Shown: positions 1 to 64,000 of the stretch, one piece after another | How the letters are laid out: each line of letters opens with the position of its first letter | How positions within the stretch are numbered: position 1 is the first letter of the stretch | Sequence record: OL770074.2 | Reading direction: 5' to 3' (one strand) | Length of the DNA: 64,000 nucleotides | Source: Escherichia phage vB_EcoM-RPN187 | Program-made: the position numbers and the translations under genes | Notes under the pieces: model-generated | Databases searched by the model: none | The model's input: only the letters and a program-made list of their open reading frames with translations | What the model was told of the DNA's origin: nothing

Positions 1-421
1 ATGATTTGTGCTTGGCGAATTCAAGACCAGCGTAGTTGACAGCCTTAGCTAATTTATTATCAATGACCCATTTACCGGCTTTAGGCACAAACACCGGGCC
101 TTTCTGTTTAGAGAATAGTTTTAAATTCCAGCGACGAAGATCACTGTCGGCTTTAACAAAAGCTGCGTCTAAGTTACTAGCAACAACATCTTGAATATGG
201 CCAAATTTAAGCCCATCAACTTCAATATTTAAATCGGTACGCCAGCGAAGTCCTTCCCAAGCGAAGGCTTTAAAATCAGAAGCTTTTGTGGCTAGATATC
301 GTTCAAGTGGAGCAGTTTTAGGGTCAAAGCCGTTACCGCCACGATAAGTCCACTCGTCCTTATTAATGCCTTGAGCTTTTCCTGCAAAGGCCTCGGCGAT
401 AAATTCTTTATATGTTTTCAT
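1..421 (-). CDS. internal-protein-like protein with capsid-targeting-sequence N-terminus; C-terminal end lies beyond window start
   Basis: Not in ORF track (partial). Hand translation from ATG at 421-419 runs without stop to position 1: MKTYKEFIAEAFAGKAQGINKDEW... N-terminus matches the T4 IP capsid-targeting sequence (MKTYQEFIAE, from memory). Early promoter immediately upstream (452-481). Confidence 0.5.
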   Translation of the reverse strand, partial: MKTYKEFIAEAFAGKAQGINKDEWTYRGGNGFDPKTAPLERYLATKASDFKAFAWEGLRWRTDLNIEVDGLKFGHIQDVVASNLDAAFVKADSDLRRWNLKLFSKQKGPVFVPKAGKWVIDNKLAKAVNYAGLEFAKHKS

Positions 422-451
422 TTTTGTTTCCTTGTTTGTTTTGATAGAGTA

Positions 452-481
452 ATTATACCATATTAATACTTAAGCGTAAAC
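452..481 (-). promoter_or_regulatory. T4-type early promoter (-35 GTTTAC, 18-nt spacer, -10 TATAAT)
   Basis: Minus strand reads GTTTAC (476-481) then 18 nt then TATAAT (452-457), about 30 nt upstream of ATG at 421. Confidence 0.55.
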
Positions 482-484
482 TGT

Positions 485-745
485 TTAAGCTTTACCGCCG
501 GAAATAATTCCGAAGTTGTTAAAATCGTATCCAATATCGTCAACATCTACTTTAGGACTTGTAGCAACATAAGCAATTTCACTACGTTTTGCATAGGTGT
601 TGATTTCTTTACCATCGCCACCTAAGAAAAAATACCCATTACGTTTTAATGAGCCAAAGTCTTCCGCATCACCAATGAAAGCTTTAACTTTAAATTTAGG
701 ACCTTTGGCATCTGCTTCAGCGATAAATTCTTGATACATTTTCAT
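485..745 (-). CDS. internal-protein-like small protein with capsid-targeting-sequence N-terminus
   Basis: ORF track 86 aa; starts MKMYQEFIAE|ADAKG (I-A-E fits gp21 protease L/I-x-E cleavage consensus). ATG verified at 745-743. Confidence 0.55.
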   Translation of the reverse strand: MKMYQEFIAEADAKGPKFKVKAFIGDAEDFGSLKRNGYFFLGGDGKEINTYAKRSEIAYVATSPKVDVDDIGYDFNNFGIISGGKA

Positions 746-751
746 TTTTCC

Positions 752-1165
752 TTAGTAAATTGATTTACCATAGTATTTGTACCAAGTAGGACGTTGAGCA
801 ATTTTTTCATCTAAGCGTGCTTGACTTATCGCAATGGACGCTTCGGACGGGACATAATTATTACGAAATTCGGCAGGGATGTCGGAAATATCCTGGACAG
901 TCGTGTCCTTGATTTTGAAACCACGTTTCAAGCATTCAGCGATTAGCTCGATTTGTCGTAAACGTAAAAATTCGAGTTTGTCGTAAAAGAATGTTACGTG
1001 GCCGGTGCCTAAGATAAATGTTGGAGAGATTTTAAAATCCCTTACACGTTTACCGTTTTGAACATGTTTACGGACTGCACTAAATACACGTGGTAATTCA
1101 CGATACTCAGCCATAAGATGTTGGTCGGTCAGTTCAGAAACAAGTGTTAAATTGATACGAGTCAT
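752..1165 (-). CDS. denV: endonuclease V, pyrimidine-dimer DNA glycosylase
   Basis: [28 protein letters not shown]...[13 protein letters not shown] is near-identical to T4 DenV over its whole length (memory). ORF track begins at a TTG 4 codons upstream; ATG at 1165-1163 with GGAGGAA SD is the likely start. Confidence 0.9.
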
Positions 1166-1223
1166 AATTTCCTCCAAGTAGTTGATGAATGTATAATATC
1201 AAAACCCTTGGAGGAAGTAAACA

Positions 1224-1505
1224 CTATTTTTCTGAAGCGCCTGAAATATATTTTTCAAGACGTTGTTTCATTAGCGAGCCGTTCTTAGCGATTTCTTCCG
1301 GTTTATCGCACATACGCAACAAGGCTTCAAGCTTAACGATATCGCTGGTACGTTCAAATTTGCGAGTATCTATCTTACTAGCAAGTTCAGAAATACGTGC
1401 TAATAGACTTTCAGCTTCAACCAAAGCTGCGCCTAGCTTAGTTGCAAATGTGTCAGTAGCTTCGTTAAGAATAGATTCTGATAAAAATTCACTATATGTT
1501 TTCAT
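1224..1505 (-). CDS. internal-protein-like protein (ipII/ipIII position between denV and e)
   Basis: From ATG at 1505-1503: [10 protein letters not shown]|[10 protein letters not shown]..., 93 aa; ATGA overlap with lysozyme stop (1502-1504). ORF track starts 5 codons upstream at a TTG. Confidence 0.55.
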
Positions 1506-1990
1506 ATATACGCTTTCCAAGTTCCTGTTTTAAATGTTGAGATTACGCGTTTCGCGCGATTAGGTGTCTGACGATACCATTTAGATTGGGCTAGATTTAC
1601 TGCCGCTTCATCCCAACGTTTCTGTTGAAGCATACGAAGAGAATTAGTAAAACCAGCAACGCCTGCTACACCCATTTGGAAGACCATATTGACCAATGCA
1701 CATCGACGAACCGCATCTAAAGAATCATATACCGGTTTAAGTTTAGCATTACCCAAGATTCCTCGAACGGCTTTATCAACGTCTTCATTAAATAGCTTTT
1801 CGGCCTCATCAAGGGTAATTGTACCGTTGCATTTACGTCCGATCATTCTGTCAAGTTCAGCTTTAGCTACGGCTAAAGACGGGTTCTTTGTTACTAAATG
1901 ACCTATGCCAATCGTCCAAAAGCCTTCAGTGTCTTTGTATAAAGACAGTCTAAGACCTTCGTCATTACGAAGCATTTCAAATATATTCAT
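1502..1990 (-). CDS. e: lysozyme (endolysin), T4 e type
   Basis: [32 protein letters not shown]...[18 protein letters not shown]; near-identical to T4 lysozyme (memory). ATG at 1990-1988 preceded by GGAGG; ORF track starts at an upstream GTG. Confidence 0.95.
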
Positions 1991-2029
1991 AATACCTCCC
2001 ACGTTTATAGGAGGTATTTATTACTTATA
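1991..2029 (-). promoter_or_regulatory. hairpin sequestering the e ribosome-binding site, with late-promoter-like boxes
   Basis: Perfect 9-bp inverted repeat aatacctcc (1991-1999) / ggaggtatt (2010-2018); on the mRNA the 3' arm GGAGGUAUU is the SD directly before AUG. Loop contains TATAAACG and TATAAGTA lies at 2022-2029 (minus), resembling the late consensus TATAAATA. Confidence 0.6.
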
Positions 2030-2483
2030 GGAGGGTAGTGAGCACCTTATATAATGATTTGCCCATTACATATTCCCATTGAGAAGGTTTAATTAACGCG
2101 AATGCATCAAATTCAGGAATCTGTCTTCCGTCCGGGAACGTATGATAGGAATTACAAACACTGTTTCTGAATTGCTCGTGCTCTACAGGGATGGTATATA
2201 GGAACAGATGAATATTCTTATTGTCTGAGTAATGATGTTCACCTAGGTCTTTCAGGAAGGCAGGGTCATATTGTGTAAACCCAGTTTCTTCTTCGCATTC
2301 ACGAATAGCGGCTTCGATAGGAGATTCACCGGGCTCGACACGACCTTTAGGAATATCCCACCGATGAGCTAAAGAACCTTTAGGACGAGAACCAGTTACA
2401 CGCCCCATGAATAATTCTTTATCTTCGGTAAGGAAAATAATACCAGCTGATAGTTCTTTCACTTTATTTTTCTTACTCATCAT
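2025..2483 (-). CDS. nudE: Nudix hydrolase
   Basis: Nudix box-like GRVEPGESPIEAAIRECEEETGF; position next to e as T4 e.1/nudE. Start chosen at ATG with ATGA overlap to upstream stop; ORF track starts 5 codons earlier. Confidence 0.8.
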   Translation of the reverse strand: MMSKKNKVKELSAGIIFLTEDKELFMGRVTGSRPKGSLAHRWDIPKGRVEPGESPIEAAIRECEEETGFTQYDPAFLKDLGEHHYSDNKNIHLFLYTIPVEHEQFRNSVCNSYHTFPDGRQIPEFDAFALIKPSQWEYVMGKSLYKVLTTLL

Positions 2484-2971
2484 CTCAAATTCCTGCATTC
2501 GGTAATAAAACGTTCAACTTCATTATTCTTGGCCTTTATCTTGTCTTTATGTTCTTGTAAACTACTTTTAATAAGATTAATAATGATGGCGGCGGTACCG
2601 CCGCCAATGATGCCACCAACAACACTTATGATAATAGATGCTAATAAGATAGCAATAATATCAACAAAACCGAAAGAACTCACCTTAGTACTGAAAAACC
2701 ATATAGATGGTACAAATATAATCCATCCTGTTATCCATTGGCACTTATTGAAAAACTTTTCAAGCTCAGCTTGAGTTGTTCGTATTACTTCATCGATAGG
2801 TTGATATCCATTAATGTATCTGTTCACAATAATACCTGCTGGCTGGTCGATTTTAAATTCTTGGCAAATACGTTTCACTAAGTAGGATGGACATCCTGTC
2901 CATCCTACTGAATAGTATGAAATACCTTCGTTGCCATCGTCTATATTAGACCAATATGTTTTGTTAATCAT
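2480..2971 (-). CDS. hypothetical membrane protein, C-terminal FITECR motif
   Basis: ORF track 163 aa; hydrophobic/Gly-rich segment IIAILLASIIISVVGGIIGGGTAAIIINLI; ends ...ERFITECRNLR. Confidence 0.5.
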   Translation of the reverse strand: MINKTYWSNIDDGNEGISYYSVGWTGCPSYLVKRICQEFKIDQPAGIIVNRYINGYQPIDEVIRTTQAELEKFFNKCQWITGWIIFVPSIWFFSTKVSSFGFVDIIAILLASIIISVVGGIIGGGTAAIIINLIKSSLQEHKDKIKAKNNEVERFITECRNLR

Positions 2972-3657
2972 TACCAGCCTTCCATAGGGAATTCCAGATA
3001 AACTTGGGCGTTGACACGAATTTCATTGGTAATCTTTTTAAATCGGTCTGTATTACGAGATACACGTCCGAACCAACGCCATCCATTACTAATTGCACGA
3101 GAACCAGTGTGCCATGTTTGCCAATCAAACTGAAGAAGAGTACGATCTGGAGCTTCCCATTTCTCTAGTTCACCTTTTTCAATTTTTTCGAGGACTTCTT
3201 TGTGCCACTGGCGATAGATAAGTTCGCCATCAGGAATCTGACTGAACTCTGCAGTTCCTGTTGCAAAATGAGTAGGACACACATCAGCGTTAACAAGACC
3301 AAGAATATGTTCAGAATGGTAACGAGGGTTATCATAATCAGGTTGTCCTGCAGTAATAAAGTGTTGACCAACTGGAATATCAGGGCGTGGTACATCATCA
3401 TGGTGATATCCAGGAATAGCAGGATACCAACCAGGCATCAGCATGTGAACTCGTGAATCAAATACTACATCCGAGTCTTTCCAATCATCAGGAAGATTTT
3501 GGATAAAGCTACGAGTAATTGGGCCACCATTATCAAAAGCAAAATTCAAATCGCAGTTAAAGAACATAGGCTCGTTTTTAATCTGGTTGTTTTTAATCTC
3601 ATGAGCAAAACCACCTACTGCACGAGCTTGGCTATTAAACACTTTAGAACTATTCAT
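2971..3657 (-). CDS. hypothetical protein (HHDD motif; possible metal-dependent enzyme)
   Basis: ORF track 228 aa; ATG verified 3657-3655. Contains PGYHHDD and later His residues (YHSEH, WHTGSR). Fold not assignable by eye. Confidence 0.5.
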   Translation of the reverse strand: MNSSKVFNSQARAVGGFAHEIKNNQIKNEPMFFNCDLNFAFDNGGPITRSFIQNLPDDWKDSDVVFDSRVHMLMPGWYPAIPGYHHDDVPRPDIPVGQHFITAGQPDYDNPRYHSEHILGLVNADVCPTHFATGTAEFSQIPDGELIYRQWHKEVLEKIEKGELEKWEAPDRTLLQFDWQTWHTGSRAISNGWRWFGRVSRNTDRFKKITNEIRVNAQVYLEFPMEGW

Positions 3658-3658
3658 A

Positions 3659-3964
3659 TTATTTTCCTCGGCATTCTTTAATGAAATTTTCTAGATTGGT
3701 AGATTCAATAGCTTTTTTACGAGCTTCTGCGTGTTCTTCTTCAGACAATTTACATTTATAATTGACCCAGGCATTATGGTCGAAACTAGTCGTGGCATAT
3801 AATAACAATGCTCCGACGAATAATAAAAACGGTGATAAGAATACAAAACCAGGAACACCATCCATATCGTAAGCCTTTTGTAATACTGCAACAGAAAGGG
3901 CCGCGTAAAAAGGTGATGCAAATATTGTTAAAAGACCAATTCGGTTGGTTTCTGTTAATTTCAT
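3659..3964 (-). CDS. small membrane protein, C-terminal ENFIKECR motif
   Basis: ORF track 101 aa; two hydrophobic helices (LLTIFASPFYAALSVAVL, FVFLSPFLLFVGALLLYA); GAGGAG SD; ends ...NLENFIKECRGK. Confidence 0.5.
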   Translation of the reverse strand: MKLTETNRIGLLTIFASPFYAALSVAVLQKAYDMDGVPGFVFLSPFLLFVGALLLYATTSFDHNAWVNYKCKLSEEEHAEARKKAIESTNLENFIKECRGK

Positions 3965-3992
3965 ATTATTCTCCTCATGTTTTAATAGGACT

Positions 3993-4022
3993 ACTATAAC
4001 ATAGTCCTATCATGTTGTAAAC
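3993..4022 (-). promoter_or_regulatory. T4-type early promoter embedded in a stem-loop
   Basis: Minus strand GTTTAC (4017-4022), 18 nt, TATAGT (3993-3998); 9-bp inverted repeat ataggacta/tagtcctat (3985-4010) spans the -10 region. Confidence 0.55.
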
Positions 4023-4034
4023 AGTTTTGTGAAG

Positions 4035-4991
4035 TTATTTGAAAGGTTTCACCATATGAAAATTTTCTTTAAACCGTTTGATGTAATCATTTTTGCCGAG
4101 CTTATGATACATAGCCACTACTTCATAATAGTTCTCGTATGCGTACTCACGGAACCAACCAGAGGTGATGCTTGTACAGACCTTTTCCAATGCCATCATG
4201 AAACTGGCTTCAGGGTTAATTTTAAAGTCATTAGGAATCTGAGAACGTTCTAATGCTAGTACACATGATTCTTCGTATACACCGGCCAATTTGACCATTT
4301 CTGGTAATGATTCGAACTTCTCTCGTGAGGTCATGACTTCAGAACCGTCTTTCATATAAAATGTATACGCTGGACGGTCTGTTAGCGCAATGGCTTCATG
4401 AATAGTATCATGGTCATATGTATAGATGTCATCTTTAAAGAACGCACTTTTAGAAGTGTCAAGAACTGGGTGAGCATAGTTCAAGGTTTCTTTCTGGCGT
4501 TTCAGCATAATTTCAGTAAGTTCATCGTTCAGTGTAACACCTTTACCGCGAAGATACTGAATATGGTTCATAGTCTTTAAAAAGAATGGATTATTTTTCT
4601 TGAAACGATGAGACATCTTAATTGCAAGACACATCTCAGGAGTTGCCCAGTAAAACCCGTTCAAACGGTCTTTAGTCAAATTTTTCTTGGCGTATTTTAA
4701 AAGGTCATAAGAAGACGTGAAATCTTCAGGAGTGAGTTCACCGACTAATTCACGGACATTAGTGATTGCCGGAACAATATATGCTTCAAAATGAGTTTCG
4801 CGTCCGTTATGGAAACATTTGAAAACTTGGACACCAGGGTTATCTTGATGAACGTATACACCCATCATTTGATTTTTGAATGCATTCCAAGAACCTTGGT
4901 CTGCAATAAAGTCCCAGTCACTATTTTTGATAGCGTTAGAATCAATAAGACCGTGATAGTGAAGTGCACGAGAACCAATAACTAACATCAT
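4035..4991 (-). CDS. hypothetical protein, 318 aa (possible nucleotidyltransferase-like N-terminus)
   Basis: ORF track; ATG verified with GAGGAAA SD. N-terminus IGSRALHYHGL...NSDWDFIAD loosely resembles the GS...DxD motif of Pol-beta-fold nucleotidyltransferases; spacing is longer than typical. Confidence 0.5.
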   Translation of the reverse strand: MMLVIGSRALHYHGLIDSNAIKNSDWDFIADQGSWNAFKNQMMGVYVHQDNPGVQVFKCFHNGRETHFEAYIVPAITNVRELVGELTPEDFTSSYDLLKYAKKNLTKDRLNGFYWATPEMCLAIKMSHRFKKNNPFFLKTMNHIQYLRGKGVTLNDELTEIMLKRQKETLNYAHPVLDTSKSAFFKDDIYTYDHDTIHEAIALTDRPAYTFYMKDGSEVMTSREKFESLPEMVKLAGVYEESCVLALERSQIPNDFKINPEASFMMALEKVCTSITSGWFREYAYENYYEVVAMYHKLGKNDYIKRFKENFHMVKPFK

Positions 4992-5019
4992 AATATTTTC
5001 CTCGGATTAATTCATTAAC

Positions 5020-5271
5020 TTAAATTTCACGACATGCGATATCATATTCATCCCATAGGTCATCGTGTGAAGCCTCTACTAATGGAACGATTGTACCATT
5101 TATGTCTTCATTATAAGGGCAAATTGTACAGTGTGCATCTTCGAATCGGATGCCTTTGTGTTCAGATTTTTTATAACGCATATCGAATATCTTTGCAAAC
5201 TTTTCACGAGTAATGGTTTTAGCAACCACTTTGGTTCCAACACTTTCGTAATAAATCATTGTGGACTCCAT
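5020..5271 (-). CDS. hypothetical small protein
   Basis: ORF track 83 aa; own early promoter upstream (5288-5317); ATG verified 5271-5269. Confidence 0.45.
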   Translation of the reverse strand: MESTMIYYESVGTKVVAKTITREKFAKIFDMRYKKSEHKGIRFEDAHCTICPYNEDINGTIVPLVEASHDDLWDEYDIACREI

Positions 5272-5287
5272 TTAATTTGATAGGACT

Positions 5288-5317
5288 ACTATAACATAGC
5301 CCTATCTTGTTGTAAAC
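5288..5317 (-). promoter_or_regulatory. T4-type early promoter next to an imperfect stem-loop
   Basis: Minus strand GTTTAC (5312-5317), 18 nt, TATAGT (5288-5293); near-identical sequence to the 3993-4022 promoter. Confidence 0.55.
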
Positions 5318-5321
5318 TGTT

Positions 5322-5519
5322 TTAGCAAGAATAACTAGATGATACCCAGCCTTGAACAGTAATACTATTATTTGATACCGAGATTGCATTCTGGAGATTC
5401 AAACCTGCATTATCTTCAATCCACAATGTAACTTCTTCGCGTTCTTCTGTTGCAATTTGGAACAGGTTTTCTAGGGCAGCTACTGCCGTACGTACAGCAC
5501 AATCCAATTCACGAGACAT
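5322..5519 (-). CDS. small protein, member of tandem paralogue family with C-terminal GWVSSSxxC motif
   Basis: ORF track 65 aa; ends ...TVQGWVSSSYSC; ATG verified. Confidence 0.45.
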   Translation of the reverse strand: MSRELDCAVRTAVAALENLFQIATEEREEVTLWIEDNAGLNLQNAISVSNNSITVQGWVSSSYSC

Positions 5520-5528
5520 ATAGTTTCC

Positions 5529-5801
5529 TTAGCAAGTGTGAGAAGATGCAATCCAACCACCAGTTTCAAGGCTCAGGTTGTAGTCGTATTGGTAAACGTC
5601 AGCCCATTCAGCATAGCCGTTTTTTGTACAACGTTCAAGATCGGCTTTAAGTTGTCCGGGTGAATGATATGTTCCACCCATACCATAAGCTGGATACAAG
5701 TCGAATGTTGTGTTTTGTTTATCAGCAATTTCTTTGGCAGCCTCAATAGCTGCATAGATTTTTGCTACGGCTTCAGCCAGTTCGGTTTGTTCTTTAGACA
5801 T
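5529..5801 (-). CDS. small protein, member of tandem paralogue family with C-terminal GWIASSxxC motif
   Basis: ORF track 90 aa; ...YGMGGTYHSPG...ETGGWIASSHTC; stop runs into SD TAAGGAA of the next gene. Confidence 0.5.
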   Translation of the reverse strand: MSKEQTELAEAVAKIYAAIEAAKEIADKQNTTFDLYPAYGMGGTYHSPGQLKADLERCTKNGYAEWADVYQYDYNLSLETGGWIASSHTC

Positions 5802-5810
5802 AATGATTCC

Positions 5811-6116
5811 TTAGCACAACGCAGAAGACGAAACCCAAGCACCTTCAGTAATAACGTAACCATTACCTTCACGCTTAACATCGCCACCATTATTTTCAAT
5901 TTCATCTTTCATCCACTGGGATACGATTTCACCCTTAGGATAATAAGTACGACCGCTACCATAATCACCTACAGAAAATGATACGGCGTATTGGTCTGCG
6001 ATCTTTGTTGCTTCTTCTTCGATACGTTCAGCTTGATTCAGAAGTTTATAAATTGCATCTGAAGCGGATTTGGCATCATTAAACTCTGGTACTTTAATTT
6101 CAATAATCTTACTCAT
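5811..6116 (-). CDS. small protein, member of tandem paralogue family with C-terminal AWVSSSxxC motif
   Basis: ORF track 101 aa; ...GDYGSGRTYYPKG...TEGAWVSSSALC; ATGA overlap with upstream gene. Confidence 0.5.
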   Translation of the reverse strand: MSKIIEIKVPEFNDAKSASDAIYKLLNQAERIEEEATKIADQYAVSFSVGDYGSGRTYYPKGEIVSQWMKDEIENNGGDVKREGNGYVITEGAWVSSSALC

Positions 6117-6472
6117 TTTCTACATTCCTTAATAAAGTTTTCGATTGTTTCATTTTCACGTCTAGCTAGGAGTTCATTATAACTAATCATTTGAGAAGCG
6201 TAAACCTTTTTATTTTTCTTGTTATGGTTTATAAAATCGTAGTAAAAATAGACTACAGTACAAAATGATGCGATGGATGCAAAGGCTTGGGTATACCGTA
6301 AGTCCTGCCATTGGTCTGTGAATCCACCAGTGTTCCCTATAAATCCTAACACAACGCCGTCAATAAGAAATCCAACTAATCCAAAGGCAAATCCCATGCC
6401 AATACTCATAATAAAAATTAGAATGTTCTCACCAAGAGAAGGCCATACGGTTAAGAGTTGAGGCTTTTGCAT
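6113..6472 (-). CDS. membrane protein, C-terminal ENFIKECRK motif
   Basis: ORF track 119 aa; hydrophobic/Gly-rich segments (ILIFIMSIGMGFAFGLVGFLIDGVVLGFIG); ends ...ETIENFIKECRK. Confidence 0.5.
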   Translation of the reverse strand: MQKPQLLTVWPSLGENILIFIMSIGMGFAFGLVGFLIDGVVLGFIGNTGGFTDQWQDLRYTQAFASIASFCTVVYFYYDFINHNKKNKKVYASQMISYNELLARRENETIENFIKECRK

Positions 6473-6846
6473 CTTATTTCCTTAACGAATTCCATAGCTT
6501 CTTCATATTCGTACTTTTTAACAGCTTCATCATACTGAGCTTGGGCTTTTGCGCACTGAACTTTCCATTCTCTTAATCGGGCTCTATAATGACGTCCTTG
6601 GTGCCAATATCCTACCCAATTAATAGGCATTAATAAAAACGGTACAATAAGTGGTGCGACGAACATTAATGAAAATGCTGCATCAGACGATATAACTTCA
6701 CTAGAATCTAAAACAGCTCCTATAATCATAAAGATTAAAAATGCTAAAGCTAAAATAGGGCCAAATAGTACTTCGTTTGGGATTAATTTACGCTTGTATT
6801 CATACGCCCAGGGCTTAATTGGCATGTATAGGGTTGGCTTTGACAT
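6451..6846 (-). CDS. membrane protein (start uncertain)
   Basis: ORF track 6451..6876 starts at a TTG; first ATG at 6846-6844. Hydrophobic helices (FGPILALAFLIFMIIGAV, FSLMFVAPLIVPFLL); ends ...EFVKEIRCKSLNS. Confidence 0.4.
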   Translation of the reverse strand: MSKPTLYMPIKPWAYEYKRKLIPNEVLFGPILALAFLIFMIIGAVLDSSEVISSDAAFSLMFVAPLIVPFLLMPINWVGYWHQGRHYRARLREWKVQCAKAQAQYDEAVKKYEYEEAMEFVKEIRCKSLNS

Positions 6847-7411
6847 ATTCTCTACATTCCATAATAAATTGCTCAAGGATTAAATTGTTAGTGAAATTAG
6901 GACTAACAACCATGGTTTCATAAAGCGCATCAATAGCACTTAAAGCATCAACTCTTTTAAGCAAAGGCTTGCCTTCATACATAGTTTCAGAATCGACGAT
7001 TAACGTAAAGTAATATTTTTTATTATTGACCAGAACTTCTGTATCAATATAAAACATGTTAGATCTTAAAAGCTTATCTCTAAAACCATAATAATCTTCA
7101 GAGCGTTCGCTGATATATTCCAATTCAGTGTTTAAACAACAAACAGACCACGTAGGAGCAACGAAATCAGTGAATCTAATATCATGGTCTGCAACTAGTT
7201 TAGCAATAGCTCCGATATCATGAATCATAATACCTGGGGCTAATAAAGATTTTCGGTTATTTGCATATTCAGTTGTCTCATAAGAAGACGACCAGTACCA
7301 TTTACGTCCAGTTGCAACATATCGTAATGAATCAACTAAAGACGTAGGTGGATTTACCTTATTTCGGAACTCTTCGAACATTGAGTCAATATCATTATTT
7401 TGGTTTCGCAT
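6815..7411 (-). CDS. hypothetical protein with C-terminal EQFIMECRE motif
   Basis: ORF track 6815..7432; ATG at 7411-7409 with AAGGAG SD is the likely start (MRNQNNDIDSMFEEF...). Confidence 0.5.
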   Translation of the reverse strand: MRNQNNDIDSMFEEFRNKVNPPTSLVDSLRYVATGRKWYWSSSYETTEYANNRKSLLAPGIMIHDIGAIAKLVADHDIRFTDFVAPTWSVCCLNTELEYISERSEDYYGFRDKLLRSNMFYIDTEVLVNNKKYYFTLIVDSETMYEGKPLLKRVDALSAIDALYETMVVSPNFTNNLILEQFIMECREYVKANPIHAN

Positions 7412-7430
7412 GTTAACTCCTTTATTATCC

Positions 7431-7452
7431 AAAAGGAGGACCGGAGTCCTCC
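7431..7452 (-). terminator. intrinsic terminator-like hairpin
   Basis: 7-bp stem ggaggac/gtcctcc with cgga loop (7435-7452); minus strand followed by UUUU; lies 9 nt after the stop of the 7461..8054 gene. Confidence 0.4.
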
Positions 7453-7460
7453 GTATTATT

Positions 7461-8054
7461 TTATTTCAAAGAGTTAATATATTCTTGTACATCAGCAGAA
7501 GTGGTTTCGACACCAGCTGGAGTGCCATTGAACGTTTCAACACGAGTCAGAGTGTCTTCGATATCAACCTTAGTCAGTGCAGCGATTTCAATTACATCGT
7601 CAGCCGTAGAGATACCAAGGGCATTGGCTGCTCGAGTTTCACGAATGTATTCGAGTTTGATTGCCAGGTTCTGACGAGCATCGTCAAGTTCAACCACCTT
7701 ACGAGCAATTTCAATTCGCATAGCAGCGTACCCGTCAGCTTTTGTATTAAGTTGTTCGGCGGTTCGACGATACAGAAGACCAAGCTTAGCATGCATGGTA
7801 ACATCTTGTCCTTCAGCCAGGAGCTTACGAATTTCAAGTTCCTTAGAAGCGGCTTGCTTATTCTTTTCATTAACAAGTTCGCGAATACGTTTTTCTTCAT
7901 TAATAGATTTAACAGAAGCCGTTTTTAGTTCTTTGATTTGGGTAATCAACTTATCTGCGGCTGCGTTATACTGTTCTTCGACAGTCAGATTTTTAGCCAT
8001 AGCAGTACCCAGTTTAGTGCGGATGAATTCAACAAGTTTCTTCAGTGTGTTCAT
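7461..8054 (-). CDS. coiled-coil protein, possibly PspA/IM30-like
   Basis: ORF track 7461..8069; ATG at 8054 with GAAAGG SD. About 197 aa, predominantly helical/charged, resembling PspA by eye only. Confidence 0.45.
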
Positions 8055-8125
8055 ATTATTACCTTTCAATTGGTGGTTTATTATCCAATGAGAGCATTAT
8101 ACTCTGCTCTCAAGAGTTTGTACAC

Positions 8126-8407
8126 TTATTTGTACGAATTAATAATCTCTTCCATTTTATCCAGAACATGGATATCGATTATACGAGGAAGTGCCGAAAG
8201 ATTAGAACCGTCGAAAGATTTAAGGTCTTCCAAAATAATATTTTCAATGGCCTTTAAAGCTTCCGCAGATTCTGATGCAGAATTAAATTCAGGAATTTCT
8301 CCAAAAAGACGTAAGAATGAACCAAAGTATTCTGCGGCGATTTCTTTAGCTTGTTCGATATCAGACTTAAACATTTTGTTTTCCTCATTTGTTGGTGGAG
8401 TAATCAT
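8126..8407 (-). CDS. hypothetical protein
   Basis: ORF track 93 aa; ATG verified with AAGGATGG SD. Confidence 0.45.
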   Translation of the reverse strand: MITPPTNEENKMFKSDIEQAKEIAAEYFGSFLRLFGEIPEFNSASESAEALKAIENIILEDLKSFDGSNLSALPRIIDIHVLDKMEEIINSYK

Positions 8408-8431
8408 ATCACCATCCTTGGCGTTTGTACA

Positions 8432-8935
8432 TCATTTATTTTTAATTTTGCAAATTTTTTCTGCTTCAGCAATTGCAGCGTCAATGATGCTTTGTGCAAT
8501 TTTATTACTAGTTGACCTGGCAATCACACTAAGAACAATTTCTTTTTCTTCACCACCCCAACCCCAAGTCCTTTGTTCGTGGGTACCTTTAACTACAGCT
8601 GAAACTTCAACAGAACGTCCACCATCAGAAGTTTTAACATCTACAACCCAATCACCATCTTTCTCTTCTACCCTTGATTTATCCCAAGAAATACTAATAT
8701 ATGATTCGTTGTCAATAGAAGTCGCCGGGTTTTTCTCTACCGTAAGACCTTCACTTTCCAGCCATTCAATAGTATTTGCGCATAAATCGGAGGAACACCT
8801 CATCGGGAACCGGCAAGATTTTTCACCTTTAGATGCGGCGTTATACATCTTTTCTAAAATACGCTTTTGCACGTTTTTAAAAATAGTTTCAGCAGATTCT
8901 TCAGATTTTTTATTCAGTTCAGTATAAAGACTCAT
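8432..8935 (-). CDS. hypothetical protein
   Basis: ORF track 167 aa; ATG verified with AGGAAA SD; early promoter upstream. Confidence 0.5.
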   Translation of the reverse strand: MSLYTELNKKSEESAETIFKNVQKRILEKMYNAASKGEKSCRFPMRCSSDLCANTIEWLESEGLTVEKNPATSIDNESYISISWDKSRVEEKDGDWVVDVKTSDGGRSVEVSAVVKGTHEQRTWGWGGEEKEIVLSVIARSTSNKIAQSIIDAAIAEAEKICKIKNK

Positions 8936-8963
8936 AACATTTTCCTATGTTGTTGATAAGTCT

Positions 8964-8992
8964 ATAGTATCATGTCCTTAGAAGAAGTAAAC
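8964..8992 (-). promoter_or_regulatory. T4-type early promoter
   Basis: Minus strand GTTTAC (8987-8992), 17-18 nt, TACTAT (8964-8969). Confidence 0.5.
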
Positions 8993-9025
8993 ATCTTTAT
9001 GAAATATTTTTATGCCCTAGATACC

Positions 9026-9052
9026 AAAAAGCCCCAACCGTAAGGAAGGGGC
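9026..9052 (-). terminator. rho-independent terminator
   Basis: gcccc...ggggc stem (9031-9052) preceded on plus by aaaaa, i.e. followed by U-run on minus; just downstream of stop of 9059..9523. Confidence 0.6.
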
Positions 9053-9058
9053 ATTCTA

Positions 9059-9523
9059 TTATTTAATTTGTTTAGCAGACCAGATACGGTCTTTAATAAG
9101 TTTTTGGATATCTTCAACATACTCAAGGCTATGAGCGTGAGGATTATCTTTGAAGCTATGTGCTCGTGCCAGTTTCTGGCCTTCTGTTTTGATTACTAAA
9201 AGCTCTTTAAGAATTGCTTCATACTTAGAAATAATTCCTTTGGCGATATTTTTTTCTTGAGCGGCTTTAGGGTCCGCTTTTGGCGCAGGTGCTTTACCTG
9301 TAGCTTTCTGGAACAATTCACCTGATGCAGCTAGGCTTTTAAAAACTCGGCTAACAGTATTAGCATTAGTAAAACCTTCGGCTTTAAAATCTCTAATAAA
9401 ACGGAAACGTTCTTCATCAGAGGCGTCTTTGTAAGAATATTTACCTGCTCTAATTGCTGCAATCGCAGCGGCTTTTACATCTGAACTAGATTGTTCAGTC
9501 AAAAATTCAGCGTATGATTTCAT
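9059..9523 (-). CDS. internal-protein-like protein with capsid-targeting-sequence N-terminus
   Basis: ORF track 154 aa; MKSYAEFLTE|QSSSD...; Lys/Ala-rich; ATG verified 9523-9521. Confidence 0.55.
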   Translation of the reverse strand: MKSYAEFLTEQSSSDVKAAAIAAIRAGKYSYKDASDEERFRFIRDFKAEGFTNANTVSRVFKSLAASGELFQKATGKAPAPKADPKAAQEKNIAKGIISKYEAILKELLVIKTEGQKLARAHSFKDNPHAHSLEYVEDIQKLIKDRIWSAKQIK

Positions 9524-9567
9524 GTTGCTTTTCCTAAGTTAATTAACTTATCTATTTATTATTATGC

Positions 9568-9595
9568 AAAAAAGCCCCAACCTTTCGGAAGGGGC
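9568..9595 (-). terminator. rho-independent terminator closing the tRNA/stable-RNA transcription unit
   Basis: GCCCCUUCCGAAAGGUUGGGGC followed by UUUUUU on minus; near-copy of the 9026-9052 hairpin. Confidence 0.6.
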
Positions 9596-9602
9596 TATGC
9601 CT

Positions 9603-9905
9603 TGCGGCAACCTTGTCGGGGTTCCACCTGCTAAGGCAAGTGTTTGTACGAAACGCCGGGATTCGAACCCGGTTATTAAGCAGTTGACGCTACTCAATAT
9701 TTTTAAAAGGCCATATCTCGACCATATCCGAACGTTCCGTCAAAAACGCTACTCGGCTTACGGCAAAGATATTTCCTCGAATCGATAATTCTGTGCGCCG
9801 TTTCAGCTGTGATAGTAAAGAACCAGAACACAGTAAAACTGTGGGAGGAACTATACTCCAGGGAACATCAGTCCGACGACTTACCGGTAGCGACCCGGTT
9901 TCTTG
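9603..9905 (-). ncRNA. putative small stable RNA(s) downstream of tRNA-Arg, with tRNA-like T-arm
   Basis: About 300 nt with no credible ORF on the minus strand, between tRNA-Arg and a terminator. Contains a T-arm motif CCGGGUUCGAAUCCCGG (9655-9672) with possible acceptor pairing CGGAACG/CGUUUCG. T4 encodes stable RNA species at the same place (memory). Boundaries not resolved. Confidence 0.3.
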
Positions 9906-9907
9906 TT

Positions 9908-9983
9908 TGGTCGAGGCAGTAGGGGTCGAACCTACGACCTAGGACTTAGAAGGTCCTTGCTCTTCCTTCTGAGCTATGCCTCG
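9908..9983 (-). tRNA. tRNA-Arg (anticodon UCU)
   Basis: Hand-folded: acceptor CGAGGCA/UGCCUCG, D-arm GCUC..GAGC, anticodon loop CUUCUAA, T-arm GUAGG-UUCGACC-CCUAC, CCA encoded. Confidence 0.85.
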
Positions 9984-9987
9984 GATT

Positions 9988-10062
9988 TGGCGGACATGCA
10001 TGGATTCGAACCATGGACCAATTGATTAACAGTCAACTGCTCTACCACTGAGCTACACATCC
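9988..10062 (-). tRNA. tRNA-Asn (anticodon GUU)
   Basis: Hand-folded: acceptor GGAUGUG/CAUGUCC (two G-U pairs), D-arm UAGCUCAGUGGUAGAGC, anticodon loop CUGUUAA, T-loop UUCGAAU, CCA encoded. Confidence 0.75.
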
Positions 10063-10066
10063 AAAT

Positions 10067-10153
10067 TGGTTGGGAGTGATGGAGTCGAACCACCTGAGTC
10101 GCAATGACAATGGATTTACAGTCCACACCGCTACCTCTACGGGATAACTCCCC
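10067..10153 (-). tRNA. tRNA-Tyr (anticodon GUA), long variable arm
   Basis: 87 nt; anticodon stem GUGGA/UCCAU with loop CUGUAAA; T-arm GGUGG-UUCGACU-CCAUC; CCA encoded; 1:72 is a G-A mismatch so the 5' end is approximate. Confidence 0.7.
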
Positions 10154-10162
10154 AAATTAATT

Positions 10163-10237
10163 TGGTGGCCCTGGGTGGAATTGAACCACCATCTGGCGAT
10201 TATGAGTCGCTTGCTTGAACCTTCCAGCTACAGGGCC
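10163..10237 (-). tRNA. tRNA with anticodon CAU (elongator Met or lysidine-type Ile2)
   Basis: Acceptor GGCCCUG/CAGGGCC, anticodon loop CUCAUAA, T-arm GGUGG-UUCAAUU-CCACC, CCA encoded. Occupies the slot of T4 tRNA-Ile in the conserved order. Confidence 0.75.
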
Positions 10238-10238
10238 T

Positions 10239-10314
10239 TGGTGCTGATTGACGGAATCGAACCACCGACCTTCTCATTACAAGTGAGTTGCTCTACCTAC
10301 TGAACTAAATCAGC
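10239..10314 (-). tRNA. tRNA-Thr (anticodon UGU)
   Basis: Acceptor GCUGAUU/AAUCAGC perfect, anticodon loop CUUGUAA, T-loop UUCGAUU, CCA encoded. Confidence 0.8.
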
Positions 10315-10319
10315 AAAAC

Positions 10320-10409
10320 TGGCGGAGGCGATAGGATTTGAACCTATGAGTCGCCGGAGCGACTGCCGGTTTTCAAGACCGGTGCATTAAACCACTCTGC
10401 CACGCCTCC
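10320..10409 (-). tRNA. tRNA-Ser (anticodon UGA), long variable arm
   Basis: 90 nt; acceptor GGAGGCG/CGCCUCC, anticodon stem CCGGU/ACCGG with loop CUUGAAA, T-loop UUCAAAU, CCA encoded. Confidence 0.85.
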
Positions 10410-10411
10410 AG

Positions 10412-10485
10412 TCTCCATACAAGGATTTGAACCTTGGACCTCCTGATCCCAAATCAGGCGCTCTACCAAACTGAGCTACACGGAG
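10412..10485 (-). tRNA. tRNA-Pro (anticodon UGG), CCA not encoded
   Basis: Acceptor CUCCGUG/UAUGGAG, D-arm UAGCUCAGUUUGGUAGAGC, anticodon loop UUUGGGA, T-arm CAAGG-UUCAAAU-CCUUG. Confidence 0.8.
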
Positions 10486-10495
10486 TAAATTAAAT

Positions 10496-10569
<74 letters not shown>

Positions 10570-10574
10570 AAATT

Positions 10575-10661
10575 TGGTGCGAGAAGTGGGACTCGAACCC
10601 ACAAGGAAATCATTCCGCAGCATTTTAAGTGCTGTGCCTTTACCAATTTGACCATTCTCGC
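10575..10661 (-). tRNA. tRNA-Leu (anticodon UAA), long variable arm
   Basis: 87 nt; acceptor GCGAGAA/UUCUCGC, anticodon stem CAGCA/UGCUG with loop CUUAAAA, T-arm GUGGG-UUCGAGU-CCCAC, CCA encoded. Confidence 0.85.
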
Positions 10662-10662
10662 G

Positions 10663-10735
10663 CTGGGAATAAAGGACTCGAACCTTTGCATCCTGGAATC
10701 AAAATCCAGTGCCTTACCAACTTGGCTAATTCCCA
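10663..10735 (-). tRNA. tRNA-Gln (anticodon UUG), CCA not encoded
   Basis: Acceptor UGGGAAU/AUUCCCA, anticodon stem CUGGA/UCCAG with loop UUUUGAU, T-arm AAAGG-UUCGAGU-CCUUU. Confidence 0.8.
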
Positions 10736-10832
10736 ATTATTAACAAAGGCTCTCAAGCAAGAACCCTTGATGATAGAGGGTATTAATCAGTGCGATATGA
10801 GTTAATAATAACAAATAATTCTTAAAGCATAT

Positions 10833-11120
10833 TTACCATTTATGATAATACATATTTACGATGCATTCAAGACCCAAAGGATTCTTGAAAATATCATATT
10901 CAAGAGGACCTTTTTCCGTTTCAATAAAGAAATCAAAGTTAACTGTGTTAAATTTACGGTCTTCCTTTACTAATTTAACTTGAGAAGATGAACGGTCAAT
11001 GTAAACCTTTTCAACTTCAAAACATGTTAAAATGCCATAATCATCAATCAAGGCTTTAGCCGCATCTTGATCATATTTATATCCATTTTCAATGGATGAT
11101 ACTTTCGCATAAAGAATCAT
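10833..11120 (-). CDS. hypothetical protein
   Basis: ORF track 10833..11126 starts at TTG; ATG at 11120 with GAAGGT SD. Confidence 0.4.
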   Translation of the reverse strand: MILYAKVSSIENGYKYDQDAAKALIDDYGILTCFEVEKVYIDRSSSQVKLVKEDRKFNTVNFDFFIETEKGPLEYDIFKNPLGLECIVNMYYHKW

Positions 11121-11122
11121 TA

Positions 11123-11503
11123 TCAACCTTCATCAACAATAGTATGCGTATTGGCATTTACAATTTGCCACCAATCAAAGAGATTAGAACCATACATCAG
11201 TTTGTTTTCATTTTCTTTGATAATATCACGGAGTTCATCTTCAGTGGCGGCTTTCGCGATTAAATCAGCATATCCACCACGAGGATAATAATTATCACCT
11301 GCAAAAAGTAAAAAGTTTGGTTTAATGTTATTGAACTCTTCAAGAGTAATAACTTTTCCTGACGGTTGAACAATCTCTACATATTTATATCCCAATTTTT
11401 GAGCAGCATCTACTGCTTCAAGCAAAGTATCATGAGCCCATCCAATTTGACAACCTGGCTTTTCAGATGGATTAGCCTGATAATCCGCATACACTTTGTA
11501 CAT
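11123..11503 (-). CDS. hypothetical protein
   Basis: ORF track 11123..11542 starts at TTG; ATG at 11503 with AAAGGTGA SD gives 126 aa (MYKVYADYQ...). Confidence 0.4.
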   Translation of the reverse strand: MYKVYADYQANPSEKPGCQIGWAHDTLLEAVDAAQKLGYKYVEIVQPSGKVITLEEFNNIKPNFLLFAGDNYYPRGGYADLIAKAATEDELRDIIKENENKLMYGSNLFDWWQIVNANTHTIVDEG

Positions 11504-11504
11504 T

Positions 11505-11690
11505 CTATTCACCTTTAGAAATTTTATCCATAACGATAGCAATTAAACCAATTAAAAATGCTACTACAAGTGAAAACACATTTTCTGCTGTAGTTAATAA
11601 TCCGCATATAAATCCAACAAACATTGAAAAACTAAAAGCGGAAGCAGAAATTGCAATAGCAACATTTCGAATTAATTCACAACGTTTCAT
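11505..11690 (-). CDS. hypothetical small membrane protein
   Basis: ORF track 61 aa, largely hydrophobic; ATG verified; early promoter upstream. Confidence 0.35.
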   Translation of the reverse strand: MKRCELIRNVAIAISASAFSFSMFVGFICGLLTTAENVFSLVVAFLIGLIAIVMDKISKGE

Positions 11691-11718
11691 TTTATTCTCC
11701 TCTGTAGTTGATAGGGTA

Positions 11719-11748
11719 ATAGTATCACTACCCCATCTAAAAGTAAAC
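11719..11748 (-). promoter_or_regulatory. T4-type early promoter
   Basis: Minus strand GTTTAC (11743-11748), 18 nt, TACTAT (11719-11724). Confidence 0.5.
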
Positions 11749-12021
11749 TCATTTTAAATAAATTGCGTATTTTTTATAGCCACCAGGCTCGTGTCGAAGA
11801 CCCTTATCATTAGCAAAACGCTCAATGTTGTTAATTTGATTCTGGTCAAGTTCAGAGATGTCAAACACGAAATAGTTACGTTTGTTACCAACTGTTACAT
11901 AGTCAGTTAAATCAATACCATATAGGTAATTGATGTCAGCAATCATAGTCTTGACAGCTTTGCTAATTTTTACTTTTTCGTTAAAAGTAGCTTCATTGAT
12001 AAATTCTTTAAATGTTTTCAT
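11749..12021 (-). CDS. internal-protein-like small protein with capsid-targeting-sequence N-terminus
   Basis: ORF track 90 aa; MKTFKEFINE|ATFNE...; ATG verified 12021-12019. Confidence 0.55.
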   Translation of the reverse strand: MKTFKEFINEATFNEKVKISKAVKTMIADINYLYGIDLTDYVTVGNKRNYFVFDISELDQNQINNIERFANDKGLRHEPGGYKKYAIYLK

Positions 12022-12052
12022 TTTATTTTCTTAATTAATTTTGATAGGACCT

Positions 12053-12082
12053 ACTATAACATAGTCCTATCAACATGTAAAC
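12053..12082 (-). promoter_or_regulatory. T4-type early promoter beside a stem-loop
   Basis: Minus strand GTTTAC (12077-12082), 18 nt, TATAGT (12053-12058); inverted repeat taggac...gtcctat at 12044-12070. Confidence 0.55.
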
Positions 12083-12084
12083 TA

Positions 12085-12348
12085 TTAAATACCTGCTTCG
12101 CGCTTAACATAAGCAACATAAGCTTCGATAGCTTTCTTGCTGGTAATTTTTACCTGACCGCGTCCGTTGCCTTCTTTAGAGTTTTTCTTAACAACTACAT
12201 TACCATCTTTAACACCCCATACATGGACATAAGTACCGATGTTTCGGTCGTAGAACATTGCATGGTCGTTGTTGTAAGAGAATGATTCGTAGTTCTCTGT
12301 CAGAGTAGAAGATTGAGATTCAGCGATAAATTCTTTATACGTTTTCAT
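12085..12348 (-). CDS. internal-protein-like small protein (ipI position) with capsid-targeting-sequence N-terminus
   Basis: ORF track 87 aa; MKTYKEFIAE|SQSS...; ATG verified 12348-12346; lies between tRNA cluster and 57B as ipI does in T4. Confidence 0.55.
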   Translation of the reverse strand: MKTYKEFIAESQSSTLTENYESFSYNNDHAMFYDRNIGTYVHVWGVKDGNVVVKKNSKEGNGRGQVKITSKKAIEAYVAYVKREAGI

Positions 12349-12382
12349 TTTATTTCCTTGAGGTCGTTTATTTGATAGGATG

Positions 12383-12412
12383 ATAGTAACACACCATCAT
12401 CCTTATGTAAAC
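12383..12412 (-). promoter_or_regulatory. T4-type early promoter embedded in a stem-loop
   Basis: Minus strand GTTTAC (12407-12412), 18 nt, TACTAT (12383-12388); inverted repeat aggatgat/atcatcct around the -10. Confidence 0.55.
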
Positions 12413-12425
12413 TGTTTTGTGAAAA

Positions 12426-13111
<686 letters not shown>

Positions 13112-13115
13112 TTTA

Positions 13116-13850
13116 TTACCTTAAGATTGTTTCAATTTTAGAATAAAGCTCTTCTAAAGAGCCGTCGTTTGTAATAACTAAATCGCCTTCTTCAATAGGC
13201 AACCCAGCTTCTGTAATATGTTTATCAGTGGATTCCGTACCAGAGCGAACCACATGAATAACTGTAGCACCCATCGCTCTAGCGGTTTCCATTTCATGGA
13301 CTTGACGTGTATCGGTTACAACATAGTAATCGAAATCACTTCCAATATAATCCATATAGTTTAATGCAAAAAGTTTAACCCAATACATACGGTCAAATAA
13401 ATTAACGACAATATCCGTACCGAGGGCTTGCATAAGACGGCGGATTGACCATGTGTCGTTGATATTATTTATAGCTTCACGCAGGGCTTCATACGGTTTA
13501 ACATCTAGATATGAATACCCACCTTCTAATGATGATAATACTTTAACATTATTAATTGGTAAATATTGACTTTGTAAATAAATTAGCGTTTCTTCCATTA
13601 ATTCAATAACATCCAACTTATTGATATTTAATGGTGTTTCACGGTCGTATCCAACACCTTCAAAGTATTCATATTTCAACTCAGTGAATACATCAGGGTT
13701 TTCGGCATGTTTACGTCCCCAGGCTATTGCTAGAGCGTCTTTAATCGGATATGCCAATTGGTATTTTACGGATTTAAAGTTTGAATTGATGTAATCAGCA
13801 GTAGTGTCTTTACCACTACGTTTGATGCCGCTTAAAAAGATTAGCTCCAT
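13116..13850 (-). CDS. 1: deoxynucleoside monophosphate kinase
   Basis: 244 aa; P-loop GIKRSGKDT; ...RMYWVKLFALNY...HVVR...GLPI..GDLVITNDGSLEEL near-identical to T4 gp1 (memory). Confidence 0.9.
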   Translation of the reverse strand: MELIFLSGIKRSGKDTTADYINSNFKSVKYQLAYPIKDALAIAWGRKHAENPDVFTELKYEYFEGVGYDRETPLNINKLDVIELMEETLIYLQSQYLPINNVKVLSSLEGGYSYLDVKPYEALREAINNINDTWSIRRLMQALGTDIVVNLFDRMYWVKLFALNYMDYIGSDFDYYVVTDTRQVHEMETARAMGATVIHVVRSGTESTDKHITEAGLPIEEGDLVITNDGSLEELYSKIETILR

Positions 13851-13903
13851 AGGTTTTCCTCATATAATTTATGAGTGATTATAACATACGGAGCTAGAAG
13901 CGA

Positions 13904-14488
13904 TTAACGCAAGGAAGGGTGTCTAGAAATGGATTTAGATTCGACTGCTTGACGTGGTTGTTGAGATACAATGACTTCGCCATCCTTTTCTATCGTCATA
14001 TACGCGTAGTGAATAGTTGCTACGCACGTAACGGCAGGGTCAGAGTCTTCAGTGTAACTAAATTCAATTTCACTCAAATCAGAAATCCATGGTTTATAGA
14101 AATTTGCTGTCAAAACTACTTCGGTCTTATTGTTGTTTAAAATGTGCAAAGTAACAAACTCAGGACCATCGGAGTGGGCCGTATTATGTCCGGTTATATA
14201 GTTATTAGTGCTGAGCATCCATTTATACATGTTCATCCAGGACGTCATGTCTTCATCAACTATAAATCGTACAACAAAAGGGTCGTATTCAAATGTGGTG
14301 CCTGCACGCATTGCACGTCCTAACCCCATTGTGCCTGTCACAGTTTCAACAACAGGAATTCTCACACCGGGCAATGGAGCCGTTTGGGCATTGAGCACAA
14401 AACCTGAAGTTCGTGTACTATCTGGGATATCAACAACAAAGTTTGTTATATTTGTTTGGTTAAAAATCTGTCTCGCTGGACGAGTCAT
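13904..14488 (-). CDS. 3: tail completion and sheath stabiliser protein gp3
   Basis: Position between genes 1 and 2; ATG at 14488 with GAGGTG SD (ORF track starts at upstream GTG); NAQTAPLPGVRIPV...GTTFEYDPFVVRFIVDE. Confidence 0.8.
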   Translation of the reverse strand: MTRPARQIFNQTNITNFVVDIPDSTRTSGFVLNAQTAPLPGVRIPVVETVTGTMGLGRAMRAGTTFEYDPFVVRFIVDEDMTSWMNMYKWMLSTNNYITGHNTAHSDGPEFVTLHILNNNKTEVVLTANFYKPWISDLSEIEFSYTEDSDPAVTCVATIHYAYMTIEKDGEVIVSQQPRQAVESKSISRHPSLR

Positions 14489-14590
14489 AAGCACCTCAAA
14501 AACGCTTTAATAAAAATGCAGTATAATGGTTTTAGGTCTCTTCCATTAATCCGGTTCAACAGAATATCAGAAGAACGGAAGAGAATAGAA

Positions 14591-15412
14591 TTAAGATTTC
14601 CAAACAGTATTCGCAGAGAAACGTTTTCCTTTTGACATAAACTGCTGAGTAGGTAACATGATTATGTTAGCCCAGTCTTTAGGAGCTATTTCTGTTATTG
14701 TTCCTCTAATGTGGCCTGGCAGGTATGCTTTAATCATTTTGTCAGCACCTTGAAATCCTTTCACCTTGCTCCAGTCTATCTTCAACTTTGTGTTATTAGT
14801 AATAGTAGTTGTGCTAGCATATTGCTTCAGCAATTCTTCAAGAAACTGTTGTCGTGCTTTAGGTGGGATATAGTGCAAGTTTAACCCATACATCAAATTA
14901 TGTTTACCTAATCCTAAATAAATAATCAAAGGATATCGGTCCCAATACGGCAGAGTATCTTTATGTTTAGCATCATACACGTAAGTATAAATTTTGCCTG
15001 GCGTAGGCTTGACTACTTTATGACCTTTTACACTTTTCTTAATTGTTTCAATAAACCACTTAGATGATTTGTTGTTTACTGCTGCGCCTTCATTTCTAAT
15101 CTTTTCTCGTATTGAACTGCGAAACGAGTTTATCATCAGAAGTTGACGTTCTTGCTTATTGAGTTTATTTTTAGGTTTAGATTCAAGCGTTTCAATTTTC
15201 TGTGCAGTCTTAATAGATGATGCATATCTAGACATTGCAGATGTAAACGACGAGTATTTTATTCCTTTTGATTCTGCAAATGCTTTTGCAGTGATTCCTT
15301 TCTCTTTAGCTTTCTTGTATTCTAATCCTATCTCAATCCATTTTCTTTCATTCATAGACTGAGCAATCTTAGGGGCTTGTACGCCTTCAGATATAATTTG
15401 GAATATGCTCAT
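14591..15412 (-). CDS. 2: DNA end-protector protein gp2
   Basis: 273 aa (T4 gp2 about 274); synteny 1-3-2-4; ATG verified. Confidence 0.85.
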
Positions 15413-15414
15413 AA

Positions 15415-15864
15415 TTACCCCTTGTATCCGAGTTTTCTAAGACCATCTTCGGTTAGAACTCGAAATTTTATATTTCTCTTTTCAGCAACAGCTGAGGCAG
15501 CTTTCCATTTGTCACAGTTCACAGACCAGGTATATATTTCATTCATATAACGTTTCTTTGCTGCAGTCGTAAGATTTACAGGCTTAATAGGCGGTTGAGT
15601 TTCTTTCTTTGGTTTTATTTCTACAAAGAACTCTTGACCTGATGCATCTTTCATCCATATGTCCATATAGTATCGACGTTTCTTACCTTCAGCATTACAA
15701 AAATATGGAATTACTGCCGTTTCACTACCCCATGCAATAATTTCTGGATTTTTATCCAACCATTCGAAAAAGAATTTTTCCCAGTTTGAACGATACGTTA
15801 TTTTGGTATGGTCTCCACGGTATTTTTTTAAATTTTTTGGGACCCATTTACCAGAGTAGGCCAT
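15415..15864 (-). CDS. 4: head completion protein gp4
   Basis: From ATG at 15864 (GGAGGA SD): [18 protein letters not shown]..., 149 aa, matching T4 gp4 N-terminus; ORF track extends upstream. Confidence 0.85.
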
Positions 15865-15875
15865 GTTGTCCTCCT

Positions 15876-15898
15876 TATAAATAGTATTATTATTTATA
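15876..15898. promoter_or_regulatory. divergent late promoters (TATAAATA on both strands) for genes 53 and 4
   Basis: Plus TATAAATA at 15876-15883 upstream of gene 53; plus tatttata at 15891-15898 is TATAAATA on minus upstream of gene 4. Confidence 0.55.
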
Positions 15899-15925
15899 CC
15901 AATTTCATATTGGAAGGAGACTATC

Positions 15926-16501
15926 TTGTTATTTACATTCTTCGACCCAATAGGATATAGTGCTAAAACAGTTAATAAGAACGCACCTACTATTCCTATG
16001 ACAGACATATTTCGTAACTATAAAGAGTACTTTAAACGTGTTGCTGCCAATTATAGATTACGTTCTTATTATATTAAAGGCTCTCCACGTCCTGAAGAAC
16101 TAGCAAACATAATTTATGGCAACCCTCAATTATACTGGGTCCTTTTGATGTGTAATGACAACTATGATCCATATTATGGTTGGATTACATCTCAGGAAGC
16201 CGCGTATCAAGCTTCTATTCAGAAATATGCTAATGCTGGCGGCGACCAAGTTCTTTATCATATTAATGAAAATCGTGAGAAATTTTACAATTTGGTTTCA
16301 TATCCGGATGAGCCTTTAGTGTGGTATGATAAAGGTGATGAAGCTCGTAAGTATCCGCAATATAAAGGACCTTTAGCTGCAGTAGATACTTATGAAGCGG
16401 CAGTATTAGATAATGAAAAACTTCGTAAAATAAAAATTGTTGCAAAAGAAGATATAAACTCGTTTATCACAGATTTGATTCGTGAGATGGAGATTGCATA
16501 A
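15926..16501 (+). CDS. 53: baseplate wedge protein gp53
   Basis: 191 aa; MLFTFFDPIGYSAKTVNKNAPTIPMTDIFRNYKEYFKR... matches T4 gp53; apparent TTG start. Confidence 0.9.
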   Translation: MLFTFFDPIGYSAKTVNKNAPTIPMTDIFRNYKEYFKRVAANYRLRSYYIKGSPRPEELANIIYGNPQLYWVLLMCNDNYDPYYGWITSQEAAYQASIQKYANAGGDQVLYHINENREKFYNLVSYPDEPLVWYDKGDEARKYPQYKGPLAAVDTYEAAVLDNEKLRKIKIVAKEDINSFITDLIREMEIA

Positions 16502-18234
16502 TGGAAATGATTAGCAGTAGCCTTAATTGGTTCGTGGGTGTTGTCGAGGACAGAATGGACCCATTAAAACAAGGGCGAGTTCGAGTTCGAGTCGTTGGTC
16601 TTCATCCGGCGCAGAGAACACAAGGTGATGTACAAGGTATTCCTACAGAAAAACTTCCATGGATGACTGTTATTCAACCTATTACGTCTGCATCAATGTC
16701 AGGTATTGGTGGTTCTGTTACAGGTCCTGTTGAAGGAACTCGAGTATATGGTCATTTCTTAGACAAATGGAAAACAAACGGGATTGTACTTGGTACATAT
16801 GGCGGAATAGTACGTGAAAAGCCTAATAGACTTGAAGGTTTTTCAGACCCGACAGGCCAGTATCCGCGACGTTTAGGTAATGATACGAACGTACTAAACC
16901 AAGGTGGTGAAGCTGGTTATTATTCGAACTCTAACGTAATTCAAGATAACAACTTGGATTATGGTATAAACCCAGACGATACAGATTTAGCAAATATTCC
17001 AGAAGATGATGACCCTAATTTTACAATAACAGAAATGTTACGTCGTGACGAAGGTCTTCGTGATAAAGTGTATTGGGACCATCTAGGGTATCCTACAGTA
17101 GGTATTGGACACCTTATCGTAATGGAAAAGACCCGAGACATGACTCGAATTAATAAATTGTTATCCGATCAAGTAGGGCGTGAAGTAACAGGAAATCCGG
17201 GAACTATTACATTAGAAGAAGCAACAGCGTTATTTGAGAAGGACCTTGCTAAGATGCAGAAAGACATTCGTTCTAATTCTAAAGTAGGTCCTGTTTATGC
17301 TAAAATGAACAGATCTCGCCAAATGGCATTAGAAAACATGTGCTTCCAGATGGGCGTTGGCGGTGTAGCAAAATTCAATACTATGCTTAAAGCAATGGCC
17401 ACAGGCGATTGGAAAACCGCATACAAATCTGGGCGCGATTCGTTATGGTTCCAACAGACTAAAGGGCGTGCTTCACGTGTAACAACAATTATTTTAACTG
17501 GTAACATGGAATCATATGGCGTTCCTGTTAAAACACCACCTTCACCAGGAGTTGGTGCCGATTTAGTTACTAGAAATACCGATCCAGAAGACCCAGCTGG
17601 TCCTCCTGTTCCGTTAGATTCACGTATCCTTTTTAAAGAACCTGAATCAAGTTATCGTGGTGAGTATCCATACGTTCATGCTATGGAAACAGAAAGTGGT
17701 CATATCCAAGAATTTGACGATACTCCAGGTAATGAACGTTATCGCTTAGTTCATCCAACAGGGTCATATGAGGAAGTTTCTCCGTCTGGGCGTCGTACTC
17801 GTAAAACTGTAGAAGACCTTTTTGACATCACTAATGGCGATGGGAACTTCTTGATTTCTGGCGATAAGCTTGTTAACGTTGGTGCTAATGAAATATATTA
17901 TAATATGGCAGACCGCCTCCATCAAATAGACGGCAATGATACAATCTTTATTCGTGGTAACCAATCTAAAACTGTTGAAGGCGATGGAACTCTTTACGTT
18001 AAGGGCAATATCAAAATAGTCGTTGACGGAAATGCAGATATTCTTGTTAAAGGCGATGCTAAAACTCAGGTCGAAGGGAATCATGATTACACCGTAAACG
18101 GAAACGTTAAATGGACTGTTAATGGTAATGTTGATATGACTGTTGCTGGGGATTGGGCAGAGACAATGTCTACAATGAGCTCAGTAGCTTCAGGACAATA
18201 CACTGTTGACGGATCTCGTATTGATATTGGGTAA
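16501..18234 (+). CDS. 5: baseplate hub subunit and tail lysozyme gp5
   Basis: 577 aa; N-terminal OB domain, central lysozyme domain (TEMLRRDEGLR...GIGHL), C-terminal VxGxxxxx beta-helix repeats. Confidence 0.95.
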   Translation: MEMISSSLNWFVGVVEDRMDPLKQGRVRVRVVGLHPAQRTQGDVQGIPTEKLPWMTVIQPITSASMSGIGGSVTGPVEGTRVYGHFLDKWKTNGIVLGTYGGIVREKPNRLEGFSDPTGQYPRRLGNDTNVLNQGGEAGYYSNSNVIQDNNLDYGINPDDTDLANIPEDDDPNFTITEMLRRDEGLRDKVYWDHLGYPTVGIGHLIVMEKTRDMTRINKLLSDQVGREVTGNPGTITLEEATALFEKDLAKMQKDIRSNSKVGPVYAKMNRSRQMALENMCFQMGVGGVAKFNTMLKAMATGDWKTAYKSGRDSLWFQQTKGRASRVTTIILTGNMESYGVPVKTPPSPGVGADLVTRNTDPEDPAGPPVPLDSRILFKEPESSYRGEYPYVHAMETESGHIQEFDDTPGNERYRLVHPTGSYEEVSPSGRRTRKTVEDLFDITNGDGNFLISGDKLVNVGANEIYYNMADRLHQIDGNDTIFIRGNQSKTVEGDGTLYVKGNIKIVVDGNADILVKGDAKTQVEGNHDYTVNGNVKWTVNGNVDMTVAGDWAETMSTMSSVASGQYTVDGSRIDIG

Positions 18235-18237
18235 CAT

Positions 18238-18753
18238 ATGGCACAAATACTTCCTTTAAATACCGACTTAGGAGAAGACATGGAAGGGGCGTCTATTGAC
18301 GTCCTTTTTACTCCACAGTTAGAAACAACCGAAACTTTAGTGTCAATAAATATAACAGATTATGAACCGACACAAGGCATTACGGTAGATGGTAATCGTT
18401 TATATGGAACATATGAAAGTGTGTTTAGCTTTTCTTCGGATGCATTGAAATACCGATTAAATGATGATTTTGAAACCGCATCTTCATGGGATGATTTACC
18501 AAAAGATGAATCCACACAGTTATATTTGTGGAGAGCTCCTCAGAATCTTCGTAAAGTGTTTAGTTATACGGTTGAAATGATTTATAACTACCAAGAAGAA
18601 AGTTCATCAGGCGGCTCTAGAAGTGACTCTGGTACAGAACCTCCACCGGCTCCAGTACAAAAAACTCTTACTAAGGTTTATACAAAAACTATAGTAGGAA
18701 ATTGGAGCAAATGGGCTCAACAATTACGAAACTATGTTTATGTGAGGCCGTGA
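18238..18753 (+). CDS. 5.1: gp5.1-like protein
   Basis: ORF track 171 aa directly after gene 5. Confidence 0.65.
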
Positions 18754-18755
18754 AA

Positions 18756-19049
18756 ATGTCTGGCTTAAGTTACGACAAGTGCGTTACAGCAGGTCATGAA
18801 GCATGGCCTCCTACTGTAATAAATGCTTCCCAATCTAAAGTGTTCACCGGTGGTATTCCTGTTCTTGTGGCAGGAGACCAAATAACACCTCATACAGAAA
18901 CTAAAAAACCATACGAGACTCATGGAGGTGTTACTGAACCTCGTACATCTAAAGTATACGTCACCGGTAAAAAGGCCGTTCAAATGGCCGACCCAATTTC
19001 ATGCGGGGATACTGTTTCTCAGGCCTCGTCAAAAGTCTTTATAAAATAG
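18756..19049 (+). CDS. 5.4: PAAR-repeat spike tip protein gp5.4
   Basis: From ATG at 18756: [19 protein letters not shown]..., 97 aa as T4 gp5.4. Confidence 0.8.
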
Positions 19050-19057
19050 GAATTAAA

Positions 19058-21031
19058 ATGGCAAACACTCCTGTAAATTATCAATTAACCCGAACAGCGA
19101 ATGCTATTCCCGAGATTTTTATCGGGGGCACATTTGCCGAAATCAAACAGAACATTATCGAATGGCTCAATGGACAGAATGAATTTCTTGATTATGATTT
19201 TGAAGGTTCGCGTTTAAACGTATTGTGTGACCTTTTAGCATATAACACTCTTTACATCCAACAGTTCAGTAATAGTGCAGTGTATGAAAGTTTTATGCGT
19301 ACTGCAAACTTGCGTAGTTCTGTTGTACAAGCGGCTCAAGATAACGGATATCTGCCTTCATCTAAATCAGCAGCACAAACAGAAATTATGCTCACATGTA
19401 CGGATGCATTAAATAGAAACTATATCACCATTCCACGCGGCACTCGTTTCTTAGCATACGCTAAAGATACTTCTGTTAACCCGTATAACTTTGTTTCTAC
19501 TGAAGATGTCATTGTAGTTAAAGACAAAAATAACCAATATTTTCCACGTCTTCGATTAGCTCAAGGACGTATTGTTCGCACTGAATTAACATTTGATAGA
19601 TTAAAACCTATCATTATTCGTGATAAGAATATTGACCGTAATTTGGTTAAGTTGTATGTTGACGGAGCAGAATGGATTAACTGGACTCGTAAGTCGATGG
19701 TTCACGCTGGTTCTACGTCAACAATCTATTATATGCGTGAAACAGTTGATGGGAACACCGAATTTTATTTTGGTGAAGGCGAAATCTCTATTAACACATC
19801 AGAAGGTGCGTTAACATCTAACTATATTGGTGGCCTTAAACCTGTTCAGGGTTCTAAAATTGTAATTGAGTATATTTCTACTAACGGCGCAGATGCTAAC
19901 GGTGCTGTAGGATTTTCTTATGCCGATACATTAGCTAATATCACGGTAATCGGTATTAACGAGAACCCTAGCAATAACCCAGACTTTGTTGGGGCTGATG
20001 GTGGTGGCGACCCTGAAGATATTGAACGTATCCGCGAATTAGGCACAATTAAACGCGAAACTCAACAACGTTGTGTAACTGCTTCCGACTATGACACATT
20101 CGTCTCTGAGCGGTTTGGTTCTATTATTCAAGCGGTTCAAACATTCACAGATTCATCTAAGCCTGGGTACGCATTTATTGCTGCTAAACCTAAGTCTGGG
20201 TTGTATTTGACTTCTGTTCAACGTGATGATATCAAAAACTATTTAAATGATTATAACTTAGGGACTATTACACCTGTTGTTATTTCGCCTGATTATTTGT
20301 TTATCAAAATGAATATCAAAGTTACGTACGCGTTGAATAAACTCCAAGAATCAGAACAATATCTTGAAGGGCAGATTATTAATAAAATAGACCGTTATTA
20401 TATTGAAGATGTAGAAATTTTTAACTCATCATTTGCAAAATCTAAAATGCTAACTTATGTCGATGATGCAGATATTTCTATTATTGGTTCTTCAGCTACT
20501 ATTCAAATGGTTCGCGAAGTACAAAACTTCTATAAAACGCCTGAGGCCGGTATTAAATACAATAATCAGATTAAAGATAGATCGATGGAATCTAATATAT
20601 TCTCGTTTGATTCACACAGACCTAATCCAGAAAATGCAAACGAAACTATTAAATATGGTGTTCGCATAGTATCTTCTGACCGTAATGACCGTGGCATAGG
20701 TCAAGTTATTATTGGTCCATTTGCAGACGGCGATGTTGTTGAAAACGAAAATATACAACCTTATACAGGTAATGATTTTAATAAACTTACTGTTACTGAC
20801 GGACGAAACAAATACTATTCAATTGGTGAAGTGAATTATCCTGCCGATTCGATTTATTGGAACATTGCTAAAATTGACCTCACTTCAGACCGTTTTGAAG
20901 TTCAAACAATTGAACTTTATTCCGACCCTGCAGATGATATTATTTTTACAAAGGATGGTTCTTTAATCGTATTCGAAAATGACTTACGTCCTCAGTACTT
21001 AACTATAGATTTGGAGCCTATTTCACAATGA
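19058..21031 (+). CDS. 6: baseplate wedge protein gp6
   Basis: From ATG at 19058 (MANTPVNYQLTRTANAIPEIF...); ORF track starts at upstream ATG within 5.4. Confidence 0.9.
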   Translation: MANTPVNYQLTRTANAIPEIFIGGTFAEIKQNIIEWLNGQNEFLDYDFEGSRLNVLCDLLAYNTLYIQQFSNSAVYESFMRTANLRSSVVQAAQDNGYLPSSKSAAQTEIMLTCTDALNRNYITIPRGTRFLAYAKDTSVNPYNFVSTEDVIVVKDKNNQYFPRLRLAQGRIVRTELTFDRLKPIIIRDKNIDRNLVKLYVDGAEWINWTRKSMVHAGSTSTIYYMRETVDGNTEFYFGEGEISINTSEGALTSNYIGGLKPVQGSKIVIEYISTNGADANGAVGFSYADTLANITVIGINENPSNNPDFVGADGGGDPEDIERIRELGTIKRETQQRCVTASDYDTFVSERFGSIIQAVQTFTDSSKPGYAFIAAKPKSGLYLTSVQRDDIKNYLNDYNLGTITPVVISPDYLFIKMNIKVTYALNKLQESEQYLEGQIINKIDRYYIEDVEIFNSSFAKSKMLTYVDDADISIIGSSATIQMVREVQNFYKTPEAGIKYNNQIKDRSMESNIFSFDSHRPNPENANETIKYGVRIVSSDRNDRGIGQVIIGPFADGDVVENENIQPYTGNDFNKLTVTDGRNKYYSIGEVNYPADSIYWNIAKIDLTSDRFEVQTIELYSDPADDIIFTKDGSLIVFENDLRPQYLTIDLEPISQ

Positions 21032-24000
21032 CAGTAAAAGCGCCAGCAGTCACAAGTCTCAGAATATCCAAGTTGTCCGCTAACCAAGTTCAAATACGCT
21101 GGGATGACGTTGGTGCTAATTTCTACTATTTCGTAGAAATCGCTGAGACTAAAACGTCAGACGGGGAAATAATTCCACCTGCCAACTACAGATGGATAAA
21201 TTTAGGATATACTCCTAATAGCAACTGGTTCGAAAGTAGCTTAGACCCATTAACTTCTTATATTATTCGTGTATCAACTGCCGCCGAAGGCTTCGAGAGA
21301 TCTGATTGGGTATACACCGAAATATTTGAATCATTTCAGACCAACGCGTATACATTTCAACATATGATTGAAATGCAATTGGCTAACAGTTTTATTAGAG
21401 AAAAATTTACAAATAACAACATGGCTTATGTCGATTTTAATAACGACACTATAATGGCAGCTCTAATGAATGAATCGTTCCAATTTAGCCCTGCTTATGC
21501 GGATATTTCATCTATTAAAAATTTCATTATTGGCGAAAACGAGTATCATGAAATTCAAGGTTCGATTCAACAGGTGTGTCATGATATAAACCGTGTTTAT
21601 TTGATGGAATCCGAAGGAATTCTTTATTTGTTTGAACGGTATCAGCCTGTGGTTAAAGTCTCTAATGATAAGGGACAAACCTGGAAATCGGTTAAATTGT
21701 TTAATGACCGTGTAGGGTACCCTGTATCAAGAACAGTGTATTACCAGACGGATCACACCACGTATGTTCTTGGGTATGATAAATTATTTTACGGCCGTAA
21801 ATCAACCGACGTTCGTTGGTCTGCCGATGATGTGAGATTTAGTTCTCAAGATATAACATTTGCTAAAATTGGCGACCAATTAAATTTAGGATTTGATGTA
21901 GAAATATTTGGTAACTACGCATCATTACCTGCTAACGTATCACGTATTGCAGAAGCTATCGTTTGCAATGACGATTATGTATACGTTGCTGCTCGAGATA
22001 AAGTTCGTTTTATTAAAACTAGTAATGCCCCTATTGATTCGGACCCGTTATCTCCGACATATTCCGAACGTTTGTTTGAACAAGAAACATTTAACATCAC
22101 AGGTAACCCTAAGGCAGTTTGCTATAAAATGGATTCTGTCGGTGGTAAAATATTTGCACTGATTGTCGGTGAAGTTGTTAATCTTAATGACGACCCGAGG
22201 ACCACTCCTATTGTTGATTCTGCTGATAAGGGTGTTTACGTTCTAGACCATGATGCTGGCACATTTAAACGTGTGTTTGGTAATACTGAAGAAGAACGCC
22301 GTCGTATTGAACCTGGGTACACCAGTATGTCTACTGATGGTGTTGAGTTATCTATTTCATCTAGTAATTTTAAATTTTTAGAATCAGATATTGTTGATGA
22401 CCAAAAAACACAAGTCAAGTACGGTTTAAACGGTGCTGTTAAATACGAGTATCCTCGCGAATGGTTGGCTGATAAACATTATCATATGATGTCATTTATT
22501 TCAACTGAAGACTCTCAATGGGAATCGTTCACTCCTCAACCGATGGAATACTATGCTGAGCCATTCTTTAGTTATTCTAGAAAGTCTGGTACTCGTTGTT
22601 GGATTAATAACTCAGACAAGGCCGTTGTAATTTATTCTGATTTACTTTACACTAAGGTTATTGAGAGTCATCCACTTAGTTCTCCAGACCGTGAAGTTCA
22701 TGAATATTGGAAGGACGGTGACTGTACAATAGTGATGCCTAACGTAGATTTCACCGGATTTAAAAAATATGCATCCGGCATGATTTTCTATAAAGCATCA
22801 GGTGAGATTATTTCTTATTATGATTTTAGTTACCGTGTTAGAGATAATGTTTCTATAATTTGGAAGCCTACTAATGTATTCTTAACAGCATCGTTACAAA
22901 ACCAAGAAAAAGATACCACATGGTCTCCTGTGGAAGAGAACGGTATTGCGGACCCAGATTTACGACCATTGCTCACTACAATGATGCCGGAGTCTTATCT
23001 TTTAGATAATACAAACTTCGAAGCATTCTGCGAGGCTTATATTCAGTATCTTTCTGACGGCTATGGGACCCATTATAACAACCTTTTAAATCTTATTAAA
23101 AATCAATATCCGCGAGAAGAACATGCGTGGGAATATTTATGGTCTGAGATTTATAAACGAAACATTTACTTAAACGCCGAAAAACGCGATTTAGTGTCTC
23201 GTTTCTTTGAATCAAGAAGTTATGACTTCTATTCAACTAAAGGAACTGAAGCATCATATAAATTCTTGTTTAAAGTGCTTTATAATGAAGATGTTGAAAT
23301 TGAAATTGAATCTAGTTCCGGGACCGAATATGATATCATCATTGAATCTGATTCGTTGACAGAAGATTTGGTCGGACAAACCATATACACCGCTACAGGA
23401 CGTTGTAATGTGACGTATATCGAGAGAAGTTACTCTAAAGGTAAATTACAATGGGCTGTAACAATTCACAACCTCTTAGGTCGTTTAATCCAAGGACAGG
23501 AAGTTAAAGCTGAAAGACTCCCTGGTTTTGAAGGTGAAATTGTTCGTGGTATTAAAGGTAAAGAGCTTTCTCAGAACAACATCGATTACATAAATCGTGG
23601 TAGAGCATACTACGTAATGAAGATTAAATCTAAACTTCCATCATCTCGTTGGAAATCAGACGTATTACGTTTTGTTCATCCGGTTGGATTTGGATTTATC
23701 GCAATTACCCTTCTCACAATGTTTATTAACACCGGATTAACACTTAAACATGTTGAAACCATTATTAATAAATACAAAAACTATAAGTGGGATTCTGGAT
23801 TACCGACTAAATATGCAGACCGAGTGGCTAAATTAGACCCACAAGGAAATGTTGAGTTTGACCCTATTACAGGTGAAGCGATATATGAAATAGGCCCTAT
23901 GGCTGGTCAAGATTATCCATTGCCTGAAGATTATAACGCTGAAAACAATAACTCCATATTTCAAGGTCAACTTCCATCGGAACGACGTAAACTGATGAGC

Positions 24001-24126
24001 CCATTATTTGATGCGTCCGGAACAACATTCTCTAGATTTAGAGATTTGGTTGAACAGCGGTTAATCGATAATGTAGGAAATCCAAGAGACCCCGTGAATC
24101 CACCACAGGTTAAATTAGATGAATGA
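21028..24126 (+). CDS. 7: baseplate wedge protein gp7
   Basis: 1032 aa, same length as T4 gp7; synteny. Confidence 0.9.
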   Translation: MTVKAPAVTSLRISKLSANQVQIRWDDVGANFYYFVEIAETKTSDGEIIPPANYRWINLGYTPNSNWFESSLDPLTSYIIRVSTAAEGFERSDWVYTEIFESFQTNAYTFQHMIEMQLANSFIREKFTNNNMAYVDFNNDTIMAALMNESFQFSPAYADISSIKNFIIGENEYHEIQGSIQQVCHDINRVYLMESEGILYLFERYQPVVKVSNDKGQTWKSVKLFNDRVGYPVSRTVYYQTDHTTYVLGYDKLFYGRKSTDVRWSADDVRFSSQDITFAKIGDQLNLGFDVEIFGNYASLPANVSRIAEAIVCNDDYVYVAARDKVRFIKTSNAPIDSDPLSPTYSERLFEQETFNITGNPKAVCYKMDSVGGKIFALIVGEVVNLNDDPRTTPIVDSADKGVYVLDHDAGTFKRVFGNTEEERRRIEPGYTSMSTDGVELSISSSNFKFLESDIVDDQKTQVKYGLNGAVKYEYPREWLADKHYHMMSFISTEDSQWESFTPQPMEYYAEPFFSYSRKSGTRCWINNSDKAVVIYSDLLYTKVIESHPLSSPDREVHEYWKDGDCTIVMPNVDFTGFKKYASGMIFYKASGEIISYYDFSYRVRDNVSIIWKPTNVFLTASLQNQEKDTTWSPVEENGIADPDLRPLLTTMMPESYLLDNTNFEAFCEAYIQYLSDGYGTHYNNLLNLIKNQYPREEHAWEYLWSEIYKRNIYLNAEKRDLVSRFFESRSYDFYSTKGTEASYKFLFKVLYNEDVEIEIESSSGTEYDIIIESDSLTEDLVGQTIYTATGRCNVTYIERSYSKGKLQWAVTIHNLLGRLIQGQEVKAERLPGFEGEIVRGIKGKELSQNNIDYINRGRAYYVMKIKSKLPSSRWKSDVLRFVHPVGFGFIAITLLTMFINTGLTLKHVETIINKYKNYKWDSGLPTKYADRVAKLDPQGNVEFDPITGEAIYEIGPMAGQDYPLPEDYNAENNNSIFQGQLPSERRKLMSPLFDASGTTFSRFRDLVEQRLIDNVGNPRDPVNPPQVKLDE

Positions 24127-25123
24127 TTCAAGTGTTATCTATCGTGCAATAGTTACATCAAAATTTAGAACAGAGAAAATGCTGAATTTTTATAATTCAG
24201 TTGGGGATGGAGATGATAAGAACTCCATTTATATTACGTTTGGACGTTCAGAGCCTTGGGCGTCAAATGAAAATGAGGTGGGCTTCGCCCCACCTTATCC
24301 TACAGATTCTGTTCTTGGTGTTACTGATATGTGGACCCATATGATGGGTATCGTTAAAGTTTTACCTTCAATGTTAGATTCTGTTATTCCTAGACGTGAT
24401 TGGGGAGATGTGCGATATCCAGACCCTTACACGTTTAGAATTAACGATATAGTCGCATGTAATACTGCTCCGTACAACGCGACAGAAGTTGGAGCTGGTT
24501 GGTTAATTTACCGTTGTTTAGATGTCCCTGACGTAGGGCTCTGTTCAATAGAATCTTTAGATAATAAAGATGAATGTCTTAAATTAGGTGGTAAATGGAC
24601 TCCGTCTGTTCGTTCTATGTCTCCTCCTGAAGGCAGAGGCGATGCTAATGGGGTTATCGAAACCGGTGATGGATATATTTGGGAATACCTTTATGAGATT
24701 CCTGCCGATGTGTCAATTAACCGTTGCACTAATGAATATCTTGTAGTTCCATGGCCGGAAGAAATTAAAGAAGACCCCACCCGTTGGGGATATGAAAATA
24801 ACTTAACTTGGCAACAAGATGACTACGGCTTGATTTACCGTGTTAAAGCCAATACGATGCGGTTTAAAGCATATTTTGATTCTGTTTATTTCCCTGAGGC
24901 GGCTTTGCCTGGTAACAAGGGTTTTAGACAGATATCAATTATCGCAAACCCGTTAGAAGCTAAGAAAAATCCAAATGACCCTAATGTTAAAGCAGAAAAG
25001 GATTATTATGACCCTAGAGACCTGCAGCGTCATTCCGGTGAAATGATTTATATGGAAAACCGACCACCTGTTATTATGGCAATGGACCAAACAGAAGAAA
25101 TTAACATTTTGTTTATGTTTTAA
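24119..25123 (+). CDS. 8: baseplate wedge protein gp8
   Basis: 334 aa as T4 gp8; synteny. Confidence 0.9.
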   Translation: MNDSSVIYRAIVTSKFRTEKMLNFYNSVGDGDDKNSIYITFGRSEPWASNENEVGFAPPYPTDSVLGVTDMWTHMMGIVKVLPSMLDSVIPRRDWGDVRYPDPYTFRINDIVACNTAPYNATEVGAGWLIYRCLDVPDVGLCSIESLDNKDECLKLGGKWTPSVRSMSPPEGRGDANGVIETGDGYIWEYLYEIPADVSINRCTNEYLVVPWPEEIKEDPTRWGYENNLTWQQDDYGLIYRVKANTMRFKAYFDSVYFPEAALPGNKGFRQISIIANPLEAKKNPNDPNVKAEKDYYDPRDLQRHSGEMIYMENRPPVIMAMDQTEEINILFMF

Positions 25124-25126
25124 TTA

Positions 25127-25150
25127 GGGAGCCTTCGGGCTCCCATTTTT
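25127..25150 (+). terminator. rho-independent terminator after gene 8
   Basis: gggagcc-ttcg-ggctccc hairpin followed by attttt. Confidence 0.6.
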
Positions 25151-25155
25151 GTATC

Positions 25156-25163
25156 TATAAATA
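25156..25163 (+). promoter_or_regulatory. late promoter TATAAATA for gene 9
   Basis: Exact TATAAATA 33 nt upstream of the gene 9 ATG. Confidence 0.55.
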
Positions 25164-25195
25164 GAATATAATATCGGACAACAAAAGGCAGAATT

Positions 25196-26068
25196 ATGGC
25201 ATTTTTTAAGCAAACTCCTAAACAATTAATCGATACCGGCGAAATTGGTAATGCCTCAACAGGTGATATCTTATTCGACGGTGGTAATAAAATAAATGAC
25301 GATATCAACGCTATTTACAATGCATTTGGCGATCAACGTAAAATGGCCGTAGCAGATGGAACCGGACCTACAGGTCAAACTATTCATGCCACAGGCTATT
25401 ATCAAAAAGGAAAGGCTGTCGATTATCAAACTCCTATTAAACCAGGCACAATGCATGATATTGATGCTTCTGATGGTGGTGTGATTGTTATTATTGACCG
25501 TCCTGAATTAGGTGACTCTGTAGAATTCATAAACTCTAATGGGTCTATTTCTGTTAACAATCCTTTAAGTATCCAAGTAACCGATGGTTCAATTAAAGGT
25601 GTTCTTAATAATCTTGTTATTTCCACCCCTTATACACATGTTGTTCTTCGTTGTATTGAAATTAATGGGCCAACTTCAGTATGGAATTATTCTACTGATA
25701 GCATGTTTGGACAGAAAGAATCTCCTGTCGATGGGACTTGGAGTCTTACAGGAAACACAGTTTCTATTCCTCTGTTTTATCGCACAGATTATAACATGGC
25801 TAAATTGCTTGTTACATGTCAATCCGCCGACGGTAGAAAAATAAAAACATGCGAAATAAATATTCTAATAGATACAATTAACTCAGAAGTTCTTTCTACC
25901 GAATTTGCAGTAATGCGAGTTGGTAATGTAGATGAAACCGACGAGATTGCTAATATTAGCTTTAGTATTATTAACAACTTTGTTACTATGACGATTACAT
26001 CTGATATTATTGGATTACGTTCAGCAGTTAAAATTATCTCAACTCAGAAAATTGGGGTCGCTCAATAA
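25196..26068 (+). CDS. 9: baseplate wedge, long-tail-fibre socket protein gp9
   Basis: 290 aa (T4 288); synteny. Confidence 0.9.
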   Translation: MAFFKQTPKQLIDTGEIGNASTGDILFDGGNKINDDINAIYNAFGDQRKMAVADGTGPTGQTIHATGYYQKGKAVDYQTPIKPGTMHDIDASDGGVIVIIDRPELGDSVEFINSNGSISVNNPLSIQVTDGSIKGVLNNLVISTPYTHVVLRCIEINGPTSVWNYSTDSMFGQKESPVDGTWSLTGNTVSIPLFYRTDYNMAKLLVTCQSADGRKIKTCEINILIDTINSEVLSTEFAVMRVGNVDETDEIANISFSIINNFVTMTITSDIIGLRSAVKIISTQKIGVAQ

Positions 26069-27873
26069 TGAAACAAAATATTAAAATTGGTAACGTCGTT
26101 GATGACGGACAAGGCGATTACCTTCGTCGAGGTGGTGAAAAAATAAATGAGAACTTTGACGAAATCTATTATGAATTAGGTGATGGTGAAGTTCCTTATT
26201 CCGCTGGCGCATGGAAGACTTATGATGCGGCTGATGGTCTTAATCTTAATGCCGCTTGGGGTAAATCTTATGCAATTAATACTACTTCTGGGCGAGTTTC
26301 GGTAAATCTTCCTAAAGGGACAATTGCAGACTATAATAAAGTTATTCGTGCTCGTGACGTATTTGCAACTTGGAACATTAACCCTGTTACTTTAATTCCG
26401 GCAAACGGAGACACGATTAAAGGTTCTTCATCTCCGGTAGAAATTAACGTTCAGTTCTCTGATTTAGAATTAGTTTATTGTGCTCCTGGACGTTGGGAAT
26501 ACATCAAGAACAAACAAATTGATAAAATAGTTAGCTCTGACATTAGTAATGTTGCTCGTAGAGAATATCTGGTTGAAACCCAAGGTCAGACCGATTTCGT
26601 GGATGTTTTTAACGGGACCTCTTATAACGTTAATAACATTCGCGTAAAACATCGTGGCAACGAATTGTATTATGGTGATGTATTCAGTGATAATAGTGAT
26701 TTTGGTTCTCCAGGCGCTAATCCTGGTGAACTGGTTGCACTTGATGGATTTAATATTAGATTACGCCAACCATGTAATGTTGGCGACACTGTACAAATTG
26801 AGACATTCTTAGATGGTGTTTCTCAGTGGCGCAGTTCATATACTCGTCGCCAAGTTCGCATTTTAGATAGTAAATTGACCGCTAAAAAGTCTATTGATGG
26901 AAGTATTTACGTCACTGATTTGAGTACGTTCCGGTCTATTCCATTTACAGCATTTGGTATTAATCCTACGGAACCACCTAACCCGAATTCGTTAGAAGTT
27001 CGCTTCAATGGTATTCTCCAAGAATTAGCTGGTACTGTTGGAACTCCTATTTTCCGTTGTGAAGGTGTGGATGCTGATTCTGAAGAGACATGCGCTAATC
27101 TCGGTGGGACATGGACTCAATCATATACAGATTATGCGATTGAATATACTGATAATATCCCTAGCGCAATTTTGTTTGACCGTCAATTTGAAGACCAAGA
27201 CATTATTACCATCACATGGTTTAATAACGATTTAGGAACTCTTCTTGAAATGGAAGAAATCCTTGATGTCGCTGATGAGAAATATGTTTCTCAAGGGTCT
27301 AACATTGAAATTACTGGTGACGTTGCATTAACCGATTTCGATAAAATTGGATGGCCTAATGTAGAACCTGTTCCTAAGTATGAACGTGAATTCTCGACTA
27401 TCTCAGCAATATTTGATACAATTTATCCTGTCGGGACTATTTACGAAAATGCGGTTAACCCTAATAATCCGGCAACTTATTTAGGTTTTGGTTCGTGGAA
27501 AATTTGGGGACAAGGCAAAGTATTAGCAGGTTGGAATGATGACGCGTCAGATCCTAATTTTGCATTAAATAATAATGACCTTGACGTCAATGGTAACCCT
27601 ACTCATACCGCAGGTGGGACCGTTGGTGTAACAACCATCACATTAGAAAATGCTGATTTACCAGCTACACAAACCGATGAAAAGGTTCTTATTTCTGATG
27701 ATAATGGTACAGTAATTATAGGCGGTTGCCAATATGACCCAGATGAAGAAGGTCCTATTTACACTAAATATCGTGAAGACCATGCAAAGACTAATGGATC
27801 TCATGTTCCAGCGCGTTCTATAACTAATATTCAGCCATCTATAACTGTATACCGTTGGGTAAGGATTGCATAA
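26068..27873 (+). CDS. 10: baseplate wedge and tail-pin protein gp10
   Basis: 601 aa (T4 602); synteny. Confidence 0.9.
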
Positions 27874-28532
27874 TGACTGTACTTAATACAAAGGCGGGAG
27901 TTATTTCCCGTCATGCTGATTTTTTGAATTACAGAAAAAATCCAGCTCAAATTGATGTTTTAAACAACCAAGCTGTAGGTTCCGTGACTATTTCTCAGTT
28001 AGCTCGCGGTTTTTATGATGCCAACGTAGAATCTGCAATAAATGATGTCCATAATATGGCACGAGCTGATATTGGTACTGTTGTCACAAACACTTCAGGC
28101 GTATCGCCTGAAGGTGCAGCACAAGTTGATTATTGGACTTTTTCCGGTGATGTTCTCGACGATACTTTGGACACTGGAACGCCAGTCGTTATTAACGTAT
28201 TTGGACTTGCCGTTAAAGCAACAATCGGTATGACTGATAACGAATTAACGGCACAAGTTCGTATAGCTTTACAAGAAGCCATTGCTAATCAAATCGCTAT
28301 TTCTTCTTATAAAGACCATCCGTCCGAAGGTAATAAACTTCAGGTGACATATTTAGATAACCAACGTCATGTGTTGCCAACATATGCTTCGTTTGGTGTA
28401 ACAATTTCGCAAGAAATTTTGTCTGAAGCAAAATCCGGATACGGAACATGGAATTTATTGGGTGCCCAAACGGTTACTCTTGATAACCATAGCACTCCTA
28501 CCGTTTTCTACCACTTTGTGAGAGCCTCATGA
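27873..28532 (+). CDS. 11: baseplate wedge and tail-pin protein gp11
   Basis: ATG at 27873 overlaps gp10 stop; 219 aa as T4 gp11; ORF track starts at upstream TTG. Confidence 0.9.
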
Positions 28533-30112
28533 GTAATAACAATACATACCAACACGTTTCAAACAAATCCATTTACGTTGAATTCGACCCCGTAGGGTCG
28601 AATTTTCCAGATACAGTCACTAATGTCCAAGCCGCATTAGCTGCTATTTCTCCTTCAGGTGTTAATGGCGTACCGGAAGCAACAACTACTACACCAGGAA
28701 TTATTCAAATAGCTACTCCACAAGAAGTTATTGATGGATTAGATAATAGTAAAGCTGTTACTCCGGCAACACTGAATGCTCGTCTACAATATCCTAATGC
28801 AACCGAAACTCAATACGGCTTAACTCGTTATGCTACTGAAGATGAAGCAGTAACCGGAGCTATTGACGATGCATCAATTACTCCGCTTAAATTGAATCAA
28901 AAAATAGACAATGTATTTCAGACAAAAGTGTCAACAGAAGCAACAAATGGTGTAATTAAAATTTCAACTTCTGCCGCGGCATTAGCTGGTTCTGACGATA
29001 CAACGGCAATGACTCCGTTAAAAACGCAACAATTAGCAATTAAACTTATTTCGCAAATTGCTCCAAATAATAGTGACGCCACCGAATCTATTACAGGTGT
29101 TGTTCGTTTGGCTACAGTTGCTCAAGCACAGCAAGGCACCCTGCGTGAAGGATATGCAATTTCACCTTATACCTTTATGAATTCAGTAGCGTCAGAAACT
29201 AATAAAGGTGTCGTTAAACTAGGGACACAGACTGAAGTAAATAGTAACAACTCTTCAGTTGTAGTGACCGGTGCAACATTAAACGGGCGTGGGGCTACAA
29301 CTTCTTTACGTGGAGTTGTTCGTTTAACTACACAAGCTGGTAGTCAATCAGGTGGTGATGGTTCTTCTGCCCTTGCTTGGAATGCTGATGTTATCCACCA
29401 ACGAGGTGGACAAACTATTAACGGCACGCTTCGCATTAATAATACGTTGACGGTTGGTTCTGGTGGAGCTAATATAACTGGTAATGTCAATATGACAGGT
29501 GGTTATATTCAAGGCAATCGTATTGTGACTCAAAATGAATTAGACCGAATTCTTCCAGTTGGCGCTATTACAATGTGGGCTGCGGATAGTTTACCGAGTT
29601 CTGACTGGCGCTTCTGTCACGGTGGGACTGTTTCTGCTTCAGAATGTCCGGTATATGCTTCCAGAATTGGGACACGATATGGTGGTAGTTCTTCTAACCC
29701 GGGCTTGCCTGATATGCGTGGATTATTTGTTCGCGGCTCAGGTCGTGGTACCCATTTAACTAACCCTAATGTTAATGGTAATGACCAATTCGGTAAGCCT
29801 CGTCTGGCGGTAGGTTGTACCGGTGGATATGTTGGTGAAGTGCAAAAACAACAGATGTCATATCATAAGCATGCTGGTGGTTTTGGCGAGCATGACGATT
29901 CCGGTGCATTTGGTAATACTCGTCGTTCAAACTTTGTTGGTACTCGTAAAGGACTTGACTGGGATAACCGTTCGTATTTTACTAACGAGGGATATGAAAT
30001 TGATCCAGCGTCTCAGCGTAACTCTAAATATACCATGAATCGTCCAGAATTAATTGGAAATGAAACTCGCCCATGGAATATTTCTTTAAACTATATCATT
30101 AAGGTAAAATAA
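28529..30112 (+). CDS. 12: short tail fibre protein gp12
   Basis: 527 aa as T4 gp12; repetitive beta-rich sequence. Confidence 0.9.
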
Positions 30113-31560
30113 TGACTGATATAACTCTGGTAGATTTACCATATGTTGACGGCCCACCAGACGCGGGTCAGAGTCGTATTGAATGGATTAAAAACGATGA
30201 AGAAATAACAGGTGCTGACACAAAATACGGTTCTGAAGGTGTAATGAACCGTCCTATTGTTGAAGTTCAACGTAACGTAGAAGCGTTAGATGTTAATATT
30301 AAAACTATAGCATCTTCTCTGAATACAGCCAATGAAGATATCAAAGTTATTCAAGGTATTTTAGATGTTTCTGGGGATGTTGATGCTCTTGCACAGATAG
30401 GCCAGAACACCCAAGATATCGATGTCATTAAAGTCACAGTTCAAACCCATGCTAGTGAATTGAATGATTTGAATGAACATATTGATGCGAATACTGATGA
30501 TATTGGTGTTTATAATCAGGAAACAGATTCAGTTTATAGAACTGTTCGTAACGACCTGCTTTGGATTAAAAATGAATTAGGACAATATACGGGTCAAGAT
30601 ATTAACGGGGTTCCTACTCCAGGAAATGATAGCACCGGTATGAAACGCCGTATTATGACTAATAGCTCCGTGATTGTTGACCACGGTGTTCGATTAACTG
30701 ATTTAGAAACTAAATTTGCTGATTCTGACGTCGGCTCTTTAACTAATGAAGTCGAACACTTACGCGAAGAAATGGGACCTCGCACTTCTTTCACTACTCC
30801 AGTATTTAGTCGTCTTTCCGGTATTGATTTAACTTTGTCGCGTCAAAATGCTGACTTGGATGGCATTAAACAGTCTATTGGGTATCCTAATACGACTTCT
30901 ATTATTACCACAACTAATGCGAATAGTTCAGCAATAAATGACATTAATCTTGAGCTCAATCAATCGGGCGGTATTAAACCTCGTTTGACTACAGTAGAAA
31001 CTGCCATTGGCTCTGATGATTTGCCTACTACAATCCAAGGACGTATTAAACTCAATACTGATGCTATCGGAGCATTGAACACTGTTGTCGGCTCTGATTC
31101 TTCGTCAGGATTGCGTTTTAATGTGTCATGGTTAAATAACGTAGTTGGTGTTGACGCTTCAGGTGGGAAACCGGAACCAGACGGCTCTTTGCTTTATCGT
31201 ACTCGAGTGCTTGAAGGATCTATCAGTGAGATGAGTAATGACATTCAGAACGTTCAAACTGATGTTGGGACTAATACCACAGGAATTAAGGGTTCTGTAA
31301 ACACATTAAATACTCTTATAAACGGCACCAACCCAAATGGTTCGACTGTTGAAGAACGTGGTATATTGCCTACAGTTAAAAGTCATGATACGACAATTAA
31401 TGGTTTAACTTCTAGAATTGCTACTCTTGAAACTGATTTGGCCGCTGCAGAAGCTGAAATCCAAACTCTTAAGGACGCTGGATATATTGAAGATGCTCCT
31501 TCAGACGGTAAATTCTATGTTCGCAAAGACGGTGCATGGGTTGAACTTCCTACAGCTTAA
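30112..31560 (+). CDS. wac: fibritin (neck whiskers)
   Basis: 482 aa; coiled-coil segments; C-terminal foldon-like GYIEDAPSDGKFYVRKDGAWVELPTA. Confidence 0.9.
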   Translation: MTDITLVDLPYVDGPPDAGQSRIEWIKNDEEITGADTKYGSEGVMNRPIVEVQRNVEALDVNIKTIASSLNTANEDIKVIQGILDVSGDVDALAQIGQNTQDIDVIKVTVQTHASELNDLNEHIDANTDDIGVYNQETDSVYRTVRNDLLWIKNELGQYTGQDINGVPTPGNDSTGMKRRIMTNSSVIVDHGVRLTDLETKFADSDVGSLTNEVEHLREEMGPRTSFTTPVFSRLSGIDLTLSRQNADLDGIKQSIGYPNTTSIITTTNANSSAINDINLELNQSGGIKPRLTTVETAIGSDDLPTTIQGRIKLNTDAIGALNTVVGSDSSSGLRFNVSWLNNVVGVDASGGKPEPDGSLLYRTRVLEGSISEMSNDIQNVQTDVGTNTTGIKGSVNTLNTLINGTNPNGSTVEERGILPTVKSHDTTINGLTSRIATLETDLAAAEAEIQTLKDAGYIEDAPSDGKFYVRKDGAWVELPTA

Positions 31561-31592
31561 TGAAAAGGGCCTTCGGGCCCTAAAGGATTTAT

Positions 31593-32519
31593 ATGTCAGG
31601 TTATAATGCACAAAACCCTAAAGAATTAAAGGACGTAATATTACGTCGTTTAGGCGCTCCTATTGTAAATGTTGAATTAACTACAGATCAAATTTATGAT
31701 TGTATTTCACGAGCGTTAGAACTTTATGGCGAATACCATTTTGACGGGTTGAATAAAGGTTTCCATGTATTTTTTGTTGATGACGAAGAAAAATACCGTC
31801 ACGGCGTATTTGATATGCGTGGTTCTAACGTATTTGCTGTAACAAGAATTATAAGAACAAACGTTGGCTCTATTACTTCAATGGATGGTAATGCAACTTA
31901 TCCATGGTTCACTGATTTCCTTTTAGGAATGGCAGGTGTTTCAGGTGGTATGGGTAGTAATTGCGGTAAATTCTACGGCCCGAACGCTTTTGGCGCTGAT
32001 CTCGGGTATTATTCTCAATTAGTATCTTATATGGGTATGCTTCAAGATATGATTGCTCCTCTTCCAGATTTTTGGTTTAACTCTGCAAACGAGCAATTAA
32101 AAGTAATGGGTAACTTTAGACAGAAAGATGTAATTATCGTTGAATCGTATGTTCGCTCTTATATCGAGACCCATAAGATGGTAGGAAATACAGTAGGGTA
32201 CGGTCAAGTAGGTCCTCGTGATTCATGGTCTATTTCTGAACGTTATGATAATCCAGACCATAATTTGGTCGGACGTCGAGTTGGTGAAGATCCTGCAACT
32301 AAACAAGGCGCATATAACAACCGCTGGGTTAAAGATTATGCAACTGCATTAGCTAAAGAGCTTAATGGACAAATTCTTGCTAAACATCAAGGTATGATGT
32401 TACCGGGTGGCGTCACTGTTGACGGTGTTCGATTAATTGAAGAAGCTCGTTTAGAGAAAGAAGCTTTACGAGAAGAGTTATATTTACTGGACCCTCCTGC
32501 AGGTATTTTGGTAGGTTAA
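31593..32519 (+). CDS. 13: neck protein gp13
   Basis: 308 aa (T4 309); synteny. Confidence 0.9.
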
Positions 32520-32520
32520 T

Positions 32521-33156
32521 ATGGCAACATACTACAGATTGTATATTACAACATTTGAAACATCCACCGGTATAAAGATTTATGGTGGTAAACACAAATC
32601 AGTTTACGAAGACCCTTCAAAAGACCCTTATACTGGGTCTGGTACCTTTATACGAAGGGCCAAAAGAAAATACGGTCCGTCTTGTATAAAAGAAATTATA
32701 TGGTCTAAGCCATTTGAATCTAAAGCTCTAATGGATGAAGCTGAAGAGTTACTGGTAGATGAATTATCCATTTTAGAAAATTGCGCAAATCTTGTTAAAG
32801 GTGGTGCAGGCGGAAGGTCGTATATTAACCCAGAAGATAATCCATCTATAGGACAAAAACGTTCAGCCCAATCTAAAAAGAAAATGTCTGACGCCGCAAA
32901 ATCAAGAAAATGGACTGAAGAAGGGTTAAGAAAACGTAAAGAATCTACAGCAAGAATGTGGAAAGATTTCAAACATAGACATCCTGATTTTTCTGGTTCA
33001 AAGAATCCAGCAGCTCGAAAAGTTAGTGTAAATGGTAAAATATTTAACACCTGCAAAGAATGTGGTGAAGAATTTAATATCACATCAAGCGCGGTTATAG
33101 GCCGATGCAAAAACAACAAACCTAAATGGGCAGGATGGAATTATGTCGACGTATAA
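32521..33156 (+). CDS. free-standing GIY-YIG (Seg/I-TevI-like) homing endonuclease inserted between genes 13 and 14
   Basis: N-terminus [19 protein letters not shown] has GIY-(11 aa)-YIG-like spacing; Lys-rich NUMOD-like linker; C-terminus [38 protein letters not shown] resembles the I-TevI C-terminal DNA-binding domain (memory). T4 has no gene here. Confidence 0.6.
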
Positions 33157-33907
33157 TTCAAATTTATTTGCAAAGTTAGAAAACCGAGAAGGCTATTCTA
33201 AAACTAATGAAACCGAGATTTTAAACAAATACGTGAACTTTAACAAATACGAAAATAGTCAGACATTAGCCGATGTTCTAGTGGCAGAAAGCATACAGAT
33301 GCGCGGTATTGAATGTTTTTATGTTCCACGTGAATATGTTGCCGTGGACCTTATCTTTGGTGAGGACCTTAAAAATAAATTTACTAAAGCATGGAAATTT
33401 GCTGCATATCTGAACTCTTTTGAAGGTTATGAAGGAGCGAAATCGTTCTTCAGCAACTTCGGAATGCAAGTTCAAGACGAAGTTACATTATCTATTAACC
33501 CAGGTCTTTTCAAACACCAGGTCAACAATCAGGAGCCCAAGGAAGGTGATTTAATATACTTCCCAATGGATAACAGTTTGTTTGAGATTAACTGGGTTGA
33601 ACCATATGACCCATTCTATCAAGTAGGTAAAAATGCGATTCGTAAAATTACTGCAGGCAAGTTTATTTACTCTGGCGAAGAAATCAATCCGGTGCTTCAG
33701 AAAAATGAAGGTATCAATATACCTGAATTTAGTGACTTGGAACTTAACCCTGTTAGAAATCTTGACGGTATCCATGACATTAATATCGATGAATATTCTG
33801 AAGTTGAGCAAATCAATTCAGAGGCAAGTGAATACGTTGAGCCGTATGTAGTAGTTAACAACCGTGGTAGACAAAATTCACCATTTGACGATGGGTTTAT
33901 GAATTAA
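33143..33907 (+). CDS. 14: neck protein gp14
   Basis: 254 aa (T4 256); overlaps the 3' end of the endonuclease gene by 14 nt. Confidence 0.9.
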
Positions 33908-33956
33908 TAAATAGATAAGATAAAGCAAACACCGGTCGAAAGGCCGGTTAGGAGAA

Positions 33957-34781
33957 ATGATGTTTGGTTATTTTTACAACTCGTCGTTCAGGCGATATAT
34001 CACAATGATGGGCGATTTGTTTTCAAATATCCAAGTTAACCGTCAATTGTCTACAGGCAATAAATTAATTAGAGTTCCTATTACGTATGCATCTAAAGAG
34101 CACTTTATGATGAAACTTAATAAATGGACCTCTATAAACTCACAAGAAGATGTGGCTAAAGTCGAAACTATTCTACCACGTATAAATCTCCAAATGGTAG
34201 ATTTCGTTTATAACCCAACGTTTAAAACGAATATATTGAATAACTCTCTTTTGAGTAAATCGACTAAGGATATTGTAGACCAATACAACCCATCACCAAT
34301 TAAAATGATTTTTGAACTGAGCATCTTTACTCGTTATGAAGATGATATGTTCCAAATCGTTGAGCAAATTATTCCATATTTTCAGCCGCATTTTAATACG
34401 ACTATGATTGAGCAATATGGGCAGGATATTCCATTTGAAAGGGATATTAAAGTCGTATGGATGTCAGCAGCAATGGATGAACAAATAGACGGTGATAATT
34501 TATCCCGTCGACGTTTAGAGTGGTCATTAACATTTGAAGTAAATGGATGGATGTATCCTCCGGTAGGCGCAGCAGAAGGCCTTATTAAAACGACTTATCT
34601 TGATTTTCATGCTAATGAACGAGACCTTCAAACAGCCGCCAGCGTTTTTGAATCAGTTGATACAGAAATTAAACCGAGAGAAGTTGAAGCACAAGATTGG
34701 AATGGCGAAGTTGAACAAACTTATACTCATGATATTCCAATCCCGACTCCACCAACCCCTCCTGGTCCTAGAAAACAATAA
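33957..34781 (+). CDS. 15: tail sheath stabiliser/completion protein gp15
   Basis: M-MFGYFYNSSFRRY...ITYASKEHFMMKLNKWTSINSQEDVAKVETILPRINL matches T4 gp15 (memory). Confidence 0.9.
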   Translation: MMFGYFYNSSFRRYITMMGDLFSNIQVNRQLSTGNKLIRVPITYASKEHFMMKLNKWTSINSQEDVAKVETILPRINLQMVDFVYNPTFKTNILNNSLLSKSTKDIVDQYNPSPIKMIFELSIFTRYEDDMFQIVEQIIPYFQPHFNTTMIEQYGQDIPFERDIKVVWMSAAMDEQIDGDNLSRRRLEWSLTFEVNGWMYPPVGAAEGLIKTTYLDFHANERDLQTAASVFESVDTEIKPREVEAQDWNGEVEQTYTHDIPIPTPPTPPGPRKQ

Positions 34782-37107
<2,326 letters not shown>

Positions 37108-37134
37108 AAATAAAGCAAATTAAGAGGAATTAAA

Positions 37135-39117
37135 ATGGCACTTCTCTCTCCGGGCGTTGAGCTCAAAGAAACTACCGTACAGAGTACTGTAGTTAATAAC
37201 TCCACTGGTACTGCTGCCCTGGCTGGAAAATTCCAATGGGGACCTGCATTCCAGATTAAACAAATCACTGATGAAGTTGCATTGGTTGATATGTTTGGTA
37301 CTCCTAATACGGATACAGCAGATTATTTCATGTCTGCTATGAACTTCCTTCAATATGGTAATGACCTTCGTGTTGTACGCGCAGTTGATCGTGATACCGC
37401 TAAGAACTCATCTCCTGTAGCAGGCAATATTGAATTCACAATCTCTGCTACTGGTAGTAACTATGCAGTTGGTGATAAAATTATCGTTAAGTATTTGACC
37501 GAAACTGTTGAAGCAGATGGTTATGTCACTTCAGTTGATGTCGATGGTAAAATTCTTAACATTTATATCCCAACCGGTAAAATTATTGCTCGTGCAAAAG
37601 AAATTAATGAATATCCGACATTGGGTTCTAATTGGACCGCCGAAGTTGCCAGTTCTTCTTCTGGACTTTCTGGCGTTATTACAATTGGTTCTATCGTAAC
37701 CGATTCGGGTATTCTGTTAACTGAAGTTGAAACTTCTGAAGAAGCTATTACTTCTCTAACTTTCCAAGAATCTATTAAAAAATATGGTGTCCCAGGCGTA
37801 GTTGCTCTTTATCCTGGTGAACTTGGCGACCAGCTCGAAATTGAAATCGTATCTAAAGCAGACTATGACAAAGGTGCTTCAGCCCAGTTAAAAATTTATC
37901 CTGATGGTGGTACTCGTGCATCTACTGCTAAAGCAATCTTTGGATATGGCCCACAAACTGATGACCAATATGCAATTATCGTTCGTCGTAACGATGCTGT
38001 AGTTCAGAGCGTAATTCTTTCTACTAAACGCGGTGAACGCGATATTTATGGTAGTAATATCTTTATTGATGATTTCTTTGCTAAAGGCGCAAGCAATTAT
38101 ATTTTCGCTACTGCACAAGGTTGGCCAAAAGGTTTCTCTGGCGTAATCAAACTGGGTGGCGGCTTATCATCTAATGAAACGGTTGACGCTGGTGATTTAA
38201 TGGAAGCTTGGGATTTGTTTGCTGACCGTGAATCTGTTAATGCGCAGTTGTTTATTGCCGGTTCTTGTGCAGGTGAATCTTTAGAAGTTGCTTCTACAGT
38301 TCAGAAACATGTTGTAGCAATTGGTGATTCTCGCCAAGATTGTTTGGTTCTTTGCTCGCCGCCACGTGCAACTATAGTTGGTATTCCTGTTAATCGTGCA
38401 GTTGATAATCTGGTTGATTGGCGTACTGCGTCAGGAACTTACACTGATAATAACTTTAATATAAGTTCTACTTATGCTGCTATTGACGGTAACTATAAAT
38501 ATCAATATGACAAATATAATGACGTGAATCGTTGGGTTCCATTAGCTGCTGATATTGCTGGTCTTTGTGCTCGCACAGACAATATTTCTCAGCCTTGGAT
38601 GTCTCCCGCCGGTTATAACCGTGGACAAATTCTTAACGTTATTAAGCTTGCAATTGAAACTCGCCAACCACAGCGTGATCGTTTGTATCAGGAAGCTATT
38701 AACCCTGTTACTGGTACCGGCGGTGATGGGTATGTTCTGTATGGTGATAAAACTGCCACTTCTGTTCCTTCACCATTTGACCGTATTAACGTTCGTCGTT
38801 TGTTCAATATGGTTAAAACGAACATTGGTTCAGCATCTAAATATCGCCTGTTTGAATTGAACAACGCATTTACCCGTTCTTCTTTCCGTACAGAGACTTC
38901 TCAATATCTACAGGGTATTAAAGCTCTTGGTGGTGTATATAACTTTAAAGTTGTTTGTGATACTACCAATAACACCCCAGCAGTTATCGACCGTAATGAA
39001 TTTGTAGCTACTTTCTACTTACAACCTGCCCGCTCGATAAATTATATTACGTTGAACTTTGTAGCAACAGCAACTGGTGCCGATTTCGACGAACTAATTG
39101 GTACTGTAAGTGGCTAA
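37135..39117 (+). CDS. 18: tail sheath protein gp18
   Basis: 660 aa (T4 659); MALLSPGVELKETTVQ... matches T4 gp18. Confidence 0.95.
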   Translation: MALLSPGVELKETTVQSTVVNNSTGTAALAGKFQWGPAFQIKQITDEVALVDMFGTPNTDTADYFMSAMNFLQYGNDLRVVRAVDRDTAKNSSPVAGNIEFTISATGSNYAVGDKIIVKYLTETVEADGYVTSVDVDGKILNIYIPTGKIIARAKEINEYPTLGSNWTAEVASSSSGLSGVITIGSIVTDSGILLTEVETSEEAITSLTFQESIKKYGVPGVVALYPGELGDQLEIEIVSKADYDKGASAQLKIYPDGGTRASTAKAIFGYGPQTDDQYAIIVRRNDAVVQSVILSTKRGERDIYGSNIFIDDFFAKGASNYIFATAQGWPKGFSGVIKLGGGLSSNETVDAGDLMEAWDLFADRESVNAQLFIAGSCAGESLEVASTVQKHVVAIGDSRQDCLVLCSPPRATIVGIPVNRAVDNLVDWRTASGTYTDNNFNISSTYAAIDGNYKYQYDKYNDVNRWVPLAADIAGLCARTDNISQPWMSPAGYNRGQILNVIKLAIETRQPQRDRLYQEAINPVTGTGGDGYVLYGDKTATSVPSPFDRINVRRLFNMVKTNIGSASKYRLFELNNAFTRSSFRTETSQYLQGIKALGGVYNFKVVCDTTNNTPAVIDRNEFVATFYLQPARSINYITLNFVATATGADFDELIGTVSG

Positions 39118-39149
39118 TAAGACGCCTGATGGGCTATTTCGGTAGCCCA

Positions 39150-39157
39150 TATAAATA
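39150..39157 (+). promoter_or_regulatory. late promoter TATAAATA for gene 19, preceded by hairpin
   Basis: Exact TATAAATA directly after hairpin atgggcta-tttcgg-tagcccat (39129-39150). Confidence 0.55.
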
Positions 39158-39230
39158 TAACTATATCGTTTAAAAATTAATTCTATGGGCATCTGGTTAA
39201 TCCTAAGCCCATATTACTACAGAGGCTAAT

Positions 39231-39722
39231 ATGTTTGTAGATGACGTAACTCGTGCCTTCGAATCAGGTGATTTCGCTCGCCCTAACCTGTTCGAAGTAG
39301 AAATCTCTTATCTTGGGCAAAACTTTAGCTTCCAGTGTCGTGCTACGGCTCTTCCTGCTGCGATCGTTGAAAAGGTTCCTGTTTCTTATATGAACCGTAA
39401 AATTAACGTGGCCGGTGATCGTACATTCGATGATTGGACTATTACAGTAATGAACGATGATGCTCATAGCATTCGTCAGAAATTTGTTGATTGGCAAGGT
39501 ATTGCAGCAGGACAAGGTAATGAAATTACCGGTGGTAAACCTGCTGAATATAAAAAGACCGCTATCGTTCGTCAATTTGCTCGTGATGCTAAAACGGTCA
39601 CTAAAGAAGTTGAAATTGTTGGCTTGTGGCCTACTAACGTTGGTGAAGTATCTCTTGACTGGGACAGCAATAACGAGATTGAAACGTTCGAAGTAACTCT
39701 TGCTCTTGATTGGTGGGAATAA
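39231..39722 (+). CDS. 19: tail tube protein gp19
   Basis: 163 aa as T4 gp19. Confidence 0.95.
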   Translation: MFVDDVTRAFESGDFARPNLFEVEISYLGQNFSFQCRATALPAAIVEKVPVSYMNRKINVAGDRTFDDWTITVMNDDAHSIRQKFVDWQGIAAGQGNEITGGKPAEYKKTAIVRQFARDAKTVTKEVEIVGLWPTNVGEVSLDWDSNNEIETFEVTLALDWWE

Positions 39723-39770
39723 TCTGGTTGGGGAGAAATCCCCAGCTTCCCGTGATGACGGAGAAGTCCA

Positions 39771-39778
39771 TATAAATA
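39771..39778 (+). promoter_or_regulatory. late promoter TATAAATA for gene 20, preceded by hairpin
   Basis: Exact TATAAATA; same 16-mer tataaatataactata as at 39150; hairpin ggggagaaatcccc at 39730-39743. Confidence 0.55.
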
Positions 39779-39806
39779 TAACTATAATTCCCATTCGGAG
39801 AATACA

Positions 39807-41378
39807 ATGAAATTTAATATCTTAAGTTTGTTTGCTCCATGGGCAAAAATGGACGAACGTGATTACAAAGACCAAGAAAAAGAAAATTTAGAATCTATCA
39901 CCGCACCAAAATTGGACGACGGCGCTAAAGAATATGAAGTATCTGAAAATGAAGCACAGCAAACATATAATGCTATGTTTCAGAGAATGTTCGGTAGTCA
40001 AGAACCAGGGCTCAAATCAACCCGTGAATTAATCGATACGTATCGAAATTTGATGACGAACTATGAAGTGGATAACGCGGTCTCTGAAATAGTTTCCGAT
40101 GCTATCGTGTATGAAGATGATACAGAAGTCGTTTCTATAAATTTAGACAACACAAAATTTAGTCCAAATATCAAATCAATGATGTTGGATGAATTTAATG
40201 AAGTGTTAAATCATTTATCTTTCCAACGTAAAGGTTCAGATCATTTTAGACGTTGGTATGTGGATTCTCGAATTTTCTTCCATAAAATTATTGACCCTAA
40301 ACGCCCTAAAGAAGGTATTAAAGAGCTTCGTCGTTTAGACCCACGTCAAGTTCAATATGTCCGTGAAGTTATTACAACCACTGAAGCCGGTGTTAAAATA
40401 GTCAAGGGTTATAAAGAATATTTCATTTATGACACATCACACGAATCTTATGCTTGTGATGGTCGCATATATGAAGCCGGCACAAAAATAAAAATCCCTA
40501 AAGCCGCGATTGTTTATGCCCATTCTGGTTTAGTTGATTGTTGTGGTAAAAATATCATTGGTTATTTGCATCGGGCTATTAAGCCGGCGAACCAATTAAA
40601 ACTTCTTGAAGATGCCGTCGTAATTTATCGTATTACTCGTGCTCCTGATCGTCGTGTATGGTATGTTGATACAGGTAATATGCCTTCAAGAAAAGCAGCC
40701 GAACATATGCAACATGTTATGAATACGATGAAAAACCGTATTGCGTATGATGCTACTACAGGCAAGATTAAAAACCAGCAGCATATTATGTCGATGACCG
40801 AAGATTATTGGTTACAACGACGTGATGGTAAAGCGGTAACAGAAGTTGACACATTACCAGGTGCAGATAATACTGGAAATATGGAAGATGTACGTTGGTT
40901 CCGTAATGCGCTTTATATGGCTTTACGTATTCCTATTACCCGTATTCCAAGTGACCAAGGTGGTATACAGTTTGATGCTGGTACTTCTATTACACGAGAT
41001 GAATTGACATTTGGTAAATTTATTCGTGAGCTGCAACATAAATTTGAAGAGATATTCCTAGACCCGCTTAAAACTAATTTAATTCTTAAAGGAATTATTA
41101 CAGAAGATGAGTGGAATGATGAAATAAATAATATTAAGATAAAATTTCATCGGGATAGTTATTTCTCGGAATTAAAGGATGCTGAGATTCTGGAGCGTCG
41201 CATTAATATGCTTCAGATGGCCGAACCATTTATTGGTAAATATATTTCTCACAGAACAGCTATGAAAGATATTCTTCAGATGTCTGACGAGGAAATTGAA
41301 CAAGAGGCTAAGCAAATTGAAGAAGAGTCGAAAGAGGCTCGTTTCCAAGACCCCGACCAAGAACAAGAGGATTTTTAA
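39807..41378 (+). CDS. 20: portal vertex protein gp20
   Basis: 523 aa (T4 524); synteny. Confidence 0.95.
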
Positions 41379-41608
41379 TGGACGATTTAATTCAAGCTAT
41401 TAAATCAAACGACCTCGTTGCTACTCGAAAGTTTTTTGAAAGTGCAATGGCAGAAAAAACGGTTCGTTTGATTGAAGCACGCAAAGCAGAAATCGCTTCT
41501 CAATTTTTGATTGAAGGCGAAGAACCCGAAGAAGAAGAGAAAGCTTCGGAAGACGACGCTGATGAAGGCGATGACGACGAAGACGAAGATGATGAGGACG
41601 ATGAATAA
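41378..41608 (+). CDS. 67: prohead core protein gp67
   Basis: 76 aa with highly acidic C-terminal tail ([18 protein letters not shown]) as in T4 gp67. Confidence 0.85.
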
Positions 41609-42033
41609 TGTATCTTATCCCTGAATCTTATGAATTGGTACTCGAAAATGTCGAAGCACTTATTCCTGAAGCACAGGGCCGAATCGATGCATTGTCTTCT
41701 GCTCTCGATATTGACGATATAAATACTATTATCGAGAACATGCTTGAAACTGAAACGGATTTAGCTGTTGCAATGGCTTCCATTATTAATGAAGAACAGT
41801 TAAATGAGTTTATCGTTAAACATGTTTCTTCTCGTGGTGAAGTCACTCGCACTAAAGACCGTAAAACTCGTGAACGTAACGCGTTCCAAACAACTGGTCT
41901 TTCTAAAGCAAAACGTAGACAAATCGCTCGTAAGGTCGTTAAAGCTAAAAAAGCTAACCCTTCAGGCCAAGTTAAAGGCTTGCGTAAGCGTAAAAAAGCT
42001 CTTAAACGTCGTAAAGCATTAGGATTAAGCTAA
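41608..42033 (+). CDS. 68: prohead core protein gp68
   Basis: 141 aa as T4 gp68; basic C-terminus. Confidence 0.85.
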
Positions 42034-42680
42034 TGAATAAACCCGAGTTACTTATTGAAACTTGGGGTCAACCCGGTGAGATTATTGATGGCGTTCCAAT
42101 GTTGGAATCTCATGATGGAAAAGATTCTGGCTTAAAACCAGGGCTTTATATAGAAGGTATTTTTCTTCAGGCAGAGGTTGTTAACCGAAATAAACGTTTA
42201 TATCCTAAACGCGTTTTGGAAAAAGCAGTAAGTGACTATATTAAAGAACAAGTCGAAACCAAACAAGCCCTTGGAGAATTAAACCATCCACCTCGTGCAA
42301 ATGTTGACCCCATGCAAGCCGCTATCATTATTGAAGATATGTGGTGGAAAGGAAACGATGTATACGGACGTGCTAGAATTATTGAAGGCGACCATGGTCC
42401 CGGTGATAAATTAGCTGCTAATATACGAGCTGGTTGGATTCCAGGTGTTTCCTCTCGTGGTCTTGGTTCTTTAACCGACACCAATAAAGGGTACCGTATC
42501 GTGAACGAAGGATTTAAATTAACCGTCGGCGTAGATGCCGTATGGGGACCTTCTGCTCCAGATGCTTGGGTTACTCCTAAACAAATATCAGAATCAGAAT
42601 CAGAAAATTCGGTGGAAACCACCAAAAACAGTGCTGATGAAGCATTTAAAGCTCTCGCAGAGAGTTTAAAAGCATTATAA
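42033..42680 (+). CDS. 21: prohead core protease gp21
   Basis: 215 aa (T4 212); synteny between 68 and 22. Confidence 0.9.
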   Translation: MNKPELLIETWGQPGEIIDGVPMLESHDGKDSGLKPGLYIEGIFLQAEVVNRNKRLYPKRVLEKAVSDYIKEQVETKQALGELNHPPRANVDPMQAAIIIEDMWWKGNDVYGRARIIEGDHGPGDKLAANIRAGWIPGVSSRGLGSLTDTNKGYRIVNEGFKLTVGVDAVWGPSAPDAWVTPKQISESESENSVETTKNSADEAFKALAESLKAL

Positions 42681-42713
42681 ATAATAATGTAATCTAAACC
42701 ACAGGACACTAAA

Positions 42714-43526
42714 ATGATCAAAGAACAACTTTTGAAAGAAGCTCAAAACATCGAGACTTCAGTTGCTCTTAATAGTGTTTTCGAATCAGTAGAACTGTCT
42801 CCGGACGTTAAAGCTAATTTCAGCACTGTATTCGAAGCCACCGTTAAGCAGGAAGCAGTCAAACTGGCTGAATCTCATATCAAAGCCATCGCCGAAAAGG
42901 CCGAAGAAGAAGTTGAAAAGGCCAAAGAAGATGCTGAAGAGAAAGCTGATAAAAAATTGGCTGAACAAGCTTCTAAATTCCTAGACCATCTTGCAAAAGA
43001 ATGGCTCGCAGAAAACCAAATCGCAGTTGATAAAGGCATTAAAGCTGATTTGTTCGAATCCATGCTTGGTGGTCTGAAAGAACTGTTTGTTGAACATAAC
43101 GTTGTTGTTCCAGAAGAATCTGTAGATGTTGTAGCAGAAATGGAAGAAGAGCTGGCCGAACATAAAGAAGAAACCGCTCGTTTGTTCGAAGAAGTTACCA
43201 AACGTGATGCATATATCAATTACGTTCAGCGTGAAACCGCTATTAATGAAAGCGTAAAAGACCTGACTGAATCTCAGAAAGAAAAAGTTATTGGCCTGGT
43301 TGAAGGTATGGATTATTCTGACGCATTTGGTACTAAGTTAACTGCTATTGTAGAAATGGTTAAAGGTTCTACTAAAGAAGAAGCCGCTATTACCGAAAGT
43401 ATAAATACAGTTGACAATGACGCTGCCGGTCTTAATTTTGTTGCCGAAGCAGTTGACACTACCACAACTCAGGTAGAACAGAATTCTAATGTAAGTTTAT
43501 ATGCGAAAGTCGCATCTCGTTTCTAA
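42714..43526 (+). CDS. 22: prohead core scaffold protein gp22
   Basis: 270 aa, helical and Glu/Lys-rich (T4 269). Confidence 0.9.
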   Translation: MIKEQLLKEAQNIETSVALNSVFESVELSPDVKANFSTVFEATVKQEAVKLAESHIKAIAEKAEEEVEKAKEDAEEKADKKLAEQASKFLDHLAKEWLAENQIAVDKGIKADLFESMLGGLKELFVEHNVVVPEESVDVVAEMEEELAEHKEETARLFEEVTKRDAYINYVQRETAINESVKDLTESQKEKVIGLVEGMDYSDAFGTKLTAIVEMVKGSTKEEAAITESINTVDNDAAGLNFVAEAVDTTTTQVEQNSNVSLYAKVASRF

Positions 43527-43543
43527 TTTAAAGGTTAACACAA

Positions 43544-45112
43544 ATGACTACTATCAAAACTAAAGCTCAGCTCGTAGACAAATGGAAAGAACTGCTGGAA
43601 GGTGAAGGCCTGCCGGAAATCGCTAATAGCAAGCAGGCTATTATCGCTAAAATCTTCGAAAACCAGGAAAAAGATTTCGAAGTATCCCCTGAATATAAAG
43701 ACGAGAAAATCGCTCAGGCATTTGGTTCTTTCTTGACCGAAGCTGAAATTGGTGGTGACCATGGTTATAATGCTCAGAACATCGCAGCAGGTCAAACCTC
43801 TGGTGCAGTAACCCAAATTGGGCCAGCAGTTATGGGTATGGTTCGTCGTGCTATTCCTAATCTGATCGCTTTTGATATTTGTGGTGTTCAGCCTATGAAC
43901 AGCCCGACCGGTCAGGTATTTGCTCTCCGTGCAGTATATGGTAAAGACCCTATCGCTGCTGGCGCTAAAGAAGCTTTCCATCCGATGTATGCCCCGGACG
44001 CGATGTTCTCTGGTCAGGGTGCTGCTAAGAAATTCCCAGCTCTGGCTGCTGACACTACTACTGTTGTAGGTGATATCTATACTCACTTCTTCCAAGAAAC
44101 TGGTACCGTATATCTGCAAGCTTCTGCTATCGTAACACTTGATTCTAGTGCGACTGATGCTGCTAAATTAGATGCAGAAGTTAAGAAACAAATGGAAGCT
44201 GGTGCACTGGTAGAAATCGCTGAAGGTATGGCTACTTCTATCGCTGAACTCCAGGAAGGTTTCAACGGTTCTACCGACAACCCATGGAACGAAATGGGCT
44301 TCCGTATCGATAAACAAGTTATCGAAGCTAAATCTCGTCAGCTGAAAGCAGCTTACTCCATCGAATTAGCACAAGACCTCCGTGCAGTACACGGTATGGA
44401 TGCTGATGCTGAACTGAGCGGTATTCTTGCTACTGAAATTATGCTAGAAATCAACCGTGAAGTTGTTGATTGGATTAACTACTCAGCACAGGTTGGTAAA
44501 TCTGGTATGACCCTGACTCCGGGTTCTAAAGCCGGTGTATTTGACTTCCAGGACCCGATTGATATCCGTGGTGCTCGTTGGGCCGGTGAAAGCTTTAAAT
44601 CTCTGTTGTTCCAGATTGATAAAGAAGCAGTTGAAATTGCTCGTCAAACCGGTCGTGGTGAAGGTAACTTCATTATCGCTTCCCGTAACGTAGTTAACGT
44701 ACTGGCTTCAGTTGATACTGGTATTTCTTACGCTGCACAGGGTCTGGCTTCTGGTTTTAATACCGACACTACTAAGTCTGTATTTGCCGGTGTACTTGGT
44801 GGTAAATACCGCGTATACATCGACCAGTATGCTAAACAGGATTACTTCACCGTTGGTTACAAAGGCGCTAACGAAATGGATGCAGGTATTTACTATGCTC
44901 CTTACGTTGCACTTACCCCACTGCGTGGTTCCGATCCTAAGAACTTCCAGCCGGTAATGGGCTTTAAAACTCGTTACGGTATCGGTGTTAACCCGTTTGC
45001 TGAAAGTTCCCTGCAGGCTCCAGGTGCTCGCATCCAGTCCGGTATGCCGTCTATCCTGAACAGCCTTGGTAAGAACGCTTACTTCCGCCGTGTATATGTA
45101 AAAGGCATCTAA
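43544..45112 (+). CDS. 23: major capsid protein gp23
   Basis: 522 aa; MTTIKTKAQLVDKWKELLEGEG...RRVYVKGI near-identical to T4 gp23 (memory). Confidence 0.97.
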   Translation: MTTIKTKAQLVDKWKELLEGEGLPEIANSKQAIIAKIFENQEKDFEVSPEYKDEKIAQAFGSFLTEAEIGGDHGYNAQNIAAGQTSGAVTQIGPAVMGMVRRAIPNLIAFDICGVQPMNSPTGQVFALRAVYGKDPIAAGAKEAFHPMYAPDAMFSGQGAAKKFPALAADTTTVVGDIYTHFFQETGTVYLQASAIVTLDSSATDAAKLDAEVKKQMEAGALVEIAEGMATSIAELQEGFNGSTDNPWNEMGFRIDKQVIEAKSRQLKAAYSIELAQDLRAVHGMDADAELSGILATEIMLEINREVVDWINYSAQVGKSGMTLTPGSKAGVFDFQDPIDIRGARWAGESFKSLLFQIDKEAVEIARQTGRGEGNFIIASRNVVNVLASVDTGISYAAQGLASGFNTDTTKSVFAGVLGGKYRVYIDQYAKQDYFTVGYKGANEMDAGIYYAPYVALTPLRGSDPKNFQPVMGFKTRYGIGVNPFAESSLQAPGARIQSGMPSILNSLGKNAYFRRVYVKGI

Positions 45113-45135
45113 TCTTAATTGATTAAATCTTATTT

Positions 45136-45159
45136 TGGGAGACTTCGGTCTCCCATTTT
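45136..45159 (+). terminator. rho-independent terminator after gene 23
   Basis: gggagac-ttcg-gtctccc hairpin followed by atttttggtttt. Confidence 0.65.
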
Positions 45160-45164
45160 TGGTT

Positions 45165-45434
45165 TTATTTCTGTGCAATTTCGATGTAAGTTTTCAAAAT
45201 ATTTTGCCAATTAGGCATACCTTCTTGGACATATGCCGGAGAACCATCTTTGTTTTTGAATGACGCAAGTTTATCAGTGGCCCAATAACCTTTAGCTCGA
45301 GCTTCGGAATCAACTTTCATCCATACTTTGTTGAAGGCATTACCATTAACTTTTGCACCATATTTTTCTACTAATCTAACTGCTTCAGCTTCCAGAACTT
45401 TTAAAGTATCTCGTAAGAAACGTGCTTTAGTCAT
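45165..45434 (-). CDS. hypothetical early protein between genes 23 and 24
   Basis: ORF track 89 aa; own early promoter; ATG verified. Confidence 0.45.
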   Translation of the reverse strand: MTKARFLRDTLKVLEAEAVRLVEKYGAKVNGNAFNKVWMKVDSEARAKGYWATDKLASFKNKDGSPAYVQEGMPNWQNILKTYIEIAQK

Positions 45435-45464
45435 TTTGTTTACTCCTCTGTAGTTGATAAGTCT

Positions 45465-45494
45465 ATAGTATCACATACCAAATACGTTGTAAAC
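45465..45494 (-). promoter_or_regulatory. T4-type early promoter
   Basis: Minus strand GTTTAC (45489-45494), 18 nt, TACTAT (45465-45470). Confidence 0.5.
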
Positions 45495-45500
45495 AATCTT

Positions 45501-45508
45501 TATAAATA
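45501..45508 (+). promoter_or_regulatory. late promoter TATAAATA for gene 24
   Basis: Exact TATAAATA 28 nt upstream of gene 24 ATG, 7 nt from the divergent early promoter. Confidence 0.55.
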
Positions 45509-45535
45509 ATCTATATCACATAAGGAAAAAATGCA

Positions 45536-46819
45536 ATGAGTAAAATCCAAAAATTATTGCGTGAATCTACAACGTCTACTAGCAACTCAATTGGTCGCCC
45601 AAATCTCGTTGCTTTGACTCGCGCTACGACTAAATTAATATATTCTGACATTGTAGCAACACAAAGAACTAATCAACCTGTTGCTGCTTTTTATGGTATC
45701 AAATATCTTAACCCAGATAACGAATTCACATTTAAAACTGGTGCTACTTATGCAGGCGAAGTTGGATATGTGGACCGAGAAAAAATTACTGAGCTCACAG
45801 AAGATTCAAAAGCCACACTAAATAAAGGCGATTTTTTCAAATATAATAATATCGTCTATAAAGTGTTAGAAGATACACCGTTTGCAGATATTCAAGAAAG
45901 TGATCTAGAACTAGCTCTTCAGATTGCAATCGTTCATTTAAAGGTACGGTTATTTTCAGATGCAGCGGTAACAAGCAAATTTGAAAGCTCTGATAGCGAA
46001 ATTTCTGATGCAAGATTCCAGATTAATAAATGGCAAACTTCGGTCAAATCTCGTAAACTTAAAACTGGTCTCACGGTTGAATTAGCGCAAGATTTGGAAG
46101 CGAATGGATTTGATGCCCCTAACTTCTTAGAAGATTTGCTTGCTACTGAAATGGCTGATGAAATTAATAAAGATATTCTTCAGTCTTTAATTACTGTATC
46201 TAAACGCTATAAAGTTACTGGAATTACTGACACCGGATTTATTGACTTGAGCTATGCATCCGCTCCAGAAGCAGGTCGTTCATTATATCGAATGGTGTGT
46301 GAAATGGTATCACACATTCAAAAAGAGACAACTTATACTGCAACGTTTTGTGTAGCCTCAGCTCGTGCAGCTGCTATTCTTGCTGCTTCTGGTTGGTTAA
46401 AACATAAGCCAGAAGATGACAAGTATCTTTCACAAAATGCTTATGGATTCTTGGCAAATGGATTACCTCTTTACTGCGATACCAACAGTCCGTTAGATTA
46501 TGTTATTGTGGGTGTTGTAGAAAATATCGGCGAAAAAGAAATTGTAGGGTCCATCTTTTATGCTCCATACACTGAAGGAGTAGATTTAGATGACCCTGAA
46601 CATGTTGGTGCATTTAAAGTTGTAGTTGATCCAGAAAGCTTGCAACCGTCTATCGGATTATTGGTTAGATATGCTTTATCAGCAAATCCTTACACAGTAG
46701 CAAAAGATGAAAAAGAAGCGAGAATAATTGATGGCGGGGACATGGATAAAATGGCAGGACGTTCAGACTTGTCTGTTTTACTCGGTGTTAAATTGCCAAA
46801 AATCATCGTTGATGAATAA
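45536..46819 (+). CDS. 24: capsid vertex protein gp24
   Basis: 427 aa as T4 gp24; gp23 paralogue. Confidence 0.95.
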   Translation: MSKIQKLLRESTTSTSNSIGRPNLVALTRATTKLIYSDIVATQRTNQPVAAFYGIKYLNPDNEFTFKTGATYAGEVGYVDREKITELTEDSKATLNKGDFFKYNNIVYKVLEDTPFADIQESDLELALQIAIVHLKVRLFSDAAVTSKFESSDSEISDARFQINKWQTSVKSRKLKTGLTVELAQDLEANGFDAPNFLEDLLATEMADEINKDILQSLITVSKRYKVTGITDTGFIDLSYASAPEAGRSLYRMVCEMVSHIQKETTYTATFCVASARAAAILAASGWLKHKPEDDKYLSQNAYGFLANGLPLYCDTNSPLDYVIVGVVENIGEKEIVGSIFYAPYTEGVDLDDPEHVGAFKVVVDPESLQPSIGLLVRYALSANPYTVAKDEKEARIIDGGDMDKMAGRSDLSVLLGVKLPKIIVDE

Positions 46820-46848
46820 AAAAAAAAGGGACCTTACGGTCCCTTTTT
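46818..46848. terminator. bidirectional rho-independent terminator between convergent genes 24 and rnlB
   Basis: A10 run, gggacc-ttac-ggtccc hairpin, T5 run. Confidence 0.65.
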
Positions 46849-46850
46849 CG

Positions 46851-47849
46851 TTATGATACTAATTCAATCCATGCAGGACGCAGAACATCTTGCACCATTC
46901 GGACTAATTCTTTCTTAACAAGATTCGGATTATCAGATGATGTTAATACAATACCTTCACGAGAAGTTTCTTCCAGAATATCTTGAACAGTCAATCCCAT
47001 CACTTTGCCAAAATCTTTTGGCGTTACAGTCCCAATCTTAGAAATCACATTATTAACACGATTTAATGTAACATAACAAGCTAGAACATCAAGCAAGTTT
47101 TTGTCAATTTCGGTTAATGGAACCTGAGTTTTAATAGGCTTATCAGACTTTTTCTTTTCACTGAATTTAGAGTTCTTGCACTTAATAGCTACACGAGTAC
47201 CGTTTGGCAGCCATTTAGGGAAACAAGGCTTCAGAACATAACCTTCTGCCGTATTATCGCCAATAACATTAGCATCAAATACACAATTATTTGCTTCTAA
47301 AAGGTCTTCTGACGCAGTAGCATTATAAGCGGCTAAGACGGAATCAAGGTCGTTCGGAATCATGATAAGAGAATCAAATGTTCCACGACCAAGCATTGGT
47401 GCCATTTTAAAACCGAATTCATTACAGAAATCTTGCATTTCGTAATCGGTCAAATACGTATTATCACCACTTTCTGTATTGATAAGGATATCGAACACAT
47501 AAAAATCTTTTTCACCGTAGTCAACACCTTTCTGGATTCCACCGCCAGCGAATTCACCGAATACTTGATATGATACGGCTCGAGCTGCGTGCATTAATTC
47601 CTGAACGGCTTTAATAGCTTTATCATACTTCTTGAGTACGATTTCATAGCCGTAAAAATCTTCTGCTGGAAGAATAGGGCCTGTGCGCTTGGCGCATGTG
47701 ACGTTGTCACGTTCAATTATTAACGAGAAGTTGGTCCCATGGATCTTCTCACGTGCTACCCAAACACCAGTAGTCAAACCGTTAGTGTAGAGGTTTTCAA
47801 TAAACTTAGAGTTGTAGTGGTTTTCAAGACTGCTGTATTTCTTAAACAT
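46851..47849 (-). CDS. rnlB: RNA ligase 2
   Basis: 332 aa; [18 protein letters not shown]...[18 protein letters not shown] (ligase motif I KxHGxN)...[11 protein letters not shown] near-identical to T4 Rnl2 (memory). Confidence 0.9.
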
Positions 47850-47968
47850 AAATCACCATTATAAATAATAATATCAAAATAATTAGCAGAGACTCTATCT
47901 CTGTCCCAATGTTTAATTTGAATGGATAGAACCTAGATTCATTATACCATCAAAAAATGTAAAGCATA

Positions 47969-48220
47969 CTAGAACTTGATTTCTATCCAGTGCCCATCAC
48001 GCTGGTCGTGATTAATTTTGTACTGAAAGCCGTTATCACGGAACCACTGCCCGATTTGCTCGGTGATAGTTAAATCATTCTTTGACGGATAGTATGTAAA
48101 TTGTGTCTGGCCTTTGTCAGCGGCTTTCTCTGCCATCACAGAGAAGTTAGTAATAAAATCTTTCAACAAATTGGCTTTAGTGGCCAGGGCCCTTTCTCTT
48201 AATTCCTGTGCAAAACTCAT
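47969..48220 (-). CDS. hypothetical protein (T4 24.2 position)
   Basis: ORF track 83 aa. Confidence 0.45.
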   Translation of the reverse strand: MSFAQELRERALATKANLLKDFITNFSVMAEKAADKGQTQFTYYPSKNDLTITEQIGQWFRDNGFQYKINHDQRDGHWIEIKF

Positions 48221-48417
48221 TTCTTCACCTTTTTGTTAATAAAACGTTTACGGTATACAACTTTTTCTTTTGCTTTAAACTTTGACCGAGCTGTCTCGGC
48301 TTTAGTCCATAGTAATCCAACTTCTTTAGGTTGTAAACCGATTTTTTGAGCAATTTCTACGAATGAAAATCCCGCCTCATGTAATGTATAAACTTCAACT
48401 TCAGCTCTCATAATCAA
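48217..48417 (-). CDS. hypothetical small protein with possible helix-turn-helix (T4 24.3 position)
   Basis: ORF track 66 aa; FSFVEIAQKIGLQPKEV resembles an HTH; basic C-terminus. Confidence 0.45.
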   Translation of the reverse strand: MIMRAEVEVYTLHEAGFSFVEIAQKIGLQPKEVGLLWTKAETARSKFKAKEKVVYRKRFINKKVKK

Positions 48418-48512
48418 TCCCGTATTATTTGGTTTGTGCCATTATACACATCAATCTCAAGATGTGTTTTGTATGCTTTAAAAACGAAGAAAGGGGCCGA
48501 AGCCCCTTACGA

Positions 48513-49364
48513 TTATTGATAGGTATAGATGATACCAGTTTCTAAAGCAGTTTTATGAATGATGTATCCATTACGTGATTCTTGAACATCAACTTCTGGA
48601 TAATCTTGCAACATCTTCTGAAGAGTGTAACGATGCAGGTAGTATTTACTATCTGGATCTTCAGTTTTCCAATCTTTACCTTCTTCGGTCATTTTTTGGA
48701 TTTCATCCATAACCCACCAACCGCACCAGATGTAAGCTGAAGTACGATGTGGAAGAGGATGAACATAAGGTAATTCGCCTTCTGGTTCTTGAGCAACTTT
48801 ATCATTCACAGTAAGTGATACTTCATTCGAAGTAACTTCCTTTGCATCATAATCTGTCGCGGTTACTTGAGCTACACACTTAATTGTTTTAACTCCGCTT
48901 GTGGAAGGAGTGTAATTAAATGTAGCAGAAGTTGCTTCGCCTACAGGAGAACCGTCAACGTACCACTGATACGTAGCAGATGCGCCTGATGGTTGAGAAG
49001 CTAAAGCAGCAGTAAATTCAACAGGAGTTCCAATCGCTCCAGTAGCAGGACTATCAGGAGTTACAGCTAAGGTAGTTGACTGAGTTTTATTTTTAACTGT
49101 GATAGTTGTTGTCGCTTCAGCCGTTTCCGGGCCTCCTTCAGAAAGTGTATTTGTTGCAACAACTTTAATTGTTTTTGTTCCAGCAGGTCCTTTTAACACA
49201 TAATCAAAAGTTGCTTCAGATCCATCTTGTTGAACATTATCTACAGTCCAAGCATAGGTAATAGTTCCACCTCCAGTTTCACCACTGGGTGTAGCAGTAA
49301 ACTGCTGAGTCTGATCTATAACTCCAGTAGGTGTTTTAGGAGTTATATCAACTGTAAAAGTCAT
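48513..49364 (-). CDS. hoc: highly immunogenic outer capsid protein Hoc (short form)
   Basis: 283 aa; N-terminal Ig-like domains and C-terminal capsid-binding region (PYVHPLPHR..YIWCGWWVMDEIQKMTEEGKDWKT...) near-identical to T4 Hoc, but about 90 aa shorter. Confidence 0.9.
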   Translation of the reverse strand: MTFTVDITPKTPTGVIDQTQQFTATPSGETGGGTITYAWTVDNVQQDGSEATFDYVLKGPAGTKTIKVVATNTLSEGGPETAEATTTITVKNKTQSTTLAVTPDSPATGAIGTPVEFTAALASQPSGASATYQWYVDGSPVGEATSATFNYTPSTSGVKTIKCVAQVTATDYDAKEVTSNEVSLTVNDKVAQEPEGELPYVHPLPHRTSAYIWCGWWVMDEIQKMTEEGKDWKTEDPDSKYYLHRYTLQKMLQDYPEVDVQESRNGYIIHKTALETGIIYTYQ

Positions 49365-49373
49365 AAGTTATCC

Positions 49374-50042
49374 TTATTTTAATGTTACGAAAGAAGAATT
49401 GCGTGTTTCACGAATTAGAACTGATCCGTCGCGATTAATGTAATAAATTAAGCTAAATAAAGTTTGGTGAGCAGAAGCATGCACAAAACTAGTTGGGCGA
49501 GATTTCCAATCTGGGGTTTCGGCTATCCATTGATAAATCCACCAAGGAACAGTAACATATCCTGGGCCTTTGCCTAATTTAATGAGTGTAGGACTAAAAT
49601 TTTCAGGCAGAACAAATTTTACTTCTTTATTTACATCTGCCTCAGGCTCTTTTTCAGATTCAACAACCTGAGTAATTGCTTCTTCGAATTTATCATGGTC
49701 GAATTCTTTTTCTTGTTCGACAACTTCTAATACTTCAACTTGTTCTGTTGGAGAATCAAACAACAGAATAGCTTCTTCTTTAACTTCTTCGTTGGTGAAA
49801 TTAACACCGTCCACATCATCTGCGGCAGTAATTAAATCGGTGATAGATAATCCATCAGTTTCAGGTAATGGTTCATCAGCCAGTGCTTTAAGAGCTTCTT
49901 CGATATCAATAACAATATTATCGAATGATTTTGTTTTCTTAACACTAATCCCAAATTGTTCTGCGTATTCAAACAGTTTAGCTTTGGCTTCCTTTTTATC
50001 AGAAAGAGCACGTAACTCTTCAATATAGTCTTTATCGATCAT
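49374..50042 (-). CDS. inh: inhibitor of prohead protease
   Basis: 222 aa; position and length as T4 inh; acidic central region. Confidence 0.8.
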   Translation of the reverse strand: MIDKDYIEELRALSDKKEAKAKLFEYAEQFGISVKKTKSFDNIVIDIEEALKALADEPLPETDGLSITDLITAADDVDGVNFTNEEVKEEAILLFDSPTEQVEVLEVVEQEKEFDHDKFEEAITQVVESEKEPEADVNKEVKFVLPENFSPTLIKLGKGPGYVTVPWWIYQWIAETPDWKSRPTSFVHASAHQTLFSLIYYINRDGSVLIRETRNSSFVTLK

Positions 50043-50055
50043 GGTATTTCCTCAT

Positions 50056-50063
50056 TATAAATA
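50056..50063 (+). promoter_or_regulatory. late promoter TATAAATA for uvsW
   Basis: Exact TATAAATA within the shared 16-mer tataaatataactata, 30 nt upstream of the uvsW ATG. Confidence 0.55.
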
Positions 50064-50092
50064 TAACTATATTTATTACATGGTAATTTGAC

Positions 50093-51607
50093 ATGACTGA
50101 CATTAAAGTACATTTTTATGATTTTAGTCACGTGCGCATTGAATGCGACGAAAGTACGTTTTACGAACTTCGTGACTTTTTTAGTTTTGAAGCTGACGGG
50201 TATAAATTTAACCCAAAATATCGCTATGGGAACTGGGATGGTAGAATTCGACTTTTAGATTATAACCGTTTGTTACCATATGGACTTGTAGGACAAATAA
50301 AAAAGTTCTGTAATAATATGAGTTATTCTGTATGGATTGACCCTAAAATATTTGAGACCGAAGACCTTACCAGGGAAGATTTTGACGCATGGCTTTCTAA
50401 ACAAGAAATTTATTCGGGCAACTCCAAAATCGAACCACATTGGTATCAAAAAGATGCAGTATACGAAGGATTAGTTAATCGTCGTCGAATTTTAAACCTT
50501 CCGACATCAGCAGGTAAATCACTAATCCAAGCACTTTTAGCTCGATATTATCTAGAGAACTATGAAGGTAAAATTCTCATTATCGTCCCTACAACAGCAT
50601 TGACAACCCAGATGGCTAATGATTTTGTTGATTATCGCTTGTTTAGTCATTCGATGATTAAGAAAATTGGCGGTGGTGCTGATAAAGCAGACAGAGCTAA
50701 AAACGACGCTCCAATTATTGTTGGCACATGGCAAACAGTAGTTAAGCAGCCTAAAGAATGGTTCTCTCAGTTCGGTATGATGATGAATGATGAATGCCAC
50801 TTAGCAACAGGCAAAAGTATTTCTTCAATCATCTCAGGATTAAATAATTGCATGTTTAAATTCGGTTTATCTGGCTCATTAAGAGATGGAAAAGCCAATG
50901 TAATGCAGTACGTAGGTATGTTCGGCGAAATCTTCCGTCCTGTTAGCACGTCTAAATTAATGGAAGACGGACAGGTAACTGAGCTTAAGATTAATAGTAT
51001 TTTCCTTCGTTATCCGGACGAATTCACCGTTAAATTAAAAGGTAAAACATACCAAGAAGAAGTTAAAATTATTACCGGACTAAAACGACGTACAAAGTGG
51101 ATTGCTCAACTTTCAGTCAAATTGGCTAAGAAAGACGAGAACGCCTTTGTAATGTTTAAACACGTTACACACGGTAAAGAAATATTTGAAGCTATTAAAG
51201 AGCTTGGATACGAAAAAGTTTATTACGTATCAGGTGAAGTTGATACTGAAACACGTAACGCGCTTAAAGTCATGGCAGAAAATGGTAAAGGCATTATTAT
51301 TGTCGCATCATATGGAGTATTCTCTACTGGTATTTCAGTCAAGAATCTTCATCATGTTATTTTTGCCCATGGTGTTAAATCAAAAATTATCGTACTTCAA
51401 ACCGTAGGTCGCGTGCTTCGTAAGCATGGTTCTAAAGCTGTTGCTACAGTTTGGGATCTCATCGATGACGCAGGTGTAAAACCTAAATCATTAAATACTA
51501 AAAAGAAGTATACTCATCTTAATTACTTGTTAAAACACGGTATTGATCGTATCCAACGTTACGCTGATGAGAAATTTAACTATGTAATGAAAACAATTAA
51601 TTTATAA
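50093..51607 (+). CDS. uvsW: UvsW DNA/RNA-DNA helicase
   Basis: 504 aa; SF2 helicase motifs PTSAGKS, DECH; T4 UvsW about 502 aa. Confidence 0.95.
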   Translation: MTDIKVHFYDFSHVRIECDESTFYELRDFFSFEADGYKFNPKYRYGNWDGRIRLLDYNRLLPYGLVGQIKKFCNNMSYSVWIDPKIFETEDLTREDFDAWLSKQEIYSGNSKIEPHWYQKDAVYEGLVNRRRILNLPTSAGKSLIQALLARYYLENYEGKILIIVPTTALTTQMANDFVDYRLFSHSMIKKIGGGADKADRAKNDAPIIVGTWQTVVKQPKEWFSQFGMMMNDECHLATGKSISSIISGLNNCMFKFGLSGSLRDGKANVMQYVGMFGEIFRPVSTSKLMEDGQVTELKINSIFLRYPDEFTVKLKGKTYQEEVKIITGLKRRTKWIAQLSVKLAKKDENAFVMFKHVTHGKEIFEAIKELGYEKVYYVSGEVDTETRNALKVMAENGKGIIIVASYGVFSTGISVKNLHHVIFAHGVKSKIIVLQTVGRVLRKHGSKAVATVWDLIDDAGVKPKSLNTKKKYTHLNYLLKHGIDRIQRYADEKFNYVMKTINL

Positions 51608-51632
51608 GGGCTTCGGCCCTTAGGAGATAAAA

Positions 51633-51863
51633 ATGGTACTTGAATTTAAACAATTTTTATACGAAGCATCTATTGACGAATTCATGGGTAAAATTGCTAG
51701 TTGTCATACCTTAGAAGGGCTTGAAGAATTGGAAGCTTATTATAAGAAACGTATAAAAGAAACGAAATTAAAAGATACAGATGATATTTCTGTCAGGGAT
51801 GCCTTAGCAGGTAAGCGTGCCGAACTTGAAGGCGACGATGATGATGAGGAAGAAGACTTCTAA
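51633..51863 (+). CDS. uvsW.1: UvsW.1 small acidic protein
   Basis: 76 aa with acidic C-terminus, immediately after uvsW as in T4. Confidence 0.8.
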   Translation: MVLEFKQFLYEASIDEFMGKIASCHTLEGLEELEAYYKKRIKETKLKDTDDISVRDALAGKRAELEGDDDDEEEDF

Positions 51864-51865
51864 TT

Positions 51866-51894
51866 AAAAAAGGCCCGACCTTTTTGGAAGGGCC
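51866..51894 (-). terminator. terminator-like hairpin for the minus-strand uvsY-region transcript
   Basis: Minus strand GGCCCUUCC-AAAAA-GGUCGGGCC followed by UUUUUU. Confidence 0.45.
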
Positions 51895-51919
51895 AAAACC
51901 ATAGGCAAAAAAGGTAACA

Positions 51920-52087
51920 CTATAGTAAAAGTTGGGTTTCGTTCAATTGCTCTTCTGAACTTTCTGAAACCGGCATTTGTTGGACATAATTATAACAAGG
52001 CCCAGGATGTGCTGGTCCTTTGTCTGTTTCAACAACCAATGCAGAATCGATTGGAGTTTTACAGACAACACAAATCTTATCTGACAT
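51920..52087 (-). CDS. small Cys-rich protein (uvsY.-2 position)
   Basis: Not in ORF track (55 aa). Hand-translated from ATG at 52087 (GGAGGC SD): MSDKICVVCKTPIDSALVVETDKGPAHPGPCYNYVQQ... Confidence 0.4.
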   Translation of the reverse strand: MSDKICVVCKTPIDSALVVETDKGPAHPGPCYNYVQQMPVSESSEEQLNETQLLL

Positions 52088-52119
52088 GATTGCCTCCTAA
52101 GTTGAAATTACATATCTAT

Positions 52120-52344
52120 TTATACAACTCGCATGCACATATCGATACCCATATCTTTTGTATAAAAATACTCGTCGATGTACCCAGCAAACTTCCCTTT
52201 AATATAAAGGACGTCTTCGCCACAAGGGTGGTCTGCCAGGATACGAATATCCTGGCGTCGTAGACGATACTTTTCCATTAAGAATTTAATTTCAGTTTCA
52301 AATTCTTCATCATTATTAAAGGCATCTTCAATTGAATAGCGCAT
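52120..52344 (-). CDS. UvsY.-1-like protein
   Basis: ORF track 74 aa immediately downstream of uvsY. Confidence 0.65.
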   Translation of the reverse strand: MRYSIEDAFNNDEEFETEIKFLMEKYRLRRQDIRILADHPCGEDVLYIKGKFAGYIDEYFYTKDMGIDMCMRVV

Positions 52345-52757
52345 TATTGCCCCGCTTCAAATTCTCGCATATCCTGGATATGTTTAAGTGCAAAACTACG
52401 AGACTTAACTGCGTCAAGTGCACCACTACAGAACTCAAGTAAAATTCCCCAGTATTGTAAAGTAGTCTCTATTTTAAGCACATCTTTATCTGCAGCCAGG
52501 ACAGTTTTCATTTCAGACTTCTCGTATCGGTCCATACTGAATTCATCACCGTCACCTCGTCCCGAGTAGTAGTCTAATCTTGCTTTTAGAGCAGTTTTCT
52601 TCTGAGTCTCTATACGCAACATTTCTTTACGAATAAATGAGTGCTTACGTAGCCATTTGCTGTATAACTTAACATTATTCGCCGTCTCATATTGCAACTT
52701 TGTCATATCAATAGCTAAGTCTGCGTCTAACTCTTCCTGTAAATCTTCCAGCTTCAT
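52344..52757 (-). CDS. uvsY: UvsY recombination mediator
   Basis: From ATG at 52757: MKLEDLQEELDADLAIDMTKLQYETANNV...ARLDYYSGRGDGDEFSMDRYEKSEMKTV..., 137 aa matching T4 UvsY (memory); ORF track extends 27 codons upstream. Confidence 0.9.
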   Translation of the reverse strand: MKLEDLQEELDADLAIDMTKLQYETANNVKLYSKWLRKHSFIRKEMLRIETQKKTALKARLDYYSGRGDGDEFSMDRYEKSEMKTVLAADKDVLKIETTLQYWGILLEFCSGALDAVKSRSFALKHIQDMREFEAGQ

Positions 52758-52837
52758 AATGTTCTCTCTTTTAACTAATAATCTCCCGGCTGTATCGGAA
52801 GGACCTAAAACCATTATACACAGGTTGCCTTGAAGCA

Positions 52838-53236
52838 TTACACTCTATTGCTTGACGCTAACTGAAGTTTAATTTGTTCAATATCGTCAGGGTTGTCTAC
52901 GACCGAAAATCTAATCTCTACTATAACCGTATAGTCATCATATACTGGCGTTACACTCACAGAAAGTTTGTCGATGCGTGGCTCATAGTTACGAACAGCT
53001 GCCTGGATATTACGCTCAATCGTATCGGCTGTAAGTGGTGTCATGTTCTCGAAAAGTTCGTCGACCAAATCGCATCCAAATTCAGGGTCGAAGGGGCGTG
53101 AGCCTTTTCTAGTTGTCACTATGCCAAGAAGACTATTTTTAATAGAACGAAGTCCTACAGAACGAGCAACGTCCTTGTTCCAATCCATACGCATTTCTGG
53201 GTCGATATCTGAATAAAGTTTATTGATATTAGACAT
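52838..53236 (-). CDS. 25: baseplate wedge protein gp25
   Basis: 132 aa as T4 gp25. Confidence 0.9.
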   Translation of the reverse strand: MSNINKLYSDIDPEMRMDWNKDVARSVGLRSIKNSLLGIVTTRKGSRPFDPEFGCDLVDELFENMTPLTADTIERNIQAAVRNYEPRIDKLSVSVTPVYDDYTVIVEIRFSVVDNPDDIEQIKLQLASSNRV

Positions 53237-53862
53237 TATAGTAACTCAAAGAATTCTTTGAGGCCTCGTATTGTGTGAACGTGTGACGCCCCACATTTGG
53301 GACATTTAATAGGGGTTGCCAGATAAATTGATGGCGATACTAAAAGATTTTTAATATTGATCATGTCATCTTCTGTTATAAGGCCGTAAAGGTCGTTTAT
53401 TTCTGCTTCAGTTAAATCTTCAACAGGGATGGACTCTCCATTGACAAAAACAGCCTCAATACATGAAGCAATCATTAATGCGATATTTTTATCGTCAAAT
53501 AATTTAGGTTGACGGAACTTAATTTTAATACCACTGAACGAATACCAGGGATCGGCCTGTTCATCTAATCGAGTGTGCAATAAATTCATATAGACTTGAA
53601 ATGAATGCCCACAGGAACAATTCCAGGTGTGTTCTTGATTCACTTCACCTAATGAATGTGCCCACAGATTTACCAACAATAACTCGGCTTCTTGTTTAGT
53701 CAAGTTTTTAGCGTTAGAGCAATTAGTGATAATATTGTTCACTGCTGATTCAATAGTACCTGTAGCCCGCGCACCTATGAGTCCTAGATATTCTTTTAAA
53801 GTAAAGGCTCTACAATTCACTTCTTTATCGCCTAAACGTACGGTAAACGTATATTTGTACAT
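53236..53862 (-). CDS. 26: baseplate hub protein gp26
   Basis: 208 aa as T4 gp26. Confidence 0.9.
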   Translation of the reverse strand: MYKYTFTVRLGDKEVNCRAFTLKEYLGLIGARATGTIESAVNNIITNCSNAKNLTKQEAELLLVNLWAHSLGEVNQEHTWNCSCGHSFQVYMNLLHTRLDEQADPWYSFSGIKIKFRQPKLFDDKNIALMIASCIEAVFVNGESIPVEDLTEAEINDLYGLITEDDMINIKNLLVSPSIYLATPIKCPKCGASHVHTIRGLKEFFELL

Positions 53863-53880
53863 GTTAACTCCTTTATTGTG

Positions 53881-53892
53881 TATTTATAAATA
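53881..53892. promoter_or_regulatory. palindromic divergent late promoters for genes 26 and 51
   Basis: tatttataaata: TATAAATA on plus (53885-53892) for gene 51 and on minus (53881-53888) for gene 26. Confidence 0.55.
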
Positions 53893-53909
53893 ATAGAAAA
53901 GGAGTAATT

Positions 53910-54662
53910 ATGGCTAATATAATTCGTTGTAAATTACCGGATGGTGTTCATCGTTTTAAGCCGTTCACTGTGGCGGATTATAGAGACTTTTTACTAGTTA
54001 GAAATGATATCGAACATCGTTCGCCACAAGAACAAAAAGAAATAATTGCCGATCTGATTGATGATTATTTTGGCGAGTACCCTAAAACATGGCAACCATT
54101 TATATTCCTGCAAGTTTTTGCAGGCTCTATAGGCAAAACAAAAGTTCCCGTTATTTTCACTTGCCCTAAATGCTCTAAAGAAAAAACTGCACCATTTGAA
54201 ATATATCAAAAAGAACTAGTCGAACCTGAACTTGATGTTGCTGGTATAAAAATACGTTTTTCTTTCCCTGAAAAGTTTTATGACAATAAAGCATTAATGA
54301 TAAGTGAAAACATAAAAGAAATATATTATAATGATGAATGGTACCCATGGAATGATTTGACTGAAGAGAACCAAATCCAAGTAATAGAAGCAATAGACAT
54401 TGACTCGCTCGAGAAGGTTATTGCTTCTATGAACCCTATTAATTTGACCCTTAGATTAGGTTGTTGTGAACGTCATGTTAAAACATATACTGATATCTTA
54501 GAGGTTTTTAAATTGTTAGTTAACCCTGATGAGATTTTTACATTCTATCAGATAAACCATTCACTAGTAAAGAGTCAATACACATTGGATTCTATTATGC
54601 AAATGATTCCTGTTGAACGTGGTATTGCTTTAACATTAGTAGAAAAGGACCATAAAAAATGA
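53910..54662 (+). CDS. 51: baseplate hub assembly catalyst gp51
   Basis: 250 aa (T4 249); Cys pairs CPKC...CCERH. Confidence 0.9.
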
Positions 54663-55831
54663 CAGTATTCCAACGTCCAGGATATCCTAACTTAAGCGTT
54701 AAATTATATCAAGATTATTCGGCTTGGCAAGAAAATAGATACGTTGAACTCGCGGCAACAATAACAACTTTAACCATGCGAGATTCGCTATATGGAAGAA
54801 ATGAAGGGATTCTTCAATTTTATGACACTAAAAACATCCACACTAAAATGGATGGTAGACAGATAGTCCAAATCTCTGTTTCAAATTCAAACACACCTCT
54901 CCAAGTTAGAACTCGAATTTATGGATGTAGACATTATTCTGTGTCTGTGGACTCAAAAGGTGACAATATTATTGCAATTGAGCTTGGAACAATACATTCT
55001 ATAGAGAACCTTAAATTTGGGCGTCCATTCTTCTCAGACGCAGGAGAATCTATACGTGAAATGTTAGGTGTCATATATAAAGACCGTACGTTAATTACTC
55101 CGCCAATAAACACTATTAATGCTTATGTTCCTGATATTCCTTGGACAAGCACATTTGATGATTATTTGGCATATGTCAGAGAATTAGGACTTGCTACAGC
55201 GAGTGATAAGTTCGTATTCGTATGGCAAGATATTTTAGGCGTAAACATGATTGACTACGATACTCTTATTGGTCAGGAAGGCATTAAGATGGTTGTAGGT
55301 GAGCCAAATACTGTAGGTCAGTATATTCAAGAGCTTGAGTATCCATTAGTATGGGATTTCACCTGGATGACTAAAGCTAACCAATTTACAAGAGACCCTA
55401 TTAAAAACGCCACGATATTCGCTCATTCATTTTTAGATACATCTATTCCGGTTATTGTTACAGGTGATGGTGATAATGCTATTCTTGTGTCAAGATCAGG
55501 TGGATATTCCGAAATGACCTATCGTAATGGATTTGAAGAAGCAAGTCGTCTTCAGACAATGGCCCAATATGACGGATATGCTAAATGCACTACTACAGGT
55601 AATTTTAACATAACGCCTGCTACTAAAATTATATTTGTTGACCAAAAGAACCAATTCAAATCCGAATTTTACGTGGATGAAGTTATTCATGAGTTATCAA
55701 ATAACAACTCGCAAACTCATCTGTACATGTTTACCAACTCAATGGTGTTAGAACCTGTTAACCCAGTTAAGGTTAAAAATGAACTTAAATCTGATTCTAC
55801 CTCTAAAGAAAATAATTCTACCACAGTCTAA
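54659..55831 (+). CDS. 27: baseplate hub protein gp27
   Basis: 390 aa (T4 391); [13 protein letters not shown]...[22 protein letters not shown] matches T4 gp27 (memory). Confidence 0.9.
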
Positions 55832-56312
55832 TAAAAAGGTAATGATTCCCAAACTAGGGCTCAAACATTATAATCTTTTAAAGGACGTTAAAGGTCCTGA
55901 CGAAAACATGAAAATCTTAGCTGATTCTATTTGTAAAAATATGAGTCCCGCAGATTTTGATTTTGCATGTCTACACATATTGGAATTTAATAACAAACTT
56001 AAGTCTGAAGTTGAAAAAGATGGATTCACTTATAAACTAGATGACGTCTATGTATGCCAACGAACAGAATTCCAATTTCAAGGTAATACTTTTTATTTTA
56101 GACCCCCAGGCAAATTTGAACAATTCGCTACAATCAGTGAAATGCTATCAAATTGCTTAATAAAAGTTAACGACGAAGAGAAAGAAATTTCTTTCCTTGA
56201 GATGCCTGCTTTTGTAATCAAATGGGCAGAAGACCTTTCGACAACTATTGCTATTCCAGGCCCTAATGGTCCTATTAAGGGTATAGCAGAAATTATTGGA
56301 TTGCTTGAATGA
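55779..56312 (+). CDS. 28: baseplate distal hub protein gp28
   Basis: 177 aa as T4 gp28; overlaps the 3' end of gene 27. Confidence 0.85.
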
Positions 56313-58081
56313 AACCTGAAGAAATGAAATCCATGCGTAGAAATAAGGTCATTGCCGATAATAAACCACAAAAAGTAGCTGCAACAGCAGCTACTGATTC
56401 ATTAGAAGCATTGAATAACATTTCATCAAAACTGGACGATGTCCAAGCCGCGTCTGAACTCACATCACAAAGTGTAGAAGATAAAGGCAATGGAATTATT
56501 GAATCAATTGGAGACTTAAAGAATTCGACAGATAATACTGCTGAAGGCGCAGAGCTTATCGCAGAAGTTATTGAAAAACAAACTGAAGTCACTAAAAGTA
56601 TAAACGAAGTTTCTAGTGCAATAAGCTCCAAGTTAGACCGATTAGCTACATTATTAGAGCAAAAATTACAAACATCTACCGCTATTCAAAATACAGGAGG
56701 CACCTCTCTTGAAGTAATTGAGAACGCAATACCTGTTAAAGTGGTTGATAACGAAACTTATGATGAGTTGTTTAAAGCATTACCTACACCTGAAAAGATT
56801 GATAATAAGCCAGACGAAGATTTCTTCCCAGCCCCGGTTCAAGAAAGTGCTAATTCTACTTCCGATTCTAAAGGTGGAATTAGCTTTAAATTGAGCGATA
56901 AAATTGCAATGCTCACCAAAACAGTTCAAGCCGGGTTTAATAAATCAATATCAATTTCAGACAGAATTGCTGGAATGCTTTTCAAATACACTATAACGGC
57001 TGCTATTGAAGCAGCAAAAATGGCCGCACTTATTCTTGGTATTGTTATCGGTATTGATTTATTGATAGTCCATTTCAAATATTGGACAGACAAGTTCACT
57101 TCTGCCTGGGATTTATTTGATGAAAACTTTACTAAATTCTCCGATGAAGCTAAAGAGTGGGGTAAATTCTTAAGTGATATATTCACTTCTATTGACTCGA
57201 TAAAACAATTGTGGGAAGCCGGAGACTGGGGTGGTTTAACCGTTGCTATTGTCAAAGGTGTAGGAACAGCGTTAATGAACTTAGGTGAACTAATTCAATT
57301 AGGAATGGCTAAACTCTCCGCGTCTATATTGCGTGCTATAGGTTTTGGTGATACCGCGGACGAAATAGAAGGACGTGCTTTGGAAGGATTCCAAGAAACT
57401 ACTGGGAACAAATTAAAGAAAGAAGACCAAGAGAAAGTCGCTAAATATCAAATGAAGCGTGACGATGGTGAATTAGGAACCGTTTCTAAAGGTCTTGATA
57501 TGTTACAACGCGGCAAAACATTTGTTACTAACTGGGTTCGTGGTAATGACAATAAAGAAGAGTTTAGTACAAGCGATGAACGTGCTGCAGAATCAGCAAA
57601 ATTAAAAGAGTTACCTGAAGAGGAGCGTAAAGAGGCATATATAAAAGCTAATGAAACTCGTGCAGCACTGGTTAGATTTGAGGATTATATCGATAAAATC
57701 GATATGACTAATCCGGAAAATGCTAAAAACGTCGAGAAGTCTTATGCTGATTTAAGTAAACTTATTAAAGACCCTGAACTTAATAAAACTCCTGTTGTTA
57801 AAAAGGAATTAGATGCTAGATTTGAAAAGCTAAATAATAAAATGGCTGAAGCCAAAAAGGCCCAGACGACAGTTAAGCCTGAATCTTCGACTAAATCTCC
57901 AGAAGCAAAACAAGTTCAGTCAATAGAGAAAGGACGTGCTTCTGAATCTAAACAACAGCAACCGGTAGCGGCGATTAGTAACACAAATAATGTCGTCAAA
58001 AAGAATACCGTAGTCCAGAATATGACCCCTGTAACAAGTACAACGGCTCCTGGAATTTTCCATGCCACCGGTGTTAATTAA
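56309..58081 (+). CDS. 29: baseplate hub / tail-length determining protein gp29
   Basis: 590 aa as T4 gp29. Confidence 0.9.
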   Translation: MKPEEMKSMRRNKVIADNKPQKVAATAATDSLEALNNISSKLDDVQAASELTSQSVEDKGNGIIESIGDLKNSTDNTAEGAELIAEVIEKQTEVTKSINEVSSAISSKLDRLATLLEQKLQTSTAIQNTGGTSLEVIENAIPVKVVDNETYDELFKALPTPEKIDNKPDEDFFPAPVQESANSTSDSKGGISFKLSDKIAMLTKTVQAGFNKSISISDRIAGMLFKYTITAAIEAAKMAALILGIVIGIDLLIVHFKYWTDKFTSAWDLFDENFTKFSDEAKEWGKFLSDIFTSIDSIKQLWEAGDWGGLTVAIVKGVGTALMNLGELIQLGMAKLSASILRAIGFGDTADEIEGRALEGFQETTGNKLKKEDQEKVAKYQMKRDDGELGTVSKGLDMLQRGKTFVTNWVRGNDNKEEFSTSDERAAESAKLKELPEEERKEAYIKANETRAALVRFEDYIDKIDMTNPENAKNVEKSYADLSKLIKDPELNKTPVVKKELDARFEKLNNKMAEAKKAQTTVKPESSTKSPEAKQVQSIEKGRASESKQQQPVAAISNTNNVVKKNTVVQNMTPVTSTTAPGIFHATGVN

Positions 58082-58089
58082 GGATTATT

Positions 58090-59199
58090 ATGATTAGTGT
58101 AAAAGAAATAGTAGTAGATGCAAAGGATTTAAATAAAGCAATCCCAGTCTCAGAAAGTGCTGGGCAAAGCACTAAAACCGAAACAACTACTAAAACTTAT
58201 GTTGCTCAATTTCCTACAGGAAGAGCAGCCGGAAATGACTCCACAGGAGACTTCCAGGTAACAGATCTTTATAAGAATGGATTATTATTTACCGCGTACA
58301 ATATGTCTGCACGCGATTCAGGATCCCTCAGGAATTTACGTCCGGCATACGCCGGCACTTCATCTAACGGTATCATATCAGATTTAACTGATAATGTGAA
58401 AGATGCAGTGACTAAATTCTCTAATGGGTTGCTTCCTGCCGGAGCTAATAAACCTACTATAAATAAAACTCCTGTTGCTAATATACTTTTGCCACGTTCC
58501 AAATCTGACGTTGATACAACTTCACATCGTTTTAATGATATTGGTGATAGCCTTATTACTAAAGGTGGAGGTACTGCTACGGGTGTTTTAAGTAACATTG
58601 CTTCTACTGCAGTTTTTGGTGCATTAGATTCTATTACTCAAGGGCTTATGGCTGATAATAACGAACAGATTTATACGACTTCTCGTAGTATGTACGGCGG
58701 TGCTGAGAACCGTACTAAAGTCTTTACATGGGATTTAACTCCACGTTCAACTGAAGACCTTATGGCTATTATAAACATTTACCAGTATTTTAACTATTTC
58801 TCATATGGTGAGACCGGTAAATCACAGTACGCCCAAGAGATTAAAAGTTATTTAGACGAATGGTACCGTTCAACGTTTATTGAGCCTATGACGCCTGATG
58901 ATGCAGTAAAAAATAAGACATTGTTTGAAAAGATTACTGCGTCATTAACAAATGTATTAGTTGTAAGCAACCCTACAATTTGGATGGTTAAAAACTTTGG
59001 TTATACGTCTAAATTTGATGGATTAACTGACGTATTTGGCCCATGTCAAATTCAAAGCGTACGTTTTGATAAAACTCCAAATGGACAATTTAATGGTCTT
59101 GCTGTTGCTCCTAACTTACCGTCAACATTTACGTTAGAGATAACAATGCGAGAAATTATTACATTAAACCGTTCTTCACTTTATGCGGGGACTTTCTAA
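58090..59199 (+). CDS. 48: baseplate-tail tube junction protein gp48
   Basis: 369 aa (T4 364); synteny. Confidence 0.9.
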   Translation: MISVKEIVVDAKDLNKAIPVSESAGQSTKTETTTKTYVAQFPTGRAAGNDSTGDFQVTDLYKNGLLFTAYNMSARDSGSLRNLRPAYAGTSSNGIISDLTDNVKDAVTKFSNGLLPAGANKPTINKTPVANILLPRSKSDVDTTSHRFNDIGDSLITKGGGTATGVLSNIASTAVFGALDSITQGLMADNNEQIYTTSRSMYGGAENRTKVFTWDLTPRSTEDLMAIINIYQYFNYFSYGETGKSQYAQEIKSYLDEWYRSTFIEPMTPDDAVKNKTLFEKITASLTNVLVVSNPTIWMVKNFGYTSKFDGLTDVFGPCQIQSVRFDKTPNGQFNGLAVAPNLPSTFTLEITMREIITLNRSSLYAGTF

Positions 59200-60161
59200 T
59201 GTACTCTTTAGAAGAATTTAATAACCAAGCTATAAATGCAGATTTCCAACGAAACAATATGTTTAGTTGTGTATTTGCTACTACACCGTCGACCAAATCG
59301 TCTTCACTAATTTCGTCAATTGGTAGTTTTGCTTATAATAACTTAGGGTTGGATTCAGATTGGCTAGGATTATCTCAAGGTGATATCAATCAGGGCGTAA
59401 CAACCCTGATTACAGCAGGAACACAGAAATTAATTCGAAAATCAGGTGTAAGTAAATATCTGATTGGAGCAATGAGTCAACGTACGGTACAAAGCTTGTT
59501 AGGCGAGTTCACAGTAGGAGCTTATCTGATAGACTTCTTCAATATGGCATATAATAATACAGGTTTAATGATTTATTCTGTAAAAATGCCTGAGAACCGA
59601 TTATCTTATGAAACGGATTTCAACTATAACTCTCCGAACATCCGAATTACCGGCCGTGAAATGGACCCGTTAGTAATAAGCTTTAGAATGGATTCCGAAG
59701 CATCTAACTTTAGAGCAATGCAAGACTGGGTAAACTCAGTCCAAGACCCTGTAACAGGTCTTCGTGCTTTACCACAAGACGTCGAAGCAGATATTCAGGT
59801 TAATTTACATGCACGAAATGGTTTACCACATACCGCTGTCATGTTCACCGGATGTATTCCTGTTAGTGTCTCTTCTCCTGAGTTAACGTATGATGGTGAT
59901 AATCAGATAACAGTTTTTGATGTAACATTTGCTTATCGCGTTATGCAATCAGGTGCCGTAAATAGACAGGCTGCTTTAGAATGGCTGGAATCAGGACTTA
60001 TTAGTAGTGTTTCAGGAATGTTTGGAAATAATCAGAATGATTCTGGCCTAGGAAGTGCAGTATCAAGACTTTCTAGATTAGGTGGGACTGCTGGAGGTGT
60101 GTCTAATATAAACACATTGACAGGTGTGGTGAATTCTGCGTCAAGAGTTTTAGGACTATAA
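59199..60161 (+). CDS. 54: baseplate-tail tube initiator gp54
   Basis: 320 aa as T4 gp54. Confidence 0.9.
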   Translation: MYSLEEFNNQAINADFQRNNMFSCVFATTPSTKSSSLISSIGSFAYNNLGLDSDWLGLSQGDINQGVTTLITAGTQKLIRKSGVSKYLIGAMSQRTVQSLLGEFTVGAYLIDFFNMAYNNTGLMIYSVKMPENRLSYETDFNYNSPNIRITGREMDPLVISFRMDSEASNFRAMQDWVNSVQDPVTGLRALPQDVEADIQVNLHARNGLPHTAVMFTGCIPVSVSSPELTYDGDNQITVFDVTFAYRVMQSGAVNRQAALEWLESGLISSVSGMFGNNQNDSGLGSAVSRLSRLGGTAGGVSNINTLTGVVNSASRVLGL

Positions 60162-60163
60162 GG

Positions 60164-60190
60164 AAAAAAGGGAGACGTCGTCTCCCTTTA
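60164..60190. terminator. bidirectional terminator between gene 54 and the minus-strand alt region
   Basis: A6 run, gggagacg/cgtctccc hairpin, T-rich tail. Confidence 0.55.
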
Positions 60191-60195
60191 GGGGT

Positions 60196-60489
60196 TTATT
60201 TACGGAATGAAAGGAATGCTGGTGCTCGGAATGGAGTATCATCTTTAGAGTATTTAACTAATACGACCATTGGTACCTCTGTTTCTAAATGACCTGTCAC
60301 TACACCGACAAAAATTTGATCAGTGTGCTCAGGGTCGCGAAAGTTTTTAAGAGGTTCCATAGCAATATGGAATGCACCTGGGAATACTCGATTCAATTCG
60401 TCAATCACAGCTTCGTTAAAAGCATCATCCGCTGGGATAACATCTTCAACTACTAGTTCTTGACCATTAAAGCGAAGCATAGATTTCAT
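60196..60489 (-). CDS. hypothetical protein downstream of alt
   Basis: ATG at 60489 with GAGGAAA SD gives 97 aa (MKSMLRFNGQELVVEDVIP...); ORF track 60196..60561 overlaps the alt 3' end. Confidence 0.45.
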   Translation of the reverse strand: MKSMLRFNGQELVVEDVIPADDAFNEAVIDELNRVFPGAFHIAMEPLKNFRDPEHTDQIFVGVVTGHLETEVPMVVLVKYSKDDTPFRAPAFLSFRK

Positions 60490-60518
60490 AACGTTTTCCT
60501 CATGTTGTTGATGGGATG

Positions 60519-60548
60519 ATAGTATCACACATCCATGTGTTTGTAAAC
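60519..60548 (-). promoter_or_regulatory. T4-type early promoter overlapping the alt stop codon
   Basis: Minus strand GTTTAC (60543-60548), 18 nt, TACTAT (60519-60524). Confidence 0.5.
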
Positions 60549-62635
60549 TATCCTTGGACAAATTTAAATGGAACTGATTCTAAATCCATTAAAGATGCTA
60601 ACAATTTCAATCCTTTAGGAGCACTAGTTTTTTCTACAAATGAAGAGAACGATACCGGCTCATCCGATTCGATTTCACCAGTCATAGCAACCACCTCGCC
60701 TGTTTCCATGAGAACATCACCATCGTAAATGACAGCTTCGTCCAACTGGTCTGAGGACATGACTTCAGCTTGAATAAATTTAAGGTTGGATTCTAAACCT
60801 GCACCAGTGTCAGATGACGCATCTGTAATTTTATTTATCTGCAAGAGAATGCCTCTAGGCAAAATAATTTCTTGCTCGTTAGGGTGATTACTCAACTGTC
60901 CAGGATAAATCACGTTAACTTTATGGGCGCCATCAATAGCCCATCCAACGTTAACACGGATTTGGTCTGGTGCATGCATAGCTGTTCTTACTTGACTAGG
61001 AGAAATAGTAACACCTTCGTCATTATTATCAATGTTAAGCTCTTTGCGAACTTCTTCAGGAGCAAGTCCAAGGGCAACGTTCTCTTTAAACCCGCCGAAA
61101 ATAATAGGAGCTAGTGAAGTGGAAACATAGTTTCTGAAGTAGAATACCTTATTTTTAACCATTGCTTCGTAAATAGGCATTCTGATAGACTGAGCTCTAT
61201 ATAACGTTAGTCCTTCAGGTAAACGGTCTCCATTTAAAAACGCCGAATCAAGACCATCAATAGCGCGTTTAACTTCATCTTCATCTGCAACATCGTAAAA
61301 ATCTGGTTTATAACGACCTAACAACATATTATTGATATCGGTATACGCAGAAGAGGCATATTCACGAATAGCTCGTTTTTCAGCAACAGAGTATTGATTA
61401 GGGACCCGATTCATTGTTATATTAAAGGTGCCTCTAGCCGATTCTCGTGCATAAGTATACATCACATTAGACAAGAACGCTGATTTACGCTGTTTCCAAG
61501 TTTTTTCAGATACTTCAGCTAAAACGTCGTCAGCCAGTTGGAAATTATCACGTCTAAAATCTTCAAACCATTCGTCTTTAATAGAGTCTGCAATTTCATT
61601 TGCAGCTTCAACAAAAGCAGCTAATGCTTTAACAGATGTTGTTTTTTCAGTTTTAATTTTCTTAGCAAACTTTTCTAAAGTTGGCTTAATAACACTACCG
61701 TAAGAAACTTCATCAGCAAATCTAAAGGATTCATCAATACGATTATAAATCTTATTTTCGATATCAGCAACTAAAGTGCCTTTTGCTGTGGACGATGCTT
61801 GGGCTAGTACGATTTCATATGCTTCAGGAAGTAATTCGGCTGTAGCTGGGCCACTAACTTCTTTAGCAGAATTTTCGTATTTCTGGAATAACTCACCTTC
61901 TTGACGGTCAGCTTCTAAAGATTGACTTGCTGCAATAGCACGACGAGAAATTTTAGTACGAGCAATAACAGGCTTATCTTTACGTTTTTCTTCTACAGCA
62001 GCAATAGAACCAGCGATAGCAGTTTCTTTGGTGACCATTTCACCAGTCTTTTTACTCACATAAACTTCGCCAACATCAGAATCTACTTTCGTGTACAACT
62101 CTGTGTTAATGTTAGGGATGCCTTTAATATCTTCAATGTTGGCATTTTTACGAACCATCATCACATAGGTGTGTTTACCTGTGAATTGATACATTGCCGA
62201 CAATACTTTAAAACGACCACCGGTTTTAGTAGAAACTAAACGAGCAAGAAGAGTTTGAAGTTGTTGTCCACGTCCTTTCAATTTCTTTGTAGGGAATCGG
62301 AACAGAACTGCATCCATACGAAGAGCTTTAACCTGTTCATATACTGTATTGAAAATGGTGTTGATTGCATCAATAGGAGCAGGACCAAGGCCGTTTTTCA
62401 ATTCAGCGAGATTACCCTTTTCAGACAGACTCATAATAACAACATGAGCGTATTTGTCGCCAAGTTTAACTTGTTTTACAGCATCGCCTTCAGAAAGGTA
62501 AGAGAATAAGCGAACTACGATGTTTGTATCAACATCACCAATTTTCCAGACTTGTGGAACTTTAGCTTTAGGGTTCAAATTGACGACAGGAAGACTGCCT
62601 TCAGATTCAAACACTTCATTTAATTGTTCAGACAT
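60548..62635 (-). CDS. alt: ADP-ribosyltransferase Alt (virion-packaged)
   Basis: 695 aa (T4 Alt about 682); ART signature in C-terminal half (YRAQ, FYFRNYVSTSL, EQEIILPRG); position between 54 and 30. Confidence 0.85.
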   Translation of the reverse strand: MSEQLNEVFESEGSLPVVNLNPKAKVPQVWKIGDVDTNIVVRLFSYLSEGDAVKQVKLGDKYAHVVIMSLSEKGNLAELKNGLGPAPIDAINTIFNTVYEQVKALRMDAVLFRFPTKKLKGRGQQLQTLLARLVSTKTGGRFKVLSAMYQFTGKHTYVMMVRKNANIEDIKGIPNINTELYTKVDSDVGEVYVSKKTGEMVTKETAIAGSIAAVEEKRKDKPVIARTKISRRAIAASQSLEADRQEGELFQKYENSAKEVSGPATAELLPEAYEIVLAQASSTAKGTLVADIENKIYNRIDESFRFADEVSYGSVIKPTLEKFAKKIKTEKTTSVKALAAFVEAANEIADSIKDEWFEDFRRDNFQLADDVLAEVSEKTWKQRKSAFLSNVMYTYARESARGTFNITMNRVPNQYSVAEKRAIREYASSAYTDINNMLLGRYKPDFYDVADEDEVKRAIDGLDSAFLNGDRLPEGLTLYRAQSIRMPIYEAMVKNKVFYFRNYVSTSLAPIIFGGFKENVALGLAPEEVRKELNIDNNDEGVTISPSQVRTAMHAPDQIRVNVGWAIDGAHKVNVIYPGQLSNHPNEQEIILPRGILLQINKITDASSDTGAGLESNLKFIQAEVMSSDQLDEAVIYDGDVLMETGEVVAMTGEIESDEPVSFSSFVEKTSAPKGLKLLASLMDLESVPFKFVQG

Positions 62636-62671
62636 AGTGTTTTCCTTTTAGTAATAATTTATATTTATGCC

Positions 62672-62692
62672 AAAAAGAGCCCGAAGGCTCTT
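62672..62692 (-). terminator. terminator-like hairpin upstream of alt
   Basis: aagagcc-cgaa-ggctctt; minus strand followed by UUUUUGG. Confidence 0.45.
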
Positions 62693-62879
62693 AATCCACA
62701 ATCGGGAGCAAAGTACGATAAACTTCAAAATTAGGGCCTTTTTCGTACCCATTAACGTTATCTACGAAAACCCGATACGAATTTTCATTAGGAAAATCTA
62801 ATATAATCTGAGAGCAAGAGGTGGAAACATCTCCACCATCCTTCTTAGCTACAATAACTGTTTCTAAATAAGCTTTCAT
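62691..62879 (-). CDS. hypothetical small protein between DNA ligase and alt
   Basis: ATG at 62879 overlapping ligase stop (TAATG): MKAYLETVIVAKKDGGDVS..., 62 aa; ORF track starts 7 codons upstream. Confidence 0.4.
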   Translation of the reverse strand: MKAYLETVIVAKKDGGDVSTSCSQIILDFPNENSYRVFVDNVNGYEKGPNFEVYRTLLPIVD

Positions 62880-64000
62880 TATAAACCTGTCTGGGACCAC
62901 GGTCCAAATACGTCTTCAAATGAATCCGCTTCTGTTTTATCAAAACGGAACCCTTTAATAATTGGAAGGAAAATACCTACAGTACCTTCACGGCCTTTAG
63001 AATGAACCCAACCATTACATTCACAATCAGCGATACGCCCAATTAATTTACCTTCACGAGCTTCGGTCATTAATCGTTCACGGTCCAAATCATGACGCTC
63101 GTCTAAAGGAATAAGAACCTTTACACCGTCAACTGTTTTATGAGTTGTATCTTTAAAACCTGAACCACAATCAGTTGTAATACGACGACAACGTGATACG
63201 AGTTCGACACCACCTAATTTGTTAGGGTCTTTAGAGTGTTCATAGTATCCTACAACTTCTAAAGCGATATCAATAACTTCTTTAAATTTAATTAGGTTCT
63301 TAGATCGTTTGTTTTCCCAATATGAATCACGGTTTTTAAGGATAATACCTTCAAGACCTTGGTCAACATATTTTTTATAAACCGCTTTAGCTTCGTCAAG
63401 ATTACGAACTAACTGATTTTCAATTGGCTCAATTCGCTTAAAGCCTTCAGCCATATTTTCAAGAGCAGCAAAACGAACATCGTATTTCTGACCTTTAATT
63501 TTGCCATCAGAATAGACTTCATCTAAAGGAACATAGTCCCAGGCTTGAAGAACCATACCTTCCGCTTCTTTAGGAGAAATAGTCCCTTGAAGAGATTTAT
63601 TTGCTAAACCATTTGAAGTGCTACGGTCTGCAACTTGTACTTCTTCTGATTCTTCATTATCACCAAATAAGAACGACAGGTCATTTCCTGAGCTCACAGC
63701 CTTTTTAATATCAAATGAATGATAAACTAATTCACCGTCGATTAAAACCCCATTAGGGTGTCTTTCACGAGCTTCTTTAGTCATTTCCATTAGTTCATCC
63801 GCTAATAGAGTAAGACCATGGTATTCGTTACCAGCACGAGAAAAGAATTGAACACCATCATCGCGAACTTCAGCGAAACAACGAGCACCATCTGCTTTTA
63901 ATTGGGCAAATGCTGGCCATTTAATATTTTTAGTAATCAATTTCTCATCATATGCAGATGCTAACATCTGTGGTTGCAATTGAATAAGTCCAGGCCACAC
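62879..64000 (-). CDS. 30: ATP-dependent DNA ligase, C-terminal ~370 codons (N-terminus beyond window end)
   Basis: ...FAQLKADGARCFAEVR (motif I KxDGxR)...LIDGELVYH...EGIILKN...ECNGW... matches T4 DNA ligase (memory); frame open to position 64000. Confidence 0.9.
   Translation of the reverse strand: MWPGLIQLQPQMLASAYDEKLITKNIKWPAFAQLKADGARCFAEVRDDGVQFFSRAGNEYHGLTLLADELMEMTKEARERHPNGVLIDGELVYHSFDIKKAVSSGNDLSFLFGDNEESEEVQVADRSTSNGLANKSLQGTISPKEAEGMVLQAWDYVPLDEVYSDGKIKGQKYDVRFAALENMAEGFKRIEPIENQLVRNLDEAKAVYKKYVDQGLEGIILKNRDSYWENKRSKNLIKFKEVIDIALEVVGYYEHSKDPNKLGGVELVSRCRRITTDCGSGFKDTTHKTVDGVKVLIPLDERHDLDRERLMTEAREGKLIGRIADCECNGWVHSKGREGTVGIFLPIIKGFRFDKTEADSFEDVFGPWSQTGL

Follow-up and report, generated by a model that had tools for sequence, protein, structure and literature searches.

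A MenT-related nucleotidyltransferase family of phages and the small acidic proteins encoded upstream of it: a putative two-part module

Described nucleotidyltransferases and the phage family

Nucleotidyltransferases (NTases) such as ANT(2'') and LnuA nucleotidylylate hydroxyl groups. The toxins MenT1, MenT3 and MenT4 act on tRNA 3' ends under the control of small antitoxins encoded upstream, and MenT active sites move phosphate to the hydroxyl of a serine or threonine in a protein. In MenT1 and MenT3, the phospho-acceptor Thr/Ser lies two residues before a catalytic Asp. The DUF1814 (AbiEii/MenT) branch has been defined by motif I, an unusually long spacer (x15, as against x9-13), an Arg-containing motif II, and motifs III (KLxAaxxR) and IV (+DxxD). 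Phages are also known to carry NTases, and the RlaP-type enzymes of Bcp1 and Av-05 make competitor cyclic dinucleotides directed against TIR-STING (Ho et al., bioRxiv 10.1101/2022.06.09.495361). The gene described here resembles those RlaP-type genes in that it is phage-encoded, specifies a protein of the Pol-beta NTase type and lies in an accessory region.

The window, which is the whole stretch of DNA analysed, comprises 64,000 nucleotides of Escherichia phage vB_EcoM-RPN187 (OL770074.2) and is a segment of a Mosigvirus (RB69-like) genome. The initial annotation had placed a 318-aa early protein with a possible NTase-like N-terminus at 4035-4991, and this open reading frame was borne out: it lies on the minus strand, a detail that the annotation had left out, reads from 4991 to 4035 with the stop codon counted in the end coordinate, and starts with MMLVIGSRALHYHGLIDSNAIKNSDWDFIAD as quoted there, the beginning MMLVIGSRALHYHGL...NSDWDFIAD also matching that description. 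The protein is a homologue of RB69ORF134c and matches the Pfam families DUF7277 (aa 2-101) and DUF7275 (aa 120-305) as well as PHROG 2141, all of which are of unknown function. Between positions 3600 and 5400, the sequence matches Escherichia phage AV113 at 100% identity and RB69 at 95%. In RB69, ORF134c sits between e.2 and e.3 in an RB69-specific block, ORF132c-139c, whose genes all lack the 'similar to T4' note that their neighbours carry, and the NTase gene is absent from T4.

The family is large: clustering gives over 2,100 groups at 90% identity and 1,617 representatives at 50%, and members occur in 733 deposited genomes of phages whose hosts span many genera. Carriers include T4-like and rV5-like phages, phages of Acinetobacter, Aeromonas, Pseudomonas and Vibrio, jumbo phages and actinophages. 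Among the genomes of 185,579 species, only five contigs encoded a member and all five were metagenome bins, indicating that the family is essentially phage-restricted. Its members are annotated as 'hypothetical' almost everywhere, and Pfam offers only the two DUFs. A few GenBank records name distant homologues 'nucleotidyltransferase', and the fold assignment alone is therefore not new. In a literature search whose coverage ended at subscription journals, we found nothing relevant on DUF7275/DUF7277, on RB69ORF133c-139c or on PHROG 2141/899/4882, and no comparable phage system combining an NTase with a peptide or with AMPylation.

Catalytic core and helical lobe of the phage NTase

Searches of the protein against NCBIfam, PADLOC and the PDB (by sequence and by profile) returned nothing useful. 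When 32 members of the family were compared with Pfam at E ≤ 10, no known NTase model was significant, and there were only isolated sub-threshold matches to DUF6036, Polbeta and DUF4269. This result would suit a catalytically dead scaffold, in which the NTase fold has been retained only for binding. A GS...DxD pattern in a single sequence could also be due to chance. Its conservation in 145 cluster representatives, which share 35-49% identity with the query, lifts the pattern above chance.

The N-terminal Pol-beta-fold catalytic core (aa 1-110; 4662..4991, minus strand) consists of a strand-helix-strand unit followed by strands that include the third carboxylate. At the end of strand 1 and the start of the helix, I5-G6-S7 has the form hG[GS] of motif I (G6-S7, 4971..4976, minus strand), with G6 conserved in 100% of the representatives without any substitute and S7 in 97%, being otherwise nearly always Gly. 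On strand 2, D25-W-D27-F follows the pattern [DE]h[DE]h, of which motif II proper, [DE]h[DE], is encoded at 4911..4919 (minus strand); D25 is conserved in 99%, with Glu as the alternative, and D27 in 100% with no substitutes. The third catalytic carboxylate, assigned from conservation and from its strand (residues 64-73), is E69 within F-E69-A (h[DE]h; 4785..4787, minus strand), where Glu is present in 90% and Asp in 10% of the sequences. The G-S and DxD elements are kept even in the 251-263-aa versions of the protein from Gordonia, Streptomyces and Vibrio phages.

Structural comparison placed the protein among solved Pol-beta-fold members. The neighbours were MenT1 (score 10.1, with 145 residues aligned), ANT(2'')-Ia (8.6), TglT/MenT3 (8.5), TM1012 (7.7), MenT4 (7.7), 5UVD (7.6), 4OK0 (7.4) and LnuA (7.2), and Foldseek gave the same picture, more weakly. 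Two outcomes had been named in advance as speaking against an NTase, namely an unrelated fold and a lack of conserved acidic residues in homologues. Neither was seen, and the suggested NTase-like N-terminus thus withstood this challenge by virtue of its fold neighbours, all solved structures, and its conserved G-S, DxD and E69 residues. In over 1,600 clusters, strong purifying selection acts on the three carboxylates and the G-S pair and allows conservative substitutions only, which leaves a dead scaffold barely credible. The conserved active site predicts that the protein is, very probably, catalytically competent.

The remainder of the protein forms a C-terminal helical lobe (aa 112-318; 4038..4658, minus strand) and is more strongly conserved than the catalytic core. 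In the 145 representatives, K125, K139, H194, D195, H198, E240, E241, E248, R249, S277, G278 and R281 are 100% invariant, and the conserved set of the lobe also includes K270, C272 and S274. The first two helices of the lobe, carrying K125-M-S-H128-R129 (motif III-like) and K139-T140-x-x-[D/H]143 (motif IV-like), are the counterparts of the MenT motif III and IV helices; for the rest of the lobe, no solved structural relative was found. An HD-domain phosphohydrolase was considered and rejected, as the lobe shows neither the HD fold nor its H...HD...D metal site. The invariant His/Asp/His/Glu cluster could indicate a second chemistry.

We compared the family with the published motifs of DUF1814. 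The spacer between motifs I and II is long, most often x15 (43 of the 145 sequences), then x14 and x16, and x17 in the 318-aa protein itself. The Arg of motif II was not found, positions 19-24 before D25 being variable (K/E/R/N, P, K/R/S/L). The motif III-like consensus, K125-[ML]-S-H128-R129-[YF]-x-[KR], is similar to KLxAaxxR and not identical with it: K125 is present in 100% and is followed by [ML]126, the aromatic residue stands at +5 and not at +4, and K/R stands at +7. Where motif IV reads +DxxD, the family has K139 (100%), T140 (99%), M, x and D143 (92%), with Thr in place of the first Asp. In addition, the Pfam model AbiEii (PF08843) matched none of the 32 members, even at E ≤ 10. Since there is no AbiEii match, no motif II Arg and a Thr in motif IV, the phage NTase is, on its motifs, a distant relative of the DUF1814 (AbiEii/MenT) branch and not a member of it. 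It also differs from the DUF1814/AbiEii/MenT toxins (MenT1, 8AN4; MenT3/TglT, 6J7N; MenT4, 6Y56) in having about 150 C-terminal residues without a counterpart, and in being an essentially phage-only, early-type gene instead of a chromosomal toxin-antitoxin or Abi module.

The family was also compared with other branches of the superfamily. The Bcp1 RlaP-type enzyme has the tetrapeptide SDWD in common with the phage NTase. However, Av05_0062 matches Pfam RlaP (PF10127) and contains a short-spacer GS-x-AYGT-x4-SDxD motif and an NP-x-h2[DE] motif, both of which are absent from the phage NTase. Tested against the RlaP-type signature (GS-x-AY[GAN]T-x4-SDxD, NP-x-h2[DE] and the RlaP model), the family showed a spacer of x13-19, no AYGT and no RlaP match. 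Membership among the RlaP-type cyclic-dinucleotide synthases was ruled out, with an hhalign probability of 0.2% against Av05_0062 and no homologue of the NTase in the whole Av-05 genome (best tblastn E = 2.3). A class-II CCA-adding or poly(A) polymerase tRNA nucleotidyltransferase was likewise rejected, as the PolyA_pol head and the RNA-binding body were not found. ANT(2'')-Ia (4XJE) and LnuA (4WH5), of about 160-180 aa, have no sequence relationship to the phage NTase; they act on antibiotics, whereas nothing at the phage NTase suggests such a substrate.

Genes for small acidic proteins upstream of the NTase gene

Upstream of the NTase gene, on the same minus strand, the window carries three genes for small acidic proteins: one of 101 aa (5811..6116) ending ...GAWVSSSALC-stop, one of 90 aa (5529..5801) ending ...GGWIASSHTC-stop, both in PHROG 899, and one of 65 aa (5322..5519) ending ...QGWVSSSYSC-stop, in PHROG 4882. 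The second and third appear to be translationally coupled to the preceding ORF, as the codon for the terminal Cys and the stop codon overlap with the Shine-Dalgarno sequence of the following gene (TGC-TAA-GGA). Directly upstream of the NTase gene lies a further ORF (5020..5271, minus strand), 83 aa long by the longest-ORF rule and probably 79 aa long from the ATG at 5259, which is kept in homologues, as in RB69ORF135c. We considered this ORF as a conserved antitoxin-like partner and rejected it, since in seven distant phages the NTase has no homologue of it as a neighbour. The ORF proved to be a degenerate paralog of the small proteins that has lost the W/S-S and the terminal Cys (VRFEDAHC..PYNED aligned with VRLEDWLNSSC-YGEE); it was found only in T4-like loci, where its place is directly upstream of the NTase gene.

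The following promoters were called with the T4 early promoter consensus and are consensus matches only. A T4-type early promoter in a stem-loop cassette (5288..5317, minus strand; GTTTACA-N17-TATAGT with an extended -10 TG) is followed, reading from 5317 to 5288 and onwards, by the short degenerate ORF and then by the NTase gene, which has a Shine-Dalgarno sequence, GAGGA, at 4999..5003 (minus strand), 7 nt before its ATG. This promoter is predicted, from the consensus match, to drive the degenerate paralog and the NTase gene, and at the level of sequence signals it lends support to the earlier designation of the protein as 'early'. A second, near-identical copy of this promoter and stem-loop cassette (3993..4022, minus strand) comes directly after the NTase stop codon. 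The 65-nt segments of the two cassettes (4040 to 3976 and 5335 to 5271) are identical at 48 of 65 positions, and a third match to the promoter pattern was found at 12082. A promoter-like site, GTTTACG-N17-TATAAT (6176..6204, minus strand), lies ahead of the small-protein array. The gene next downstream of the NTase gene (3659-3964) belongs to a membrane-protein phrog family.

Small ORFs similar to those of the window adjoin the NTase gene in a Phapecoctavirus, in Acidovorax phage ACP17 and in an Acinetobacter phage. We searched 80 IMG/VR loci encoding NTases of 39-95% identity, with up to 10 kb of flanking sequence on each side where the contig allowed, for ORFs of at most 200 aa ending in W-x-x-S-S-x(0-2)-C-stop. 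At least one such ORF was present in 77 of the 80 loci, giving 191 in total, while the reversed motif matched none of 15,340 ORFs. On the strand of the NTase gene lay 187 of the 191, every one of them upstream; 186 of these same-strand ORFs were within 3 kb of it, a zone that makes up 7.6% of the sequence searched, and the median gap was 884 bp. Two of the three loci without the motif carry variant tails (NWDSSTC in one case, GWFPSEIGC and SWQSSQQNC in the other), and the third, L033, has an intact NTase and no motif ORF within 4 kb. These three loci (L033, L056 and L088) were considered as natural experiments and set aside, as their NTases keep all catalytic residues and give no discriminating signal.

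The association holds in both directions. A DNA pattern for G-x-W-x-S-S-S-x-x-C-TAA matched only 33 stretches in 2.9 million viral contigs of IMG/VR. Twenty-eight of these were on contigs with an NTase gene and for the other five the available stretch ends too soon to tell, so that the 33 included no clear counter-example. Three of the 28 contigs lay outside the top 80 used above, and here the NTase gene followed 376-666 bp downstream on the same strand. In the set from the genome collection, a motif ORF stood directly upstream of the NTase gene in five of five loci. No tail-motif ORF occurs in the rest of the 64-kb window or in the 121-kb phage Av-05, which has no such NTase, and the short-form NTases (Gordonia, Streptomyces, Vibrio K412) have no tail-motif neighbours. 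A 'group B' gene downstream of these short forms was considered as supplying, in trans, the half of the fold that they lack, or as kin to the small proteins, and was discarded at an hhalign probability of at most 0.2%. No other neighbouring gene is conserved in distant phages, and clustering of all same-strand ORFs around the 80 NTases revealed nothing else beyond lineage-specific synteny. Taken together, these results make it likely that the NTase functions together with the small proteins.

This linkage also bears on the possibility that the NTase, in the manner of ANT(2'') or LnuA, modifies a small molecule with a hydroxyl group, be it an anti-phage compound resembling an antibiotic, a metabolite or a nucleotide signal of immunity, with the small proteins being merely co-regulated neighbours that have a separate role. 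Shared location alone explains poorly a linkage that is two-way and specific for strand and position in very divergent phages, and the enzyme is unrelated to the phage RlaP-type cyclic-dinucleotide synthases. Such a role is improbable.

The small proteins form one homologous family, as BLAST joined 157 of the 164 unique sequences into a single component. They are 52-173 aa long (median 90 aa), have a median pI of 4.4 and are encoded in one to five tandem copies per locus. No Pfam family covers them, and PHROGs 899, 4882 and 23943 are all listed as 'unknown'. Their architecture starts with a helix that finishes in AE-x-[IL]-A-D-E, followed by a short strand and a turn (YG-x-G-x-TYY-P); a variable, acidic linker then leads to the tail. 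Two classes of tail were seen, G-x-W-[VLI]-S-S-S-x-x-C (135 sequences) and D-G-x-[IV]-W-x-[PS]-S-S-C (28 sequences). That the W, S-S and terminal C are 100% invariant in both classes follows from how the search motif was built; beyond this, the flanking positions are also strongly biased. One subclass contains a second, internal copy of the unit, D-W-x-N-S-S-C-Y-G-E-E.

Possible roles of the small proteins

We tentatively favour a model in which the early phage NTase and the small proteins constitute a two-part module and a serine of the tail becomes nucleotidylylated. That the small proteins are substrates of this kind is a possibility that we hold with some reserve; it draws on the chemical precedent of the MenT, ANT(2'') and LnuA enzymes, on the presence of one to five paralogs per enzyme and on the concentration of conservation in the tail. 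In such a module, the NTase would be made early in infection and paired with the small acidic proteins encoded directly upstream. The helical lobe would dock a small protein and set its W-x-x-S-S-(x-x)-C tail in the catalytic cleft, where the metal site (G-S / D-x-D / E) and the nucleotide-binding helices with K125 and K139-T140 would transfer an NMP from an NTP to the serine hydroxyl. The reaction would be a protein O-nucleotidylylation, perhaps lengthened by the addition of more nucleotides, and the modified small proteins would be effectors that act on the host. The fold, the conserved catalytic residues, the early-type promoter signals and the two-way linkage are observed, whereas contact between enzyme and small protein, serine as the acceptor, which nucleotide is used and the function further downstream are inferred.

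The order of the genes fits a regulatory role of the small proteins as well, because MenT1, MenT3 and MenT4 are themselves controlled by small antitoxins encoded upstream. In a toxin-antitoxin-like arrangement, a MenT-like NTase would extend the 3' ends of tRNA or other RNAs, either to shut off the host or to counter an RNA-based defence, and the small proteins would inhibit or regulate it, binding through the N-terminal helix while the W-S-S-C tail plugs or repositions the active site. MenT1, MenT3 and MenT4 are the best structural neighbours of the phage protein, whose motifs and x15 spacer resemble those of DUF1814. A 68-aa protein encoded upstream controls MenT1, its N-terminal helix being sufficient, and MenA1 induces Thr auto-phosphorylation of MenT1; the phage proteins are likewise encoded upstream, measure 52-173 aa and start with a conserved helix. 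However, arrays of one to five tandem paralogs per enzyme are typical of substrates or precursors and unusual for antitoxins, and the invariant residues (with the W/S-S/C fixed by the search motif) lie only at the extreme tail and not in the helix. No similarity to COG5340/AbiEi-type antitoxins was seen, and PADLOC and Pfam found no AbiE-type match among the genes tested. The small upstream genes are of a different family; the putative partners of the phage NTase are one to five acidic W-x-x-S-S-x-x-C proteins, not MenA- or AbiEi-type antitoxins. The NTase family is mildly acidic (median pI 6.2), whereas electropositive active-site surfaces have been described for MenT3 and MenT4. In addition, the phospho-acceptor Thr/Ser of MenT1 and MenT3 would correspond to the position of the first Asp of DxD, which is kept in the phage NTase. 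On balance, we regard a toxin-antitoxin-like role as rather unlikely, although it is the strongest of the competing readings.

The layout of the locus also recalls systems in which one enzyme serves tandem precursors, such as lanthipeptide synthetases with multiple precursor genes, where a serine is activated and elimination follows; this is an analogy only. Like them, the phage module has a single modifying enzyme beside an array of small paralogs with an invariant Ser/Cys motif. By analogy, the NTase would activate the tail serine and the lobe would catalyse elimination to dehydroalanine, addition of the Cys, or both, or else another Trp/Ser/Cys cross-link; addition of the Cys thiol would give a lanthionine-like ring, and the product would be a matured small protein. 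The one to five 'precursors' with an invariant Ser/Cys core do adjoin a single two-domain enzyme, and the invariant residues H-D-x-x-H / E-E / E-R of its lobe have the look of a second site for catalysis or metal binding. Nevertheless, we know of no NTase-fold enzyme that carries out serine activation and elimination or cross-linking, the lobe is unlike any lyase or cyclase, and the W-x-x-S-S-C class of tails has no spacer between Ser and Cys. The enzyme fold differs from that of lanthipeptide-type systems, the modification here is putative, and the 'precursors', instead of being short peptides, are acidic proteins of 52-173 aa in which N-terminal elements are conserved and the acidic linker is variable. 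A maturation of this type is thus highly unlikely.

We return to nucleotidylylation of the tail. In its broadest form, our reading is that large virulent phages may possess a dedicated post-translational system, in which the MenT-related NTase covalently nucleotidylylates the tails of small proteins made early in infection, or activates and then cross-links them; we put this forward with caution. Conceivably, the resulting protein-nucleotide conjugates or matured mini-proteins act as effectors of host takeover or counter-defence.

The novelty lies in the lobe of this MenT-related NTase and in a family of small proteins that probably serve as its dedicated partners. The conserved active site gives a large 'hypothetical' family a biochemical identity that can be tested, and the linkage makes an uncharacterised early gene one half of a two-component hypothesis that names an acceptor motif, assigning a context to at least five 'hypothetical' genes of RB69-like genomes. 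If the small proteins are substrates, the phages would encode a protein modification of a new kind. If instead the small proteins regulate the enzyme, the module would have branched off from the MenT/AbiE toxin-antitoxin family and, carried by phages, would serve the virus and not the host. Either reading is relevant to the ways in which T4-like phages take over their hosts or disarm them.

The small-protein array and a segment of the NTase

Three tandem paralogous small acidic ORFs are present on the minus strand (window 5322-6116), with the tail W-x-x-S-S-x-x-C-stop. ORFs 2 and 3 appear to be translationally coupled to the ORF preceding each by way of the sequence TGC-TAA-GGA, which merges the Cys codon, the stop codon and the Shine-Dalgarno sequence of the next gene. 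The first paralog is a single 101-aa ORF in the window versus two short ORFs in the RB69 reference annotation (RB69ORF138c/139c, 33 and 71 aa, at 8211-8517 of comparison locus L001), a split that could stem from a frameshift in RB69 or from an error in how RB69 was sequenced or annotated.

The most conserved segment of the nucleotidyltransferase (NTase), residues 271-282 (window 4146-4181), reads K-V-C272-T-S-I-T-S-G-W279-F-R-E. This segment roughly resembles the small-protein tail read backwards (C-x-S-x-x-S-x-W compared with W-x-S-S-S-x-x-C). The likeness could be a coincidence, or could hint at pairing of enzyme and tail through a strand or a metal site.

Gene neighbourhoods of the NTase in distant phages

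Neighbours with the tail motif were absent beside the short-form NTases (251-263 aa) of the Gordonia, Streptomyces and Vibrio K412 phages. These NTases have in common a different, mutually homologous downstream neighbour, PHROG 8206/18295 (comparison loci L005, 4887-5357; L007, 3130-3468 and 3511-3822; L008, 3491-3856), with the motif GGEGxGE...F.K.G.Y.SW...WDG...EV.P. No kinship of this neighbour with the NTase or the small-protein family was detectable (hhalign probability ≤0.2%).

The NTase is close to the NAD-salvage gene Nampt in Vibrio K412 and to an RNA-repair gene, RNA ligase, in Streptomyces phage Beuffert, while a tRNA cluster lies 1.2 kb downstream of it in Gordonia phage ClubL. Nampt/PRPP synthetase genes are also found in phage Av-05, which is without the NTase. 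The coordinates for these neighbourhoods are L008 8-1663, L009 (Av-05) 10571-13159 and L007 788-1447. Among the distant phages compared, none of the NAD-salvage, RNA-repair or tRNA-cluster neighbours was kept across lineages.

Accessory ORFs and phage Av-05

A C-terminal [NE]-F-[IV]-x-E-C-R motif recurs in several membrane or accessory proteins encoded around the NTase/small-protein module (window 2480-2971, 3659-3964, 6113-6472, 6451-6876 and 6815-7432, minus strand), examples being NFIKECRGK, NFIKECRK, RFITECRNLR and QFIMECRE. These proteins look like the e.2/e.3-like 'membrane-protein family' mentioned in the initial annotation. An 86-aa ORF (window 485-745, minus strand) begins MKMYQEFIAE, a start that resembles the sequence by which internal proteins of T4 are targeted to the capsid; 'internal head protein' annotations at the matching position in RB69 agree with this.

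The record of Escherichia phage Av-05 (GenBank KM190144; L009-L011), classified as Avunavirus, carries at about 100-114 kb an RB69-like block of nudix, lysozyme e, denV, internal head protein, regB, vs, tk and rI genes, and could be either an assembly chimera or a genuine mosaic. Homologues of window ORFs 3659-3964 and 2971-3657, 96-97% identical, lie inside this block, which contains neither the NTase nor the small-protein array.

Early-promoter cassettes

Near-identical early-promoter cassettes (GTTTACA...GATAGGxCTATGTTATAGTAGTCCTAT) occur on the minus strand at window 3993-4022, 5288-5317 and about 12082, and in each, computed folding gave a stem-loop of about -16 kcal/mol covering the -10 element. 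Two of the three bracket the unit formed by the degenerate small-protein paralog and the NTase. The cassettes are similar to those reported in T4-type phages as promoter-early stem-loop (PeSL) shuffling cassettes.

What the first reader, a model, noticed from the sequence alone, without database searches (positions are those of the whole stretch)
5322..6116. Three tandem paralogous small genes sharing a C-terminal G-W-[VI]-[SA]-S-S-x-x-C tail
The adjacent genes at 5811-6116, 5529-5801 and 5322-5519 end ...EGAWVSSSALC, ...TGGWIASSHTC and ...VQGWVSSSYSC, and the two longer ones also share a YG.GG.TY..PG block. Codon usage differs between copies, so conservation is at the protein level. Each stop codon runs into the next gene's SD (TGC-TAA-GGAA). 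The motif ending in Cys could be a recognition or modification site. No T4 counterpart recalled.
Basis: seen in the sequence. Interest (0 to 1): 0.55.

Follow-up and report, generated by a model that had tools for sequence, protein, structure and literature searches.

The report
Cys-tailed phage proteins partnering a nucleotidyltransferase
Three neighbouring small phage genes really do end in the same unusual eight-residue tail finishing on a cysteine, and this tail marks a large, undescribed phage protein family that almost always sits just upstream of a nucleotide-transferring enzyme, which points to an unstudied enzyme-and-partner module in large lytic phages.

Summary
Three minus-strand genes (5811-6116, 5529-5801, 5322-5519) in this RB69-like Mosigvirus end in ...WVSSSALC, ...WIASSHTC and ...WVSSSYSC. 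About 0.003 such ORF ends are expected by chance.

My best reading is that the tail is the contact and modification site for this enzyme. An antitoxin-like regulator role, as for MenA1 with MenT1, is the main rival. Function is untested, and I found no literature on it.

The parts
5811..6116 (-). Gene 1 (101 aa, orthologue of RB69ORF139c). Small acidic protein with a long helix, a YGSGRTYYP hairpin and the tail ...GAWVSSSALC.
5529..5801 (-). Gene 2 (90 aa, orthologue of RB69ORF137c). Same family, with a YGMGGTYHSPG block and the tail ...GGWIASSHTC.
   Evidence: phrog_899, E 2e-18. Family HMM, E 2e-22.
5322..5519 (-). Gene 3 (65 aa, orthologue of RB69ORF136c). Helix plus short beta region with the tail ...QGWVSSSYSC. 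It lacks the YG-x-G block.
   Evidence: phrog_4882, E 2e-36. Aligns to the gene-1/2 family only over the last 13 residues.
5811..5837 (-). Tail of gene 1 (W94 to C101) plus the stop codon.
5529..5555 (-). Tail of gene 2 plus the stop codon.
5322..5348 (-). Tail of gene 3 plus the stop codon.
6176..6205 (-). T4-type early-promoter-like site (GTTTAC-N17-TATAAT) inside e.3, 60 nt upstream of gene 1. Probable promoter of the three-gene unit (inferred).
   Evidence: A middle promoter is annotated at the equivalent place in phage SA35RD.
5279..5306 (-). Hairpin just after gene 3 (dG -16 kcal/mol). It overlaps the early-promoter-like site at 5288-5317 that precedes the next unit.
   Evidence: A terminator is annotated at the equivalent place in SA35RD.
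5020..5271 (-). 83-aa ORF (phrog_3723, unknown function) between the tail genes and the enzyme gene. It is not conserved in the more distant cassettes.
4035..4991 (-). 318-aa partner enzyme (orthologue of RB69ORF134c; Pfam DUF7277 + DUF7275). Predicted nucleotidyltransferase with invariant G6-S7...D25-x-D27 and E69.

Best explanation
The three genes encode small, acidic, cytoplasmic early proteins of a large phage-only family. The family is defined by the C-terminal tail G-x-W-x-[S/A/P]-S-S-x-x-Cys-COOH.

They are the client half of a conserved two-part cassette: one to six tail-bearing genes, followed on the same strand by a nucleotidyltransferase of about 310 aa (here 4035-4991) with a MenT/AbiEii/ANT-like fold.

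The most likely mechanism is that the tail is the shared handle through which the enzyme recognises these proteins. The enzyme would transfer a nucleotidyl (or phosphoryl) group to a tail serine hydroxyl, or to the terminal cysteine, and so switch the activity of proteins whose variable bodies and acidic linkers do different jobs.

Shown: the family, the tail, the confident novel-looking fold, the enzyme's fold and catalytic motif, and the very strong gene linkage.

Inferred: physical contact, modification, its chemistry, and the downstream biological role.
For: 1. Tail invariance at the exact C-terminus. A profile search found 640 clusters (50% identity) at E<=1e-3 (only the best 150 were listed), with the match running to the last residue in almost all of those listed. 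128 of 136 new representatives end in Cys. W(-8), S(-5), S(-4) and C(-1) are fixed while flanking positions vary.

2. The tail is portable. In Phapecoctavirus-like contigs and in phage FKP3 (Justusliebigvirus), six consecutive ORFs of 52-139 aa upstream of the enzyme all end in W-x-S-S-S-x-x-C-like tails, and only two or three of the six are recognised by the family HMM. Other tail-bearing bodies fall in phrog_23943 or in no family. Gene 3 aligns to genes 1 and 2 only over the tail. Seven members carry internal W-x-[SD]-S-[SG]-C copies in the linker.

3. Linkage to the enzyme.
- In 13 loci found through the YGMGGTYYP block plus the window, a homologue of the 318-aa protein lies next to the small genes in 11 of 14.
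- In 80 loci found through the enzyme (39-95% identity; contigs 8-371 kb), 71 have 1-5 tail ORFs upstream on the same strand and none downstream. Four more have variant tails.
- 173 of 178 positive ORFs lie in the 3.5 kb upstream (1,876 ORFs) against 5 among 19,539 other ORFs.
- The reciprocal check holds for Xanthomonas phage XbC2, Ralstonia phage RSP15 and Klebsiella phage FKP3, and for Acinetobacter, Pseudomonas and Stenotrophomonas phages.
- No other neighbour is conserved.

5. The enzyme occurs without tail genes in locus L054 and in distant homologues, and single tail genes are broken in some phages. This fits accessory clients better than an obligatory antidote.
Against: - No interaction or modification was tested, and no complex prediction was possible with these tools.
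- In the AF2 model of gene 1 the tail is part of the fold (strand 93-96, short helix 97-100; pLDDT about 89 over residues 91-100 and 70 at the last residue, C101). It is not a free peptide, which is less typical of a modification tag.
- The closest solved relative, MenT1, acts on tRNA, not on protein, and is controlled by a small helical protein encoded upstream (PMC10435456). That favours the regulator model.
- In this window the small genes and the enzyme gene lie in separate transcription units, with an 83-aa ORF between them.
- The 80 loci are not phylogenetically independent.
Confidence: 0.38

Rival explanations
1. Antitoxin-like regulators. The small proteins bind the nucleotidyltransferase through their conserved N-terminal helix and block or tune its active site. 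This is how the 68-aa MenA1 controls MenT1, by occluding the active site and inducing auto-phosphorylation of the active-site Thr. The tail would plug the catalytic pocket. The enzyme's real substrate would be something else, for example tRNA 3' ends.
For: - MenA1 is a short helical protein encoded upstream of MenT1 that blocks its active site and induces phosphorylation of T39 (PMC10435456; PMC11375011).
- The phage enzyme has an invariant Ser7 next to Gly6 in the G-S motif. Equivalence to MenT1 T39 is assumed, not aligned here.
- The small genes lie upstream on the same strand.
- They have a conserved amphipathic helix (A36 nearly invariant, A40 invariant) and are strongly acidic (median net charge -8), as a mimic of nucleic acid might be.
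- Enzyme homologues lie next to RNA ligase, PNK or tRNA genes in several phages.
Against: - One regulator would suffice, yet 58 of 80 loci carry two or more or none, and up to six distinct bodies share the tail.
- Orthologous gene-1, gene-2 and gene-3 lineages are kept in the same order across genera.
- The C-terminus of MenA1 is disordered, whereas here the exact C-terminus is the most conserved feature.
- There is no sequence similarity to any PDB chain, MenA1 complexes included.
- The enzyme exists without tail genes in L054 and in distant homologues.
- The cassette is in virulent phages, not in bacterial chromosomes.
Confidence: 0.27
2. The tail works independently of the enzyme. It could be a thiol or metal site formed on oligomerisation, a docking peptide for a host protein, or a stability signal. 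Linkage to the nucleotidyltransferase gene would then reflect only co-inheritance of an early-gene block.
For: - The tail is predicted to be part of a compact fold.
- A single conserved Cys per chain could build an inter-subunit site.
- In this window the two units have separate promoter-like sites, with a hairpin between them.
- In a Stenotrophomonas phage the tail genes lie downstream of the enzyme gene rather than upstream.
Against: Linkage survives across Straboviridae, Phapecoctavirus-like contigs, Justusliebigvirus, Otagovirus, an Ackermannviridae-classified phage, Menderavirus and 360-kb jumbo phages, while every other neighbour changes. Chance co-inheritance over that distance is unlikely.
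Confidence: 0.15
3. Chemistry beyond simple nucleotidylation.
(a) A RiPP-like or crosslinking route, in which an activated Ser is eliminated and the Cys thiol adds to give a lanthionine-like C-terminal ring.
(b) A carrier-protein role, in which the terminal Cys thiol or carboxylate is adenylated to carry a group, by analogy with ThiS/MoaD or LysW.
For: - The S-S-x-x-C spacing resembles lanthionine ring spacing (my knowledge, not tested).
- Several precursor-like genes precede one enzyme gene.
- The proteins are small and acidic with a fixed C-terminal motif, like carrier proteins.
Against: - No lanthipeptide, YcaO, radical-SAM or E1-like enzyme is nearby.
- The proteins are predicted to be folded, not leader-plus-core peptides.
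- The enzyme fold is Pol-beta-like, not E1-like.
Confidence: 0.08
4. Not a real feature: chance similarity, or a translated remnant of the ribosome-binding site.
For: TGC-TAA-GGAA is shared by genes 1 and 2.
Against: - The expected count of such ORF ends in the window is 0.003, against 3 observed.
- The Shine-Dalgarno sequence lies after the stop codon.
- Gene 3 keeps the tail with no gene following it.
- Hundreds of distant homologues keep the tail with different codons and different downstream sequence.
Confidence: 0.01

Closest known systems
MenAT1 toxin-antitoxin pair of Mycobacterium tuberculosis (MenT1, a DUF1814 nucleotidyltransferase, plus the 68-aa antitoxin MenA1)
   Different: - There is no sequence-level match to DUF1814 or to any PDB chain.
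- The enzyme here has a large extra conserved C-terminal helical domain (DUF7275).
- The cassette is in virulent phages, not bacterial chromosomes.
- There are one to six partner genes rather than one.
- The partner's defining feature is an invariant C-terminal Cys tail, whereas the C-terminus of MenA1 is disordered.
Type VII HepT/MntA modules and GlnE/GlnD-type enzymes (Pol-beta-fold nucleotidyltransferases that nucleotidylate a partner protein's hydroxyl group)
   Same: A nucleotidyltransferase is encoded beside a small partner protein that offers conserved hydroxyl residues. This is the working analogy for the client model (my knowledge of these systems).
   Different: The partners here have no HEPN domain or any known domain. 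The acceptor would be Ser or Cys in a C-terminal tail, not a Tyr. Nothing was tested experimentally.
Antibiotic hydroxyl nucleotidyltransferases ANT(2'')-Ia and LnuA
   Different: There is no sequence similarity. The setting is phage early genes, with an added DUF7275 domain and linked protein partners.
Multi-precursor RiPP clusters (several precursor genes served by one modifying enzyme)
   Same: Arrays of short genes sharing one conserved segment lie directly upstream of a single enzyme gene.
   Different: The conserved segment is at the C-terminus rather than being an N-terminal leader. The proteins are predicted to be folded. No known RiPP enzyme class is present.

Membership tests
PHROG 899 / PHROG 4882 (uncharacterised phage protein families) | Significant match to the family HMM | tested here: met
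   Gene 1 at 1.3e-22 and gene 2 at 1.9e-18 to phrog_899. Gene 3 at 1.6e-36 to phrog_4882. All are annotated 'unknown function'.
Cys-tail family as delimited in this report | W-x-[SAP]-S-S-x-x-C at the exact C-terminus of a small acidic protein | tested here: met
   All three genes. 128 of 136 new family representatives end in Cys.
Cys-tail family as delimited in this report | Encoded within a few kb upstream of, and on the same strand as, a DUF7277-DUF7275 nucleotidyltransferase gene | tested here: met
   In the window, gene 3 ends at 5322 and the enzyme gene spans 4035-4991. The pattern holds in 71-75 of 80 enzyme loci.
MenAT / AbiE (DUF1814 nucleotidyltransferase toxin with cognate antitoxin) | Toxin matches the DUF1814/AbiEii sequence family | tested here: not met
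   Pfam reports only DUF7277 and DUF7275 even at E<=10. A profile search against PDB sequences finds no MenT or AbiEii chain.
MenAT / AbiE (DUF1814 nucleotidyltransferase toxin with cognate antitoxin) | MenT-like bilobed nucleotidyltransferase fold with the hG[GS]...D-x-[DE] motif | tested here: met
MenAT / AbiE (DUF1814 nucleotidyltransferase toxin with cognate antitoxin) | Small partner homologous to a known MenA/AbiEi antitoxin | tested here: not met
MenAT / AbiE (DUF1814 nucleotidyltransferase toxin with cognate antitoxin) | Enzyme is toxic and the partner neutralises it; the enzyme extends tRNA 3' ends | not testable with these tools
   This needs expression, growth and tRNA assays.
MenAT / AbiE (DUF1814 nucleotidyltransferase toxin with cognate antitoxin) | Resident in bacterial chromosomes, plasmids or defence islands | tested here: not met
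   Only 5 matches in one genome for each of 185,579 species, all on metagenome-assembled contigs. There are 733 phage records.
HepT/MntA type VII toxin-antitoxin | Partner is a HEPN RNase (R-x4-6-H motif) | tested here: not met
   No HEPN or any other Pfam domain in the small proteins.
RiPP precursor peptides | Leader/core peptide next to a known RiPP-modifying enzyme class | tested here: not met
   Neighbours carry no LanB/M/KC, YcaO or radical-SAM domains. Gene 1 is predicted to be a compact folded domain.
Ubiquitin-like or sulfur-carrier proteins (ThiS/MoaD) | Beta-grasp fold, C-terminal Gly-Gly, E1-like adenylyltransferase partner | tested here: not met
   The tail ends in Cys. The fold is helix plus sheet with no beta-grasp match. 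The partner has a Pol-beta-type fold.

The most novel reading that the evidence does not exclude
The eight-residue W-x-S-S-S-x-x-Cys-COOH tail is a portable, enzyme-read protein tag specific to large lytic phages. The linked nucleotidyltransferase would covalently nucleotidylate the tail, or convert its Ser/Cys pair into a crosslink through an activated Ser. In this way it would control a diversifying set of small effector proteins. That would be a previously unknown protein-modification system.
Probability: 0.15. Interest if true: 0.9.

Novelty: new variant of a known kind. Interest (0 to 1): 0.64.

Why it matters
If this is right, a conserved early-gene cassette has gone unnoticed under 'hypothetical protein' labels. 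It is present in Mosigvirus and many other T4-type phages, in Phapecoctavirus-like, Otagovirus and Menderavirus phages, and in jumbo phages, though not at the T4 e.2/e.3 site.

It pairs a catalytically intact nucleotidyltransferase with a fast-diversifying set of small proteins that share one invariant C-terminal motif. That pattern is typical of host-takeover or counter-defence functions.

The hypothesis is directly testable: mass shift on the tail, tail-dependent binding, enzyme toxicity with and without the partners, and tRNA 3'-end state. It could reveal either a phage version of MenT-type control or a new protein tag.

It also supplies a simple sequence rule for finding the clients: an ORF ending W-x-S-S-S-x-x-C upstream of a DUF7277/DUF7275 gene.

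Tried and rejected
**Searches on the small proteins that found nothing**
- Pfam, NCBIfam and PADLOC on the three proteins gave nothing significant. The weak Peptidase_S78_2, E217_Gp32 and PDC-S49 hits are below cut-off and not shared by relatives.
- Weak DUF4279 hits of two relatives were not reproduced across 37 members, so I dropped them.
- The family profile against PDB sequences found nothing.

**Annotations judged to be noise**
- 'Tail completion protein' and 'major capsid protein' labels on these genes in a few records.
- The 'sulfurtransferase' label, which belongs to the e.4-like neighbour.

**Ideas considered and not pursued**
- RBS-remnant or chance explanation: rejected.
- Nucleotide-sponge idea (glycine-rich YGMGG loop plus Ser/Trp): considered, but there is no evidence for it and it does not explain the enzyme linkage.

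**Searches on context and literature**
- Other conserved neighbours (228-aa, 83-aa and 101-aa ORFs): none is shared with distant cassettes.
- Fusions of the enzyme with a tail: none among 120 homologues.
- The search for related loci with the small-protein alignment failed because no stretch was conserved enough. It was replaced by a DNA pattern for YGMGGTYYP.
- Literature searches for the RB69 ORF names, PHROG and Pfam accessions, and motif strings returned nothing relevant.
- Source names for the enzyme's cluster are 'hypothetical protein' or, in one entry, 'DUF7275 domain-containing protein'; the exact sequences of genes 1-3 are not in the collection.

Full report
**Setting.** The window is an RB69-type T4-like phage (Mosigvirus). 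Bases 4900-6600 are 99.9% identical to Escherichia phage AV112. The three genes lie on the minus strand between the e.3 membrane-protein gene (6113-6472) and a block that ends at e.2. They are the orthologues of RB69ORF139c, 137c and 136c. In T4, e.2 and e.3 are directly adjacent, so roughly 2971-6116 is an insertion relative to T4. A scan of T4 bases 1-50,000 found neither the small family nor the enzyme. The rest of T4 was not scanned.

**The observation.**
- The ORFs at 5811-6116 (101 aa), 5529-5801 (90 aa) and 5322-5519 (65 aa) end ...GAWVSSSALC...GGWIASSHTC and ...QGWVSSSYSC.
- No other ORF in any frame of the window ends W-x-[SA]-S-S-x-x-C. The expectation is 0.003, and 200 shuffles gave one match in total.
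- Codons differ between the tails.
- Genes 1 and 2 share Y-G-x-G-x-T-Y and both hit phrog_899. Gene 3 hits phrog_4882.
- Pairwise BLASTP is marginal. hhalign aligns an eight-sequence gene-3 alignment to a 37-sequence gene-1/2 alignment only over the last 13 residues (probability 74%, E 2.7e-5).
- So the tail is the solid shared feature. Homology of the bodies is shown for genes 1 and 2 only.
- TAA-GGAA coupling holds for genes 1 and 2. Gene 3 is followed by a hairpin (dG -16 kcal/mol, z -2.6) that overlaps a T4-type early-promoter-like site. A similar site at 6176-6205 lies 60 nt upstream of gene 1.

**The family.**
- A word-indexed profile search gave 61 proteins.
- An exhaustive profile search of 1.84 billion representatives gave 640 clusters at E<=1e-3 and 85 at E<=1e-10; the best 150 were listed. 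Nearly all listed hits are 70-145 aa, with the match running to the last residue.
- 128 of 136 new representatives end in Cys. Most exceptions carry one extra residue.
- A typical member has an amphipathic helix ending ..AE-x-IADE.., a hairpin h-x-F-x-F...YGMGGTYYP, and an acidic, aromatic-rich linker of 7-50 residues (26% Asp+Glu). It ends [DE]-G-G-W-[VIQM]-[SAP]-S-S-x-x-C. Median net charge is -8.
- Seven members repeat W-x-[SD]-S-[SG]-C inside the linker.
- No Pfam, NCBIfam or PADLOC family covers these proteins.

**Structure of gene 1.**
- AlphaFold2 with a 32-sequence alignment gives pLDDT 92.4 and pTM 0.78.
- The model has a helix at 15-43, strands at 47-49 and 56-59, a helix at 67-75, and strands at 79-83, 86-91 and 93-96. 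The tail then forms a short terminal helix at 97-100.
- Foldseek against viral models returns only uncharacterised relatives.

**The partner gene.**
- Loci retrieved through the YGMGGTYYP block showed tandem arrays of two or three family genes. The later copies often lack the YGMGG block, as gene 3 does.
- Clustering of all neighbouring ORFs revealed one conserved neighbour: a protein of about 300 aa homologous to window 4035-4991, present in 11 of 14 loci; several of the missing loci are short or cut off at that point.
- No other neighbour is shared.
- Contig look-ups for distant small proteins and for distant enzyme homologues confirmed the pairing.

**Systematic linkage test.** I took 80 viral loci holding an enzyme homologue (39-95% identity; contigs 8-371 kb).
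- 71 have 1-5 same-strand ORFs within 5 kb that hit the family HMM or end W-x-[SAPT]-S-[ST]-x-x-C. All are upstream.
- Four more have variant tails..SSWVQSSC..NWDSSTC..GWDSSSC and ..WQSSQQNC.
- Four related loci carry one tail gene about 6.5 kb away on the other strand. Only one locus (L054) has none.
- Overall, 173 of 178 positive ORFs fall in the 3.5 kb upstream on the same strand (1,876 ORFs), against 5 among 19,539 other ORFs.
- The loci are not independent samples, but they span very different phage groups.

**The pairing in annotated genomes.**
- Acinetobacter phage KARL-1, Pseudomonas phage M5.1 (Otagovirus) and Pseudoalteromonas phage H101 (degenerate tail ..WYESRC) all show it. In Stenotrophomonas phage Bhz51 the tail genes are downstream of the enzyme gene.
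- Xanthomonas jumbo phage XbC2, Ralstonia phage RSP15 and Klebsiella phage FKP3 also show it.
- In Phapecoctavirus-like contigs and in FKP3 (Justusliebigvirus), six consecutive ORFs upstream of the enzyme carry the tail on bodies that are mostly unrecognisable to the family HMM.
- Some such bodies belong to phrog_23943 or to no family.
- Very distant enzyme homologues (26-35% identity, partial matches: DSS3_VP1, Streptomyces, Gordonia, KVP40) have no tail genes nearby.
- The cassette is essentially absent from bacterial genomes: 5 hits in one genome for each of 185,579 species, all on metagenome-assembled contigs.

**What the partner is.**
- The 318-aa protein matches only Pfam DUF7277 (N-terminal) and DUF7275 (C-terminal) and phrog_2141, all of unknown function. 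It matches no PDB sequence.
- It has 2131 homologues and is far better conserved than the small proteins (43-75% identity across distant phages).
- Invariant residues include G6, S7, D25, D27 and E69, plus many in the C-terminal domain: K125, H128, H174, H194, D195, H198, C243 and C272.
- AlphaFold2 gives pLDDT 91.4.
- G-S-x17-D-x-D is the Pol-beta-type catalytic signature (established knowledge). It is present in 115 of 120 listed homologues.
- So the protein is a nucleotidyltransferase by fold and motif, but not a sequence-level member of DUF1814.

**Interpretation.** The portable, invariant tail at the exact C-terminus, its multiplicity, and its near-obligate position upstream of one enzyme gene argue that the tail and the enzyme work together. 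Two concrete models fit.

*Client model (preferred, 0.38).* The enzyme recognises the tail and nucleotidylates or phosphorylates a tail Ser or the Cys. This model explains:
- why unrelated bodies keep the same tail;
- why there are one to six clients;
- why the motif can be repeated internally;
- why the enzyme can exist without clients;
- why single clients can be lost, as with the RB69ORF139c truncation and a frameshifted gene 2 in other phages.

Related folds do act on hydroxyl groups, and MenT1 phosphorylates a protein Thr in its own active site (PMC11375011).

*Regulator model (0.27).* This follows the MenA1-MenT1 precedent, in which a short helical protein encoded upstream blocks the active site and induces auto-phosphorylation (PMC10435456). 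It fits the gene order, the conserved helix, the acidity and the invariant Ser7. It does not explain the multiplicity or the terminal Cys.

*Other readings.* A role independent of the enzyme (0.15) and more exotic chemistry (0.08) remain open. An artefact is excluded.

**Limits.** None of the mechanistic steps was tested.

**Novelty.** Searches of the paper library for the RB69 ORF names, the PHROG and Pfam accessions and the motif strings found nothing. Wherever a source names the enzyme it is 'hypothetical protein', apart from one 'DUF7275 domain-containing protein' entry and a few isolated labels in individual records. I therefore regard this as an undescribed phage cassette. Its nearest analogue is a nucleotidyltransferase with a small partner protein, as in MenAT1, but it has a new partner family and a new defining motif.

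Noticed in passing
window 2480-2971, 3659-3964, 6113-6472, 6451-6876, 6815-7432 (all minus strand): A second set of neighbouring genes shares a C-terminal motif. The e.2/e.3/e.4/e.5-type membrane proteins end ..NFI[KT]ECR(x1-3)..FVKEIRCK.. or ..FIMECREYV... T4 e.3, e.5 and an ORF beside e.2 do the same, as do several genes in locus L054. The two copies that bracket the Cys-tail/enzyme cassette end almost identically (..NLENFIKECRGK and ..TIENFIKECRK).
   Followed up: partly
window 3993-4022, 5288-5317, 12053-12082 (minus strand): There are three near-identical copies of GTTTACAACAWGATAGGRCTATGTTATAGT, an early-promoter-like site fused to a hairpin (hairpin at 5279-5306, dG -16 kcal/mol). Two of them bracket the 83-aa ORF plus the enzyme gene. 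They resemble the mobile promoter/stem-loop cassettes described for T4-type phages (from memory, not checked).
   Followed up: partly
window ~2971-6116, compared with T4 67,652-68,319 (L123): T4 e.2 and e.3 abut, so the whole block (three tail genes, 83-aa ORF, enzyme gene, 101-aa membrane protein, 228-aa protein) is an insertion in a hyperplastic region relative to T4.
   Followed up: partly
P0002 (RB69ORF139c), P0046, P0006: Individual tail genes are truncated or frameshifted in some phages. RB69's gene-1 orthologue stops at 71 aa, and gene 2 is a 75-aa frameshift product in vB_Eco_mar005P1-like phages. Single copies therefore look dispensable, or these are sequencing errors.
   Followed up: no
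L120 (Ralstonia RSP15), L118 (Xanthomonas XbC2), L028 (DSS3_VP1), L029 (Streptomyces BillNye), L030 (Gordonia WilliamBoone): Homologues of the nucleotidyltransferase often lie beside RNA-repair or tRNA genes:
- RnlB RNA ligase 2 directly downstream (RSP15).
- RNA ligase and PNK 3-5 kb upstream (XbC2).
- RNA ligase 2 and a metallophosphoesterase upstream (DSS3_VP1).
- PNK nearby (BillNye).
- A tRNA array downstream (WilliamBoone).
This hints at an RNA or tRNA-end substrate.
   Followed up: no
L016, L027, L028; L023, L024, L031, L121: NAD-related genes recur within a few kb of the cassette in unrelated phages: nicotinamide phosphoribosyltransferase in L016, L027 and L028, and Sir2 in L023, L024, L031 and L121.
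   Followed up: no
window 5020-5271 (minus strand): An 83-aa ORF (phrog_3723, unknown function) containing ..HCTICPYNEDING.. sits between the tail genes and the enzyme gene. It has its own early-promoter-like site upstream and is not found in distant cassettes.
   Followed up: partly
L109 7720-7959: One tail protein carries a run of twelve Asp residues before ..WNSSGCSWQSSQQNC, an extreme case of the acidic linker with a doubled tail motif.
   Followed up: no

What the first reader, a model, noticed from the sequence alone, without database searches (positions are those of the whole stretch)
9026..9595. Near-identical terminator hairpins bracket one internal-protein-like gene
The hairpins at 9026-9052 and 9568-9595 share aaaaagccccaacc...ggaaggggc and flank the 9059-9523 gene. 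Duplicated terminators on both sides suggest this gene was inserted as a cassette by recombination within the terminator.
Basis: seen in the sequence. Interest (0 to 1): 0.4.

Follow-up and report, generated by a model that had tools for sequence, protein, structure and literature searches.

The report
Repeated terminator flanking swappable phage gene
Two copies of one transcription-terminator hairpin bracket a small capsid-internal-protein-like gene in a T4-like phage, and relatives that lack the gene keep exactly one hybrid copy, so this is a real but already known kind of gene-cassette gain and loss.

Summary
On the transcribed (-) strand, 9574-9595 and 9031-9052 read GCCCCTTCC-loop-GGTTGGGGC followed by T6/T5. 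The stems are identical, the loops differ (GAAA vs TTAC), and 27 of 32 nt match. No other copy lies in the window and none is expected by chance.

The window is a Mosigvirus, about 100% identical to phage AV112. Copy B ends the tRNA-rnaD-rnaC unit. A late-promoter-like AATAAATA and a ribosome-binding site then drive a 154-aa gene (X) with the internal-protein leader MKSYAEFLTE. Copy A ends X, and an early promoter restarts transcription.

Related phages show the predicted polymorphism. T4, T2 and PST have no gene and one terminator, whose left flank matches A and right flank matches B. RB69 lacks X and has one terminator followed directly by a second cassette, Y. AR1 and RB32 carry X between 35-nt identical copies. 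Other phages hold X+Y, Z or W in the same slot.

The direction of the event is unresolved. X diverges between genera about as much as its neighbours (74%), so loss in T4-like genomes is at least as likely as insertion here. Y is 95% identical across genera, which indicates recent cassette exchange.

The phenomenon is known (Repoila 1994; PeSL papers 2010 and 2014). RB32's GenBank record already notes the flanking repeat.

The parts
9568..9595 (-). Hairpin B: intrinsic terminator GCCCCTTCC-GAAA-GGTTGGGGC (9595-9574) plus T6 (9573-9568). It ends the tRNA-rnaD-rnaC transcription unit and is the upstream copy of the direct repeat.
   Evidence: The same site is present after rnaC in T4, T2, AR1, RB69, PhAPEC2 and others.
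9553..9560 (-). Late-promoter-like box AATAAATA, a 7/8 match to the T4 late consensus TATAAATA, 8 nt after the T-run of hairpin B.
   Evidence: One search gives the coordinates. The homologous position is a perfect TATAAATA in AR1, YwIITB1, mar005P1, the G8-like locus L043 and L021. It is annotated as a T4 late promoter in phage SA20RB.
9528..9536 (-). Shine-Dalgarno region TAGGAAAAG of gene X.
9059..9523 (-). Gene X: 154-aa internal-protein-like ORF with N-terminal MKSYAEFLTE (capsid-targeting-sequence-like, L-x-E cleavage motif). It is predicted all-alpha and its function is unknown. An A7 run at 9249-9255 is frameshifted in some relatives.
   Evidence: (phrog_2280, unknown function).
9026..9052 (-). 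Hairpin A: intrinsic terminator GCCCCTTCC-TTAC-GGTTGGGGC (9052-9031) plus T5 (9030-9026). It ends gene X and is the downstream copy of the direct repeat.
9016..9025 (-). GGTATCTAGG: a 10-nt remnant of the backbone sequence that follows the single terminator in T4/T2 and the last cassette terminator in AR1, PhAPEC2 and phiC120. Homology to those genomes ends here.
   Evidence: BLAST breakpoints at query 585-596.
8964..8992 (-). T4-type early promoter GTTTAC-N17-TACTAT, which restarts transcription into the 167-aa gene. Together with hairpin A it forms a terminator plus early promoter (PeSL-like) composite.
   Evidence: The consensus TTTACW-N17-TAYWAT for the T4/PST pair is from PMC4122927.
9647..9785 (-). 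rnaC (species 1 RNA) homologue, the conserved left anchor of the slot.
   Evidence: 137/139 identical to T4 rnaC; T4 annotation.
9793..9903 (-). rnaD (species 2 RNA) homologue.
   Evidence: 94/120 identical to T4 rnaD.
8432..8935 (-). Downstream 167-aa gene (context only). It takes the place of e.8/e.7 of T4 and is mosaic, with a homology breakpoint near 8675.

Best explanation
The two hairpins are two copies of one Rho-independent terminator. They delimit a self-contained, late-transcribed cassette (late promoter, ribosome-binding site, internal-protein-like gene X, terminator) in a hyperplastic slot just downstream of rnaC in T-even phages.

How it works for transcription: copy B stops early/middle transcription coming out of the tRNA-rnaD-rnaC cluster. 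An AATAAATA late promoter 8 nt after its U-run drives X. Copy A stops X transcription. An early promoter 38 nt further on restarts transcription of the downstream e.x genes. The cassette is therefore insulated from its neighbours.

How it works for evolution: the roughly 32-35-nt direct repeat is a substrate for T4-type homologous recombination. An exchange between the two copies, or between a resident terminator and the copy on a donor molecule or excised circle, removes or adds the cassette and leaves one hybrid terminator.

Shown here: the repeat, its RNA fold, the promoter and leader motifs, the occupied and empty alleles with exact hybrid junctions in two genera, and the mosaic boundaries at the hairpins.

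Inferred: that the hairpins terminate transcription in vivo, that X is packaged in the capsid, and the recombination pathway and its direction. For this lineage I judge that X is old and that the T4/T2/PST/RB69 states are mostly deletions.
For: - The repeat is real and non-random.
- It folds as a hairpin plus U-run on the - strand.
- Variants of the hairpin in other phages keep pairing through C-to-U and A/G wobble-compatible changes that only work on the - strand RNA, plus one compensatory C-G to G-C swap.
- T4 and T2 have a single hairpin with the A-type flank (..ctagatacc) on one side and the rnaC flank on the other, and no gene. AR1 has X between two copies identical over 35 nt.
- A 161-nt T2 empty-site query matches as one piece in T2, T4, RB7 and F2, but as two pieces spanning 716-720 nt in X-carrying phages.
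- RB69 has one hairpin followed by the sequence that lies downstream of copy A in PhAPEC2, then Y. PST is empty.
- X is present in 469 phage records, against 735-779 records that match the rnaC-side region.
- BLAST homology breakpoints fall at the hairpin edges, query 585-596 and 1133-1138.
- Y is 94.9% identical between a Tequatrovirus and a Mosigvirus, while the adjacent X is 74.0% and e.6 is 79.3%.
- X orthologues carry a late promoter TATAAATA directly after the U-run.
- The leader motif occurs only in 6 ORFs of the window, all in IP-type loci.
- RB32's GenBank note on the X orthologue reads 'flanked by 34 bp imperfect direct repeat'.
- The published model is PeSL-mediated modular shuffling (PMC2839356, PMC4122927).
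Against: - There are no transcript data, so termination and promoter use are inferred from sequence.
- The stems carry a 2x2 U.U internal loop, and copy A has only five U.
- The window's late box is 7/8 (AATAAATA).
- Cassettes Y, Z and W in the same slot have unrelated terminators, so identical flanking terminators are not needed for exchange.
- The same 22-nt stem occurs in many unrelated phage contexts, so stem identity alone is weak evidence for a local duplication.
- Once the polymorphism exists it can spread through crossovers in the conserved flanks (tRNA/rnaC on one side, e.6 and nearby genes on the other) rather than in the hairpin.
- Insertion versus deletion cannot be decided from junction sequences.
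Confidence: 0.8

Rival explanations
1. Polarity reversed. X with both terminators is the ancestral state at this site, predating the Tequatrovirus/Mosigvirus split. Nothing was inserted in this lineage. The single-terminator genomes (T4, T2, PST, RB7; RB69 for X) arose by deletion between the direct repeats.
For: X occupies the same site in both genera and is 74% identical between them, similar to e.6 (79%) and e.5 (64%). It is present in 469 records, a majority of T-even records. All observed states can be derived from an X+Y array by deletions at T/T (35 nt) or GGGCTTTTT homology. Frameshifted X alleles and a large natural deletion ending inside X show that the gene is dispensable.
Against: The very first acquisition still needs an insertion. 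Y shows that cassettes do move between genera. No rooted phylogeny was built.
Confidence: 0.5
2. There was no duplication event. X arrived with its own terminator, which happens to belong to the same widely used T-even terminator family. The similarity of A and B reflects family-wide conservation, or later gene conversion, rather than the scar of an insertion.
For: The same stem, GCCCC-NN-CC/GGTTGGGGC plus T5, occurs in at least 80 IMG/VR stretches with many unrelated flanks. A third copy sits after rI in the same phage, AV112; in SQ17 that site matches hairpin B over 32 nt (H100). Y, Z and W bring their own different terminators. Both copies share lineage-specific stem variants, GA in Tequatrovirus and TT in Mosigvirus, which suggests homogenisation.
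Against: In AR1 the identity extends beyond the stem into both flanks (35/35 nt). The empty alleles are exact hybrids of the two copies in two genera. The copies therefore do act as the recombination endpoints, whatever their origin.
Confidence: 0.25
3. A dedicated, sequence-specific recombination system recognises the GCCCC...GGGGC hairpin (integron/attC-like) and moves the cassettes, rather than general homologous recombination.
For: Arbiol et al. speculate on this for PeSL stem-loops. In the same passage they cite Mosig 1998: GGGC/GCCC motifs at about half of 13 T4 deletion endpoints (PMC2839356). The junctions of Y and W share GGGC plus a T-run.
Against: No recombinase is linked to the locus. 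T4 recombination works on homologies under 50 bp. The hairpin is an ordinary terminator in most contexts.
Confidence: 0.05
4. Chance or convergent similarity of two independent GC-rich terminators.
For: Strong terminators share GC-rich stems, tetraloops and U-runs.
Against: There were 0 matches in 100 shuffles against 2 observed. Both copies share non-pairing U.U positions. The empty alleles have hybrid junctions.
Confidence: 0.01

Closest known systems
PeSL (promoter-early stem-loop) regulatory cassettes of T4-like phages (Arbiol et al. 2010, PMC2839356; Comeau et al. 2014, PMC4122927)
   Same: Short repeated intergenic regulatory elements, each a terminator stem-loop next to a promoter, flank non-essential ORFs in hyperplastic regions. 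They sit at insertion, deletion and replacement boundaries between close relatives and insulate the cassette transcriptionally. Hairpin A plus GTTTAC-N17-TACTAT fits the T4/PST-type layout, with the stem-loop just upstream of the promoter.
   Different: Hairpin B is followed by a late promoter (TATAAATA-type), not an early one. The repeated part is only the terminator and U-run (32-35 nt), not the roughly 70-nt composite. The stem is a strong GCCCC/GGGGC type, whereas the paper describes AGNA-loop-TCNT stems for T4/PST. Mini-circles were not and could not be tested here.
Conserved promoter/stem-loop flanks of the T-even internal-protein loci (Repoila, Tetart, Bouet, Krisch 1994, EMBO J 13:4181). 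The paper is not held in the library; it is cited through PMC2839356 and PMC4122927 and from my own recollection.
   Same: IP-type genes with a conserved N-terminal leader are shuffled among T-even phages between conserved regulatory sequences. The window's own ipI locus shows exactly such flanks (GTTTAC-stem-loop-TACTAT at 12349-12425, 12022-12084 and 11691-11748).
   Different: This slot (rnaC to e.8) is neither of the two IP loci those papers describe. Arbiol et al. state that IP genes are absent elsewhere in T-even genomes. The flanks here are a GC-rich terminator plus a late promoter.
RB32ORF133c in the RB32 GenBank record DQ904452
   Same: It is the orthologue of gene X at the same site. 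The record's note reads 'flanked by 34 bp imperfect direct repeat', which is the same observation as this finding.
   Different: It is annotated only as a hypothetical protein. No terminator, late promoter, IP-like leader or cassette polymorphism is noted.
Morons of lambdoid phages (Hendrix et al. 2000, as discussed in PMC2839356)
   Same: A single accessory gene with its own promoter and terminator, inserted between resident genes.
   Different: Morons are not thought to move through their regulatory sequences. Here the terminator repeat is the indel endpoint.

Membership tests
Rho-independent (intrinsic) terminator | GC-rich stem-loop in the transcript | tested here: met
   5 GC pairs, a 2x2 U.U internal loop, 2 GC pairs and a tetraloop; -16.1 and -21.5 kcal/mol in 46-nt windows. 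89.9% of cells are paired across 11 variants, with one compensatory pair.
Rho-independent (intrinsic) terminator | U-run immediately 3' of the stem, on the coding strand, downstream of a gene or RNA | tested here: met
   T6 after B and T5 after A on the - strand. B lies 51 nt after rnaC, and A starts 6 nt after the X stop codon.
Rho-independent (intrinsic) terminator | Demonstrated transcript 3' ends at the site | not testable with these tools
   No transcriptome data are available. Other annotators predicted terminators at the orthologous sites with ARNold, WebGeSTer and TransTermHP.
PeSL (Arbiol 2010 / Comeau 2014) | Composite of an early (sigma-70-like) promoter and an adjacent stem-loop | tested here: inconclusive
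   Copy A is met: the hairpin is followed 38 nt later by GTTTAC-N17-TACTAT. Copy B is not met: it is followed by a late-type AATAAATA box, and only 50 nt separate it from the start codon.
PeSL (Arbiol 2010 / Comeau 2014) | Repeated in the genome and preferentially found in hyperplastic regions next to variable ORFs | tested here: met
   Two copies lie in the window and a third lies after rI in AV112. The slot holds nothing, X, Y, X+Y, Z or W in different phages.
PeSL (Arbiol 2010 / Comeau 2014) | Located at indel or replacement boundaries between close relatives | tested here: met
PeSL (Arbiol 2010 / Comeau 2014) | Formation of excised mini-circles by recombination between neighbouring elements | not testable with these tools
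   This needs inverse PCR or long reads from lysates.
T4-type internal (capsid-injected) protein | N-terminal capsid targeting sequence of the MKTYQEFIAE type, ending in an L/I-x-E prohead-protease site | tested here: met
   X begins MKSYAEFLTE. The motif M[KY]x[YF]x[EQ]F[LITV]xE occurs in only 6 ORFs of the window, all at IP-type loci. The role of the CTS is from PMC3012670. The exact consensus and cleavage rule are from my own knowledge.
T4-type internal (capsid-injected) protein | Presence in the virion and processing by gp21 | not testable with these tools
   There are no proteome data for X. The alternative occupant of the same slot, Z, is annotated 'confirmed structural protein by MS' in mar005P1.
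T4-type internal (capsid-injected) protein | Sequence homology to a named IP family | tested here: not met
   phrog_2280 has unknown function. There is no Pfam hit. All 10 homologue clusters are 'hypothetical'. No informative fold match was found.
T4-type internal (capsid-injected) protein | Location in one of the two described IP loci (ipI; ipII/ipIII) | tested here: not met
   X lies between rnaC and the e.x genes. The window's ipI-type locus is at 11749-12348 and its ipII/III-type locus is at or below 1520.

The most novel reading that the evidence does not exclude
The site just after the rnaC terminator may be a third, undescribed internal-protein cassette locus of T-even phages. Its portable linker would be a 'terminator plus late promoter' composite (GGGGC-U-run-TATAAATA), a late-promoter counterpart of PeSL/PmSL. 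The conserved GCCCC..GGGGC hairpin, with its oddly conserved U.U internal loop, is dispersed through many phage genomes and would be a preferred, possibly protein-recognised, crossover point for exchanging injected anti-defence proteins between phage genera.
Probability: 0.15. Interest if true: 0.55.

Novelty: new member of a known kind. Interest (0 to 1): 0.27.

Why it matters
Internal proteins of T-even phages are injected with the DNA, and at least one (IPI*) disarms a host restriction system. How phages swap such genes bears on host range and on phage-therapy design. This locus gives a very clean natural example of regulatory-element-bounded cassette gain and loss. Empty, single and double-occupied alleles with exact hybrid junctions occur in two genera, and one cassette (Y) has recently been exchanged between genera. 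It adds no new principle. The mechanism class was proposed in 1994 and 2010-2014, and the flanking repeat of the orthologous gene is already noted in RB32's GenBank record.

Tried and rejected
- The simple terminator scan did not report either hairpin. I rejected this as negative evidence, because I attribute the miss to the 2x2 internal loop breaking its stem/loop rule.
- Rfam at E<=1 over 8900-10900 found only the tRNAs and nothing for the hairpins or rnaC/rnaD.
- Pfam, PHROGs, the homologue search, an AlphaFold model (pLDDT 75.7, all-alpha) and Foldseek against BFVD and PDB gave no function for X. The ferritin-like PDB hits have E>0.3 and rmsd near 20 A, so I dismissed them.
- Repoila 1994 (PMC395341) is not held. 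The supplements of Comeau 2014 are not held. A search for the ORF names in the literature found nothing.
- I considered that hairpin A might be a bidirectional terminator, because its loop reads GTAA on the + strand. I rejected this: there is no + strand gene, A.A mismatches would form, and no U-run follows.
- I tried to count empty versus occupied alleles exactly from BLAST. This failed because the tool joins pieces up to 500 nt apart, so only spread samples and the totals are given.
- Covariation support for the stem is modest (49 of 500 shuffles reach the observed values), because one arm never varies in the copies collected.

Full report
**1. What the window is**

The region is about 100% identical to Escherichia phage AV112, a Mosigvirus in the Tevenvirinae. 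All genes here are on the - strand. Reading in the direction of transcription (high to low coordinates), the order is:
- two IP-type genes (12085-12348 and 11749-12021);
- trna.x genes;
- ten tRNAs (10735 to 9908);
- rnaD (9793-9903) and rnaC (9647-9785, 137/139 identical to T4);
- hairpin B;
- gene X (9523 to 9059);
- hairpin A;
- a 167-aa gene, a 93-aa gene, then e.6, e.5 and e.4.

In T4 the order is the same, except that rnaC is followed by one terminator and then e.8.

**2. The observation**

On the - strand, hairpin B reads GCCCCTTCC GAAA GGTTGGGGC TTTTTT (9595-9568). Hairpin A reads GCCCCTTCC TTAC GGTTGGGGC TTTTT (9052-9026).
- They form a 32-nt direct repeat at 84% identity, 543 nt apart.
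- They are the only matches in 64 kb even with three mismatches allowed; no shuffle gave any match.
- Both fold as five G-C pairs, a 2x2 U.U internal loop, two G-C pairs and a tetraloop, followed by a U-run.
- The consensus terminator scan missed them. I attribute this to the internal loop.

**3. Anatomy of the unit**

- Eight nt after the U-run of B lies AATAAATA (9560-9553). A Shine-Dalgarno sequence follows at 9536-9528, and the ATG is at 9523.
- In orthologous loci the same position is a perfect T4 late promoter TATAAATA: AR1, YwIITB1 and mar005P1; L043 and L044; L021. It is annotated as a T4 late promoter in SA20RB.
- X (154 aa) starts MKSYAEFLTE. The motif M[KY]x[YF]x[EQ]F[LITV]xE occurs in only six ORFs of the window. 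The other five lie in the ipI-type locus (two) and the ipII/III-type locus (three, one running off the window start). This is the capsid-targeting leader that characterises T-even internal proteins (PMC3012670).
- After hairpin A come 10 nt of 'backbone' sequence (GGTATCTAGG, 9025-9016) and then a T4-type early promoter GTTTAC-N17-TACTAT (8992-8964). The published consensus is TTTACW-N17-TAYWAT (PMC4122927).
- X is therefore a transcriptionally insulated unit driven by a late promoter.
- X itself has no known function. The evidence is phrog_2280 of unknown function, no Pfam domain, ten homologue clusters all 'hypothetical', an all-alpha model with pLDDT 75.7 and no informative fold matches.

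**4.

| Slot content | Phages | Terminator state |
|---|---|---|
| Empty | T4, T2, PST | One hairpin between rnaC and e.8 |
| X | AR1, RB32, this window | Two copies flank X |
| Y only | RB69 | One hairpin, then Y |
| X + Y | PhAPEC2, phiC120, YwIITB1 | rnaC - T - X - T - Y - different terminator |
| Z | mar005P1, UGJNEcP2 | Z has its own UUCG-loop terminator |
| W | a VR25-like contig | W has its own terminator |

Details behind the table:
- In T4 and T2 the sequence downstream of the single hairpin (..GGTATCTAGG) is the one that follows copy A in this window. The upstream side is the rnaC 3' end, as for copy B.
- In AR1 the X orthologue lies between two copies that are identical over 35 nt. 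RB32 is annotated with the same arrangement.
- A 161-nt T2 'empty site' query matches as one 161-nt piece in T2, T4, RB7 and F2. In X-carrying phages it matches as two pieces spanning 716-720 nt.
- In RB69 the single hairpin after rnaC runs straight into the sequence that lies downstream of copy A in PhAPEC2, followed by cassette Y.
- Y is 187 aa and begins MKTYAEFLTE.
- Z is 208 aa, begins MYTFNEFLAE and is annotated 'confirmed structural protein by MS'.
- W is 184 aa and membrane-like. It is inserted directly after the rnaC terminator, with GGGC-T6-ATA microhomology at both junctions.
- X occurs in 469 phage records, against 735-779 records that match the rnaC-side region.
- BLAST homology breakpoints against other genomes fall exactly at the outer edges of the two hairpins.

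The predicted polymorphism exists in two genera, and the refuting outcome was not found.

**5. Direction and age**

- Window X versus AR1 X is 74.1% identical, compared with 79.0% for e.6 and 63.8% for e.5.
- YwIITB1 versus PhAPEC2 gives X 74.0%, e.6 79.3% and e.8 86.9%, but Y 94.9%.
- X therefore looks old and largely vertical, with two genus-specific alleles. The single-terminator genomes are most simply deletions between the repeats.
- Y shows that a cassette bounded by these hairpins has recently moved between genera.
- X is dispensable. Some relatives have frameshifts at its A7 run (9249-9255). One metagenomic protein fuses the trna.3-like gene to the last 30 residues of X, which implies a deletion of the whole tRNA cluster.

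**6. Is the repeat a scar of insertion, or simply two members of a common terminator family?**

- The same stem with a free central dinucleotide and loop occurs in at least 80 IMG/VR stretches in many unrelated contexts. The central dinucleotide is most often the non-pairing TT and never the perfectly pairing AA.
- AV112 has a third copy after rI. In SQ17 that site matches hairpin B over 32 nt (H100). T4 uses a different terminator at that locus.
- Stem identity alone is therefore weak evidence.
- The strong evidence is the flank identity in AR1 and the exact hybrid junctions in T4, T2 and RB69.
- Variants of the hairpin differ by C-to-U and A/G changes on the 5' arm, which keep pairing only in the - strand RNA. 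One variant has a compensatory C-G to G-C swap. This is consistent with selection on the transcript hairpin.

**7. Relation to what is known**

- Repoila et al. 1994 described conserved promoter/stem-loop flanks at the two polymorphic IP loci (as summarised in PMC2839356). The window's ipI locus shows these flanks.
- Arbiol 2010 and Comeau 2014 generalised the idea to PeSLs and PmSLs and proposed recombination and mini-circles between them.
- The present pair works in the same way.
- It differs in three respects. The shared segment is only the terminator. Copy B is coupled to a late promoter rather than an early one. The slot is not one of the two described IP loci; Arbiol et al. state that IP genes are absent elsewhere.
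- The flanking repeat of the orthologous RB32 gene is already recorded in GenBank as 'flanked by 34 bp imperfect direct repeat'.

**8. Verdict**

It is unproven, and probably wrong for this lineage, about 'insertion'. The biology belongs to a known kind. Interest is low to moderate.

Noticed in passing
AV112 record OR352942, locus L012 43469-43490 (about 6.3 kb before the window start): A third copy of the hairpin (GCCCCTTCC TTAT GGTTGGGGC T6) lies directly after rI and is followed by an early promoter. In Mosigvirus SQ17 the same site has the GAAA loop and matches hairpin B over 32 nt. T4 uses an unrelated UUCG terminator at that locus.
   Followed up: partly
IMG/VR loci L015-L094: The stem GCCCC-NN-CC / GGTTGGGGC plus T5 occurs in at least 80 viral stretches with many unrelated flanks, including T4-like contigs of 170-180 kb and other phage groups. 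NN is mostly the non-pairing TT, sometimes GG, GA or TG, and never AA. The conserved U.U internal loop is unexplained.
   Followed up: partly
window 51872-51894 (-): A diverged relative of the hairpin (GGCCCTTCC AAAAA GGTCGGGCC T6) with the internal mismatch at the same position. The similar contexts in other T4-like contigs look like terminators between convergent genes.
   Followed up: no
window 11691-12425: The ipI-type locus holds two IP-like genes (MKTYKEFIAE, MKTFKEFINE). Each is preceded and followed by the classical early-promoter-with-embedded-stem-loop elements (GTTTAC-stem-loop-TACTAT), which are quite different from hairpins A and B.
   Followed up: partly
window 1-1520: Three more leader-bearing IP-like ORFs lie next to lysozyme e and a denV-like gene: 1224-1505 ([10 protein letters not shown]), 485-745 (MKMYQEFIAE) and one starting at 421 that runs off the window start (MKTYKEFIAE).
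   Followed up: no
window 9249-9255: An A7 run lies inside X. The database proteins P0007, P0008 and P0009 (for example from Shigella phage SfPhi01) are X truncated by a frameshift there. This is either pseudogenisation or sequencing error.
   Followed up: partly
window about 9150 and about 11170 (protein P0010): A metagenomic protein fuses the N-terminal part of the trna.3-like gene (11123-11542) to the last 30 residues of X at a K(E/D)N microhomology. This implies a natural roughly 2-kb deletion that removes all tRNAs, rnaD, rnaC and most of X.
   Followed up: no
L006 2553-3116 vs L004 2254-2817: Cassette Y (187 aa, RB69ORF149c-like) is 94.9% identical between a Tequatrovirus and a Mosigvirus, while the adjacent X is 74%. 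This indicates a recent inter-genus exchange bounded by the hairpins. In the RB69 reference Y is split by a frameshift into ORF149c and ORF148c.
   Followed up: yes
L021 vs L055 (VR25-like IMG/VR contigs): A non-IP cassette W (184 aa, membrane-like) is present or absent directly after the rnaC terminator. It starts with TATAAATA overlapping the U-run, and the junctions share only GGGC-T6-ATA.
   Followed up: partly
window 8432-8935: The 167-aa gene downstream of hairpin A is mosaic: phrog_18312 on residues 1-92 and phrog_8232 on residues 86-167. Many relatives lose homology near 8675. The window lacks e.8, which nearly all compared phages have.
   Followed up: no
window 9647-9903: Homologues of the T4 stable RNAs rnaC and rnaD are present. 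rnaC is 137/139 identical to T4, while rnaD is much more diverged. No Rfam family matched them.
   Followed up: no

Follow-up and report, generated by a model that had tools for sequence, protein, structure and literature searches.

What are the two small stable RNAs that follow the tRNA cluster of T4-like phages, how are they folded, and what might they be for? The species 1 and species 2 RNAs of T4 have been known since the 1970s and are textbook features of this phage, so that their genes, rnaC and rnaD, are to be expected in a T2/T4-like genome. The question of their function is thus about 50 years old, and it was still stated in papers from 2010, 2022 and 2025, where the function is given as unknown (PMC3014915, PMC9697503, PMC12685909). 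No functional or structural study of species 1 RNA or of the rnaC fold was found in the literature searched, which excluded the 1975 sequencing papers. We approached the question from 64,000 nt of Escherichia phage vB_EcoM-RPN187 (OL770074.2), a stretch termed “the window” throughout the paper. A model reading of this DNA, here called the original prediction, had marked positions 9603–9905 as non-coding DNA carrying a tRNA-like T-arm between a tRNA-Arg gene and a terminator.

The window phage is a Tequatrovirus of the T2/T4 type. ARAGORN and Rfam identified ten tRNA genes on the minus strand (9908–10735), and the last of them is indeed the tRNA-Arg that was said to adjoin the region. The 351 nt downstream of this gene matched Escherichia phage AV112 at 100% identity and phage T2 at about 97%. 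A total of 818 T4-like phage records matched this stretch, most of them unannotated or labeled “hypothetical protein” there. In the T4 record NC_000866, rnaD (“small, stable RNA; species 2 RNA”, 119 nt) and rnaC (“species 1 RNA”, 139 nt) are annotated as misc_RNA directly 3' of tRNA-Arg, which is where the original prediction had placed two stable T4 RNAs of unknown function. Its guess that the region holds homologues of them was borne out. By pairwise alignment the two minus-strand intervals listed in Table 1 are the orthologues of T4 rnaD and rnaC, the latter identical at 137 of 139 positions and the former nearly identical at both ends; their limits were carried over from the T4 annotation and may err by 1–2 nt. 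The gene order on the minus strand, tRNA-Arg, rnaD, a 6-nt spacer, rnaC, a trailer and the terminator, is that of T4. The marked interval did cover both RNA genes; rather than being a single element, it is made up of two separate genes and about 44 nt of 3' trailer. Taking identity, operon context and rnaC fold jointly, we put the probability of this reading at about 0.9, a figure that does not extend to downstream function. Both genes are already known from T4, and the structural refinements described below are leads for an old question, not a new kind of element.

Table 1. Positions of the RNA genes, their structural parts and the flanking signals in the window (rnaC numbering: nt 1 = window position 9785)
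Feature	Position	Strand	Remarks
tRNA-Arg(tct)	9908..9983	minus	last of 10 in the cluster, upstream neighbour of rnaD; ARAGORN, Rfam tRNA model 66.9 bits
rnaD orthologue (T4 species 2 RNA)	9792..9906	minus	about 115 nt, T2-type central domain; by alignment to T4 rnaD
rnaD 5' hairpin, ACCGG-GUCGCUA-CCGGU	9883..9899	minus	7-nt loop invariant in 19 variants
Spacer rnaD/rnaC, GAAUUA	9786..9791	minus	6 nt; removed in processing according to the T4 annotation
rnaC orthologue (T4 species 1 RNA)	9647..9785	minus	139 nt, tRNA-like four-helix RNA; 137/139 identical to T4, no gaps
Acceptor-like stem, 5' strand, CGAUUCG	9778..9784	minus	nt 2–8; pairs with nt 131–137
Long arm, irregular hairpin	9708..9777	minus	nt 9–78, about 70 nt; 3-nt bulge nt 34–36, apical stem 37–42/49–54
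Loop L1 of the long arm, UUGACG	9738..9743	minus	nt 43–48; exact reverse complement of L2
Second hairpin	9674..9699	minus	nt 87–112; 10-bp stem, 6-nt loop; compensatory changes in 9/10 pairs
Loop L2 of the 10-bp hairpin, CGUCAA	9684..9689	minus	nt 97–102; partner of L1
T-arm, CCGGG-UUCGAAU-CCCGG	9656..9672	minus	nt 114–130; unique in the window; two stem pairs covary
Acceptor-like stem, 3' strand, CGUUUCG	9649..9655	minus	nt 131–137; followed by U-A-C-A in the discriminator and CCA place
3' trailer with small hairpins	9596..9646	minus	outside the mature RNA according to the T4 annotation; fold z = -2.76
Intrinsic terminator of the tRNA/rnaD/rnaC unit, GCCCCUUCCGAAAGGUUGGGGC + U6	9568..9595	minus	folds as predicted

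The fold of rnaC

Homologues of rnaC were collected by pattern scans of viral and metagenomic contigs and from blast hits in annotated phages. The resulting 22–24 distinct sequences came from at least 10 T4-like genera (Tequatrovirus, Mosigvirus, Gaprivervirus, Dhakavirus (WG01), Karamvirus, Tegunavirus, Kanagawavirus, Moonvirus, Marfavirus and Edwardsiella phages). The fold was derived from MAFFT alignments with RNAalifold and from explicit pair counts, all of which agreed on one structure; covariance-model alignments are fitted to the model, and the MAFFT alignments gave an equal result. The single-sequence minimum free energy was already exceptional (z = -4.55 versus shuffles). Compensatory changes were found by RNAalifold in 27 of 42 pairs, and both-side changes by pair counting in 27 of 44 pairs (24 distinct sequences). 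Using the same layout, 93.6–93.8% of cells were paired, compared to 36–46% in controls with the partners shifted by 1–3 columns, and none of 500 shuffles reached the observed value. Comparative covariation, which the original prediction had proposed as a check, thus supports a four-helix fold of rnaC across the 22–24 homologues.

Judged by this covariation, rnaC is a tRNA-like four-way junction in which the acceptor-like stem stacks on the T-arm, a long arm of about 70 nt replaces the D and anticodon arms, and the 10-bp hairpin takes the place of the class-II tRNA variable arm. An A-rich single strand (nt 79–86) lies between the long arm and this hairpin. The T-arm sequence CCGGGTTCGAATCCCGG, which the original prediction had noted, was found once in the window, with 0 occurrences expected by chance, and its stem covaried from G-C to U-A and from C-G to U-A. 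Within the long arm, helices 3–5 showed compensatory changes in 16 of 19 pairs; at least four unrelated stem sequences were observed there in one layout, with the total length of the RNA kept at 140–144 nt. T4 rnaC (NC_000866 70908–71046) agrees with the window copy in length and in its place between rnaD and the operon terminator. The two substitutions that separate them (nt 66 C/U, nt 105 G/A) both fit the fold, the second turning U-A into U·G. A K-turn at the conserved bulge of the long arm was considered and rejected by eye, as the non-bulged strand does not offer the required G·A/A·G pairs.

A covariance model built from these sequences scored the window copy at 162.7 bits and all copies at 106–165 bits. 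Its sole other matches were true tRNAs, aligned end to end at 12–26 bits; a secondary 115-nt match in the relative L020 turned out to be the junction of two adjacent tRNAs. Aligned to tRNA-Ser, acceptor stem, T-arm and tail of the model fell on their counterparts, the hairpin on the class-II variable arm and U-A-C-A on N-C-C-A. Most lineages encode UACA as this tail, whereas Tegunavirus has UUCA and Marfavirus a true UCCA. Standard tools did not report this likeness in the window. Neither ARAGORN nor RF00005 matched 9647–9785, and rnaC has neither a D-arm nor an anticodon arm with a 7-nt loop. At the gathering threshold of Rfam only the 10 tRNAs passed in the whole window, with no family for rnaC or rnaD, and the sub-threshold matches within 9450–10000 were all weak (among them tRNA-Sec, 16.6 bits). 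No tmRNA was called by ARAGORN, and the permuted tmRNA model matched just in its T-loop, partially and at 10 bits. The Infernal scan suggested by the original prediction thus gave matches with our own rnaC model; Rfam has no family for either RNA. When 185,579 genomes of bacteria and archaea were scanned by pattern, no rnaC-like sequence turned up at the stringency used. Of the earlier idea of a split or degenerate tRNA, the tRNA-like part stood for rnaC (acceptor stem, T-arm, N-x-C-A tail); rnaC, however, has no anticodon arm and is not split, and rnaD is without tRNA features.

Two pairings compete for the 3' strand of rnaC, a terminal one (nt 2–8/131–137) and an internal one (ACGGAACG, nt 46–53, with CGUUUCGU). 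Only 73–76% of the acceptor-stem cells were paired in the terminal arrangement, because two U·U mismatches occur in every lineage but Tegunavirus. Compensatory change was nevertheless evident there: A-U became G-C in 11 of 24 sequences, and in Yersinia phages both U·U positions changed, to U-A and C-G, giving a perfect 7-bp stem. The internal pairing was possible in 88.5% of cells; it showed zero compensatory changes and did no better than shuffles. Its 5' strand sits in the apical stem, all 5 pairs of which covary, and the internal pairing is broken in fGh-Ecl04, ZX13, L010 and the Yersinia phages. As the terminal stem covaries and the internal one does not, we conclude from the alignments that the acceptor-like stem is formed by the 5' and 3' ends of rnaC itself. 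The possible acceptor pairing of the original prediction was hence retained in its terminal form, and the internal candidate was dropped.

The internal pairing carries with it the reading of rnaC as a chargeable, unusually long tRNA, with an acceptor stem made from ACGGAACG and the 3' end, as in the roughly 95-nt “tRNA-Met” or “tRNA-OTHER” annotations of PG7, SonariX and G9062. We regard this reading as highly improbable. It draws on ARAGORN, which calls tRNA-Met(cat) within the 3'-terminal 95 nt of the PG7 copy and Phe or “Stop” in other copies, on the weak tRNA-Sec match, on the frequent pairability of the internal strands and on the UCCA end of the Marfavirus copies. Against these stand, besides the behavior of the internal pairing, a proposed anticodon that shifts or vanishes between lineages, the lack of any tRNA call in the window copy, and the 45-nt 5' part that is retained in the mature T4 RNA. 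The 95-nt model with an internal acceptor was accordingly rejected as pairable, without covariation.

Beyond the helices, the loops L1 and L2 were complementary at 6 of 6 positions in all 22–24 distinct rnaC sequences and stayed constant even above stems of unrelated sequence. The only substitutions seen, UUGAUG/CAUCAA in Tegunavirus and UUGGCG/CGCCAA in Marfavirus, were both compensated, so that the covariation amounts to two evolutionary events, in independent lineages. Constrained folds of all rnaC types gave about 20 bp below a 3–4-nt bulge, then an apical stem of 4–6 bp and the loop, with the hairpin of 10 stem positions alongside. Apical stem, kissing helix and hairpin would add up to about 6 + 6 + 10 = 22 bp, compared to about 20 bp plus internal loops in the basal long arm. 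Since these lengths match, a fold-back at the conserved bulge within one molecule is geometrically plausible, and we infer that L1 and L2 may meet intramolecularly in this way. A contact between two molecules, as a kissing dimer, is possible too.

rnaD and the end of the transcription unit

Compared to T4 rnaD (NC_000866 71053–71171), the window copy was identical or nearly so over both the 5' ~47 nt and the 3' ~25 nt. It shares the 5' hairpin, the basal stem, the 3' segment and the place between tRNA-Arg and rnaC. It differs in its diverged central ~45 nt, which are T2-type and 98% identical to T2, in its length (about 115 versus 119 nt) and in its 3' end (CACAG versus CACCA in T4). A total of 741 phage records matched rnaD, and in 171 the match covered 80% or more of the window variant. 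Among 19 distinct variants the closing pair of the 5' hairpin covaried (A-U in 9, G-C in 8, G-U in 2), the basal stem was invariant (GUCGUCG with CGGCG-AC) and the apex was hypervariable, with at least three versions, of which the window has that of T2. Because the basal stem does not vary, the fold of rnaD is drawn from energy and a few covarying pairs, and the single-sequence energy was not better than that of shuffles (z = -1.0). There is consequently moderate support for an rnaD made of a 5' hairpin and a long stem with a hypervariable tip.

At all loci with rnaD it lies immediately 5' of rnaC. Adjacency to tRNA-Arg is not required, as a small ORF stands between tRNA-Arg and rnaD in some relatives. 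No rnaD was found in Karamvirus, Tegunavirus, Kanagawavirus, Moonvirus and Marfavirus. The repeated element reported by the original prediction was recovered: GAGTAGCGT occurs twice on the minus strand (9746–9754 and 9687–9695), with an expectation of 0.22 and 1 of 100 shuffles reaching two copies. As a functional repeat, GAGUAGCGU was discarded, since beyond the T4-type sequences other genera do not keep the second copy, and the repetition is probably incidental. The rnaD loop GUCGCUA and the UAGCG of this repeat were seen by eye to be complementary over 5 bp, which is too short to weigh.

The trailer downstream of rnaC contains three small hairpins, CACUUGC-CUUA-GCAGGUG (9625–9642), AACC...GGUU and GCC-GCAA-GGC. 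The first shows one compensatory change, G-C to A-U, in the relative L033, and both L033 and L034 have lost the GCAA hairpin. The strong terminator that had been placed at the end of the region was confirmed; it is conserved in relatives, with a stem that varies in a compensatory manner. A simple terminator scan missed it because of an internal UU/UU mismatch. Farther upstream, the minus strand carries the late-promoter motif TATAAATA twice (11074–11081 and 11382–11389), consistent with late expression.

The protein annotations at this locus raise the question of coding capacity. As claimed before, no convincing minus-strand ORF exists; the longest inside the region encode 42–49 aa. The plus strand of the window does hold an ATG-initiated frame (9564..9788) for a protein of 74 aa, and hypothetical proteins are annotated over the homologous stretch in many GenBank records. 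That this frame encodes the protein which those records imply is nonetheless hardly credible. It is interrupted by an in-frame stop in T4 and at least seven other relatives, a stop which arises from a G/A polymorphism that keeps the RNA pairing (U·G to U-A). An ATG is lacking in most relatives, L011 and L014 carry frameshifts, and the downstream half is a tRNA gene in Karamvirus and Tegunavirus. Furthermore, the frame runs antisense through terminator and T-arm, and the substitutions track RNA pairing, not codon positions. An ORF that is not conserved is therefore not taken as a gene, and the original prediction, for which expression of this very frame would have counted as counter-evidence, is not refuted by it.

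Processing and possible function

A 2008 paper that sums up earlier work describes transcription of the whole T4 tRNA cluster with termination after the species I RNA gene, the primary transcript being the precursor of the tRNAs and of the species I and II RNAs (PMC2330249). In a 2022 omics study the stable RNAs of T4 were confirmed by Northern blot and classed as late RNAs, and abundant discrete species were found to accumulate from their genes (PMC9697503). Along the same lines, the tRNA operon of the window phage would give one long precursor ending at the terminator 9595..9568, with rnaD and rnaC as its last two products. The acceptor/T-arm module of rnaC would be the substrate recognized by RNase P and the tRNA 3'-end enzymes, so that the tRNA-maturation machinery of the host would excise and stabilize rnaC. 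rnaD would be freed by the same cleavages and then trimmed by exonucleases back to its basal stem. Excision of rnaC by this machinery is suggested by the acceptor/T-arm module together with the gene arrangement in Karamvirus, where rnaC takes the place of a tRNA, flanked by tRNA-Trp and tRNA-Gly at spacers of 5 nt and 3–6 nt, like those of the cluster tRNAs. In Tegunavirus, tRNA-Trp follows 6 nt after rnaC. Most likely, both RNAs are cut from the tRNA-operon transcript by host tRNA-processing enzymes. The annotated 5' end of rnaC (U1) lies one nt upstream of the first acceptor pair; a cut by RNase P at its canonical position is thus only presumed, and RNase E or another nuclease may make it.

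Whether the released RNAs do anything has to be weighed against two other accounts. T4 deletions of the tRNA region are viable on laboratory hosts. In 50 years neither a phenotype nor a partner has come to light, rnaC has the look of a class-II tRNA derivative, and Karamvirus, Tegunavirus and others have no rnaD. In JS98 (Dhakavirus) both RNAs are absent: by blastn just the end of tRNA-Arg and the terminator gave a match, and the rnaC model found only tRNAs. One could see in rnaC and rnaD a decayed tRNA gene and a spacer without function, which persist through release by tRNA enzymes and through nuclease-resistant folds. The conservation makes this account very unlikely. A total of 743 phage records from several genera matched rnaC, a few of them labeling it as such, with an identity of at least 99% in 490 and of 95–99% in another 190 (680 of 743 at 95% or more). 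By comparison, the tRNA-Arg genes of the window and T4, right beside these RNAs, align poorly. Pairing and loop-loop complementarity are restored where rnaC changes, which indicates selection on the fold of the RNA itself and not a decaying relic, and length and layout are kept when the sequence of the long arm is replaced. For rnaD, a 2025 study of the adaptation of a T4-like phage to a new, semi-permissive host found one convergent SNP within this gene, shared by all three lines (PMC12685909).

The other account would have rnaC and rnaD act only in cis, as modules for processing, 3'-end protection and termination of the tRNA operon, with the released RNAs as by-products. The Tequatrovirus copies do close the operon at its 3' end, shortly ahead of the terminator, cleavage by RNase P can be directed by a tRNA-like module, and the trailer hairpins are conserved. 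We nevertheless find this unlikely as well: in Karamvirus and Tegunavirus rnaC stands in mid-cluster or upstream of other tRNAs and not at the 3' end, a processing signal in cis would need neither the conserved long arm nor the covarying loop-loop contact, and abundant discrete RNA species accumulate (PMC9697503).

Any role in trans is speculative at present. The likeliest one for rnaC, though at odds clearly below even, is mimicry of a tRNA: its acceptor/T-arm module could occupy or recruit some factor that binds tRNAs while the locked long arm is presented. rnaD might be an accessory RNA modulating host range, and the convergent SNP (PMC12685909) hints at such a host-specific role. The full version of this proposal makes rnaC a dedicated closed mimic, its long arm folded back and locked to the 10-bp hairpin by the 6-bp kissing helix, which occupies or diverts a host acceptor/T-arm factor, with rnaD tuning the effect host-specifically; we consider it unlikely as a whole. 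Candidate targets under it would be a tRNA-targeting anti-phage nuclease, a CCA-adding or repair system, or a translation factor. If true, it would give a function to RNAs of the 1970s and add a class of phage counter-defence RNA.

Independent of function, the comparative structure of rnaC provides concrete mutants and assays, directed at the terminal acceptor stem, the tandem U·U, the N-x-C-A tail, the long arm of constant geometry and the loop-loop contact. In most deposited genomes rnaC and rnaD are unannotated, or misannotated as hypothetical proteins or odd tRNAs. As no Rfam family exists, a covariance model would correct hundreds of records.

Comparison with known tRNA-like RNAs

The closest known relatives in form are the class-II tRNAs such as tRNA-Ser. 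With them rnaC shares a 7-bp acceptor stem on a 5-bp T-stem, the UUCGAAU loop, a hairpin directly 5' of the T-arm, a tail in the N-CCA position and a gene within a tRNA cluster with tRNA-like spacers. In contrast to them, rnaC has neither D-arm nor anticodon arm and carries the ~70-nt hairpin in their place, contains a tandem U·U in the acceptor stem, and has A, U or C at position 74. A loop-loop contact stands in place of the D-loop/T-loop logic, and the window copy was missed by the Rfam tRNA model and ARAGORN.

Mimicry of the acceptor/T-arm unit is known from the tRNA-like domain of tmRNA, from bacterial YrlA/Y RNAs, MALAT1 mascRNA and plant-virus tRNA-like structures, and it gives such non-tRNAs access to RNase P, the CCA enzyme or further proteins that bind tRNAs. 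With these rnaC has in common the general idea of such mimicry for processing, stability or function. There is no similarity to them in sequence or by covariance model (no Rfam match), and rnaC has neither a tag reading frame nor a Ro-binding stem nor a pseudoknotted acceptor.

Distribution of rnaC and rnaD among related phages

The presence of the species 1 and species 2 RNA orthologues, rnaC and rnaD, varied between close relatives. In Escherichia phage JS98 (Dhakavirus; locus L007, 604-836) tRNA-Arg and a similar terminator are retained, but neither rnaC nor rnaD is present, whereas WG01 (Dhakavirus, locus L036) carries both. Therefore, the pair has been lost or gained within one genus. In the Marfavirus homologues of rnaC the covarying loops are present as UUGGCG/CGCCAA, the 3' end is a genuine discriminator-plus-CCA (U-C-C-A), and a protein-coding gene, not a tRNA or terminator, lies downstream.

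Some deposited records carry tRNA entries over the 3' part of rnaC homologues. Those of PG7, SonariX and vB_EcoM_G9062 look like mis-annotated rnaC; for some rnaC copies ARAGORN predicted a Met, Phe or "Stop" tRNA. In many other phage records rnaC and rnaD are covered by hypothetical-protein annotations.

Coordinates of the analyzed features
Feature	Source	Position	Strand
tRNAs (Gln, Leu, Gly, Pro, Ser, Thr, Met/Ile-type CAU, Tyr, Asn, Arg)	window	9908-10735	
Terminator after 154-aa ORF, GCCCCUUCCUUACGGUUGGGGC + U run	window	9026-9052	minus
154-aa ORF	window	9059..9523	
rnaC terminator, GCCCCUUCCGAAAGGUUGGGGC + U run	window	9568-9595	minus
rnaC homologue	Klebsiella phage (Marfavirus), L018	1726-1868	
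rnaC homologue	Klebsiella phage (Marfavirus), L019	12187-12328	
rnaC homologue	Klebsiella phage (Marfavirus), L043	401-542	
"tRNA-Met"/"tRNA-OTHER" over 3' ~95 nt of rnaC homologue	Enterobacter phage PG7 (KJ101592), L004	651-745	
Same	SonariX, L039	446-540	
Same	vB_EcoM_G9062, H50		

Insertions, terminators and late-promoter motifs

Between tRNA-Arg and rnaD a small ORF of ~360 nt is inserted in Tequatrovirus relatives (loci L008, L014, L015, L027, L029 and L031), with a different small ORF of ~550 nt in L026; the window has none there. The stop codon of the inserted ORF adjoins the conserved rnaD start (...UAAGAAACCGGG). On the other side of the pair, the stems of the two terminators are nearly identical, and the 154-aa ORF is thus flanked by copies of one terminator. 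This ORF may be an inserted cassette marked by the paired copies. The sequence 3' of rnaC in T4 differs from that of the window.

The T4 late-promoter core TATAAATA was found 20 times in the whole window versus 8.0 +/- 2.9 expected. The copies lie mostly on the plus strand at 37-59 kb, a placement that fits a block of late genes in that interval.

tRNA cluster and SegB

The segB gene is absent from the tRNA cluster. The rnaC T-arm (9656-9672) contains a consensus linked to SegB targeting, and could therefore be a candidate SegB target during mixed infection with segB-positive phages. The tRNA-Arg genes of the window and T4 aligned poorly, for which reason they may represent isoacceptor replacements. 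T4 possesses 8 tRNAs, and its segB separates Ile from Arg, while the window encodes 10 without segB, in agreement with the T2L-type arrangement described before (PMC2330249).
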